Source of the DNA: Octopus vulgaris
Lineage: Eukaryota
Assembly (NCBI GenBank): GCA_951406725.2
Contig: OX597817.1
Coordinates: forward strand, 149,110,001 to 149,174,000
Length of the DNA: 64,000 bases
Reading direction: 5' to 3'
The position numbers and the translations under genes were made by a program. The notes below the pieces were generated by a model that was not told the DNA's origin, ran no database searches, and worked only from the letters and a program-made list of their open reading frames with translations. Shown one piece after another: positions 1-64,000 of the stretch. Every line of letters begins with the position of its first letter. Position 1 is the first letter of the stretch.

Positions 1-776
1 CTGCTAGGTATATCGATAGTCTAACCCAGCTTGTAATATATAGAAAAACAGTGTCGCACTGACACTAATCTAGAAATCTAGTTCGTTAAGAAAATCTCTG
101 TTAGAGATGAAATCAATATTTATACTAAGAAGTAATGTCTATCACTAATTAAACATATATGTTCTATAAGAACAATTGATACTACTATTTTAACAGCCAG
201 GAGGACGTCTACCCCAGTCGGTCATTCAGTGCGCTTCGCACTCGATATATATTGCAAGCGGGGAGAGAACTCCCTACTATTCTAGCACGGAGATCACTAT
301 ATCACGTGAGTTCGATCTTATATATAAATATACATAAACAACACATACGCATACCATGCCACAATCATAGTTCTTTACATGTATTTGCTGTGGCCCCTGG
401 AAATAGCCGTCAAATATCTCTCACAATACGACTTAACCTCTTTATACAGGAAGATAATATTCGAAGAGTCTTACATTGTACTCCTAGAAAAGATTGCCTT
501 TGTGTTCTTTTTTTTTTCTTTTCTTTTCTCACAGCTAGAATACCTTTCACTGACACCTGCTCGATGAGTATTGATCTGGAGCCATAGCATTAGTAACAGC
601 CAGATTACCCGCAGCTTATAACTTACAATTTTCAAGAGGGGATTGACGGAATCGACAATTTCATCCCTGTTGCACTATCTGGAAATAAAAGTGGGATGTG
701 ATGGCTGGGACATTTATATATATATATGCATGTAGACATATATGTATGTATACATGCATGTATGTGTGTATCTCTT

Positions 777-835
<59 letters not shown>

Positions 836-1579
836 TAATTCGCTTGCCTCCACATCCATCTTTCTCCTCCTCTTTCTCCATCTCTCTCACTTTCTCTCCA
901 CTCTCACTCCCCCTCTCTCTTCCCTCTCTCTCCTGTCCCTCTTTCTTTCAAACAAAACAAAAGAGTAAAAGAATAAAAGAAAATAAATTTCTCTTAATTC
1001 GCTGCCTCTGCACCCACCTACCCCTTTCTAAACCTACATACGCCTACATACACCTCTACTATTGCATACAGTATACACTCGCGTGCTCAACAATATACAT
1101 TTCTTAATTCTTAGATTGAGGTTTTTTCTATGAGACTTCGTTATTTCCTCCAAAGTCTTGAGTAGTGTTTCCCAACCGTTTTTCCGGTGCCCCACGTTTT
1201 AAAATATCTGGTGCCCATAATCATTTTTATTTTTCAATATAGAAACACTATCTCCAATTCAATTACCCGGTTGAGAGATACCTCGACTCAATAATGAGTG
1301 GAGTTCACTACTGCTTTTACAAATGCTTGACACTGGAGAATAGATATTGAAAGAGAGAAACAAACGGCTAACAAATGCAGATACCTCACTCGGTAGCTGA
1401 TTGGCCGTAGCTACATTGATTGCCATGGTTTAAGTATAAATATTTCGTGGCGACGTTTTTTGTTGTTTTTTTTTCTTTCAATGTCCAAAGACAAACACAA
1501 ACAACAAACCAAATGAACTCTGGGTAACTGGAAGTAAGCAAGCTACTTACCACACAGCCACTCTTGCGCCTAGGCGCTT

Positions 1580-3266
1580 TTCAATAGGACCGTTTCGGCC
1601 AAGTCGTAGAGATATAAATGACGATGGGTGTTTGAATAGGATAGTATGGAGGGAAGCAGATGGGAGAAGTATTTGTGGTTAAGAGGGAGAGAAACGTTTG
1701 CTTGAAGTGATGGTATAGTAGTGAAATTGAAAGCCCAGTGTTTCCCAATGAGGGTCGTGAGAAAATTGGAGTGGGGCATGCGTTAGCATGGGTTGTAAAA
1801 ATATTTGTCAGTGACTTGAGCGCACACTTGTCAATACGAGTTCATTTGGTTTGTTGTTTGTGTTTGTGTGTTGGACGTTGGTTTTTGTTGCTGCGTTGAA
1901 AGACAATGTCCTCAGACCTTAGCCGGTCTGAGTTATCTTCAGCAGAGGAGGAGCTCGCGAGGACATCGTAGAGATGGACGGGATGTTGGAAAAGTCAAGG
2001 AGTTTTGCAGAGGTCACGGAGAGGAACCGAAGGGAGTTGGACTTGGCTGGTCTGAAAGATTATGAGAAAAAGTTACAGAGGTAGGAGGGGACGTGAGGCT
2101 GTCGCCCCCCAAAGGAATTATGGCGAGGATGGAGAGGAAAACGAGCACCTATAAGGTGTTCTCGTTAAAAGGAAAAACGGCTGAGGAGGTGAAAGCTGAA
2201 ACGGAAAAGGCGCTAAGGGAGAAGTCTATAGAGATAATATATATCACCAAAGGAAAGAGATATGGGACAATGGTCGTCCAATTTAGGACAGCTGAAGAGG
2301 CTATGAGGCTGACGAGTGTGACGGTGAAAAACGAAGTAGTGCTTCTGCCCACATACCTGGGAAAAAAACTTCCAAGGTGAGGGTTGAAGCAATTCCAGCG
2401 GATATAGCGGCAGCTGTCCTTGTTGGAAGCGAGGAGAAGGTAGCTGTCCTCCAAGACACAGAAACAGAAGAAGAAGGGTGGAAAGGAAGGGCTCTTGAGT
2501 TAATTATTCAGACGGAGGAGGGCCAACTAGAGAACTTGGCAGAGAACGGTGGCGTTGGGGGAAATCGTACTGAGAGTGTAGGTAGAGGACAGAGTACAAC
2601 GTTGTTTTAAATGTGGTCAAAAGGGCCACATTAGAGCATACTGTCCCCTACAGAGAACAATGGCTGAGGATATAGTTGTGGAGACAGAAGAGAAAAGAGA
2701 GGAAGAAAGAAATAGACGGAGGAAACGAGAAAAAGGAAAGTTGCAGAGCGCGGAAGGAGAAGGAGGAAAAAAAAAGGCACTGAGTACGATGTGGTACCCC
2801 AATCCAACTCCATCACAACCATGACCACTCAGACCCACCCTCCGCATACAGACACCAAATCCACCCACCCCATTTCCGCACAAGAGAAAAAAGAAAAAGA
2901 AAGAACAGGCAACACAAAATTTAGAAGACCCCACCCTCCCGGTTAAAAGGTTACGAATGCATGACGGAGAGAATGTTATCACTAAGTGATGGGGAATAAG
3001 GGAAAAGGGCTGGACTAAAAGAGAAAAAGGACTCAGGATCTAGAGGCAGCGAGTGGTGTTACTCAGTGTGGGGTGAGTAGCACACTCTTCATAATATCAT
3101 TTTCAGATATTCATATTATCATATTTTAATTTGTTCTTCATGTTCATTTTCATATTCATTCATTATATCATATTTCATTTTTATATTTTTAATTGTTATA
3201 TGTCCCCACATGTGTTGTAGTGTTCCCTTTGTGTATTGCCTTTATGGCAAAATCATTGAAATAAAG
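1580..3266 (+). mobile_element. Non-autonomous L1/Tx1-like retroelement (ORF1 only, decayed)
   Basis: GC-richer block holding a broken ORF1-like frame, a T-rich 3' region and AATAAA at 3260-3265. No RT or endonuclease is visible. The 5' boundary is approximate. Confidence 0.55.
2120..2989 (+). pseudogene. Frameshifted gag/ORF1-like protein with CCHC zinc knuckle
   Basis: ORFs 2093-2380 and 2377-2610 join through frameshifts into CFKCGQKGHIRAYC (2603-2644, CX2CX4HX4C), then an E/K/R-rich tract, an in-frame TGA at 2822 and KRKKKKK. The N-terminal part (VVQFRTAEEA) looks RRM-like. Confidence 0.75.
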
Positions 3267-3594
3267 TAGCTTGCTAACCTACTTCCCATGAGTCTCAGTT
3301 GTCAGTGTGCGCATGTGTCATTATGTTGTGCACTGAAGAAGATAGCCGGCAGTGTTTAGCCTGCTAAAAAGGAGTTGCTGCAAGGTAAGACTTTTCTCTT
3401 GGACCCAGTGAAGGTCGATGTCTGTGCTTATATGTTTTACAAACAGGGAATCCTCACTGGATTCAGGATGTTGGTCTACTTGCGGTTCAGCAACATGATT
3501 TAACCCCAGTGTCACTTTCTTAGTATGAACTGGTCTCTCATTCAAGTATGTGTGTAAATGAAACATCAGTTTTACAGTAATTTACTGTAGTGTA

Positions 3595-3630
<36 letters not shown>

Positions 3631-3696
3631 CCGTGCAGTAATACTAAGAGTGTAGAAAATATAATGTTGCCAAGCTTCTAAACCTTGCTCACATAT

Positions 3697-4013
3697 GTTG
3701 TTGCTGTTGTTGTCTGTTCCTTCTCGAGCCATGCCTGGCTCATAAGGACCGGTTTCCTGGTTTCCTTGGCGCATAGATTCCCCACCTGGACGGGACGCCG
3801 GTCCGTCGCAGGTAAGCTGCAAGATGCGGGAGGAAAAAGTGAGAGAAAGTTGTGACGAAAGAGTCAGCAGAAGTTCGCCATTACCTTCTGCTGGAGGCGT
3901 GTGGAGCTTAGGTGTTTCGCTCATAAACACACACATCGCTCGATCTGAGATTTGAAACCGCGATCCTTCGACTGTGACTCAGCTGCTCTAACCACTAGGC
4001 CATGTGGCTCTAC
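3697..4013 (-). mobile_element. tRNA-derived SINE with V-domain-like core
   Basis: Minus strand shows A box TGGCCTAGTGG, B-box-like GGTTTCAAATC, core CCTGCGACGGACCGGCGTCCCGTCCAGG and a (CAA)n tail. Related copy at 30185-30466. Confidence 0.75.
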
Positions 4014-4362
4014 ACAGTACTTGTTCCTCTTGGTCAAACTGCTGACCAGACATTATATTTGGCAATTCTGAAGCGTTTGGCAGACACGGACACGGTGAGA
4101 CGAAAACGTTCCGACCAGTGACAAAGTGCAGAATAGTGTTTTCATCACGCCAAAGCACCTTGGCACACCGCCTTGTGTGTGAGATAGTTTTTGACCAAAA
4201 ATGTCATGGCCCCGTTTACCCACCCTCCCTATTGACCGGATCTAGCTCCCTACAACATTTCTTGTTCTCCCCAATTAAAAATTCCTGAAAGGAAAACGTT
4301 TTGCCGATGTGGAAGAGGTGAAGAAAAATACGACGGAGGCATTAAAAGGCCTCACTTCGTAA
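4014..4362 (+). pseudogene. Mariner transposase C-terminal remnant
   Basis: Translates with stops and frameshifts to FHHAKAPWHTA..FLTKN..HPPY*PDLAP..KGKRFADVEEVK, matching the mariner HDNAxxH and HPPYSPDLAP motifs. Confidence 0.85.
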
Positions 4363-4371
4363 GAATAATAC

Positions 4372-4788
4372 CTATTTCTTTATTGCCCACAAGGGGCTAA
4401 ACATAGAGGGGACAAACAAGGACAGACAAACGGAATAAGTCGATTACATCGAACCCAGTGCGTAACTGCTACTTAATTTAATGACCCCGAAAGGATGAAA
4501 GGCAAAGTCGACCTCGGCGGAATTTGAACTCAGAACGTAACGGCAGACGAAATACCTATTTCTTTACTACCCACAAGGGGCTAAACACAGAGAGGACAAA
4601 CAAGGACAGACAAATGGATTAAGTCGAATATATAGACCCCAATGCGTAACTGCTACTTATTTTATCGACCCCGAAAGGATGAAAGGCAAAGTCGACCTTG
4701 GCGGAATTTGAACTCAGAGCGTAACGGCGGACGAAATGCTGCTAAGCATTTCGCCCGGCGTGCTAACGTTTCTGCCAGCTCACCGCCT
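4372..4788 (-). mobile_element. SINE family A, head plus two body units
   Basis: Minus strand: GGCGGTGAGCTGGCAGAAACGTTAGCACGCCGGGCGAAATG head, GAGTTCAAATTCC B box, core GCCTTTCATCCTTTCGGGGTC present twice. Confidence 0.9.
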
Positions 4789-5920
4789 AACGTTTGTCGT
4801 TAACCACAGAGAAGGTTTCTGGTTACTTTTGGGTACTTCCTCAAAACATAACTTCACAGTCATTCTCACGTTCCAAAAAGAATAATAAAAGATTCAAGAA
4901 TGCCAGTTATTTGGAGAATCAGCTGAAATTAAATTGTGTAGAGTTTTAAATTACAGTCCAAACTTTTTGACCACATTTTGTATTCACTAATGAAATTTCT
5001 ACTGCATATAATCATCAGACAAATAGATTTATCGGCAACTGCTTGTTTATGAAATCCTTCGATTATAACATTCATTAATATTATTTCATTTTTCCTTTGA
5101 GCTCTAAATTTTGTTTTCATAAAAGGATTGGTTAACTTTCGTTTGACTTCAATTATTTCATCACTGACTCATTGATTTTGCGTTATTAGTTTCATTGTTA
5201 GAAACACCGAGCAGCACTTGATATAGATTGTGTTGTTAATTATATGATGGAAAATGTACAATTCAAATTCATCTCATTGTTTAATTTAGATGTTTAATTA
5301 ACTAGATTATCCACATACATACTCGCCCACTCATCTCACAAACACACACACACACTCTTACACATTGATACGGAAAGCGTAAACACCTAATCACTTTACA
5401 TGAAAATGCATCGTTAGCCAACATACGAATGCTTGTCAAAATGAACTCATCCGTATACCTATATATTCGACTGTAAATTAAATATCTTCACATATTTCTA
5501 TATCGTAAATGGGTTAAAGTTTTAGTGGTGGTGATGAGACGGTGGACGGGTGGGTCAGGCAAATACTAATAGAAATTTCATATATGCTAATAAATAATGC
5601 TTTGCTGCTAATCCTGAAGAGTTGTTTTATCAAACTCTGCTGTTTAAATATTTAATGAATATTAAGGATCGTAAAATTCCCGGCAGAATTCAATAGTTGG
5701 TAATTTCAGTTACAGGCATCCAGCCAAAAATGTGTACATTCTAATCAATCGACGAGAATACGTTCTGGATAGTATTATATTGATCTCAGAGGGACTTTAA
5801 AAAAAAAAACAAACAAAAAAACGCATTGATGGTTTCGATGGGATATAGACTCACTCATACTATACAGACACAAAATTCATACACACACACACACACACAT
5901 ACACACAGACGCACACACGC

Positions 5921-5954
<34 letters not shown>

Positions 5955-5974
5955 ACACATATACATATATTTAT

Positions 5975-6218
5975 AGGCGCAGGAGTGGTTGTATGGTAAG
6001 TAGCTTGATTAAGAACCACATGGTTCCAGGTTCAGTCCCACTGCGTGGCACCTTGGACAAGTGTCTTCTACTATAGCCTCGGGCCGATCAAAGCCTTGTG
6101 AGTGGATTTGGTAGACGGAAACAGGGGCGCTCGTCGTATATATGTATATGTATATATGTGTGTTTGTGTTTGTGTGTCTGTGTTTGTCCCCCCAGCATGC
6201 TGGTGTGTTTACGTCCCC
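5975..6218 (+). mobile_element. SINE family B (CORE-like, internal microsatellite), partial
   Basis: GGCGCAGGAGTGG..TGGTAAG head, GGTTCAGTCCC B box, ACCTTGGACAAGT CORE-like motif, internal (TA)/(TG) tract. Confidence 0.85.
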
Positions 6219-6601
6219 GATCATTATTATTATGATTATTCAGTAGTCATATGTTTATCATGTGCTTTCACTGCACTATCGGGCGAGTATTGAGTAAGAG
6301 AGCAGTGGATGCCATCATTGAGTCTGGGGTAAAATATACGAAGTCCAGTATTCCCATCATAACTACCTGCCTGATAAGGTTACACCAGGACACAATCATC
6401 ACAACCATATGCGCGTGACATAGAAACAGCGTATAAGCTTTCAGGTGGGACCCGGTTAGAATTTTTCTCAGGTCGAGTAGCCCTGAAAAAGGGTTGTTTA
6501 TGTATGTTGAAGGAAACACCCATGTTTCCAGAGGAGAATTATCCAAACCCTAAAGAATTCCTCTCAACACATACCTATGGTGCTCTCACATATCATCATC
6601 A

Positions 6602-6604
<3 letters not shown>

Positions 6605-6694
<90 letters not shown>
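6605..6694. repeat. (TAA)n microsatellite at the 3' end of an R4/Dong copy
   Basis: Perfect trinucleotide array of about 30 units. Confidence 0.95.
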
Positions 6695-6697
<3 letters not shown>

Positions 6698-7365
6698 GTT
6701 TGACTTTTGCTTTATATTTGTACAAGTTGGCTCCAAGTCTCACCCGGAGACCTCAAAAGAGAACAGGTTGGAAGTTCACGTTATTTTTATGCCTAGTGCG
6801 CCATATATTTGGTTGTTTTTTGTGTTGTACTGGTGGATGTCTAAAAAAATGTTTGTTTTAAACCTTGAGATTACATAGAAAATATTTTACGTAGGATATG
6901 AGCAGTTCCCATGAGCACTATCTTTTGAATTTCTGTCATTTTGGGGTTTCCTGGTATCTGAGTTAGGTAACTATCAGCCCCTATTATTCCAAGGGCACCT
7001 ATGACAACAGGTATTGTTTTAGTCTTCAGCTTCCACATTTTGCTGATTTCTATTTCAAGATCTTTATATTTGCTCAGTTTTTGGTAGGTCTTGATAGATA
7101 CGTTTATATCGATTGGGACAGTCATATCAATGAGGAGGCATGTTCTTTGTTTGAAGTCTTTCAATATGATGTCTGGCATATTTGCATCTATCTTTCTGTC
7201 AGCTTGAATGATGAAGTTCCAGAGGAGTGAGATGTGGTCATTTTCAAGCACTGGGGGTGGTTTGTGTTCCCACCAGTTTTTTTCATGGGGCAAATCCAGG
7301 TTTTTGCAGATTACCCAGTGAATATATTGTGCAGCTCTATCGTACTTGAGATACTCTGTAGGCGC

Positions 7366-7366
<1 letters not shown>
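6695..7366 (-). mobile_element. 5'-truncated R4/Dong-type non-LTR retrotransposon (RLE domain plus 3' UTR)
   Basis: ORF 6871-7449 after the repeat-derived poly-I: YDRAAQYIHW..LLWNF..PDII..LIDMTVP..KLSKYKDL..PVVIGALG, the restriction-like endonuclease PD..D..K-x2-KY pattern. Flanked by (TAA)n on both sides. Confidence 0.9.
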
Positions 7367-7443
<77 letters not shown>

Positions 7444-7466
7444 CATCATATATTATTATTATTATT

Positions 7467-8050
7467 TTATGTTTGACTTTTACTTTGTATTTGTACATGT
7501 TGGTTCCATGTATCACCCAGAGATCTCAAGAGACAAGTTAGAGGTTCATATAAGTATTATGCCTAGGGTGTCATATATTTGATTTTGTAAATAATATTGT
7601 CCATTTTAAAATTTGGGATTACATAGAGAGTATTTTACTTGGAATATGGGCAACAGTTATTGTTTTTGTCTTCAGGTTCCACATTTTGCCAATTTCTGTT
7701 GCAATATCTTTATAATTTTTCAGTTTTTGGAAGGTCTTCACAGATACATTTATGTTGATTGGGGCAGCCATGTCAATTTGAATGAGATGAGTGAGATGTG
7801 ATCATTTTCAAGCACCGGACATGGTTTGTGTTCCCATTAGATTCTATCATGGCGCAGGTCCAGGCTTTTGCAAATTACCCAGTGCTGCCCTATCATACCT
7901 GTTGAGATACTCTGTAGGCGCAAGAAGACTGCTCATTGAGACAACATGATCAATTGTTTCATTTTGTTGTTGACATACACGACACGTTGGGCTGCTGCCG
8001 TTCTTTAATATGTTGGCTTTGTAGTTCCTCGTAGGTAGGCATTGATCTAC
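7467..8050 (-). mobile_element. Second, more decayed R4/Dong-type copy
   Basis: LPTRNY..CRVCQQQNETIDHVVS (zinc knuckle)..APTEYLNRYDRAA. Its 3' UTR is similar to that at 6695-6870. Confidence 0.85.
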
Positions 8051-8278
8051 TATTATTATTATTGCTATTATTATTTTTTTCCTTCTTTCTTCAAACTTTC
8101 TTCCATTTCTCGCCGAGTGTTTTCGTACACCTAGGGCAGAGAAGCTCATTTTATGCATTCACGGGTAAAGTATGTATTTTAAAAAATTACAAATATATTC
8201 ATGAATAGGTGTTGTTTTCACGGCGATAATGCTCATCAACGGTACATGAGTTCTTCCAGTTAACACGATTTTTTGCAC

Positions 8279-8436
<158 letters not shown>

Positions 8437-8844
8437 AAAAATATTCTTGACTTTAAAAATAAATCTAATGTACGCTTGTTTGACATATATTCTCCACAGT
8501 ACATTACACCGGCCGCCAAAACACTTGATAATAATAGATATCCTTAAGGCAAAAGCGATATAATCTGAAAGTATATTGTAGCAGCCGTGATTCATGCCAT
8601 TGTAGAAATTGTACTCCTTTTGTGTCTGTCTTGTATTCTGGCAGAATATCATAATGCGTTTTCTTTCAAAAATATTTTCCAACCATGCATACATACGTAC
8701 ATATATACATACATACATACATACATACATACATACATACATACATACATACATACACACATACATACATAGATTTGGTCTATGAGAACAGTCACATCTG
8801 ATCTTTGGTCGCAAAACATACGTACACACCTACATACTGATATT

Positions 8845-8937
<93 letters not shown>

Positions 8938-9055
8938 TCTTGTCGGCTATGGAAGAATATATACACCAGATGAATTCCGGAAAGTCGGTCTTATGAGCAC
9001 GTAGGCGGAAGAAGACCTTTGCGTATTGATCGAATTCAAAGAACACATCAATTTA

Positions 9056-9363
9056 TACTCTTTTATTCTTTTACTTGTTTCAGTCATTTGGCTGCGACCA
9101 TGCTGGAGCACCGCTTTTAGTTGAGCAAATCGAACCCACAAATACGTACATACATACGCGCAAACACACAGATACATACATATACACACACACATATATA
9201 CATACAACAGGCTTCTTTCAGTTTCTGTCCACCAAATCCATGCACGAGACCTTGATCGGCCCAAGGCTAAACTAAAAGGAAAATGCCAAATGTGCGACGC
9301 AGTGGGACTGAATTTGGAAGTATGTGGTTGAGAAACATTCTTCTTACCACACAACCTCGCCTG
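9056..9363 (-). mobile_element. SINE family B, internally deleted
   Basis: Reverse complement of the family B head and of the tail GCGGTGCTCCAGCATGG..GACTGAAACAAGTAAAA. Confidence 0.8.
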
Positions 9364-9367
9364 CAAC

Positions 9368-9424
<57 letters not shown>

Positions 9425-9488
9425 GGAGTAAACACATAAATGTGAAACAAGGTGGAAAAAAGAGTACTCAAATGCCAGTGGTAGAGTA

Positions 9489-9559
9489 ATATGCTTTATT
9501 TAAAGCAGCAGAAGATTCAACAAAACCTTTTGTTGAATTTTCTGCTGCTTTAAATAAAG

Positions 9560-9564
<5 letters not shown>
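9489..9564. repeat. 37-bp near-perfect inverted repeat with 2-nt loop
   Basis: ATATGCTTTATTTAAAGCAGCAGAAGATTCAACAAAA-CC-TTTTGTTGAATTTTCTGCTGCTTTAAATAAAGTATAT. The two differences are G-U pairs in a + transcript. Confidence 0.95.
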
Positions 9565-9597
<33 letters not shown>

Positions 9598-9598
9598 C

Positions 9599-9672
<74 letters not shown>

Positions 9673-9843
9673 ACATTGACATATATGCGTTGAACACGAT
9701 TTCAGAAGTGTTCTGTATTGATGAACAAAATCGTTACAGCATTCAAAGGAAACGTCCCTTTCTTCCAGCTGTTTCGTAGTTGGTAGTTTCATTTTGCATC
9801 AAGTTGAATTTTGTGAGAAATTCTAAGCTAAGTTTTCTCTTTA

Positions 9844-9932
9844 TTCACCTGAAGAAAACGGTTTTTTTTTTCTTTTTGTATGATGTAACGCTTTTGTTTA
9901 TCAATAAACACGTTTGAAACAGCTGTAGTGAA
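9844..9932 (+). ncRNA. Type I hammerhead ribozyme, intact core
   Basis: Stem I TTCAC/GTGAA, CTGAAGA 9849-9855, stem II AAACG/CGTTT, GAAA 9916-9919, palindromic stem III ACAGCTGT, GUA cleavage after 9927. Confidence 0.85.
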
Positions 9933-10406
9933 CATCAACCGGTCTATATTATTGTTTATTCCTCATCTTACTCGGAACTTCCTACACGTTTGGATCTGTA
10001 GCCTATAGTCGACTGTGGAATACGTATAGTAGGTGCAACTCTGTGTGACTTTGAATGCAAGTTGTGTATTTTATCAGTATTTGTGAATGTGTGAATCGAT
10101 GGAATGACATATGCGTATTTGCTTTCGTAAGTACGTATGTGTCAGCGCCTACTGTTAGTGCACAGGTGCGCCATCCCCTACTTTACCTTGGTATTTATAC
10201 TATTTGAATACCTGATTCTATCGGATCGTGAAAATTGTATTATATATAAATGTATATATATATATATAAGCATACATTATGCGTGACAGTTACTTGAACA
10301 GCGGATAACGCGTAACTGTGATTTAGAAGAGAAAGTAAATTCGGTAATACAGCATATATTCACACGCTACCTTGTATTAAGTATTTTATTTCTCTTAGTA
10401 GGATTC

Positions 10407-10443
<37 letters not shown>

Positions 10444-10468
10444 CACGCACATATACATATATATACAC

Positions 10469-10517
<49 letters not shown>

Positions 10518-10593
10518 TATATATATATGTATACATATATGTATATATATTCATATATATGTATGTGTATGTGTATATATATATATATATGAA

Positions 10594-10653
<60 letters not shown>

Positions 10654-10684
10654 TACATATATATGAACATATATATACATACAT
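10407..10684. repeat. (TA)n/(CA)n degenerate microsatellite
   Basis: Read directly. Source of spurious YI/YT ORFs. Confidence 0.95.
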
Positions 10685-11317
10685 ACGTGCCGCAGCAAAC
10701 TTATATTGGGCGTCTGCGTCTATGTGTGTCTTTGTTGTGTCTGTGTGTATTTGCGCGCGCGTGTGTGTATGTGTGTTGTATATTGAGTTTTGTATATCTT
10801 TATATATACACTGTTGAATTGATCGAGCCAGTGAACGAGTGTGATCGAGTTAAACGATTGCTGTGCACGCATGTATAAACGTGTGTGTACAAACTTAAAA
10901 GATTTCGACTGCATCGTAAGTAACCTAGATAACTTAATTGTCAAATTTCCTCCCAGCTAAGATTTTAGCGAAGCTGAAACGGCCTGACTTCCATTCCCAT
11001 ATATGTGTCAGGTGAAGTCAGTTTACTGTCTTCGAATAACTTGCTGTTGAGCTGTTGCTAAGTGCTACAAATGAAGATAAACTAATTGGACTGGGAATGA
11101 AATAAATTATATTACCAGAATATTCACAATATATAGACAATCTTCGTACATAAAACCACGTATATACAAGCTATGAAAAAGCGTGTGCTCGCAATGGTAT
11201 AGAATGTAAGTTTAACTCACTAACTACACCTTTGTTCTCTTAGAGATATTTGAAAATATGCAATAATAACCAAATGGACGCCAATATGGGTATCACACTG
11301 CATACCTTGATATTGTC

Positions 11318-11331
11318 GTTGCTATGGTAAC
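11318..11331. promoter_or_regulatory. RFX X-box motif
   Basis: GTTGCTATGGTAAC fits the palindromic RFX consensus GTTRCYATGGYAAC and lies in non-repetitive sequence. Function untested. Confidence 0.4.
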
Positions 11332-11588
11332 TGCTGAACGCTATTTACTTTTTCTTTCTAAGGTGCGAAATAATAATACGTATAGATTTCAGCTTTTTTT
11401 GTTTGTTTTTTTTTTTGGCAGTTTACTCATTGATTTTGACCAAAGAAAGTAAAACAAAATGGTGCCGAATATCTTTTTTTTTTCTGTTTTTTTTTTTCTT
11501 TTTCAGATTGCAATAATAATAACAATAATAATAACAATAATAATAACAATAATAATAATGATAATAATAATAATAGTAATAATAATAA

Positions 11589-11619
<31 letters not shown>

Positions 11620-11665
11620 ACAAAAACAGTTACAACAATAATAATGGTTACCACAATAATAATAT

Positions 11666-11742
11666 GCCCACGGGCATATGGCGTAGTGGGTAAGAGCGCG
11701 GGCTATTAACCCCAAGATTCCGAGTTCGATTCTAGGCAGTGA

Positions 11743-11787
<45 letters not shown>

Positions 11788-12006
11788 TAATAATAATAAT
11801 AACAACAACAACAACATCGAAAAATACCTTAGGAATGAGAACCCAGGTTAGAAATTTCCCCAAGACACCTGATGAAGGCTGGAGGTTATATCAGCTGAAA
11901 TGTTGTGTTAATAACAATCAAGATGCGGTCAAATATCCGTCAAATATAAATAATGTAAATAATGTACATAGTGTACATAATTCTTCATCTCTTAAATATA
12001 GAACTG
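11666..12006 (+). mobile_element. tRNA-headed element with (AAT)n spacer and hammerhead motif
   Basis: A box TGGCGTAGTGG 11679-11689, B box AGTTCGATTCT 11723-11733, (AAT)n, then a hammerhead at 11864-11909. Second copy at 20313-20584 on the minus strand. Confidence 0.8.
11864..11909 (+). ncRNA. Minimal type I hammerhead ribozyme motif
   Basis: GACAC-CTGATGA-A-GGCTG..CAGCT-GAAA-TG-TT-GTGTT. The other copy has the palindrome AACGTT at stem III. Confidence 0.7.
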
Positions 12007-12129
12007 AATAATAATGGAGTTGGTAAGTCTTCAGAATAGTAACTTCAAGGGCATTAGTCGAAATTAGCAAACAAATATCTATTTTGTGACACGTTACAGT
12101 CTTAATTTGAAAATCAACACTCGTTGTTA

Positions 12130-12345
12130 TTCTGTGGGGTAGAAAATAACACAGGCATAAAGATACACAAACACACATATGCACACAGGCATACACACAC
12201 ACACACTCATAGATATTTATACTCACAACGGACTTCCACGTGGATTTCGTCTACCGGTTTCACTTACAGGATTTTGGTTGGCCCAGGGCTATAGTAGCCC
12301 AAACCAACTGGTTGCAAAGTGAGGTTCTTAACCATACGGCCATGT
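12130..12345 (-). mobile_element. SINE family B, decayed
   Basis: Diverged reverse complement of the family B head and body. Confidence 0.6.
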
Positions 12346-12771
12346 CTGTTACTTCTCACCACTTCGCAACCTTACAGGCAAACACGCATCATTATCATTC
12401 GCATCTATGCGTGGACATGTCATCAGTTTTATCCGGTTCAACCATTAAAAAACAAATTATTTCCACGTATGTGTGTGTGTCTGTGCGCTTGTGTGTGGGG
12501 GGAGGGCGAAAATTGGGATATCTGTGCTTCTCTCTCTCTCTATCTCTCTCTCTCTCTCTCTATGCACACACACACACACACACGAATACACACACAGTCT
12601 TCATTTGCGTATGTGTGCTTGTCTGTTTATATAACCTATGTACCTATCCGTCTGTATGTTGATCTGTTTAATTTCATATCCATATGCTTACATACATATG
12701 CATATACACATATATACCCTCACACATACATACATCTACCTACATAACAGCCCACTAACTATGTTACTGTA

Positions 12772-12820
<49 letters not shown>

Positions 12821-12961
12821 ACAGTCCCAAGCAAACCCCAGCCTTGCCCACCCCCAAAAAAAATTTGGTCCACCAGTCAGCATCCTTAGAAGGTGGTCGG
12901 CATAATGGAATGGGAAGTTTATTTGCATATACAAAACGTCTCCCTGGAAACAAATTTAAAA

Positions 12962-13281
12962 CGTGTGTGTGTGTGTGTGTGTATGTATGTTTTTATGTAA
13001 GTATATATGCATGTATGTATATGTATATATGCATGTATATATATGCATGTATATATATGCATGTATGTATGGTATGTATGTGTGTATATATGTATGTATA
13101 TATGTATGTATGTGTTGTATGTATGTGTATGTATGTATGTATGTTTGCATGAATGTATGTATGTATGCTTGTATGTATGCAATCATGTATGTATGTATGT
13201 ATGTATGTATGTTTGTATGTATGTATGTATGTATGTATGTATGTATGTATGTATGTATGTATTCTGAAGCATACATACATA
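12962..13281. repeat. (TATG)n/(TG)n microsatellite
   Basis: Read directly. Confidence 0.95.
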
Positions 13282-15100
13282 GTTGACTCCTTTGTTAGTC
13301 GCTAGGTTAAAACATGGTGCTTTGATATGGGCGGACGCTGGACAACATTTAGCTTAATTTTCACTGGTCGAAAAAGCTCAAACGAACGGTCATAACACGT
13401 CCTATAATGAGAATTCGGTTATAGGTGATAACACTGAAACAGGATTGGAATTGACTACTGTAGCCGGTTGAAGTATGAAAAAGCAGATTATCCATTCCGT
13501 TCTTGACTCTCAATGACTGATCTGAGCATATGAGGAATCTGTGTGTGTTTAAAAATATCAGAGAAATTTCCTTCTCTCTCGATGATTATCGTGAATAAAT
13601 TAAATCTAGATATTGTATGCCAGAAAAACGGTGAGTAATCATGCCATGAATAACAACGAACAACAACACAAAGTCAAATGTTATTTTAAAAACGAAGAGA
13701 TTGCTTTGATTGTCGTCAAACAAACACAATATTTTTATTTAGAAAAATGCGGAAGTTTTACATTCTGAAAGATGCGGATTATTTCTGTCATTTACGATAG
13801 TTTTGATATTTTGCCTAATAGCTTGCAATTTCGTGTAAGATTTCTTTCCTACGAGGCTTCTTTGCATTGTTCTCTTTTTTTTTCTTTCTTTTCACTCTTG
13901 TCTTCATATTTGTCATAACAAAGCTGGAAAATGCATTGTTGCTCATTGCTATGGGGAACGTGCGTAAAACTGCTATGAGATAATTGCATTTTATCATCAT
14001 TTACACGTGTGAGTGAGTGCGTATGTGCGAATGTAGGCATAGGTGTAGGTGTAGGTGTGCGTACGTGTGTGTGAGTGTGTGTTGCTCTCGTATAGCCGGA
14101 GGTGATGCGCATTGCTGTTTTATTGACTTATTTATTTATTTTTTGGTTTTGGCATTGGGATTCTAAATTAAACTAGGATACATATGAATTAATAAATTCT
14201 ATTTATGTAAACATATTTATTCAGCTTTTAAATTAATTTAGGGGTTAAAGACACAAGAATTTGAGAGCTTGATTCTTGTAATGCGAGATCGAAATCAAGA
14301 TTGCGCCTCTCATTAGAATCTTCAAATCAGATATGCCTCAATCATATTAAGATCTAAACCCTTTCATAAATTGTTTTCTGTTTCTTTTTGTCGATGCTGT
14401 TGTTGACTTGCCAGTGAGCGAACGAAGATAATTATATATATGACAACACAGCATATGAATTAATTAATTATGTAGATGCAATCATATTTAGTTGAGCTGT
14501 AGTTGATGTGCTTTCGTTTAAAAGCATGCATAATCATATGCAAGAAGGCATAGACACAGGAACATATCAAACCCTTTACTTAATGCCTTATAACTCTTTT
14601 ATTGAAGTAATCTTATTAATTTTCACCAATAATGTTTTGGAGATGTGAGCAAGCCATTTCAAAAGGTGAAAACAATAAATCAATGAAAGTCATACCACGA
14701 AGTGTAACATTTCTCAAGAAAATTAAAATATTAATCTCATTAAGTGAACATAATAACCTGTATTAAATAAATGAACATGCATTAAGGAATCTTCTGTAAC
14801 ACAAACAACACAACCCGTTTGTGTATCTGTATGTGTGTTGGGGGGGTGTAAAAATATAATGTAAATGAATTTACATTATTCAAAAGACAGTTATTAGTTG
14901 AAATAGAGCTTGTGTATGTTGAAACATCGTTACTCAGAGTTTCATAAGTAGGTATGTATATATATATACACACACACATATACATGTATATATAAATGCA
15001 TATACATATATAGGGAGTGTTCACGAAAAAACAATAGACGAAGACATGTGGTGTATAAAACAAACTGATATATTAGTATAACGCTCAGGAATGGTAAAAG

Positions 15101-15138
15101 CCTTTTACGTCTCGAGCCTACGCTCTTCTACAGAAAGG
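15101..15138 (-). ncRNA. Degenerate hammerhead motif
   Basis: CCTTT-CTGTAGA-A-GAGC-GTAG-GCTC-GAGA-CG-TA-AAAGG: stems intact, two core substitutions. Flanks resemble those of the 45737 motif (ACGCTCAGG). Confidence 0.6.
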
Positions 15139-15640
15139 GACACACAAAAAAACAAGGAGAGAAACAATGTGTGTAGTGGCTACCGATTTATTATATTTAT
15201 AAAAAGTGTAGGTGGCATACGAGTGGGTATATATTTATGAAAGAGAAGTTTGAAAACGCCATTATATAAGATAAATTTTAATTTTCTGGGAGATTTTACA
15301 TGTTTGGGTTCTTCTTGGAAAATGAACCTTATCAAAAATATTTTTAAATGTTAAGTGTAATAAAACAAGTTCATAATTGTTTCTTACTAGTCTCAACAGA
15401 GTCCAGGTGGTAGTGTTTTCTGGGAGGGAGCATAATGGCCGTCTTGTGCGTTGACTAGAATCGTTGGCTTTAACATATTCTATATATATATGTATATATA
15501 TATGTATATATATATATATATATATATGTATCCATGAAACCAACGCACGATACAATATCCAGTAAGGAATGCCCTACAATATACACAGTCTAAGCATGTA
15601 ATGTATATAACCGGACAGTGTTTACAATGGATACAGCATA

Positions 15641-16037
15641 TTCTTTTCTACTCTAGGCACAGGGTCCGAAATTTTGGAGGAAGGGGCCAGTCGATTAGAT
15701 CGACCCCAGTACGCAAATGGTACTAAATTTATCGACCCCGAAGGGATGAAAGATAATGTCGACCACGGCGGAATTTGAACTCAGAGCGCAAAGACAGACG
15801 AAATACCTATTTTTTACTACCCACAAGGGGCTAAACACAGAGGGGACAAACAAGGACAGACAAACGGATTAAGTCGGTTATATCGACCCCAGTGCGTAAC
15901 TGGTACTTATTTATTCGACCCCGAAAGGATGAAAGGCAAAGTCGATCTCGGCGGAACATGAACTCAGAACGTAAAGACACGAAACACCGTTAAGCATTTC
16001 GCCCGGCGTGGTAACGTTTCTGCCAGTTCGCCGCCTT
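15641..16037 (-). mobile_element. SINE family A dimer with two different tails
   Basis: Head at about 16037, body with the GTTTAGCCCCTTGTGGG tail, second body with the GTGCCTAGAGTAGAAAAGAA tail. Confidence 0.9.
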
Positions 16038-16067
16038 AATGGATACAGAATATTAACAATCCTATAT

Positions 16068-16133
<66 letters not shown>

Positions 16134-17152
16134 TGAGGGGTATGCGTTGTAATAGCACATCGTTGCAACCACCATTTCTTGGTGATTCCCTACTCTCGGC
16201 AGATGACACCTTTGCAGCATTCAGTTGGGGGTAGTTGTAGTTGATGAGGGTTTTACGATGTCGGAGAGCAAATCCTCTGCACAAGAACACACAACACACC
16301 GGCTGGCACTCGAGTTTTTTTTTCCACGAGAGTTCTGGACCCTAGCAATGAACTCATTTGCATACAGCCAATGAGAGCTCATCTTGACCATGTCAAGTTA
16401 ACAAATGGACTCTGCCAAGTAAACTCAAGACGAAGAACGGTGTTGTAAGTCGACCGATCGCCAAGTTATGCCTGATTTTAGAAGACAAGTAATTTGATAG
16501 AGTTGCATCTATACCTATTATCGGATTTGGTTAGGGCCCGAAATGGTAAAGTTGTGGATGGGAAGAACGTTGATAGAGGGTGATGTGCTCGCAACTTACT
16601 GTTTTACAAAGTAAACAACAACACAAATAACTACGCAGAGGCAGCCATGGTTCAAACAAGAACAAGAACAACAAGCATTCTTAAAAGAGAAAAGAAGCAT
16701 GACCATTTCCTTACCCAAGTGACATTAAATTCTCACCCATCGCTTGTTATACGCTCATAAATTAGTTTGATAGCTGAGCTCTGATTGGCTGTGTGAAACC
16801 AGGGTTCATAACTGGAGTCTGGAACTCTCGTGGGAAAAAAAAATTTGCGCCCGACCCGGGAATAGAAACCACTATCTATCGATAATGACTGCAGCACCCT
16901 AACTACTAGGCCACTTGTTGGTGTAAACGATCGCGTAAAACATGTTTGTAAATAAGCGCTGATGAAGATTTCATTACACGCTAGCCTTTTATTACAACGG
17001 CAAAACGCCGCATAATGCAGGAAGCAGATCTTGACACGCAACAGATTTAATTTCTATGTAATTACGAGTAATTATACTGTTGTTTTTGATTGCATTCCAG
17101 TTTTAATAATTAATTCCAATAAACTACATGCTTTTTATTTATATTGAATAGC

Positions 17153-17505
17153 TGCAGATGTCACTGTGTAGTAAGGAATTTGCTTACCAACCACATTGTT
17201 CCAGGTTCAGTCCCACTGCGTGGCATTTTGGGTGAGAAGCCCGTACTATATATATGAATATGTGTGCGTGTGTGCGTGTGTGTGTGTGTGCGTGTGTGTG
17301 CCTTTGTGTCTAAGGTTGTCCCCTCCGCTGCTTGACAACCGGTGTTGGTGTGTTTACGTCCCCTAATTTAGTGGTTGGGCAAACGCGACCGATGGAATAA
17401 GTACCATGTTTTACAAAAGAAGTAAAGCAATCGATTGAAAGGTCGATTTTTGAAAGGTCGAAGTTTTGCCCCAACATGGCCGCAGTCTAATAGCTGAAAC
17501 AAGAA
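17153..17505 (+). mobile_element. SINE family B
   Basis: GGTTCAGTCCCACTGCGTGGCA, internal (TG)n, CTTGACAACCGGTGTTGGTGTGTTTACGTCCCC, tail CATGGCCGCAGTC..CTGAAACAAG. Confidence 0.8.
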
Positions 17506-17550
17506 AAAGATTCTCCTCGTCAATCTGTTTCCTCAAATATAATACCAGGC

Positions 17551-18127
17551 TATACATACATTCATACACACATACATACACACATACATACATACATACA
17601 TACATACATACATACATACATACATACATACACACATACATACACACATACATACATACATACATACATACATACATACATACATACATACATGCATATA
17701 TACATACATACATACATACATACATACATACATACATACATGTACACATACATACAAACATACATACATAAATACAAACATACATAAATATATGCATACA
17801 TACAAAGATACATACATACATGCATACATACATACTTTCATACATACAAGCATACATACAAGCATACATACAACATACATGTATACATACATGCATGCAT
17901 ACATATATACCAACCTACACACATACAAAGAAACAAACATACATGCATACATACATACATAAACACATAGAAACAAACAAACATACATACATATATACAT
18001 ACAGACAAACAAACATATATACATGCATACATATATACATACATACAAACATACATACATGTATATTTACATACATGAATACATACATGCAAACAAACAT
18101 ATATATTAATGTATACATGCATATATA
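17551..18127. repeat. (CATA)n microsatellite, long and degenerate
   Basis: Read directly. Confidence 0.95.
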
Positions 18128-18269
18128 GCATTCTTGCCTTATTTAGAATTTAAAATGCCTGACATGAATGTAATATTCATATTTGCTCTCCATTTTCAAG
18201 GTGATCTCAAGCCTAATCCACGTCGGTAGAGAGATTCCAACAACCATACACTCTTCCCTTGGGCGAAAC

Positions 18270-18970
18270 CCTCGTGACATCCAGCACTGCTAGAGTAATG
18301 GGTGTTACTATTGACAGCAAGATAGGCTGGAGTGCTCACATAAACGGGAAAGTTGAAATGGCTCGCCTGCCATGCTTGTAGATCCTCATGACATTCCGGT
18401 CTAGAGACGGCCCTACCATTATCCTAATTTTCTCTGCTTTTGCTCACTCTCACCTTGAATACTGTTGTACCCCCACACTGCTGTCCGCCCTCACCTTGAA
18501 TACTGTGGTACCCACCCCCACGTGATACAGAATATTATGAAAATTGAAGCTACACAGAGATCAATCACAGACAAATAGATGTCGTGACAAGCATTGACTA
18601 TTGAGATCGACTCAAAAAGCTCAGGCTTAACTCCTTCCAACACCGCCGTGAGCGCTATGTCATCTATACGCTGTGGAAAATATTCCATTAACATTGCCCA
18701 AATGATAAAAGTATCATCTTTAAAATTCATCCGAGGCTTCGCTCCCGTGCCATCCATCCACTACAGAAATCATGTACGTGTCATACCACAACACTGCGGC
18801 AGAAATATTTCCCCTCGACTGGCCCTGTTCTCTTCAACATCGTGCCAGCCCACATAAAGGCGGAAAGAGGTTCCACGGCATTCAAGCGGACCCTAGGTGA
18901 CTACGTCCCAAAAATACCAGACAAACAACCCACATCTGGATACGTCTCTGAAAACAATAACTCTTTGCTC
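18270..18970 (+). mobile_element. CR1-like LINE, RT C-terminal remnant
   Basis: Broken frames give GVTIDSKIGWSAHIN..ILMTFRSRD..IFSAFAHSHLEYC..PH, typical of the CR1 RT thumb region. Confidence 0.7.
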
Positions 18971-19070
18971 GAAGGGGTTATGGTGACCAAGAGCTGACGG
19001 TGCTACGAAATCAGACATGCCTTGGGCCAACTTCCGCCAAAGCTTATGCAAGTAATCTACGTGTGTGTGT

Positions 19071-19111
<41 letters not shown>

Positions 19112-19445
19112 TGAGTGTGTATTTTTTCGTCTGTATGTGTATATGTGTATATATATATATATATGCAACTGTATTTATAGATGTGAATATATATATATAT
19201 GCGTGTGTAGACAAGTACATATGCATATATGTATGTGTGAGTGTGTGTATAAATTTACACAATCTACACATATGCACATATATGATTATATAGAAAAACA
19301 TTCATACACATCATTGCGAGTTTGAATTTACATGTTTAAGATAGAAAAGGATGATAGAAAAATACAAATACTGGTTGCTATCTTAAACGGTTATTTCAGA
19401 AATCAATAATATAACTTTAGTATTACAGGACTATACGTGTGTATG

Positions 19446-19488
<43 letters not shown>

Positions 19489-19537
19489 ATGCATGTATAT
19501 ATATATTTATGTACGCATGTTTACATATGTATAAATG

Positions 19538-19580
<43 letters not shown>

Positions 19581-19761
19581 GTATGTATGCATATTTACTT
19601 ATGTATAAATATGTGTGGGCATATATATGTACATACATACACATGTATATATGTATATACATATATATATATATGTATATATATACATATATATATACAT
19701 ATGTACACACATATATATATATACATATGCATATATATACATATATATATACACACACACA

Positions 19762-19808
<47 letters not shown>

Positions 19809-20312
19809 CAACATGAAAAAGAACTACGATATGAAATGAAATTGAAGAAAATTTACGATTGCGTTTATTAGTTGTTGGTTATAGCTACAGAAATAAATAG
19901 GATCATGTTAAGAAAAAAATGGAAATCTATCTTGAAATTTTACTGACTCTATTGGCAAATGGAAAAGAAGTTTTGTTTTTGTTGAGATTATTTTCAATAA
20001 ATTAGAATTAACAGCGTGTAGTGTTATTTCAAAGAATGTTTGCACGTAAAAAAAAATAGGTCTAGCTGAAATATCTGTAGAGCTGGATGTGTGAAACTGA
20101 GGCGAAGTAATTTTAGTATATTGGTTTTTGAAAGCATTAATTATATTTTAGCGGAAACTATATATAAACAGAAATATACTGAGTATGTCCATGTGTGTAA
20201 ATTTTAAAATGTTGTGACTTTGATTTTCATGCAAATAAAAGTTCCACCGACAAACACCATTTGTATATTATATTCTTGAAATGATATACAGAGAGATAAA
20301 CATATACTATAC

Positions 20313-20458
20313 GTACATTATTTACCTTTGACGGATATTTGTCCTCATCTTGTTTGTTGATAACACAACGTTTCAGCTGATATACCCTCCAGCCTTCATA
20401 AGGTGTCTTGGGGAAATTTTGAACCTGGGTTCTCATTCCTAAGGTATTTTTCGATGTA

Positions 20459-20510
<52 letters not shown>

Positions 20511-20584
20511 TCACAGCCTGGAATCGAACTCGGAATTTTGGGGTTAGTAGCCCACGCTTAGCCACTTCGTCATATGCCCGTGGA
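20313..20584 (-). mobile_element. Second tRNA-headed hammerhead element
   Basis: Reverse complement of 11666-11970: B box GAGTTCGATTCC, (AAT)n, GACAC-CTTATGA-A-GGCTG..CAGCT-GAAA-CG-TT-GTGTT (core G5 mutated). Confidence 0.8.
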
Positions 20585-20824
20585 CAATTATGGATTGAAT
20601 TTTAGGGCTTATAAATCTAATGTTTACCTATCCATCCTTAATACTAGTTTCCATATGCTATTCATATCTGCACTCGGCCTGCTGAGGAGGTTGTTGTGTC
20701 CTAGCATATGTGCTGCTTCCTTCATTTTCGTATGTTTTTTTCTTAAATATAGAATTATATACTATACGTCTTTAGATAATATATCAAGTTTTATAAAATC
20801 TATTGATTGAAATGTATCATTGTA

Positions 20825-21712
20825 TATGGTCTGATCAATAAGTGTCTGGACTGTTGCCATAGTAACAAGTTAATGCACACAGAGTGAAGCCGCTTGGCAC
20901 AGATTGACTGTGAACTCTGTTGTGCTTGCGCACGTAGCTTTACCATTCTACCTCACTTTTGCTGCTTATACCAGTGCTTGGAAGGAAGGTATGTAGCGTG
21001 TGATCATCGTATTGACACTGAATGGGAAAGTTGAGGAGAGAATTTATATCAAATTTTGCGGAAAGCTTGGCGATACCTGATCAGAAGCTGACGCAATGTT
21101 TTCAAAATGTTTTCATCTTTCCCGACAGAATCAAGGATATCTTGTGCAGCTGAACACCAAGTGTATTTTTTGGTCAGCTGAAAGCAGTTTTAGCACAAAC
21201 TTGGCAGACATATGTCTCATACCCAAATCTTCACTGATAATGGACTGAACTGAACTGTAACTAATCTGCAAATCCTCTGATAACTCGGGGATGATGATTC
21301 GACGATTTCCCCTCACAGCTGCACGTACATCTGCGCTGTTTTTCTCAGATCTGCTGGTTGCGAGTCTCCCTGAACGTTCGTCAATATCGACATTTTTTCG
21401 GCCATCTTGGAAACGTCTGAACCACTTGTCTATGGCTCATACACTCTTCTCCATACACTTTCTGGAGCCATGCGTAGGCTTCTGAGCAGGTATCGCCATA
21501 ACAACTTTCTCTGTCATGGTCAATGCGACAATCACACGCTACACACTTTCCTTCCAAGCACTGCTCTAAACAGCGTATGTGAGCTAGAACGTTAAAACCT
21601 ACTCCGCCTACACAGCAAAGATCGAGGTCAATCTTTGCCAAGCGGCTGCACTCTGCGCATTTTACCTTCGTTACTACGGCAACAGACCGGATATTTATTG
21701 ATCAGACATCGT
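20825..21712. mobile_element. Mariner-derived foldback element made of two inverted 5' ends
   Basis: TIRs GTCTGATCAATAA / TTATTGATCAGAC with flanking TA. Arms about 20825-21095 and 21470-21712 are diverged reverse complements. Minus ORF RRIIIPELSEDLQISYSSVQSIISEDLGMRHMSAKFVLKLL matches the mariner HTH and WVPH-type linker. Confidence 0.85.
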
Positions 21713-21966
21713 ATGTGTACGCTATGGCGTAGTGTGGCGGTTGTAGAAGAATATATACTGGGTACCACCTTTTAGCACGCGAACGCAGAGGGCAATGTCG
21801 CTAGCCTAAAGAAACTTCTGGCGAAAGTGCGAATAATTCGTTACCTCTGCTTGTTTATATATATATTTATATATTTATATATGTCTGCGAGTGTGCGTGG
21901 TGTGTGTTTATGTGTGTATGTGTTTGTGTATGTGACTGTAAGTGTGTTTGTGCATGTGTGTGTGTT

Positions 21967-22017
<51 letters not shown>

Positions 22018-23009
22018 ACAGGGTAAAGTTTCTGAATTTCCGAAAAGATGGATGTCTTTTCTCGTCTATTAAACTTGAAGTACCATGCCGAGCTACGACA
22101 GCCAGTTAGTCAGGAAATACAACTTCGACTATGTTTTGAGTGCTACCACCGTCTGTTTGCTCTCTAGGCTTTGTGTGCATTTACATGTGTGTGTGTGTGT
22201 TTGTGTATGTGTGTGAAATTGAGGTAATTCGGTTTTCATGATTTCATTTGTAAAAGCGAACAGATTAATTACGCTGTCATGACGTATAACTTGCGCTCTC
22301 ATAAAACCTTTAAAAAATGATTAAATTTGAGATGCACTTATGTATTTGCGATAACCCCTTTGCCACCAACAGTCACCTGTCTTATCTCCAGCTAACACAA
22401 GAGTCCAGGTTTCTTTCATAACTGAGTTTAAAGTGGAAAGGTAATACCCTGACCTACTCTACGCTCTTTCTAACTGGTATGGTTGAAGAAAAAGAGAAAT
22501 ATATTCTCAAATCAGGAACCTGGCTGAAATGCTTGCTATGCAGGAAACCCTACAAAAGCCACTGAAACTGAAGCGGCGGTGTTAAATTGGGCAAATTTCC
22601 ATCGAGACGAAAATAACTACCTTACCTTCGTCAGGTTTGACACGGCTTATATCCAACAAATTTCAGTCGAAAACTTTTTTTGTCGATGCAAGACTATGGC
22701 GGTAGGCAATTATTTACATTACTCTGTTGCGCTGTGGCAATGAGCACGAAAAAACCTATTTGACAAGCGAAACTATTAATCATACCGCTGTGATGTTGCT
22801 TAAGGGGACGCTCCCTGTATCTTCCTTATTCCCAAACGAAGAGCAAGGGAGCAGATGTGTTAGTTTTTTTCCATTTCACACGAAAATTATTTTATTTAGC
22901 TTCTGACTATTCCCTACTATATTCAGCGCTTTTTGCATCAATTGATAACAAAAATTGAAGTCAAGTCTAGTAGGACCAAAAGCCACACCGTCGAAGGACC
23001 CATGACTAA

Positions 23010-23381
23010 GGCGGTTAGCTGACAGAAACGTTAGCACGCCGGGCGAAATGCTCAGCAATATTTCGTCTGCCGCTACGTTCTGAGTTTAAAATCCGCCGAG
23101 GTCGACTTTGCATTTCATCCTTTCGAGGTCGATGAAATAAGTACCAGTTACGCACAGGGGTCGATATAATCGACGTAATCCGTTTGTCTGTCCTGGTTTG
23201 TCCCCTTGTGGGTAGTAAAGCAATAGGTATTTCGTTTGTCTTTACCTTTACATTCCACCGAGGTCGACTGTGCCTTTCATCCTTTCGGGGGTCGATAAAT
23301 TAAGTACCAGTTGCGTACTGGGGTCGATCTAATCGACTGGCCCCCTTCCTCAAATTTCAGAACTTGTGCCTAGAGTAGAAG
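23010..23381 (+). mobile_element. SINE family A dimer
   Basis: Head, body, tail, re-entry at GTATTTCGT, second body, CTTGTGCCTAGAGTAGAA tail. Confidence 0.9.
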
Positions 23382-23609
23382 TTGATGTTTTTAACCTCTC
23401 ACGGTAACATTCTAATGATGCTCAGAAATCTTTTTCGATTCAAAGACTGAGAACGTTGAAGAACTCAAGAACTCACGACTAACATTAGATGGAAGACTAA
23501 CCAATATCACCTAGTGAGGTCAGTACTTTATTCTTTATGTAGATTCTTAACGAACTATTTCAGAATCACGACAATATGATTTCTATGATAATCGAAGGAA
23601 ATAAATATT

Positions 23610-23995
23610 GATTGCAAATTTTGGCACAAAGGCTGCAAGTTTGGGGAAGGGGGTTCAAATGATACTTATCTTATCCACGCCGAGAGGACGAAAGGTGAAT
23701 TTGACCTCGACGGAATTTGGTCTCAGAACACAAAGGCATACGAAAAGCCGCTGAGCATTTTTCCGGCGCGCTAACAATCCTACTAGCTCCAGCTCACCAC
23801 CTTAATACTGGTTTCAAATGATGCCACAAGGCCAGTAATTTTGGGGAAGAGGATAAGGAGATTACATGAACCTCAGTTTTCAATTGGTGCTCACTTTATT
23901 GACCCCGAAAGGATGAAAGAAAGACAACGTGGACCTCTAAGCCGTATAATATTATGCCCGGCGTGCCAACGATTCTGCTTGCTTCCTGTCTTAAA
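23610..23995 (-). mobile_element. Two decayed SINE family A copies
   Basis: Diverged GACCCCGAAAGGATGAAAG and GACCTCGACGGAATTTG motifs. Confidence 0.7.
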
Positions 23996-25332
23996 ATGCA
24001 TCAATATTAATTCATAGCAACCTGAGTTTCACACGAGTTATACCTATTTTGTTCCACAATATTGATTTGCAAGTTGCACAACGCTAAACAGAGACCAATT
24101 GTAACAGAACATCTTCTCCAGTTTGATTTTTATCTTCTGTATCCTCCGAAAAATCTTTCCATATTCATTTTCATTACATGTACATTGTATTCCGAATAAA
24201 AGATAACATCTTTTAAGAAGTCCTCATAAAACTTCGAAAATAAGCAATTCTCTTCAACTACATAACTCACGTTTCAATATTTAATTTTTTTTTTTTTTTG
24301 CTTTGTTAGTGTGAGTCTGTTAGTTTTATATTTATATATGTTTTACAATCCTCAAAGAACTTTATGACAGTTAAAAAAATTTGTGTTTACAAAGATTCAC
24401 CATAATCCATATATAATTTGAAACTAGTCTCTATTTGCCTGTCCTGATGTCAATTTTGATAAATGTATTGAACTAGACAACCCAGTTCCTGCTCAAAGTG
24501 TTTACTAGCAATATCAAAGAAATATTAATTGCCCAATGAATATTCGACTACAACAAAACTGCAATACCGTTATGGTTTCTTTTTTAATTTATTTCTTCTA
24601 TATTCCAACATTCTTCCTGCATTCTGTCTGGCTTTCAAGTCACGTGACTGCTTCAGTTTTCAGGTTATCACATTTCCATTTTCCATTGATTTTTAACATT
24701 TTGGTTTTCAAAAAAAAAAAAATATGTATATCATTCACATCCAATTTGCATCATTGTATTGAATGTAAGCAAGAAATAGAAAAGTGAAGTTTATTTTTCT
24801 GCGACAAACTAGCAATGATGTAATGAAGTAAGCCAGAAGAAATAAAACTTTAAACACGAGCACGGTAAAAGTATGACTCATATTGAATATCATTGTTCTG
24901 TAATTGATAATTTAATATAGTTCTTAGACAAGCATTGAAATCGAACAAAAATGAATGGAGAATTCTAATTCAGTTTTCCATCAATCTTCACAAAAGATGC
25001 TTATAAAGCTTATAGAGTTCTTATAAAATTCCAACAGCTTGAGCTCTTGTTGACAAAACTTCGAACAAGAGAAGAAATTGAAAATTGTTGAAGGAAGCAA
25101 GGAAACAGATATTGTACGTCAATCAAACTGAAATTGGCAAACCTCTGAAGAATGGTGCCACTATTTTTAGTGTATCTACTTGAACACGTCATTACTAAAT
25201 GGTTAAAGTTTATAAGATATTACAAATACAATTTATATAACGGAGTCTAAAAACTATGAGTTTTTTATGTCCACTCTGCAACAGAGGTGTTCATTAAGTA
25301 GTGCTTTGTTAAATATACTGACATGTGTGCGC

Positions 25333-25422
<90 letters not shown>

Positions 25423-25790
25423 ATATGTATATGTACCGATATGTGTGCGTATCACTATATGTATATATGTATATTCTTATGCGTGTGAGAGTGTGTATGT
25501 GTGTGTAAAGATTTTAAAACAAGACTATATATTCCTGTCGTGTTTGTTTCTATATACTTGGAAATAGATTAAAGGTTATACTCTAGAATCACGACATCGA
25601 ATATAAGGATTATTAAAAAGCCGACCAGATATATTATACGAATAGAACAACGGAATGTAAGTCAACAGCTAATATTACTTTCATATATTCTGCTGAGACA
25701 AGGAGACAAATCTAGACAGATTTTCTCTTATTGTGACTTCAACAGCGAAATATAGCTTCGACCATATTTTCCAAAGTATTGTTAGGATGA

Positions 25791-26173
25791 GATGGCACTC
25801 CGTCGGTTACGACGATGTGTGTTCCAGTTGATACGATCAACGGAAGAGCTTGCTCATGAAATTAACGTGCAAGTGGCTGAACATTCCACAGACACGTGTA
25901 CCCTTAACGTTGTTCTCTGGTTGACTCAGCGTGACACAGAGTGTAATAAGGCTGGCCCTTTGAAATACAGGTACGACAGAAACAGGAAGAAAGAGTGAGA
26001 GAAAGTTGTGATGAAAGAGTACAGCAGGGCTCTCCACTATTCCCTGCAGGAGCCTCGTGGAGCTTTAGATGTTTTCGTTCAATAAACACTCACAACGCCC
26101 GGTCTGGGAATCGAAACTGCGATCCTATGACCGCGAGTCCGCTGCCCTAACCACTCGGCCGTTGCGCCTCTAC
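25791..26173 (-). mobile_element. Full-length tRNA(Arg)-like-headed SINE with 13-bp target site duplication
   Basis: Head GGCGCAACGGCCGAGTGGTTAGGGCAGCGGACTCGCGGTC..GTTTCGATTCCC. Exact TSD ATTGTTAGGATGA at 25778-25790 and 26174-26186. Confidence 0.92.
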
Positions 26174-26516
26174 ATTGTTAGGATGATTACTAAATAAATG
26201 AACAAGGTTGTACACTAGATGACAGTGGTCAAATTAGGGTCCTCAGTAAACATACAATTTCCAACTTAATTATCAAACATGACAAACCAAAGAAAATTTT
26301 GCACCTGGTGACGTATTCCTCCCACTTCCCCGTCTTAATAACCTTCTGGTAATAGCATAACTTAGTCCTAGCAGGCTTCATAATGGACCCTGTATTAAAT
26401 ATGTTTTCACTAGCTTTACTCTAGTTTTCTATTTAAATGGTATATTATACAGATTGAATTATTTATTTAGTGAACGCAATATCCTTTTAACATTCAGATC
26501 AGTCCATCACATGTCC

Positions 26517-26853
26517 TGAGATCCCCTTCGGTCATGACTGACCATGGGATTGCACCTAGAAAGTTACCCTTCCAGGCACAAGTCCGGGCAAGGTTGTTTA
26601 TGGAAGACCAACAGACGCCCATGCGTACCGGTCTCGCCTCTCCACATCACTGATGCTATCCAAGGGAAAGGCAAAGGCTGATACAGCTTGGCACCTGTGA
26701 CATCGCAACTCGTTTCTACAGCTGAGTTAACTGGAGCAACGTGAAATAAAGTGTCTTCCTCAAGAACACAACAAGCAACCCGGCCCAGGATTCGAACTCC
26801 CAACCTCACGATCGTAAACTCGACGCTCTAAGCACAGAGCTATGCGCCTTCAC
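26517..26853 (-). mobile_element. tRNA-derived SINE family E
   Basis: B box GAGTTCGAATCC, GTGTTCTTGAGGAAGACACTTTATTTCAC, tail GGTAACTTTCTAGGTGCAATCCCATGGTC. Related to 56806-57095, 30535-30648 and 59790-59848. Confidence 0.85.
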
Positions 26854-27054
26854 ATGTAATGTTTATTTATTCGAACAGTTTGAGTCGATTAATCATGCGT
26901 TATTTCATAGCTTTTAGATTTCAAAGATGTTATTGCTTACTTTTAGAATGACATTGCAGGGTAATTGAGAGAGGCCTGATCTGGTCCGTTTGAATACAAA
27001 ACAGGTAGAATATTTGGACCTGATACGTCTGGTTTGAACGCTAAAAGGTTAAAT

Positions 27055-27481
27055 ATTTCAAATTGTGGCACAAGGCCAGTAATTTTGGAGAAGGGGAGTG
27101 GATTACATCGGCTCCAGTAATCAACTGGTATTTATATTATCGACCTCGAGAGGATGAAATGCAAAATGGACCTCGGCGGAATCTGAACTCAGAACGTAAA
27201 AACAGACGAGATGCCGCTAAGCATTTTGCCTAGCGTGCTAACGATTCATATTTCTTTACTGCCCACAAGGGGCTACACACAAAGGGGACAAACAAGGACA
27301 GACAAACGGATTGAGTCGATTATATCGACCCCAATGCGTAACTGGTACTTATTTAATCGACCCCGAAAGGATGAAAAGCAAAGTGGACCTCGGCTTAATC
27401 TGAACTCAGAACGTAAAAACGGATGAGATGCCGCTAAACATTTTTTCCTGGCGTGCTAACGATCCAGCCAACTCGCCGCCT
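27055..27481 (-). mobile_element. SINE family A dimer
   Basis: Two bodies with different tails, head at 27481. Confidence 0.85.
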
Positions 27482-28418
27482 TTGTAGGAATAGATATCAG
27501 ACAGCTGCAGTAATCACTGTCCAGCAATTCGAATGACGTTAATTTTCTATTCATATATTCGTTTTGAAATTATTCCTTATTACAAACAGATGCAAATTAT
27601 ATTCAACGATATCACTATTTTTTTATATTAATTCAACATTCAAGTAAATGGAGCTACGACAACGAAACTTATAAGCATTTACGTATAGCATAAACCTGGT
27701 GTCTGTATTCACTTCCGATGCCGTTTTTTTCCCCTAAATATAACCATATAGATCCAAGACATATGCATTATAATAAACATACATATTCTATAAATCATCG
27801 TTCATAAATATATGGATCTATATTTTTAGTGGAAATGTATATAAAGATAGCGGATATGCTCTAAAGGGTGAGCACTTGCAATTTTATAGATTTTTACACA
27901 TAGATGATATTCCATATTTCCGGAAGGTTTGGTTCGTCTCTGTTGATGCCGGCAGCATTTTAGCTTATGACAACACCATAAATCAAACAGCTACTTGTAG
28001 CTTATATACAGAATTCCGTTAGACACACGGATCTATGTTCATAATAAGAATATAGAGAATAGGTTATCTTGATTTATTTTCCATGTGTCATTCCTTTTTC
28101 GCAATTTTAAATATATTTATATATTTATTATAACTCCGAAATTTAAATTCTTTTTATATCACTGAACCTTTTAAAAAGCCTTTGCTCGAAGAATATTTTC
28201 GATCTGGCTTAAAATATTTATTATAAACCCTTTTTTTCCTAATTTAATTACCCCTTCCTTTTTGTTACCCAAATGTAGCTACCCCTTTAGTTACCCACAT
28301 TTACTTACCCCTTCCAAAGTTTATATAACAAGATGGGTTTAGTTTTCTCGAATATTGAAAGGAACCTGGTGGAGACCATAGCATTTTCATTGAACCTTCT
28401 TCCTAAGTATTAACACAT

Positions 28419-28785
28419 ACGCAGGCATGGCTGTGTGGCAAGAATCTTGCTTCCCAGCCACGTGATTCTGGATTCAGTCCCACTGCATGGCACCTTGAAC
28501 AAGTGTCTTCTACTATAACCAGGGCCGACCAAAGCCTTGTCGGTGGATTTGATAGACGGAAACTTAGAGGAGCTAGTCTTAGATGTGTGTATATATATAT
28601 ATATATATGCGTGTGTGTTTGTGTCACACTGTGTCTGTGTTTGGCTTCTACCTTCGTTCGATACCCGGTGGTGAGTGTTAACGTCCCCGTGACTTAGCAG
28701 TTCAGCACGAGCAACGATGGAATATGCACCAGGTTTTAAAACAAAAACTACTCTAGTTTTGAAGACTGTGGTTGAAACAAGTAGA
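28419..28785 (+). mobile_element. SINE family B
   Basis: GCAGGCATGGCTGTGTGG head, CACCTTGAACAAGTGTCTTC, internal (TA)n. Confidence 0.85.
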
Positions 28786-28796
28786 AAATATAAATC

Positions 28797-28884
<88 letters not shown>

Positions 28885-28887
28885 ATA

Positions 28888-29054
28888 GGTGTAGGAGAGG
28901 CTATGTGGTAAGTAGCTTGCTTACGAACCGCATTGTTTCGGATTCAGTCCCACTGCGTGGCACCTTGAGCAAGTGTCTTCGACTATAACCTCGGGCTGAC
29001 CAAAACTTGAGTGGATTTGGTAGACGGACACTGAAAAAGAGCCCATCGTATATA

Positions 29055-29105
<51 letters not shown>

Positions 29106-29419
29106 TAGCAGTATCGCCCGGCGTTGCTCAGGTTTCTAAGGGAAATAACTATATAAGCATTTTTAGAGAGTTACTTCCCTTATATAAACCGAGCAAAAAT
29201 GCATTAAAAATGCGGAAAAATGATGGAATTTTTGTTTTAAATCGTTGACTCATCGTAGACGCGCGCTAATACCCAGAAGGGCTCGATATGAATCACGACT
29301 ATAAGATTCCCGCTTTTGGTTAAACTGCACCGCAAAATGTGGGAGTAGTTAGGAATCTAAATAGGAGTAGACAGACGGGCACACACCTTCAGTTTTATAT
29401 ATAAAGATATATGCACACA

Positions 29420-29498
<79 letters not shown>

Positions 29499-29645
29499 AT
29501 ATATTTGTGTGTCTGTGTTTGTCCCCCAAACATCGCTTGACAACCGATACTGGTGTGTTTACGTCCCCGTAACTTAGCGCTTCGGCAAATGATACCGACA
29601 GATTAAGTACTAGGCTTACAAAGAATATGTCCTAGGGTCGATTTG
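28888..29645 (+). mobile_element. SINE family B interrupted by a Helitron
   Basis: Head at 28888-29050. The 3' half resumes at about 29505 (GTGTCTGTGTTTGTCCCCC..CTTGACAACCGAT). Confidence 0.85.
29105..29407 (-). mobile_element. Non-autonomous Helitron
   Basis: Minus strand starts TC, ends CTAG, has a subterminal hairpin CCTGAGCAACGCCGGG and sits between A and T with no TSD. Confidence 0.85.
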
Positions 29646-29649
29646 ACAT

Positions 29650-29705
<56 letters not shown>

Positions 29706-30184
29706 TTATTTATATATACAAAGAGAACGAGAAGGAGAGAGACAGACAGATATTTGGCTAGGACTTCAGATTTTGACTCAAATGACATATTCAATTTAAA
29801 TTCTCAGACAAATCAATATTATCACTCACGTGGTTGAGTGTACAGTGTTGTTTCGGTAGATCTGATTCAGTTCTGTCTTTACACTACAGCTATTATAAGT
29901 CTTTAAAACGGACAGGTTTTTTTTTCCTTTGCTTTTAATCCTCTGTGGTCTTGGTCCTTACCTAATACATAATAATTAATCATTCTTCTAAATATTTCAA
30001 AAATCGTCTCTTAAATTCATAAGTAGTATTCTTTTGAGTTTCCTAAACCGTTTCGTTGGTGTTATGAATTGTCACTGTCTAAAAAGTACAATGATAATTT
30101 TACTGCTAAATTGCAGTTCGGTTAGTCGTTTCTTGTTAGTATGTTTGACTTCATACAAGTGTATGGTGATTAAATTTTTTTTTT

Positions 30185-30466
30185 AATTTATGCGCCCTTT
30201 TCAAGCCTAGCCAGGCCCACGGGCCCGGTTTCTGTGGCGTATGTGTTCCCCCCAGCTGGACGGGACGCCAGTCCATCGCAGCGTTACTCAAGACACAGGA
30301 AGAAAGAGTGAGAGAAAGTTGTACAACAGGGGTCGCCACCACCCCCTGCCGGAGACTCGTGGGACTTTCGGTGTTTTCGCTCGATAAACACACACAACGC
30401 TCGGTCTGGGAGTCCAAACCGCGATCCTCCGATCGCGAATCCGCTGCCCTAACCACTGGGCCATTG
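30185..30466 (-). mobile_element. tRNA-derived SINE with V-domain-like core
   Basis: TGGCCCAGTGGTTAGGGCAGCGG head and CTGCGATGGACTGGCGTCCCGTCCAG core. Confidence 0.8.
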
Positions 30467-30503
30467 CTTGGGAAACTTAGGCACAGTAAACATCTCTCTT
30501 TCA

Positions 30504-31518
30504 GGCACAGGGGAAGCTGTGTGGTAAGAGGTTTGCGCATGGCTCAGTGGTTAGAACATCGAGCTTACGATCATGAGGTTGTGAGTTTGATTTCCGGACC
30601 GGGCTGCGTGTTGTGTTCTTGAGCAAGACATTTTATTTCACGTTGCTCCAAAAAAAAAAAAAGGCGGTGAGCTGGCAGAAACGGTAGCACGCCGGCGAAA
30701 TGCTTAGCGGTATTTCGTCTGCCGTTACGTTCTGAGTTCAAATTCCGCCGAGGTTGACTTTGCCTTTCATCCTTTCGGGTCGATTAAATAAGTACCAGTT
30801 ACACACTGGGGTCGATATAATCGCCTTAATCCGTTTGTTTGTCCTTGTTTGTCCCTGCTGTGTGTTGCTCCTTGTGGGTAATAAAGAAATAAGTATTTCG
30901 TCTGCTGCTACGTTCTGAGTTCAGATTCCGCCGAGGTCGACTTTGCCTTTTATCCTTTCGGGGTTCAATTAAATAAGTACCTGTTACGCACTGGTGTCGA
31001 TGTAATCGATTTAATCCGATTGTCTGTCCTTGTTTGTCCCCTCTATGTTTAGCCCCCTGTGGGCAATAAAGAAATAAGAAGTTTGCTTTCCAGCCATATG
31101 ATTCTGGGTTCAGTTCCATTGCGTGGCACCTTGGTCAATTGTCACTTACTACAGCCTCGAACCAACCAGAGCCTTGAGTGGAATTGGTTGAGGGAAACTG
31201 AAAAAAGCATGTCGTACATATATATGTAAGTGTATGTATGTATGTATGTATGTATGTACGTACGTATGCATACAAACATGTATGTATGTATGTATGTATA
31301 TACGTATATTTGTGAGTGTGTCTTTGTATCTGCGTTTGTCCCCTTCCACCCCTTGACAACCGGTGTTGGTGACATTACGTCCGCGTACATAGCAGTCCGG
31401 CAAAAGTGAGCGGCAGAATAAGTACCCGGCTTCAAAAACGGCATAGAGTTGGCTCCTTCTAATAAAAACTTTTCAAGGTGGTGCCCCAGCATGGCCGCAG
31501 CCTAATGACTGAAACACT
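30504..31518 (+). mobile_element. SINE family B split by a chimeric SINE E / SINE A insert
   Basis: Family B head 30504-30536, SINE E 5' part 30535-30648, A13, SINE A dimer 30663-31077, family B resumes at 31075. Duplication TAAGAGGTTTGC / TAAGAAGTTTGC flanks the insert. Confidence 0.85.
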
Positions 31519-32019
31519 ATTTGCAATATGCACATAAACTGAATTCTGTTTCTTTTAGCTTTATGAAATTTTAAGATACAAACCTTAACCTTACAATTTC
31601 TTTTCACAGCTAACATAAACCTACAGTTTTCTTCACATAAATATCAGATATTTATTAAATAATTTATTAAATGTTCTGCACGTAAATCAATAAAAATATT
31701 TCGCTTTCTGTAATTCGATACATAGCAGAATAAATAAATATATCGCTTAACCAAAATATAAATCCATTATAGAGCTTTTCAATAAAACTAACATTTTCGA
31801 TTCCACTACTGAATTATAACGAGATCATTAGTTTCTAACAGAATATTTCTCACATATTTGGTTATGAAAAAAAAACAATCTTTGGCTTATTCCAACTCTC
31901 TGTTACCAACCAAATTGGTAAATTTAAATCGCAAATCAAATTTTCCGGTTTAACTGCATCCCATTTGCTTAAAGTATAAACAAGCAGCAACTGCTCTTAA
32001 GGGTTTATCTCCTCGGCTT

Positions 32020-32250
32020 TTTTCTCTTCTTCCTCTTCTTCTCTTTCTCTCCCTCTCTATCTCTTTGTTTCTGTCGCTCTCTCTTATTCTCTCTCTCTCT
32101 CTCTCAATCACTTTCTCTGTCGCTCCCTCATTCGATTTCCCCTCTCAATATTGTTACATACACAGACTCGCTCTCTCTCTCTCTTTCTCAGTTCCTTTCT
32201 GCTTCTCTCTATTACACTTATTCTCTCTCTCCCTCTCTCCCTCTCTCAAT
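32020..32250. repeat. (CT)-rich low-complexity tract
   Basis: Read directly. Confidence 0.9.
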
Positions 32251-33289
32251 ATTCTTACATCTGTTTATCTCCCCCCCATATATTTCTTTAGCCGCTTATA
32301 CTCCTCGCTTTCTTGTTTGCTCGATGTTCCGCTTACTTCGTCTCACTAACTAACGAGTCTTTTCCGTATTTTAACGAGGAAAAAAAAACCTGGATAGATA
32401 TGTGTACTGTGTGTGTGTGTGTACGTGTGTCTATGTATGTATATGTGTGTGTGTGTATCTATACACCACCGTGTTACAAAATAGTGCTTCCAAAACTAAA
32501 TGGCACCATTCTGAAGAGTGCAGTAGCTCAAAATTTAGCAGTGCTAGAGCTATAAAATGATTGTAAATACCCAGTGATAGTATTTTATCAAGGTTGACAA
32601 AAGTTGCTTTCAAATATACATTGCTTCGATCTTAGATTTCATAGATGTAGCCTTATCTTCCTCTAATTGTCACATCTTTGATATTGTACTGGGTCGCAGG
32701 TGCGAGAGTCGAGAAAGAGTCTCCATCTGCTCGCTACAATACGGTCACCTAAAATAAACAGCGAAAGTATGGTGCAGGGTAACTAACACTAAAGCACTCT
32801 GGCGACAGATAAATGGCAACGTCAGGAGGTTGGAGGAGCTGGAAGTTGCCAACCCGACGTTTGCACATTGGCAGTTTGAGTATGATGTTTGAGGGTATGC
32901 GAGTGAGTGGGAACTGCCGCAGATTTGCTTAAATTACCAGGCCTCCATATTTCGGAATTACAATACTTGCTCCGTTACGGAACCGTTCCGATCAAAGGAA
33001 GGATCCAACTGCTAACTAAACTTAAATCATTCCGACAAGGAAAGCACGTTCAATGGGTTCTCCATTTAGATTATGAAAGAAAAGCAAAAAATAAACGAAA
33101 CTGGTCATTGGCTTTAGGAAAGATCTAGTAATGTGGAAAATGAGAGATTGAACCTACTCGAAGGACATGGATGCCAGAACAGATTTTTTGAGATAGTCAA
33201 GCTATTTCTCGACGGTATGTAGCCATGATCTTCCTGTAGTTGCAAGAATCGATAGTTGCAGGAAGCGTGTATTTCCACACAAGATGGAG

Positions 33290-33560
33290 CGATGGATTGT
33301 TGAGATTATTTAGACTAAGATCCACCAGGAAATTCCGCAATATGTTTATTGGTGAGCATCTTGTCCCTGATAACCCAGCGCTGGTGACTCATTCCTAAGA
33401 AGTTATCTAGGAAATTACAGACTTTGTAGATTGTGTGACATCAGTTTTCGGCTTATCAATAAGTGTGAAAAAGACTAAAGTATTGTAGCAACCTAAAACT
33501 GGTACGCTAGAACGCGAACCTACGACCATCGCAACTGAATATTATCCTTGAAGCTTAGTG
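33290..33560 (+). mobile_element. RTE-like LINE RT remnant
   Basis: PDNPALVTHS..SVFGLSISVKKTKVL*QP resembles the RTE RT segment ADD.AL.AHS..FGL.IS.KKT.V..QP. Confidence 0.6.
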
Positions 33561-33809
33561 TAAAGGACTACACGTTTATGCAGCACGATTTTTGATGACA
33601 ACGCTGCAGTCATTTTAAGGGGGTGTAAAGCTGATAACGAAATGCAAAGTATGGCGAACGATAATAACAGTCAGTTTGTGGTTTCCTGTTAGTTCCTACC
33701 ATACTGTTGAAATGGGTACCTCAGCAGTTGAAACCTGATTTTTCTAGGCGTGAACTATACTGAAATATAATGTCGGAAGCGTTTGAAGTCCAGTAAATAC
33801 GCGCCTTAC

Positions 33810-34240
33810 GATTTTGTGACAGGGATGAAATGTGACCGCGTCTTCGTCTTTTGGAAGCGATGATTCAATCCGTCGAATACCATCACACATCTTCTCGTAG
33901 GCCTAAGAAGGATTTCGATGGGGAGCGACCCCGAGTGAATGCTTTTTCGAAAGACAAATACGTCATCTTCCTTGATTTTCTGGAGAATAGTTGTACTGTG
34001 AATACCGAGGACTATATTCAGTTACCCAGAAAACTTAGAGAGGCTGTTAGGAGGAAGAAACAAAACAAGAATCTGAAAAACTTCCACATTCATTATGAAA
34101 CGCATCCGATCAATGTCATAGAAAACCGAATTGTAGAAATCCGAACACATCCTCATTAAATTTGCATCTACCCACGCATAGCTTCTTCCTTCATTCAGAG
34201 ATGACTTTGAAACGTCTAACTTTGGTAAGAGCAACAACAT
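33810..34240 (+). pseudogene. Mariner transposase catalytic-domain remnant
   Basis: FVTG..QSVEYHH.SS.RPKK..VIFLDFLE..TVNTEDYIQL..KLREAVRRK matches the mariner catalytic region. Confidence 0.8.
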
Positions 34241-34444
34241 ACTTCTAGAGTAAGTATTAAATCGATCCTTTACACTATTAGCAAATCAAAACAGCTTGGG
34301 TGGGAGGAAGAGGGTGTCGTCGATAACAGTGAAATTGCAAATTCATTAAATAGCAAAATAGCATTGAATATAACGCAAAGTGCAAAGGTGAAATATATTT
34401 TTAAAAAGCACAAAAGAGAATATTATTACGAAAACAGTTTATGT

Positions 34445-34448
<4 letters not shown>

Positions 34449-34511
<63 letters not shown>

Positions 34512-34733
34512 TGTATATATATATGCGTATATATATATGTATGTATGTATGTATGTATAAATATATATATATATATGCGTATGTGTGTGAGTGTATATTT
34601 GCATGTATATATATATGTGTATATATATATATATGTATACATATATATATGCGTATATATGTATATAAATATACAAATGTATGTATAAATATGTATGTGT
34701 ATATATGCATATGTATATATGTATATGCATATG

Positions 34734-34794
<61 letters not shown>

Positions 34795-34876
34795 GTGTAT
34801 AGACATATATATATATGTATGTAGACATGTATGAATGCATATATGTATATTTATATATATGTATATATATATATAT

Positions 34877-34911
<35 letters not shown>

Positions 34912-35020
34912 ATATATATATGCGTATATATGTATACGCATATATATGTATCTCTCTCACCCTATATATACATTTTTTTTTTTCACATAGATATATACGT
35001 ATATATATTATATATAATGT
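34449..35020. repeat. (TA)/(TATG)/(TG) compound microsatellite
   Basis: Read directly. Confidence 0.95.
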
Positions 35021-35451
35021 TTCTTTTTTAAGGTTCATATTGCCATCGCCGTTCTCACTCTTTGTTTATTGTTACTTTTCTATATATATTTTTGCAGTTG
35101 ATTCTGATAGGCTCTTCAAAGAGCTACAAGTTTTTCAACCCTGGAACCCTTGAAGTAAATGTATAGCTTTGGGTCTATCGACTAATAGTTTTAGGTTATG
35201 AATCTGTATTCTGATATGTAAGCCACTTCTAAGGAATATTTATACATTTAACCTTCTTAGCAGACCATTCAACCATTACAACACCGACAGAAAAATTTTG
35301 GAACAAAAATGACGGGGAAACATGAACGCTATCAAAACACGTGACACACATCAAAAGAGTCTCTTCCCGAAATAATCTTACTTTGAATAGATTTGAGGCC
35401 TGCGTGTGTAATTGTATGTAATGTGTGTGTATGTGTGTGCGTACACAGACG

Positions 35452-35528
<77 letters not shown>

Positions 35529-35565
35529 TTATATACACACACATTCACACACACACCTAAATATG

Positions 35566-35601
<36 letters not shown>

Positions 35602-36027
35602 AATATATGTGTGTGCGTTTGCGAGTGTGTGCGTGTATGTGTCTGTGCTTAATATTTGTATCAGTGTCTGTGAGTATGGGTGTTCCGGTCTTGATCTTTG
35701 TCTATCTGGCTGTTAATCAGCCTATCAACCTCTATATAATTGTGTGCGAACATTATATATTTATGTGTGCGTATGAATGTATGCATATATATATATATAT
35801 ATATACATACATACATATATACATTCATGCACACACACACACACACACACATTTGGATACATGTGGAGCTCTAAATATTACGGAGAGATTTTGTGGTGTG
35901 GTTAGAGTTTGTTGCTAAAGTATATTTTACCCCAAACTGCGCGGCAATCTTAGTATAAAGCTGATCAAACATATTGGTTGAGGAAAATGTATAGAATGTA
36001 ACGGATAAAATGTCCTATATATATATA

Positions 36028-36531
36028 TAGGGGATCCAAAAAGTTTCGGCCGATTCTTATTTTGAAAACTATTGTAGGTTTTTCAATTAATTTTATTGCA
36101 TAGAACAATGATAAGTAATAACTACAAATAAAACAACGATGAAACAATGATGACTACGAAGGATTCTGTGGACCGTTGATTAGACGAGCTTCCAACTGCT
36201 CACTTGTGTCACCAGATGTTGCAGTAGCGGGTGGTCCAGATCTGCATGCGTCGTGTACAGAGCCCGTTGTTTAGAACTTGTTAACGAGTGACTTGATGTT
36301 CCTGCCCTGAACGGCAATGAATATGAAATTCTTCGCTGAGGCAACGACTTGCCTCTGCTGCATTTGAGCCAGACTGATACTAATGTCGGAAAGTAGCAAT
36401 TTGTTGAATCCGATTCAGTCTAAAAGCCATGTTCCTCAAAGCTTCGAAGACGAACCTGTAACAAAACAATAATACAGTAATATAATGTACAATAAAATAA
36501 AAATTGTGCGAAACTGTCTGGACACCCTGTA
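36028..36531. mobile_element. Tc1/mariner-type non-autonomous element
   Basis: Imperfect TIRs TAGGGGATCCAAAAAGTTTCG and CGAAACTGTCTGGACACCCTG, each flanked by TA. Confidence 0.55.
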
Positions 36532-36556
36532 TAAACCTCGCTAAGATAAATATTTC

Positions 36557-36631
36557 AATTACCTGAAGATTGATTGTAACCATAACTCGAATTATTACGA
36601 ATTGGACAGCCATGAAACGATCGTAGTGTTT
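36557..36631 (+). ncRNA. Type I hammerhead ribozyme, intact core with weakened stems
   Basis: AATTAC-CTGAAGA (36563-36569)-T-TGATTGT..ACAGCCA-T-GAAA (36614-36617)-CGATCG-TA-GTGTTT. Stem III is the palindrome ACGATCGT. Confidence 0.7.
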
Positions 36632-36794
36632 TACTAATTATCTTTTATTAAAATTTTAATACTTTTGATATATATTTAAAATAATATAACTTAATTAATT
36701 TTATGTATTGGCTTAAGTTTTTTATTGTTTGATTTGCCTAATAGTGGTTTTATCTCTAATTTAATATAATATATATATATATATTCCTTAATTC

Positions 36795-37020
36795 TTTGTG
36801 TTGTTTAAGTCACTTGACAGCAGTCATGCTGGAGCAACGAATTCAAGGGTTTTTTAATCGAACAATTCGACCCCAGGACTTATTCTATGTAAGCCGAATA
36901 TTTACTCTATCAATTTCTCTTGCCTAACTGGTAGGTTACGGAAACGTTACAAAACCAGCTTTGGTTGTCAAGCGACAGTGAGGGGGCAAGTATAGACACA
37001 AAGATACACACATATACTCA
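36795..37020 (-). mobile_element. SINE family B, 3' half
   Basis: CATGCTGGAGCA..CGACCCCAGGACTTATTC..GGTTGTCAAGCGA. Confidence 0.75.
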
Positions 37021-37046
37021 CACAAATGTATATTAATATATATATA

Positions 37047-37112
<66 letters not shown>

Positions 37113-37256
37113 AGTAATTGAATGAATTATCTTATTAAGGATAATTCTAAAGATAACCGATACCTGGGTAGCAAATTCACATCAGAAAGAACACGGTTGA
37201 AGCTACGTCCCTAGGGCATAGACTACGTGTCTTCGTGCGAAAATTTGTATGTTTAT

Positions 37257-37545
37257 TTTAAAATTATAAGTATATGAAAGAATGGAGTTGAACGACTAGT
37301 TAACAAATATCCCTTATTCTCGACATATGTTTCGATATCATTATCGACACGGGCTCCTTGAGAGCGGTCAGCTAAATGTTTTTTGTGCATTTGGATATCG
37401 ACATAAGTTCCTTGATTTTCCTGATGAGTAATCTGCATAATGTACTCCTTATTCCTTCGGAATTAGGAATATGCAGCCTTCGAAACATATGTCGAGAATA
37501 AAGGATATTTGTTAACTAGTCAACTCCATTCTTTCATATATATAA

Positions 37546-37552
<7 letters not shown>
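37257..37552. repeat. About 75-bp inverted repeat enclosing a hammerhead (inverted pLTR-like)
   Basis: 37257-37334 and 37480-37552 are near-identical reverse complements. The element lies between (TA)n tracts. Confidence 0.9.
37409..37505 (+). ncRNA. Type I hammerhead ribozyme with canonical GUC site
   Basis: Stem I TCCTT-g-ATTTTC / GAGAAT-a-AAGGA, CTGATGA-G at 37421, long stem II (CTGCAT/ATGCAG, ATTCCT/AGGAAT), C-GAAA, palindromic ACATATGT, cleavage after C37493. Confidence 0.9.
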
Positions 37553-37599
<47 letters not shown>

Positions 37600-37651
37600 T
37601 ATGTATATATATATAAATATATATGTATATATTAATATATATATATATGTA

Positions 37652-37684
<33 letters not shown>

Positions 37685-37770
37685 GTAGGTCCCGGGTTGA
37701 TTCGGGGTTAACCACAGTAAATAAGGTACTCAATACATAGCAGAGTAAAATTAATTTATTATATAGAAGG

Positions 37771-37821
37771 AGCTTCTACAGGACTAGAACTGTTTCATTC
37801 AAGAGAAATCTTCAGGAAGCT
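37771..37821 (-). ncRNA. Type I hammerhead ribozyme, left arm copy
   Basis: Exact reverse complement of 39855-39905. Confidence 0.8.
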
Positions 37822-38410
37822 AGTTAACAAGAATTGTATTGCCATTTATACATTTAGGCAGGTTTAAAGGGGTGTTGGTGGGGGACTTTTTGGGGTAGGC
37901 ATAGCGCAAAATATCATACTTGGGGGAGTGGTCAAGGAGTCAGTGTTAAATTAGATAGAAGAATAAATAAAAAATAAAAAATAAAAATATATATATATAT
38001 AAAAAAAGGGGGAATAGAGTTTTAGGTAAATAAGGAGATTCTCACTTATACCTATGCACATATGTATACATATATACGCACGCATACAAACATATATACA
38101 TATACATACACACATACATACACACACATATATATATACATATATATACACTTACACATACATATACATATCTACACATACACATATATGTATACATACA
38201 CACACTCACATGCATACACGTATACACACATGTATATATACACACACACGACCACACATACATATACACACAGAAAAATATATATACACATACACACACA
38301 TACTCACATACACGCATACACACACAAATCCACACACACACATGCACACAGCACACTAGTCCCTATATACACATATATACACATACACACATATATACAC
38401 ACACATACAT

Positions 38411-38462
<52 letters not shown>

Positions 38463-38871
38463 GTGTACCTATGCATACCTACACATACACACATATATAT
38501 ATACACATACAAATACAGACCCATTCCCTAATTTTAATTTTATTATCTTCGTTTATTACTTTTGTTATCTTTGGCCGCTTGGTCACAAACATCTTGGCTA
38601 TGACAGCCAGTCCATTTATCTGTCTACTGGAAAACAAGCACTCATTCACTCACGCACACTCTTTAGCACGTACACTCACTCATTCGTACACTCATACACA
38701 TACACGCACGCACGCGTTATATTCATACATACATACATCTACATACATTAACGTATATACACATACGTACGCGTACCTACAGATTCATGTCTACACTCTT
38801 AGAAGGCTAGTCTATACATATACACCAATAAATATAAATACACACACATACACGTACACCTACATACAAAT

Positions 38872-38924
<53 letters not shown>

Positions 38925-39198
38925 CATATATATACACATATATATACATACACATACATACATACACATATATACACATATACACACATATACACATATA
39001 TACACACATACACATACATACATATACACACATACACATACATACGTATACATACATACATACATCCATACATCCATACATCCATACATACATACAAAAG
39101 TAATAAACGAAGATAATAAAATTAAAATTAGGGAATGGGTCTGTATTTGTATGTGTATATATATATGTGTGTATGTGTAGGTATGCATAGGTACACAC

Positions 39199-39262
<64 letters not shown>

Positions 39263-39854
39263 ATGTATGTGTGTGTATATATGTGTGTATGTGTATATAT
39301 GTGTATATAGGGACTAGTGTGCTGTGTGTGCATGTGTGTGTGTGGATTTGTGTGTGTATGCGTGTATGTGAGTATGTGTGTGTATGTGTATATATATTTT
39401 TCTGTGTGTATATGTATGTGTGGTCGTGTGTGTGTATATATACATGTGTGTATACGTGTATGCATGTGAGTGTGTGTATGTATACATATATGTGTATGTG
39501 TAGATATGTATATGTATGTGTAAGTGTATATATATGTATATATATATGTGTGTGTATGTATGTGTGTATGTATATGTATATATGTTTGTATGCGTGCGTA
39601 TATATGTATACATATGTGCATAGGTATAAGTGAGAATCTCCTTATTTACCTAAAACTCTATTCCCCCTTTTTTTATATATATATATATTTTTATTTTTTA
39701 TTTTTTATTTATTCTTCTATCTAATTTAACACTGACTCCTTGACCACTCCCCCAAGTATGATATTTTGCGCTATGCCTACCCCCAAAAAGTCCCCCACCA
39801 ACACCCCTTTAAACCTGCCTAAATGTATAAATGCCAATACAATTCTTGTTAACT

Positions 39855-39905
39855 AGCTTCCTGAAGATTTCTCTTGAATGAAACAGTTCTAGTCCTGTAG
39901 AAGCT
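39855..39905 (+). ncRNA. Type I hammerhead ribozyme, right arm copy
   Basis: AGCTTC-CTGAAGA-T-TTC-TCTT-GAA-T-GAAA-CAG-TTCTAGTC-CTG-TA-GAAGCT: 6-bp stem I, GUA cleavage after 39899. Confidence 0.8.
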
Positions 39906-39976
<71 letters not shown>

Positions 39977-39978
39977 CC

Positions 39979-40137
39979 AGGCGTAGATGTGGCTGCGTGG
40001 TAAGAAGCTTGCTTTTGAACCATATGATTGCGGATTAAGTTCCACTCTGTGGTACCTTGGGCAACTGTCTTCTACTCGAGCCGACCATGGTATTGTTAGT
40101 CGATTTAACAGACGGAAATTGAAAGAAGACCGTCTTA
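39979..40137 (+). mobile_element. SINE family B, 5' part
   Basis: GGCGTAGATGTGGCTGCGTGGTAAG head and ACCTTGGGCAAC. Confidence 0.75.
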
Positions 40138-40211
40138 TATATATATAGTACACTCTCAGTTACTGGCGTGGGCAGCAAAAAATTGTATTCTCTTCACCGA
40201 GAGATGATTAT

Positions 40212-40262
<51 letters not shown>

Positions 40263-40392
40263 TGTGTGTGTGTGTGCGTGTGGGTGTGTGTGGTGCTTGT
40301 GTGCACGTGTGTCCTTTACTGGAATCAGTTAACAAAATATTTCTGTAGATATTCGTGATGATTGGTCGTTTGGTTATTATTTTCATTTTTTA

Positions 40393-40771
40393 TTACCTCC
40401 ATCGTTGATAAGGCTGATGTATTGCTTTTCAGTCGTGTTTGTTTGTTCGTCTGTTTGTGCCTGGACAAGTTATTTCAAGAACCGCTGGATGGATTCGGAT
40501 GAAACTTTCTGGGACGTTTGGCCTCGCGACTGGCACGAACTGATTAGATTTTGGGATCGATCCGGTACCGGATAAGGATTTGGGATTACTTTTCCTACAT
40601 TTTTTTTTCACTTAATTCTTGAGAACATCGGATTCATTTTTGGTATTCTCGTTTGTGAGAGTAGCCGAGTTTATTTCAGATATTCCCATTTTAAAAACCA
40701 CCTCCAGCTAATCGTTGAGAGGACGTTGGTGTTGCTTTGGCGGAGGTTTGCATTCTCTGGGTGCTCTTGTT
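40393..40771 (+). mobile_element. Helentron-associated non-autonomous element (HINE/DINE-1-like)
   Basis: 5' TTACCTCC, (GTTT/GTCT) tract, 3' GGCGGAGGT subterminal repeat plus GCATTC..GGGTGC hairpin, in a T-rich site. A related 5' end lies on the minus strand at 46735-46800. Confidence 0.75.
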
Positions 40772-41134
40772 CTATTTGTTTGTCTTTCTTCATTTACGGA
40801 AATCCCACTTCTAAATATAACTGTAAAATAATCATCTATTTTTTTTTGTTTCTATACAAGAGGTTTCACTTTGTGGCTAATATTTCCAGTAACGAGCCCT
40901 AGAACAAAATTTTCCAAATGATGAGGTATTTTAGAACATGTTTAATGCGCTGCAAATATGGACGATAATATCAGGGTTTTTTTCGTTATTGTTGCTGGTT
41001 TTTGATGCTGATGATCGCGTGGAAACGATAACCTATGACAGAATCCTTAGTCACAAAAATTCTGGATAAAGCCTTCAACATCAAAGCTATGAAATCTCAT
41101 ATCCAATGCAAAACCATTAAATGATATACCGAGA

Positions 41135-41480
41135 AGGAGGTTGTAGTAGTGGTGGTGGTGCTTGTTGGTTTTGGTGTGGTGGTGGTGGTGCTGGTGCTGT
41201 TGGTGGTTCTGGTGATGTAGGTGGTCGTCGTCAATGTTGAGGGGTGGTGTTGGTAGTGATGGTGGAGGTGGTGATATGTATGATGTTAACAATGGTGATA
41301 TTGACGGTGGAGGTGGGTTGGCAACTATGGCAACATTGGTGATGGTGCCGGTGCTGGTACCGTGGTAGGGTGGTGGTGATAGCAGTGATGATAATGGGGA
41401 AGATGGCGGTGGTGTTGGTAGGGGTGATGGCAGTGATGGTGCTAGTGCTGTTGCTGGTCGGGGTGAAAGAAGCAGCGATA
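41135..41480. repeat. (GGT)-rich low-complexity tract
   Basis: Read directly. Confidence 0.85.
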
Positions 41481-41821
41481 GAAGTCAGGGTCAGATCAGT
41501 ATTAGACTGCTCTGACATTCCTGGAGATGTTATCGCTATATAATTTATATAGGGTAACTAACTTTGACTACATTAGTTAAAACAAAAAGACACTTGTCAG
41601 GCGATTAAGCATCAACACAAGAACAAGCTAAAGAAACTACCCAATTGCTTAATTCAGCAAGTTTCCTGACTGGCTACACGTGTAGGAGGACCGATATCTT
41701 GAATTTAGATTATGTCCTCCTGCTCATCACGTATCGCAACTATTAGGATACGAAACATTGTCCCGTCGTACGATTCACACTTGATCTGTAGTCGACATGG
41801 ACAGTAACGTCTCTAATAAAT

Positions 41822-42212
41822 ATTCTTTTCTTCACTAGGTACAAGGCCCGAAATTTTGGGGGAGGGGGCCAGTCGATAAAATCGACTCCGGGACTCAACT
41901 GACTATTAATTTATCGACCCCGAAAGGATGAAAGGTAAAGTCGACCTAGGGGGAATTTGAACTCACAATGTAAAGACAGATGAAATACCTATTTCTTTAC
42001 TACCTACAAGGGGCTAAACACAGAGAGGACAAACAAGGACAGACAAACGGATTAAGCTGATTATATCGACCCCAGTGCGTAACTGGTACTTATTTAATCA
42101 ACCCCGAAAGGATGAAAGGCAAAGTCGACCTCGTCGGAATTTGAACTCAGAACGTAGCGGCAGACGAAATACCTATTTTCTTACTACCCACAAGGTGCTA
42201 AATATAGAGGGG
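41822..42212 (-). mobile_element. SINE family A multimer (two bodies plus part of a third)
   Basis: Junction GAAATAC-CTATTT(T)CTT seen twice. Confidence 0.9.
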
Positions 42213-42654
42213 ACGATAGCGATGATAATGATGATATTGCCGCCGACAACGATGATGATGATAATGATGATGAAGACGACGACGACGACGATGATGATGA
42301 TGAGGAAGACAACGTCGAAATGAAGATGACAATGATGAGGAGGAAGAAGACAATGATGAAGAGGAAGAAGGGGAGGCGGAGAAAGAGGAGGAGAAGCAGC
42401 TATTGCTGATGGTGATTTTAAAATTTTATTAATCTTTTGTAACTTATAATTTTTTCTACAACACTTATAGGTCATTTTTTCTTGAATTCTCTCTCCAATG
42501 CTTTAACAATAGCAACGACAACAACAACAAGATATGTTCGTTTTTTTCTTATAATTTTCTTATTATTGTTATCATTGCTTTTGTAGCTGCTTTTGTGACA
42601 ATAATGGAAGACACAGGTGTCGAACAAAATCAGTGAACGTTGTTTTATTTAAAC

Positions 42655-42841
<187 letters not shown>

Positions 42842-43869
42842 ATATAGCAAGAATATCAAAACGAGAGGAAATAAGAACGGGGATATACACAAACTTCAAA
42901 CTTCCCTATGTATTATTCATGGTATACAACTGTTATTTTAGATACGATTGCGACGACTACAAACGAGGTTGTTAGCGACTTTGACGCAGATGATATCAAT
43001 TGTGTATGATACAAAAAAAAAACACTCCTTACTTATAACAAAAGAACCAAATTTTTACAAAAACTTAAATGATAAAGAAAGCACTTTCATAAAACGGCGA
43101 ACTAATCTCAGCCAACGAAAACAAAGAGACAGCGATCGTAGACAGTGTTTCAACATTTTTAAGTTGAATGTTTTGGGATGGAGATGTTTCGTTATGAAAT
43201 GTTCTCTCTTTCACAACACAATTTTTGAATTGTTTTATTTAGGCTGAAGAACTTTTGTCTGGTGTCAGCTGATTTTTGAGTAGCGGTTTGACTATTAGAA
43301 GTTTGGCTATTAGAATAATTAAGCAATTCTTAGAAAATATTGTTTGGAAAGTTTGGATTAAATCTTAGCAGAAATAGCTAAACGTTTGATCATATGATCG
43401 AAGACATGCTAGGATGTGTCTGTATGTATGTGTATGTGTGTGTATGCTTGTTTTTGTGTGTACGTGTGTCTGTTTCTGTGTGTGTACGTGTATGTGTGTG
43501 TATGTGTGTATGTGTAGGTGTGCGTGTGTGTGAGAACGCTTGGCCTAGTGGCTAGATTATAGCCCCCAATATCGCGAAATTGTAGTTTCAATATCTAGAC
43601 GAGTAGTGCGTTGTGTTATTGAAGAAAAGACTTCATCTCCAGTCACTCTGCGATCATCCTTGGCGACTGATGTGGGGTGTAGTTCGCACCTCTTCAGACA
43701 ACGTCGATTTGATGGAGAGAGTGAACTAATGCACCAGACGAAGAGTCAACCACTGTAAACAAATCATAGTTCGGCTAGAAACTGAGAAACCTCTTACTCA
43801 GACTGCGGTCGTTCAACTAAAACTGTACTTTCATACGATATCTTCAACGGGAGATTCCATCATGTATAT

Positions 43870-44101
43870 CTATTTCTTTACTACCCACAAGGGGCTAAAC
43901 ATAGAAGGGACAAACAAGGACAGACAAACGGATTAAGTCGATTACATCGACCCCAGTGCGTAACTGGTACTTAATTTATCGACCCCGAAAGGATGAAAGG
44001 CAAAGTCGACCTCGGCGGAATTTGAACTCAGAACGTAACGGCAGACGAAATACGGCTACGCATTTCGCCCGGCGTGCTAACGTTTCTGCCAGCTCGCCGC
44101 C
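43870..44101 (-). mobile_element. SINE family A monomer, well preserved
   Basis: Complete head, body and tail. Confidence 0.92.
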
Positions 44102-44129
44102 CTTCTATCATGTATATCATTATTCAGAA

Positions 44130-44432
44130 TTATTAAAAGATGTCTAGCCAATAGAGAAAGAGTCGGTTTCTGACCAATATCCAAGGCTCTGTTGCTAGAA
44201 TTTCAACAACATCAACAGGGTATTATTGTATGTATGTATGTATGTATGTATGTATGTATGTATGTATGTATGTATGTATGTATGTATGTATGTATTATGT
44301 ATGTATGTATGTATGCCGTTATTCTGTTTATTTCAAGGTTTCTTGCCAATAAAGAAAGAACCATTTTCTAACCTAGATTCAAGATCCCTTCGTTGGAATT
44401 ACAACACTAACAATACGGGATTTTTGTTTGTT

Positions 44433-44464
<32 letters not shown>

Positions 44465-44466
44465 TG

Positions 44467-44497
<31 letters not shown>

Positions 44498-44970
44498 TGT
44501 ATGTATGTTTGTATGTACAGATTTGTATGTTTTATGTATGTATTTTAATGCATATAGTTGCATATCTAGACATGCTTGTATATATTTAAATGATAAAATT
44601 CCAGAAAGTTTTACTGATTTTTAAAGTTCCACTGATGGATTGGATATGCAGTCTTCGAATCTGCTTTCCCCTTTATGGTTTTGAGAAGCATAATTTCTCA
44701 AGATTGGTATTCAGACAGAGTGTTACATACCTCAGTACTCCAGTAATTACAGGTCTAAATATGAACTTGTAATCTGGATAAATTAACTCCAGATTTCTCA
44801 GTCTGATTTTCAGTTTCATCTCAACATCCGCTGGGCAGCTGATGTCCACAACTGTACACAGTTTCTCTTCTCTATCCCAAATCATTATATAAGGCCTTTT
44901 TATTGCGGTTTTTACTGGGACATTCCACCAGTACTCCTTTTATGTTATGAGTAGCTATGGCTTCCACTGT
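44130..44970 (-). mobile_element. Second RLE (R4-like) LINE family, 3' end with (CATA)n tracts
   Basis: IWDREEKLCTVVDISCPAD..YPDYKFIFRPVITG. The 3' UTR segment is present twice (44130-44225 and 44320-44430). Confidence 0.8.
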
Positions 44971-45304
44971 ACCTATGTGTGTAAGTGTTTGTGTATGTAT
45001 GTATAATATATAAAAAAGGATTCAAAGCCGAACTGTATCCTTATGGAATCCTTCTACATATACCGCCTATCAAATCTGTAAATGTAGATGGTTTGAATGT
45101 AAGAAGGAAATTATCCATACAAGTTGAAATTCCTGTCTAGTCGCAGAGTATGGATATATTAAACCAAAAACAGAAATTTATAGCATTATTTTTAATGCTG
45201 TGATAGTATATAATAATATTTAAAAATTATTTAATTGTAATTTCGTTTACATGGGTGTGTCTATATGTGTATGTATGTATGTATGTATGTGTGTATGTAT
45301 GTAT

Positions 45305-45353
<49 letters not shown>

Positions 45354-45371
45354 TATATATATGTATGTGTA

Positions 45372-45599
45372 TACTCTTTACTCTTTTACTCTTATACTTG
45401 TTTCAGTCATTTGACTGCGGCCATGCTGGAGCACCGCCTTTAATCGAGCAACTCGATCCCGGGACTTATTCTTTTGTAAGCCCAGTACTTATTCTATCGG
45501 TCTCTTTTGCCGAACCGCTAAGTAGCGGGGACATAAACACACCAGCATCGGTTGTCAAGCAATGCTAGGGGGACAAACACAGACACACAAACACACACA

Positions 45600-45600
<1 letters not shown>
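45372..45600 (-). mobile_element. SINE family B, 3' half
   Basis: Well-preserved tail with (TAAAAGAG)n end. Confidence 0.88.
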
Positions 45601-45644
<44 letters not shown>

Positions 45645-45736
45645 AATCCCAAAACAAACGAAGAACAAACACAGGAAAAAACAACAGCTCATGGACGTAG
45701 TACGCGCAAAGTATTAAATGACGCTCAGGGAAGGTA

Positions 45737-45771
45737 GTTTTACGTTTCGAGCAAAGCTCTTCGTCAGAAAC
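45737..45771 (-). ncRNA. Minimal type I hammerhead ribozyme
   Basis: GTTT-CTGACGA-A-GAGC-TTT-GCTC-GAAA-CG-TA-AAAC with palindromic ACGT at stem III, inside a 200-bp island between (TA)n tracts. Confidence 0.85.
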
Positions 45772-45840
45772 AGGAGACGAGGGAAAGTCCAAGAGAAAAT
45801 GAAGATGGAGGAAAAAAAATCGCCAACGATCCACATATGG

Positions 45841-45873
<33 letters not shown>

Positions 45874-45874
45874 T

Positions 45875-46472
45875 ATAGGAGCTAAAATTTTCCACTGCTG
45901 TGAGAAAGCACATAACATATTCTGGTAGGGACTACAATCACCTCAAACACTGAACCGAGAATTCTTTAGACTGACCGGCCAGCTACGGCCATTTCCATAG
46001 CCATCTTCAGTAAGTCCAGCTCTTTCGGTTAATTCCAGGCTAGCTCGCCTATCAGAGTATATACATTCAACATAAAAATCTATGGATGACTTAGCAAATC
46101 GCCAATGCGTATACAAAATATTAATAAAAACGGCTGTTTGCAACGTTTTACCGTAAAGGGAAATTATAGTCGTCTAATAAACTTGATTAAGGCTGTAAAT
46201 AACACATTCATTGCTAAAAATAGGAGCTAAATTGCTCCAATACTGTTACATATACTCTGACCGGTCCGTCTAAGGAATTATCGGTTCGGTGTTCGGGGCG
46301 ATTGCAGCCTTTTATCAGAGTATATGTTACATACTTTGTAAGACCATTGGAACATTTTAGCTCCTATTTCTAGAAATGTAGGTGCTATTCACACCCTAAG
46401 TCAAGCTTCATTGATGACTATAATTTTCCATTACAGTATAACGCTGCAAACAGCTGTTTTTATTAATTTTAC
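45875..46472. repeat. Decayed nested inverted repeats between (TA)n tracts
   Basis: 45875-45982 pairs with 46258-46367, and 46115-46260 pairs with 46315-46472. Confidence 0.75.
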
Positions 46473-48842
46473 ATTTTTGCCTTCGTCTTTTGTCTATTTT
46501 CATAAAGCTTCCCGTTATATATATATATATATAAGGATAAAATCGTTATTCAAAATACCGATCTTATCAAGTGGCCAGCATGGGAATAAAAACCTCAAAG
46601 GTAATAATTATTATTAAAATTATAATTAAGGGTATCTAAGAGATACCACCATGCTAGGTATAGCAGCCAAAATCTGACTCTAAAACCACATTAAATGTTC
46701 ATACAGCAACAGGAGAGAAGACGAAGTAAACTACGGACGGACAAACAAATAAACACGACTGAAAACAATACTCCTGCCTTCGGTGAGGCAGAGGTAATAA
46801 ATCTATCTTGGATAAAATACAGGTTTAGTTACTCGGTGGAAAGACATTTTGGCTAGAAGCCAACATAAGGAGGAGGGTTTACTGCAACTGAGACAATATA
46901 TATTTCTGAGATCTTTCATCATAAATAAGATTGTGTTTTCATCTTTGATATTCTTTGAAAATGTTAACAATAGATTGGACAGCTTAATAAACGACTGACA
47001 AATTAATGTAAGTAATAAAAAATAAATTAATATAATTGAGTGTAAATTATATAAATGTTGTTAATTCAATATAATTCACGTATTCGCCTGGAATAGAAAC
47101 ATAATTAACAGCAAAATTAACAACAGTTTTTAATTACAAACGAAGTATTTTAAAATTACCGATAAAGATTAATGTCTTTCACAAGGTAACTTATGTAATG
47201 AAGTTTTTAATTAAGACTTATTTGCATTATTCTTTCATTGAAAGAGACATATGTAAGATATAGAACAAATGTCGCTCGGGCTGTTGTATTGTGTGCTGGT
47301 CCTGTGATCGGAAGTGGTTGAGTTGATGATTGAAAATACGTTTCTTGGGCTGAAGATTTAACAGATTTTATAATTGCACATTAAGTCAAACTGCACTGGT
47401 TTCCTACGGTTAACAACGGCAATACTGGGAGAGAAAGAAAAATGGCGTCACGTTCTAAGAAGCTACTTATGAGACACTGTGTGAATGTTTAGTTGAGTCT
47501 GTAAGTGAACGTGGACTAGTTTGCGCAAATATCTGGAACCATCTGATGTAGCAATGGAAATATGTATCGCTCAGCTCTCTCATCATTCTGCTATAAAATA
47601 GGGCCATTAACGCAACGCATTGACGCTCATTGGTTACTTAATAGATCGATCACGTCAACCTATTGAGGTTTGCTCGTGATGTCTAACCACGAATCTAGGG
47701 ATTTGCTTTCCAGTCCCCGCCAAATAAATATAGAGATTTCTAACAGGCTCTGTGGGTAAGAGGCTCGCTTTTCAAGCATGTGGTTACAGGTTCAGTCTTA
47801 CTACGTGGCACTTTGGGCAAGGATATTCTCTTATGGCTTATCTGTATATACAATAACAACAGCGTCCAGTAGCCCTAATGATTATCAGCGAAACACCAGT
47901 TAAGATATTATGCCTGGAGTGGCGAACTGAGACGACGTGCTGAGTGACCGATAAAATACCTTCCGATTTTAGTTTTGGGCTCATAGTTCTGAGTTCAAAT
48001 CTTACAGTGCCAACGTTGTCTATCACATATTCGAATTCAATAAAATACCAGTAATACATTTGTGTCTCATGCTTTCACTAGAAATTATACATTTTCTGCA
48101 GTTAGACTGGGTGATATATTTACCCACTGGATATAACATCCTAACTTAGAAAATTGTGTCGTATGTATGTGTCATACCATCTTAATGCAGATACATTATA
48201 AAATATATATATATAAATGAGAGTGTGTACGTATATATATATGTGTGTGTGTGTGTGTGCGTGTGTATGTATGTATGCATAATATGCCTATATATATACA
48301 TATATATACACACATATATGTAAGTAATATATATTCATGTATGCTTGAGTGTGTCCATGTCTATGTAAGTATGTTGTACGCATTGTTTGTGTATATACGT
48401 ACTTACACTTTAGACATTTTATCATGGCAACCCATTCCATTTCCTCTTTACCCACCCCACCCCGCCCCCGCGACCCCCTATTATTTCCATCTCTTGACTG
48501 AGAACCCAAATATTTTGCGTTTCTTTGCTCAAATATCATTTTTGGCCTAATCGAAATTTCTCACTCTCTCCTTTTCCCATCAATCTCTTTCCGTCTCTCC
48601 GTTTCTCACTCTTGCACCATATTTCCCCCTCTCTCTCTTTCTGTCTGTCTCCTCTCTCTCTCTCTCTTTCTCTCTATCTCTCACTTTCTCTCCAAATATC
48701 CATTCCATTCTGTCTCTTTATAATCACCTCTCTCTCTCTCTCTCACTTTCTGTGCCTAGCTTCTATCTACCTACCTATCTTTATAGCTATTTCTCTCTCT
48801 ATCGTTTTTCTCTATCTCTATCTCTCTCTTTCTATTTCTCTC

Positions 48843-48889
<47 letters not shown>

Positions 48890-48908
48890 CATCCTGTCTA
48901 TAATGAGC

Positions 48909-48974
<66 letters not shown>

Positions 48975-49534
48975 AATGTATCTATCTCTGGTTTCCTATC
49001 TCTTTATATATATATATATATCCCTCTCTATTTCTCTTCCTCAGTTTCTCTATGTTTCCGTCTCCCTACCGTTCTCTCTTCCATTCCCGCTCTATTTAAC
49101 GTTTTCCCTCTTTCGCTCCCTTCCCCACTTGATCTCTTTATCTTTCTCCCAATCTATCCATCATCGAACTGTTGAACTGTTTCCATCAAAATATAAGACG
49201 CAAAAGGAAGACAGTTTCGATTTTTTCCGGTTCTCTCTCTCATTTCCCCAAATATAAGCCGATCGCTAATACCATCCATTACCTTTTCCATCCAGAACCA
49301 TCGCTCACCCAACCACCCCTAAACTTACCACTTGCCTTCATTCACCACCCTACATCCTTTACCTCCGCCACCACCGCCACCATCACATTTACCTCCGTCA
49401 TCACGATCGTCATAATCCTCATCATCATTACTAACACCTCCATCCCCACCCCTTAGTTTCCACCATGGCCACCACCATCACCGCCGTTATAAATGGCATC
49501 GTCATAATTACAGTCCCGGCCGTTCATGTCGCAA

Positions 49535-50036
49535 ATTGTTTTCATACTCATTGCTGTCATCATCATCGTCGTCGTCGTCGTCGTGATCATCATCATCATA
49601 ATCACCATCATCGTGATCATCTTCATCATCATCATGATCCTTCTTGTTATCATCACCACAGTCATCGTCATCACATCATCATCATCATCATCATCATCAC
49701 ATTATCATGACCATCATCATTATCATCATCATCACCATCATCATCGCCATCATCATCATCATCATCCCCGTCATCATCACCACAGTCATTATCATCACAT
49801 CATCACATCATCATCATCATCATCATCATCATCATTATCATCACCATCATCATTATCATCATCATCACCATCATCATCGCCATCATCATCATCCTCATCA
49901 TCACCACCATCATCATCATCATCATCATCATCCCCGTCATCATCACCACAGTCATTATCATCACATCATCACATCATCATCATCATCATCGTCATCATCA
50001 TCACCAGTCATTATTGTCCTCGCCGGCGTCATTATT

Positions 50037-50068
<32 letters not shown>

Positions 50069-50370
50069 TATCATCATCACCATCATCATCGCCATCATCA
50101 TCATCATCATCACCACCTTCATCATCATCATCATCCCCGTCATCATCACATCATCATCATCATCGTCATCATCATCATCACCAGTCATCATTGTCCTCGC
50201 CGGCGTCATTATTATCATCATCATCATCATCATCATTATCATCACCACTGTCATCGTCATCACATCACCGCATCATCATAATCATCATCATCGTCGTCGT
50301 CGTCGTCGCTATCTTCGTTGTCGTCGTTCTAACCATCATTATTATCAGCAGCAGCAGCAGCAGCAGCACT
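49535..50370. repeat. (CAT)n array with higher-order duplications
   Basis: Interruptions CCCCGTCATCATCAC, CACAGTCA and TTGTCCTCGCCGGCG each recur. Confidence 0.9.
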
Positions 50371-50689
50371 ATTAAGACCACGACTATCACCCACCTCATC
50401 CAACTCCACCCACCACCAGCTGCAGTATCACTAACAGCAGCAGTAATAATTCACAGATGACTTCCGCCAATCGTTGTCCCCGACATCGACACGAAACTCG
50501 AAAAAAAAAAAAATTGGCGACCTTCAACCCCCGCCACCACCCACAACCACCACCATCACCACCACCCCACCCTCATTTCCCACACCACAAACACTTTAGT
50601 TATCGTTATTATCAATACCATTTCATCCCACTTATCGATCATTTTCAACTACGGGCAATCAACGTTATTTATCCCTTAAACGCTACCCA

Positions 50690-51430
50690 CGGGCGACTGG
50701 GTGGGGGGCGACGGGGTGGGGGCGACGGGTTGGGGGCGCTGGTGGTGGAGGCATGGCTGTTGCCGGTGGCGATGAGGGTGTTGGATGCGGTGGTGCTGGT
50801 GCTGTTGCCGGTGTTGCCGGTGGGTGCTGTTGCCGGTGGGTGCTAGTGGTGCAGGTGACGATGTTTTTGTTGTTGTTGTTGTTGCTGGTGGTGGTGGTGG
50901 TGGTGGTGGTGGTGGCTGCGGCGGTGGTGGTGGTGGTGGTGGTGCTGCTGCTGGTGCTGGTGGGGCTGGTGGTGACGATAATGTTGTATGTGATGGTGGT
51001 GGTGGTGGTGGTGGTGGGTGCTAGTGCCATTGGTGACGATGTTCTTGGGTTGCGGTGGTGGTGATGGTGGTTGTGAGGTGGTGGTGGTGCCGGTGGTGGT
51101 GCCGGTGGTGGTGCCGGTGGTGGTGCCGGTGGTGGTTCCGGTGGTGACGATGATGTTGGACGTGGTGGTAGTGGTGGTGTTGGTGGTGGTGGTAGTGGTG
51201 GTGGTGCTAGTGTTGGTGGTCCTGGTATTGGAGCTTGGGGGGAGTGTTGTTAGTGGTGATGGTATTGGTGGTGGTGATGCTGATAGTGATGGTACTGCTG
51301 GTGCTGATGTTGTTGGTATTGGTGGAGGTGGTGGTTCTGTCAATTGCTTTGGATATGGTAATGGTGCGGTTAGTGATGTGTTTTTCGCTGCTGTTGTGGT
51401 GGTGGTAGTAGTGTTGGCAGTAGTGGTGAT
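50690..51430. repeat. (GGT)-rich low-complexity tract
   Basis: Read directly. Includes (GGTGGTGGTGCC)n. Confidence 0.85.
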
Positions 51431-52061
51431 TTTATTGCGTGTTAGTTTATGCTGTGATAGAGATCGTGATGATGTACCGTCCTCTGTTGTAAGGCTTCAA
51501 TTTATACTTCCGGTTTTTTTAGGGTTTTCCTCAGTAAGAAGAGACCCTGATTTTGCAAGGCCTCTACAACTGTGGCTGATGTTCAGATTGCAGAGCTATA
51601 AAGAAATGCGGTGGTGGAACCGTATCAGTACAATTACCCCCACTAGAACAGTTCCCCCGACAACAAATAGCCCCTAAGACAATTAACCCCCCCCCGCGGT
51701 TAATTACCCCCTCTCCAATTATTTACCAATGTGTATGTATGCATGTATGTATATATATATGTATTGTTCCTTAATATATTTATATATAGGTACAGAAATT
51801 CTTCAGATTTACTAAAGAAAATAAATTAACCGGAATAAAATAAAATAAAATAAACTGTAAAGATTTTATTTATATATTTATTTATACTTTATAGTTTTAT
51901 GTTATTTTATTTTATTTCAATTCCAAGAAAAATTAAAAGACTTTCTGTAACTCTATATTAACTAAAATACAATTCTTGCATTTCTTCTGACAAACTTTAT
52001 TATTTACCGAGATGTACTTGCATAGCAAGCGACCTGATCTGAGCTCGTGTGCTGAGACAAA

Positions 52062-52240
52062 ATCAATTGCAGCGTGGAAGGTGTTTATAAGCCATTTAAA
52101 AACACACAAAACCGTTTGATTCACTTCAACATTTCAATATAATTTGTCAAAGCGACCAAATTATTTTGACTCAAATCAAATGAATCTAGTGGTTTTTGTG
52201 TTTTTAAATGGCTTATAAACAACTTCCACGCTGAAATTGT
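52062..52240. repeat. Foldback with about 60-bp arms
   Basis: CAGCGTGGAAGGTGTTTATAAGCCATTTAAAAACAC pairs with GTGTTTTTAAATGGCTTATAAACAACTTCCACGCTG. Confidence 0.9.
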
Positions 52241-52278
52241 TGAACCTTCTTATTATTCCCAATATACTGTTCTGTAGA

Positions 52279-52468
52279 ATCTTTTCTACTCTAGACACAA
52301 GGCCCGAAATTTTGAGGGAGTAGACCTGTCGATTAGATCGACCTCAGGACGCAACCGTTACTTAAATTAACGACCCATCGACGGAATTTAAACTCAAAAC
52401 GAAAAGATAGACGAAATACCGCAAAGCATTTAACCCGGTGTGCTAACGTTTCTGCCAGCTCGCCGCCC
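52279..52468 (-). mobile_element. SINE family A, internally deleted
   Basis: Head at 52468 and CTTGTGTCTAGAGTAGAAAAGA tail. Confidence 0.85.
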
Positions 52469-52557
52469 TATTACTCCTGTAGCATATGGCAACAAAGTCA
52501 CAGTTTGGTTTTAATACGGGAAAATGTATACATATTTTTCAATTCAACTTCACAAAA

Positions 52558-52705
52558 TAGCTGTGTGGTAAGTAGCTTGCTTACCAGCCACATGGTTCCG
52601 GGTTCAGTCCCACTGCGTGGCACCTTGGGTAAGTGGCTTCTAATATAGTCGGGCCGACCAAAGTCTTGTGAGTGGATTTGGTAGACAGAGACTGAAAGAA
52701 GCCCG

Positions 52706-52764
<59 letters not shown>

Positions 52765-52985
52765 CATGTGTGTGTATTTGTTTGTGTGTCTGTGTTTGTC
52801 CCCACACCATCACTTGACAACCGATGCTGGTGTGTTTACGTCCCCGTATCTTAGCGGTTCGGCATAAGAGACTGATGGAATAAATACTAAGCTTACAAAG
52901 AAGAAGCCCTGGGGTCGATTTGTTCGACTAAAGGCGGTGCTCCAGTATGGCCACAGTCAAATGACTGAAACAAGTAAAAGAGTAA
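52558..52985 (+). mobile_element. SINE family B, near full length
   Basis: Head, CORE-like ACCTTGGGTAAGT, internal (TA)n and full tail to GAAACAAGTAAAAGAG. Confidence 0.92.
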
Positions 52986-53221
52986 CAGAGTAAACTAGGG
53001 TGTTTTATGTTAAATATCATTTAAATGCTAAAGGTAGTTCTGAATTATTCTATAACTGTGAGTGTAAGCATGTATTCATGTATACATACATACATACATA
53101 CATACATACATACATACATACATACATACATGCAAACATACATACAAACATACATACAAACATACATACATACATACATACATACATACATACATACATA
53201 CATACATACATACATAAATAC

Positions 53222-53335
53222 AAACGAAAGTACCCTGTTGTTGATGTTGAAATTCCAATGAAGGAACCTTGAATGTAGGTTTGAAACCGGCTCTTTCTCT
53301 ATTAGCAAGAAATCTTAAAATAAAACTGGACAACG
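53222..53335 (+). mobile_element. 3' UTR fragment of the (CATA)n-associated RLE LINE
   Basis: Reverse complement of 57797-57895, preceded by (CATA)n. Confidence 0.8.
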
Positions 53336-53672
53336 ACACATATACATGCATACATATATACATGCAGGCATACATACATATATACGCAGACGGACAGACA
53401 GACGGAGGTAGTTAGATATATATATATATATATTAGAAAAAATGAGGTAATCAGAAGATCGGATGGTTCATATTTACAAATATTTATTTATATATTACAT
53501 TTTTTACATATATATATCATATCATTCAGATCATATCATTCAGATCATTAGCGCTTTCTCCGATTCTAGTGGGGTTTTCAAATCAAAATAATTCCTTTGT
53601 GGGGAATTTTAATCATTTTATAGAGTTTCGTAGTGGTGGGGAGGAACAAGACAGCACAAGAGGGTGAAGTGG

Positions 53673-53674
53673 AT

Positions 53675-53760
<86 letters not shown>

Positions 53761-53761
53761 G

Positions 53762-53855
<94 letters not shown>
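53673..53855. repeat. (GATA)n microsatellite
   Basis: About 45 near-perfect units. Confidence 0.97.
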
Positions 53856-54215
53856 GAAATCGACAGAATGACAAACAGGCAAGAAATGAGATACAGAGAG
53901 AGATACAAAAACAGCTATAAATGTGCAAAGACTATTTTAAATTCAAATCATATAGGCCTTCTGTTACTACGTATATATCAAAGCTTATTTGTATCTATTA
54001 AAGTGGGGTTTTTTTTATATTTAAGGGGGATCAAGGTTGCTACCATAAAAATTTCAATATATTGAGTCTGTAAACTGTTTCTGAGTATGAGGTATCATCA
54101 TGAGAGTCACACGAGAGAGGTCTCGACTTTAGACCTTCAAAAGTGCATGTTTCCATATGTTTTCTCCATGTATTTTCTGTATAAATCCGACATTATATAC
54201 AGAACCTTCATACAT

Positions 54216-54297
<82 letters not shown>

Positions 54298-54932
54298 ATA
54301 TATATGTATTTATGTATGTATTTATGTATGTATGTATATACATATATATCAAAACATCAGAAGTAAAGAAAAATGAGAAACTACTTGAGGTAAAAATTCC
54401 GAAAAAGACAAATTCACTTTTTTTTCTTTTCTTAAGTAAGAGTAGCAGACATCGTTTTCGTTTTATTTTGGTATATTATTAAAAGAGACCATTTCTACAT
54501 TTCCTTGGCACCGTGGAATATTCTGTCATTAACAATGCCAAATAGAAGGAATAAAAGAACAACAATAACACTAACAAACCGAAAGTAATAATGCCGCCAA
54601 CAAGAAATGGCTACAACAGCATTTGAAAACCGAGATGTCAACTCTCAAGATAAACCGTCTGAGAAGTGCCAAAAGGGTTATTTATTCGATCACTATCTCA
54701 GCGTAGGTAAACCGGCAATATCAAAAACCTATTTACATTCGACAAGAGCCAAAAATACATCAAAAATAATTTTCACACAACCGTTTTTCTGAGAGAAGAA
54801 AAGCAAAGAAAACAAATATGTGGAGAATGGCATGGAATTTATCAATCTCTGCATTTCAATACTTGCTAACGTTTAACTAAAAACTTTGAGTGCTTACTTT
54901 ATACATGCATATATATATATATATATATATAT

Positions 54933-55007
<75 letters not shown>

Positions 55008-55247
55008 TACATATGTATATATATTATATATTAGTAAACATATGTATATATATTTCTATATATAAATGTATATATATGTATATATATATGTGTGTGTGTA
55101 TATATATATATATATATGTGTGTGTATGTGTAAATATATATATATATTATATCTATCTTTCTAGACATATTTCATATATATAAATTTTTATACACACACA
55201 CACTCATATATATATACACATATACATACATATACACATATATGTAT

Positions 55248-55307
<60 letters not shown>

Positions 55308-55621
55308 CACATATATATATCAAGTAAAAAATATAACCTTCTAAGTCTTGCGATGAAACTCCAGATTTTACAGTGTTCTTTCTGCCGAAGAGAAGACGGA
55401 AGATGGAACGAATGTTTGAAATGTTCCCTTCACAATAATGAGAACCAGTTTCCATTCCACTGTACGATATTTTGAAAAAGTATTTTTTTATAGTCGACAG
55501 AGCCAGAAATGAATCAAAAACACTTGCCACAGAATTGTTTCCTCTGGGGAGAATAACGAACAAACGTGAGGAACAGAATAGAATTTCCCAATATCTGCAC
55601 TTAAATATTTTTCGCATTCCT

Positions 55622-55724
<103 letters not shown>

Positions 55725-55738
55725 CACGCACACACTCT

Positions 55739-55781
<43 letters not shown>

Positions 55782-55839
55782 ATGTTTACGTATATATATG
55801 TATATGCATATATGTATATGCGTATATATATATACGCAT

Positions 55840-55912
<73 letters not shown>

Positions 55913-55957
55913 GATGTATATTTGCATATAAATGAATATATATATATATCTCTCCAT

Positions 55958-56310
55958 CACTTGATTTAGTCGTTAGACTGCGACCATGATGTGGCACAAC
56001 CTTGACGCATTTTAGTACTTATGTTTGTAAAGCTTGTTGGTAGTTATTCTATCTTTCTCTTTTGAGAACTCCTAAATTACGGGGACGCAAACACACCGCC
56101 CACTGTTGCCAAACTGTGGTTGGGGAACAAAGTTACACGAACATACACATATCTATGTGTACATACGACAGGCCTCTTTCAATATCCGTCTACCAAATCC
56201 ACTCCTAGGGCTTCGATCGACCCTAGGCTACAGTAGAAAGCATTTGCCCAAGGTTCCATGTGGCGAGACTGAACCCAGGTCCGTCTGATTGGGAAACAAG
56301 CTTCTTCTAC
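55958..56310 (-). mobile_element. SINE family B, decayed
   Basis: TTGCCCAAGGT and GACTGAACCC reverse-complement motifs. Confidence 0.7.
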
Positions 56311-56528
56311 ATTTTACAGTTATATATTAGAAGCAGATCGATAATTATAACATTACCAACATCACATACTTAATATACGTGTGTGTTGTAAAATGTGGTT
56401 TCCTTTCGCCTAGCTTTGAAGTATACTCTGTTTTATTTTTAACACTATACGTCTTTGAAGCGATCGCCCCTACACGAAATACCGCAGCTTTGTAGCATTT
56501 AACGATACACATGAAAAACATGTGATAG

Positions 56529-56576
<48 letters not shown>

Positions 56577-56642
56577 GGAATTTACAAAAAACAACGCAAA
56601 AGACGAAAACGGGTGTGTAAATAACAAATAGATGTATTAGTT

Positions 56643-56695
<53 letters not shown>

Positions 56696-56754
56696 CATAT
56701 ATATACATATATATACAGAGCGAGGGAGAGAAAGAGAGAGAGTGAAAACAGAGA

Positions 56755-56801
<47 letters not shown>

Positions 56802-56805
56802 AAAG

Positions 56806-57095
56806 AGCCCCTTCGGTCATGAATGACCATTGGATTGCACCTATAAGGTTACCCTCCGAGGCACAAGTCCGAGCAATTTTGTTTATGGAAGACCAGCAGT
56901 CACCCATGCATGCCATTCTCCCTCTCCATGCGTCCGATGTTGTCCAAGGAAATGGCAAAGGGGCCGATACAGCTTGGCACCAGTGACGTCGCAATTCATT
57001 TCTATTGATGAGTGAAATTGAACAAACGTGAAGTAAAGTGTCTTGCTCAAGAACGTAATACACAGCCTGATCTGGGAATCGAACTCACCACGCAA
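56806..57095 (-). mobile_element. SINE family E
   Basis: Similar to 26517-26853 along its length. Confidence 0.85.
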
Positions 57096-57119
57096 TGATT
57101 ATAATCATACCATATGTTA

Positions 57120-57177
<58 letters not shown>

Positions 57178-57301
57178 GTAAAAATTAATACAAAACTTAT
57201 AATTATATAAATATACTTATAGTAAGGTCACTAGTGAGTAGTGCCATATACTAGGAATAGACGCCAAAGGGCTCTAAAAACTACATCATTTATAATAATG
57301 T

Positions 57302-57355
<54 letters not shown>

Positions 57356-57410
57356 GTGTGTATGTGTGTGCATATATGTGTATATATATATATATATATC
57401 TGTGTGTGTA

Positions 57411-57459
<49 letters not shown>

Positions 57460-57659
57460 CTTTGTAATCAAGGATAAAATCTATATAAGATTTTATTAAG
57501 TAATAAAACATAAAGGTAAAAATTAATACAAAGTATATAATTATATATAATTATAGTAAGGGCATTATAGTAAGGGCTGAATGAAGCGCCAGTCGAGTAG
57601 ACAACAGCGATTAGCAATCGGTACGACAAAAGAATAAACAGTTATGATATAAATTCCAT

Positions 57660-57740
57660 TAGCTCACAGTTGTTTTTGCTAACGTATGCGATACACACAT
57701 AGTTAAATGCTTGGGTATCATCATATAGCTTCATCAGAGG
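57660..57740 (-). ncRNA. Degenerate hammerhead motif
   Basis: CT-CTGATGA-A-GCTA..TAGC-AAAAA-CAACTG-TG-AG: the first core box and stem II are intact, GAAA and the cleavage site have decayed. Confidence 0.45.
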
Positions 57741-57796
57741 TTTAACCATGACTGTACGTTGATGTGTGTCTGTGTGTATGTGTGTGTGTGTGTGTG

Positions 57797-58762
57797 ATTG
57801 TTCAGTTTTATTTCAAGATTTCTTGCTAATAGAGTAAGAGCCGGTTTCCAATCTAGATCTAAAGCTCCTTCATTAGAATTTCAACATCAACAACAGTTTG
57901 TATATATATATATGTATGCATGTATGTACGTATATATGTATGTATGCATGTATGTATATATGTATGTATGCATTATGTATGTATGTATTATATATGTACG
58001 TATATATGTGTGTATGTCTGTATGTATTATGTATGTATGCATATATGTAGTTGTATATCTAGACATGCTCATATATGTTTAAATGATAAACTCCTGGAAA
58101 GTTTTACAGATTTTTACAGTTCCAGTGATGGATTGGATCTGTAGTCTCCTAATTAGCTTTCTCCTTTCTGGTTTTGAGAAGCCTATTTTCTCAAGATTGG
58201 TATTTAAGCAGTGTGTTACATAGCACAGTGCCCCAATAATTACAGGTATAAACCTGAACTTGTAATCTGGATAGAGTAACTGTAAATTTCTCAATAGTTC
58301 AGCATAGGTGTTCTCTTTTTCACTGATCTTCAGCTCTATGTTAGCATCCGCTGGGCAGCTAATTTCCATAACTGAATTATGTATGTATATATGTATGTAT
58401 TTATGCATGCATGCATGTATGTATATATGGATGGATGGATGGATGGATGGAAAGATGGAAGGATGGGTGGATGTATGCTTGCAGATTTGTATGCTTTGTT
58501 TTATATATGTCTTTTCGTGCATATACTTGCATATCTTGACATGCTCAGATATACTTAAACTTTAAGTCTTAAATGATAAACCTCTGAAAAATTTTACAGA
58601 TTTTTACAGTTCCAGTGATGGATTAGATATGCAGTCTTGGAATTGGCTTTCTCCTTTCTGGTTTTGAGAAGCTTAATTTCTCAAGATTGGTTTTTAAGCA
58701 GTGTGTTACATATCCCAGGGCCCCAATAATTACAGGTATAAACCTGAAATTGTAAACTGGAA
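57797..58762 (-). mobile_element. Two tandem 3' fragments of the (CATA)n-associated RLE LINE
   Basis: MEISCPADANIELKISEKENTYAELLRNLQLLYPDYKFRFIPVIIGAL..LQIQSITGTVKICKTF (58079-58375). The same segment recurs at 58570-58762. Confidence 0.85.
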
Positions 58763-59655
58763 ATCAAATCAGAATGAATTTTTCTTGCATGTTTTACTGC
58801 CTTGAAACCGTAGGTTTGACTGCTTTTCTTGAGAAATGATGAACAGACGAAAGCAGAACCGAATGGATGAAAAATTGGTTTCATAATCATGGGATTCCTA
58901 ATCGATCTCACTACCCGAACTTTTGAGCAAGTAATTCTTACAATTTCACCGGGTCGCCCCAAGCAACGTGTGGTAAATGGATAGGGGTAAACTGTGAGTA
59001 TATATATTGGTGATTCTGCCTGAGAATTACGTTAAGTTTATTCCACAGATGTCTGTGGAATACTCCGCCATTTTCAAGTTAATTTAAGGAAATTACCCAG
59101 TTAATCGAAGCGCTAAATGCTCACTGACAAACACGACAGTTTAACTATCATTATCATGCTATCTAATACATTAGACATCCATATGTGATTGAACATAAAC
59201 AGTCATTTGTCATAATCTTATTCTCCTCAAGCTAAAAACGTCTGTTCTTTCGTAAGAATTTGGACAAGCTGAAATGTTTTACGATTTCTGTTCACTTGCC
59301 GTTGGCGAAGACCGTAAAATAGCCAGCCTCTCGTCGAAAATCACACCAGCTCACACATACCTATACACAGATATATACATGCATAGAGACATATAAACAC
59401 ACGCATACATATTTATAGTCTATGTCTCTGCTTATATAAATGTGGGTGTATAGATTGTTTGAAGTAGTATACAGATTTTGTGTATTAAGAGAAAGGTGGT
59501 CAGGATTTTGGATAAAACTGATTTTTTTTAGCTCTTACATATCTTTTCAGAGATTAGTCATGAATAATTTATTTACGGAAAATTCATACCTTTTATATAC
59601 ATGTGAGTTAGTTCGGGAAGATCTGGAGTTGAATTGAGAAGATGTTCTTTGTTAT

Positions 59656-59703
<48 letters not shown>

Positions 59704-59850
59704 AAGATAGATTGATACATGGATTGCCTGGTCTACACTTATCAGACGGGTAGTCATGATGCTTATACTGGGCTTCGTATATTTTACCCTGGGAGGGTAA
59801 CTTTCTAGGTGCAATCCCATGGTCGGTCATGACCGAAGTGGGGTCTCAGC

Positions 59851-59899
<49 letters not shown>

Positions 59900-59900
<1 letters not shown>

Positions 59901-60030
59901 TGACTCGGCCATGGAAAATGAAGGGAAGATAGTGTCAGTTATTGTTGGGTCCTTGGGAACAGTTTCAGAAGACATCAAGAGGAATATAAAGGAAATCGGA
60001 ATAGAGTGCCCAGTGGAACTGTTACAAAAG
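59900..60030 (+). mobile_element. R4/Dong-type RLE C-terminal fragment after (TAA)n
   Basis: KIVSVIVGSLGTV..IGIECPVELLQK resembles the PVVIGALG..IQK end of the 6871 ORF. Confidence 0.6.
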
Positions 60031-61194
60031 GAGAAGAGAAAGAAACAAAGGGGAGGGTTTGAATGGAAAAGTAATGGAACCGGTTAAAGTAAAAATAGAA
60101 TAAATAGAAAAACATAGTTTGTATTAAAGGTTAATAAATATGTATGTGTGTGTACGTGCGTGTCTCCGTATATGTGTGTGTGTGTGTCTGTCTGTCTGTC
60201 TGTATGTATGTATGTATGTATGTATGTATGTATGTATGTATGTATGTATAAACGTGCGCACAGCTATCCTTTGAGTCTTCCGAGCCTACTAAACTTCTAT
60301 AAAAACAGACTTGAATGGCAATATTATACTATTAGAGAAATCTCGGACAAACCTTATTAACCTAGAATATTAGTCGAATTTCCGCACAAAATTGTTTTAA
60401 TTAAAATTTAAATGTTACTGTTTAATTGGCTTGTCTATTACATCTACCCTCCTATTCATTCGACATACATACATATATACATGCATACATACATACATAC
60501 ATACATACATACATACATACATACATACATACATACATACATACATACATACGTACGTACATACATACATACATACGTATGTATGTTGTTTTGTGCTTGC
60601 ATCTTTGCTCGCCACTCCCTTTCTAAAGGCGGGATAGGTTTCCATTTTGCTTTAGAATTTTTATCTTTAATCAACTTTTTTAATCTCCTTTTCTCCTCTA
60701 TAAATACATTAATCTGTTTAACAGCGCAGCGGTTAACCTCTGGTGATTGTAAAAAGTGCTACTAAGCAAATTACAGTAGAATTTGATGAGAAATCAAAGA
60801 AACAGTTTGCTCCGTTCCTATAGCAAATTATGGGGTCACCCTCTGACTTCGAAAGCTATAATGAAAGACAATATTGAGAGGGAAATTACAAAGGGACAGA
60901 AATGACATTCTAGAACATTCTCTGTTGAGGCTGCTGATGTTGTTTAATTGTCACTGCTGTTTTGTTGCTGATGGTGGCAGCGGTTGGAACGGTGGCACTT
61001 AATGGTTGTACTAGTTTTAATCTTCTTTTTTTTTTGTTTTGCTTTGTTTCTTGTTATATGCATATGACTAATATGACCCTGTCTAAATTGTCGAAGCATG
61101 AGCCTAGAGAAGACGAAGAAAGTAGTTTACACTAAATGGTCAAATATGACATATACAATAAAGTAACGACAGAGACAGTAAAGAAGAGAAGAGA

Positions 61195-61259
<65 letters not shown>

Positions 61260-61284
61260 CAGAGAGACAGACAGAGATAGACAA

Positions 61285-61337
<53 letters not shown>

Positions 61338-61378
61338 GAGATATACATACATACATACAGACAGACAGACAGATACAC

Positions 61379-61454
<76 letters not shown>

Positions 61455-61493
61455 GATAGACAAACAGACAGACAGATACACAGATAGATAGAC

Positions 61494-61572
<79 letters not shown>

Positions 61573-61601
61573 TACACAGACAGATACACAGATAGATAGA
61601 C

Positions 61602-61664
<63 letters not shown>

Positions 61665-61689
61665 CAGACAGATACACAGACAGATACAC

Positions 61690-61763
<74 letters not shown>
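61195..61763. repeat. (GATA)n/(GACA)n compound microsatellite
   Basis: Read directly. Confidence 0.97.
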
Positions 61764-62391
61764 TAAGGGGTGGGGAATGAGAATATGGCAAAGAGAGAAC
61801 GGAACAGTGGAAGGAAAATCAAAAACAGAAATGGAAAATGGAGGAGAAAAAGGGTGAAAAAGTTAATGATGAAATGAAATATAATTAAACTTTACTGCAA
61901 TTTGCTCTCTCTAATCCCTCCATACTCTCTTCCCATTCCCTTCATTCCAATCTTCTCTCTGTCTCTCTCTCTCTCCGCCTTTCTCTCGCTTCCTCTCTCT
62001 TTCTTTGTCTCTATTGGTATGTGGATTAATTTTGTCTCTTCTGACTTCACACAACTTTACAGATAATGTCAGTCTTCTATTGTACTAGAAACAACGCTGA
62101 TCCTAAACTTGTAGTAGAAGAGGAAATATAAAGCGTGCTATTCAGTGAGTGATATAGGTAGCGGTGGTGGGGAGAGGTGAGATATTCGTGTCATTTCGCC
62201 GTACAGCCAGCCACCGATTCCACGTCTGTGCACAGTTTACAAGTATTGCATATTACATTTATGGCTCGATTTACCAAATAGATAAGACAATGCCAAACGT
62301 ATCGGTTTGTATCATCTTCAATGACGTTGATTGCTAAACTTATTAACAATTTTAGTACAGTCATTATACAAATATTCCGTCATCACTGAAG

Positions 62392-62850
<459 letters not shown>

Positions 62851-63225
62851 ATATACTGTTGTATAGGCATGACTCTGTCGACATATGTGTGCTTATAAAT
62901 TGAATGATTAACGAAGTAATTTCTTAAAATGTACAATCTTAGTTCATCTGTAGAAAAATGCTTGTGTATTGGTAAATATAAGGAATTATGGAAAGTAGGC
63001 AAGTCGTATCATTTACTGTGTAAGCCATTTAATGGTTCCGTGTCCCTGCACTCTTTAAAGTTATGTGGACAGACACATAAAACTTTTGCCATTATATGAA
63101 TTGTCATGCGAACTGTATTTTATTCACAAGGGTATTATATCATTCTGGCGAGAAGATAAAATCGAACTCGCCGCGTTCAACTAGCATTTATGTTACTCTG
63201 AATAAATATCTGAAGACAATTATTC

Positions 63226-63862
63226 ATTTCTACGCAAGGCACAAGGCCCGAAATTTTGTGAGGAGGGGGCTCAGTCGATGGTACTTAATTTATTGATCTC
63301 CGAATGGATGAAAGGTAAAGTCGGCCTCGGCGAAATTTGAACTCAGGATGTAAAGACAGACGAAATGCCACTAAGCATTTCGCCCGGCGTGCTAACGTTT
63401 CTTATTCCTTTACTGCCCACAAGAGGCTACACACAGAGGGGACAGACAAGGACTGACAAACGGATTAAGTCGATTATATCCACCACAGTGTGTAACTGGT
63501 ACTTATTAAATCTCCCCCGAAAGGATAAGAGGCAAAGTCGACCTCGGCGGAATTTGAACTCAGAACGTAAGGGCAGACGAAATGCCACTAAGCATTTTCG
63601 CCTGGCGTGCTAACGTTTCTGCCAACTCGCCGCCTTCTGAAGATAATTCTTTTCTACTCTAGGCACAAGCGCCCGAAATTTTGAGGGGAGGAGCCAGTCG
63701 ATTAGATCGAACCCAGTACGTAACTGGTACTTAATTTATCAACCCCGAATGGTTGAAAGGCAAAGTCGACCTCGGCGGAATTTGAACTCAGAACGTAGCG
63801 GCAGACGAAATACTGCTAAGTATTTCGTCCGGCGTGCTTACGTTTCTGCCAGCTCGCCGCCT
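63226..63862 (-). mobile_element. Cluster of SINE family A copies (dimer plus monomer)
   Basis: Three bodies, heads at about 63636 and 63862. TTCTGAAGATAATT at 63635-63648 and 63865-63878 looks like a TSD around the monomer. Confidence 0.9.
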
Positions 63863-64000
63863 TCTTCTGAAGATAATTATTGATTGAGCACAGTGCATAA
63901 CCATGGTTCGCTTCACAGTCATATGGATTCGCGCTCAGTCGCAATGCGTGGCAGTATCTTTGGCAAATGCTTTCTGTTATAACTATAGAGCGACCAATGC

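Follow-up and report, generated by a model that had tools for sequence, protein, structure and literature searches.

The foldback at 37685-39909 of the window, the whole 64,000-nucleotide stretch of Octopus vulgaris DNA that was analyzed, is by sequence comparison a copy, truncated at its 5' end and inserted in a (TA)n tract, of a young Penelope-like element (PLE) of the Hydra clade, and its form as a whole is probably the product of an integration in which two primers started copies of the element at two different sites, an account to which we give a probability of roughly 0.72. What is new here is the pairing of one short and one tailed end in nearly every insertion that could be scored for it, with the tail on either arm and with both arms derived from one parent haplotype.

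The foldback, its two hammerheads and its one-sided extension are all real, and the hairpin measures ~2.2 kb (Table 1). In reverse-complement alignment the arms are 37767-38565 (799 nt) and 39094-39909 (816 nt); they differ by two substitutions (37842/39834 and 38461/39198) and by three indels, all in simple runs, the sizes being 14 bp for (TA)n, 2 bp for CA and 1 bp for a G run; outside these indels they are 99.7% identical. The original prediction of near-identical inverted arms with few indels, identical hammerheads at both outer ends (the 51 nt are the same in each) and a left-only extension between (TA)n flanks is borne out by these measurements, with the extension now measured at 82 nt. 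The window copy is made up of the final ~1.4 kb of a PLE unit (minus strand) and an inverted 0.8-kb copy; the 528-bp spacer is continuous with the left arm, and the match to the full unit in another locus, L077, is 97.7% over 1425 nt. Because of this alignment the spacer can be read as element UTR and the extension as the leader that precedes the ATG. The tail ends at +92 to +96 past the predicted cleavage site, and in full units the ATG lies at +139; the inverted arm stops 10 nt past that site, earlier than the +23 that is the mode of the parent family. There is no ORF in the 5'-truncated window copy, and on each strand only one hammerhead is in sense, reached last by a read-through. Both flanks being (TA)n, a target-site duplication cannot be read at the foldback, a limit also noted for PLEs in a passage of PMC8557442.

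Table 1. Features of the foldback and its flanks (window positions)
Feature	Position	Strand	Basis
(TA)n target, left flank	37536..37684	.	Flank sequence
Long (direct) arm, truncated at its 5' end: hammerhead and tail with the final ~1.4 kb of the 3' UTR	37685..39096	-	97.7% over 1425 nt to the L077 unit
Tail	37685..37766	-	In full tandem units, equals the leader between hammerhead and ORF start
Putative type I hammerhead, predicted cut between 37777 and 37776	37771..37821	-	Core and stems
Spacer, unpaired; 3' UTR found in the long arm only	38566..39093	-	L077 alignment; same sequence in L042
Inversion junction, 3-nt overlap common to both arms	39094..39096	.	Overlapping alignments to the L077 unit and direct reading
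Inverted arm: second 5'-truncated 3' UTR copy, short end	39094..39909	+	Arm alignment and comparison with the L077 unit
Putative type I hammerhead, identical copy, predicted cut between 39899 and 39900	39855..39905	+	Core and stems
(TA)n target, right flank	39910..39976	.	Flank sequence, read directly

The 291-nt outer end of the foldback has 1170 candidates in the genome, and the best 40, which were scored, are all 99-100% identical over the 291 nt. We fetched ~9.9 kb around each of the 39 other places with this end (the tail-selected set), and an ORF search with 119 candidates, the best 40 of them scored, gave 39 further stretches (the ORF-selected set); all locus counts refer to such top-scoring copies and are not a genome census. 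In some tail-selected loci the long UTR, rich in microsatellite, has an RT-endonuclease ORF upstream of it. The ORF-selected stretches show tandem units in the order hammerhead, tail, ORF, 3' UTR, hammerhead, with a hammerhead-to-hammerhead period of 4782-6127 nt in seven loci; such tandem units form the pLTRs of EN+ PLEs. Single open frames of 722 aa (713 aa from the ATG) in L075 and 718 aa in L090 both contain YRDDG and VY..YIG, and that of L075 also has RWR at aa 38, DKT at aa 116, CxCX5C at aa 567 and CxxC..E..N..CxH at aa 667; a CX2-5CxxC match was not found in the L075 protein. There is no CxxC between VY and YIG, and on the position that we take the CCHH cysteines to occupy, the CCHH motif is absent. 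Relatives of the L075 protein share 37-52% identity with it among the best 120 of 1117 matches, and PF01541 is present in some of the homologs; a Pfam search of L042 gave a weak RVT_1 match (E=0.028) and no GIY-YIG match. The outer ends run into (TA)n in nearly all ORF- and tail-selected loci, L090 being an exception.

The protein motifs, the (TA)n target and the type I hammerhead support assignment of the parent to the EN+ PLEs of the Hydra clade, whose described traits include DKT rather than DKG, an N-terminal RWK, a CxCX5C linker and CxxC/CxH around E and N (PMC8557442). The Penelope-like insertion with inverted copy and one-sided tail that was originally proposed can accordingly be narrowed to this clade by its motifs, and the proposal that it was recent holds in relative terms, given two substitutions per 799 bp between the arms and 39 top copies at 99-100%. 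As in the C-terminal EN+ PLEs described for the clade (Craig et al., 2021, PMC8557442), a single ORF joins RT with GIY-YIG at the C terminus and carries DKT, CxCX5C and CxxC/CxH, with (TA)n as target; likewise, their hammerheads are of type I near the 3' end and in many rows of File S2 have a stem II with unpaired U/U at its base. The parent family differs from these sources in having RWR, a conservative variant, instead of RWK, a stem III loop of 8 nt compared with 1-3 nt in the Hydra rows, and units of 4.8-6.1 kb instead of the “generally <3 kb” given for the clade (PMC8557442), the excess over 3 kb being due to the microsatellite-rich 3' UTR (2.5-3.9 kb in the three units measured). Hydra-1_Obim, the only Hydra family from octopus in the supplement of PMC8557442, represents another family, since its protein and hammerhead are plainly different when compared by eye. 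In the literature searched, with Repbase, Dfam and subscription papers outside its scope, we found no account of the parent family or of end-pair counts, and this family, with its unusually long microsatellite UTR, is apparently undescribed so far.

Most ORF copies (35/39 scored runs; L042, L064-L108) have a C run that is shorter by 1 nt and breaks the frame between RT and endonuclease. A programmed frameshift or a non-autonomous subfamily is disfavored as the cause, as the two ORF copies in which the run is interrupted are in frame and contigs of runs X7 and X13 (three contigs only) show the longer run; the short run is probably a homopolymer undercall in the assembly, by which many open copies would be hidden. 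X7 and X13 are contigs that we guess to be RNA; of the raw-read runs, X21 covered L075 with 8 reads and X22 with 22. The 1-bp difference in the G run of the window arms may be an undercall too.

Each putative hammerhead consists of a 6-bp stem I, CUGAAGA, GAAA and the GUA cleavage triplet, a stem II with an unpaired U/U followed by 3 bp, and a stem III of 4 bp with an 8-nt near-palindromic loop, predicted at -12.8 kcal/mol as a self-dimer against -1.4 kcal/mol as a monomer. No hammerhead match came from Rfam, whether the window was searched at the gathering score or 39700-39990 at E<=10, so that the call rests on core and stems; its E-value matches were of (TA)n to miRNA models. The hammerhead core, the loss of which in family members had been named as a test of the original prediction, is intact in 146 of the 149 parent-family stretches that cover the motif. 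Past the predicted cut, the 12 nt at 37765-37776 (-), like those of L075, L090 and L031, are predicted to form a hairpin that covers the cut site at the expense of stem I; even with the far arm left out, P for this hairpin is ~0.98 in typical copies and the window's left arm. The right arm is without the competing hairpin because it ends at +10, and is predicted to take the hammerhead fold if transcribed without the left arm. The cut-site hairpin was found post hoc, and P(stem I)<=0.05 occurred in 4/400 shuffles of the 12 nt but in 97/400 when 90 nt were shuffled. In most contexts a hairpin farther downstream is predicted to win over stem I; as a general rule a blocking hairpin had to be rejected, being strong in the parent family and context-dependent in a second Hydra family. 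Hammerhead cleavage is rejected as the source of element 5' ends, none of the 32 starts lying at the cut site (the nearest are at +9 and +26). The hammerheads are carried along uncut in the insertion, and the copy is non-coding and of no apparent function. At window 9843-9930 (+) lies a third motif that resembles a hammerhead, its stem II being long and weak.

The original prediction implied that a foldback of this kind is rare, which is not borne out: an inverted hammerhead end is found within ~8.6 kb in 28 of the 39 tail-selected loci, and the foldback is the usual form of the parent family. All 28 inverted ends are short and none is tailed; no inverted end is in range in the remaining 11 loci. 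The length of the inverted arm ranges from ~60 bp to several kb across loci. The 3' ends of the family are bimodal (n=132), with 60 at +17 to +27, 67 at +96 and 5 elsewhere, the count at +96 being inflated because loci were tail-selected, and both end types before (TA)n recur in contigs of other samples, namely X7 (short) and X13 (both). Among the ORF-selected loci, 16 simple insertions have both ends visible: 10 are short/tail, 4 tail/short, 2 short/short and 0 tail/tail; left out were 22/39 loci, 17 with one or no outer end visible and 5 composite. Ends are thus mixed in 14/16 (binomial p=0.0016 against 0.49), four of these 14 insertions having their tail on the inverted arm.

The same pairing is found in a second Hydra family, reached through a homolog and represented by 20 fetched loci (L131-L150), which has 43% protein identity to the parent family, many open frames of 727 aa, a unit of ~3.35 kb and the RWK motif. 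Its end sites are at +37 (short) and +108 (tail), ~70 nt apart as in the parent family, and all 13 insertions with both ends visible are mixed, 7 one way and 6 the other, the tail being on the inverted arm in 6/13; seven of the 20 loci, with one end visible, were left out. Mixed pairs in the two ORF-selected sets total 27/29. The tails of the two families align better than 1997/2000 shuffles (3/2000 score as high), with the hairpin-bearing stretch in common. Overlap with TA is found at both ends in the parent family; priming by (TA)n microhomology is a weak candidate, as the second family overlaps by only 1-2 nt at its ends.

Both arms of one insertion derive from one parent haplotype. In all 33 loci that could be scored for it (37 tried) the arms carry the same three-site haplotype, and only 4 of the 42 arm differences over 11,608 sites fall at shared polymorphic sites. 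This corresponds to 0.34/kb for real arms against 2.6/kb (1.4-4.2) for re-paired ones, the control being 300 re-pairings within subfamily, and on these grounds an origin of the arms from different parent copies is rejected for the parent family. Post-insertion gene conversion is another possible explanation of arm similarity. Many junctions lie inside microsatellite, which blurs their position; in the clean set of 12/42 junctions, eight overlap by 0-4 nt and four have gaps of 3-189 nt.

We propose that a protein of the element would cut both DNA strands in the (TA)n target and that a separate cDNA would be primed by each cut end, with RNA of a single source locus as template, the tail end as the start of one cDNA and the short site as that of the other; joining of the two at a 3-nt microhomology would then leave head-to-head copies of the 3' end of the element. 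The arrest of the two ends at two fixed points is likely to reflect the start, by each cut strand, of its own copy of the element RNA. Both arms have the polarity of cDNA growing inward from a target end, and a PLE protein from the anole is reported to cleave and extend both strands in vitro and is predicted to form a dimer (PMC11167929); taken together, polarity and in vitro extension make one cDNA per cut strand the simplest account. According to the same report, synthesis starts within the RNA at two sites, one on either side of the tail, and uncleaved RNA is the main substrate (PMC11167929). The fixed end sites, their pairing, the common parentage of the arms and the short junction overlaps are shown by the sequences; priming on two strands, RNA as the template of both arms and joining by microhomology are inferred. 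As to the template, the genomic products fit RNA and second-strand DNA equally well for the second arm. The two short/short insertions among 16 and the 11/39 tail-selected loci with no inverted end in range count against the two-primer account.

It is unlikely, if the most serious alternative, that one arm alone was copied from RNA and that the other arose by fold-back self-priming or by a switch of template, either to nascent DNA or to an antisense transcript. Such an origin explains the common parentage of the arms directly, and a passage of PMC3846280 invokes self-priming, with an antisense template, to account for Penelope inversions of the head-to-head type; however, a fixed site of its own for the tail-free end does not follow from it, it leaves unexplained the tail on the inverted arm (4/14 in the parent family, 6/13 in the second), and the window junction has a 528-bp unpaired spacer where it would lead one to expect a palindrome.

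On the two-primer account a more specific scheme may be considered, tentatively and at odds a little short of even: asymmetric double priming in Hydra-clade PLEs, in which a dimer would depend on a structured leader of ~70 nt, its two edges being obligatory starts that cannot be exchanged, one per cut strand, on RNA of a single locus, the tail hairpin (found in two families) would serve as a loading signal, and the cut-site hairpin would keep the template of the parent family uncut. If this is true, the end-pair counts (27/29 mixed) are an in vivo read-out of a mechanism that the in vitro work left open. The single locus in the window, one among many similar non-coding copies, matters little; the parent family offers clean counts on how tails and inverted ends arise in PLEs and, being young and having some open ORFs, is a system for testing the two-primer model.

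That the foldback is a functional RNA of host or element, its read-through hairpin being kept as an ADAR or Dicer substrate or as a ribozyme switch, is very improbable. A read-through from either strand is predicted to form 797 long-range pairs with the hammerhead fully paired, the antisense copy coming first and the sole sense hammerhead last. The original prediction of long dsRNA in which the hairpin competes with the ribozyme therefore stands in so far as the predicted fold buries the hammerhead completely on either strand, while its ADAR/Dicer part is conditional on transcription. The predicted 797-bp duplex speaks for function, as do the exceptional rate of hyper-editing in octopus and the heavy editing of a lizard Penelope, both in passages of PMC5625713, which also report editing of palindromic repeats. 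Against it, the 150/154 filtered ORFs of the window that were scanned gave no host gene family, there is no sign of conservation beyond the youth of the family, arm lengths from ~60 bp to several kb are what random truncation predicts, and incidental editing, if the locus is transcribed, would not equal a selected function. The scanned ORFs, among which short exons of a host gene would be missed, gave only transposon fragments and weak matches; the fragments, at window 2582-2821, 7850-8158 and 33836-34156, match zinc knuckle, zf-RVT and mariner-type transposase. Part of the long dsRNA behind the high editing in octopus might come from families of this sort, whose copies go in as kilobase hairpins already formed.

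An assembly artefact, in which one arm was duplicated in reverse, deserves practically no credence: the arms are 99.7% alike outside indels and the assembly seems to undercall homopolymers, but by the internal evidence of the sequence alone (unmirrored flanks, ends of the two natural types of the family, and private differences between the arms in substitutions and tract lengths) it is excluded, and the same layout with different arm lengths is seen in 28/39 sibling loci. Equally negligible are two independent insertions in one (TA)n, for which the collection of PLEs by such tracts might speak (an unrelated foldback adjoins at 37110-37545, and five ORF-selected loci are composite) but not the common parentage of arms that meet at a 3-nt overlap with no (TA)n between them, and a self-spreading MITE- or retrozyme-like hairpin unit, against which every sibling has its own junction and no tandem monomer array of the retrozyme kind is present.

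The layout of the foldback is already known for the Hydra clade: Penelope-13_HM, for which the supplement of PMC8557442 annotates nt 1-966 as an inverted copy truncated at its 5' end and gives one hammerhead per strand, has the same layout at nearly the same size. More generally, an inverted 5'-truncated copy with a one-sided tail is published for EN+ PLEs (PMC8557442; PMC3846280), and those with an inverted pLTR resemble the parent family in the truncated inverted copy, the tail at one end and the microhomology junctions; their tail is given as 30-40 bp, compared with ~70 bp here, and the passages on EN+ PLEs state its one-sidedness without counts (PMC3846280; PMC8557442). In Schistosoma, two opposite-strand hammerheads 100-700 bp apart are described (PMC4209133). 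PAc, the Poseidon element of the green anole that is the in vitro precedent, is similar in its two internal starts bounding the tail, its AT-rich target and a hammerhead that is uncut in inserted copies, but belongs to another clade and has the tail within the ORF, whereas in the parent family the tail is leader that precedes the ATG at +139 (PMC11167929). The non-LTR retrozymes reported in bioRxiv 10.64898/2026.07.22.740005 are likewise non-coding and PLE-derived, with a type I hammerhead; they are described as tandem monomer arrays, whereas the foldback consists of one inverted pair, joined at a junction peculiar to its locus, and its parent is autonomous, and no tandem array of short hammerhead monomers was found in the window or in the tail- and ORF-selected loci.

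The unrelated second foldback at 37110-37545 abuts the left (TA)n flank. Its arms are short, its left-only extension is ~145 bp, and it has one whole type I hammerhead (core 37421, +) with a long stem II and a palindromic stem III; there are 2087 candidates for it in the genome, and no match to the loci of the second Hydra family was found. Nested or stacked PLE insertions sharing (TA)n tracts are also seen in L071, L074, L085, L105 and L139, a set that includes ~200-bp mini-foldbacks and a tail of the parent family beside an end of the second family.
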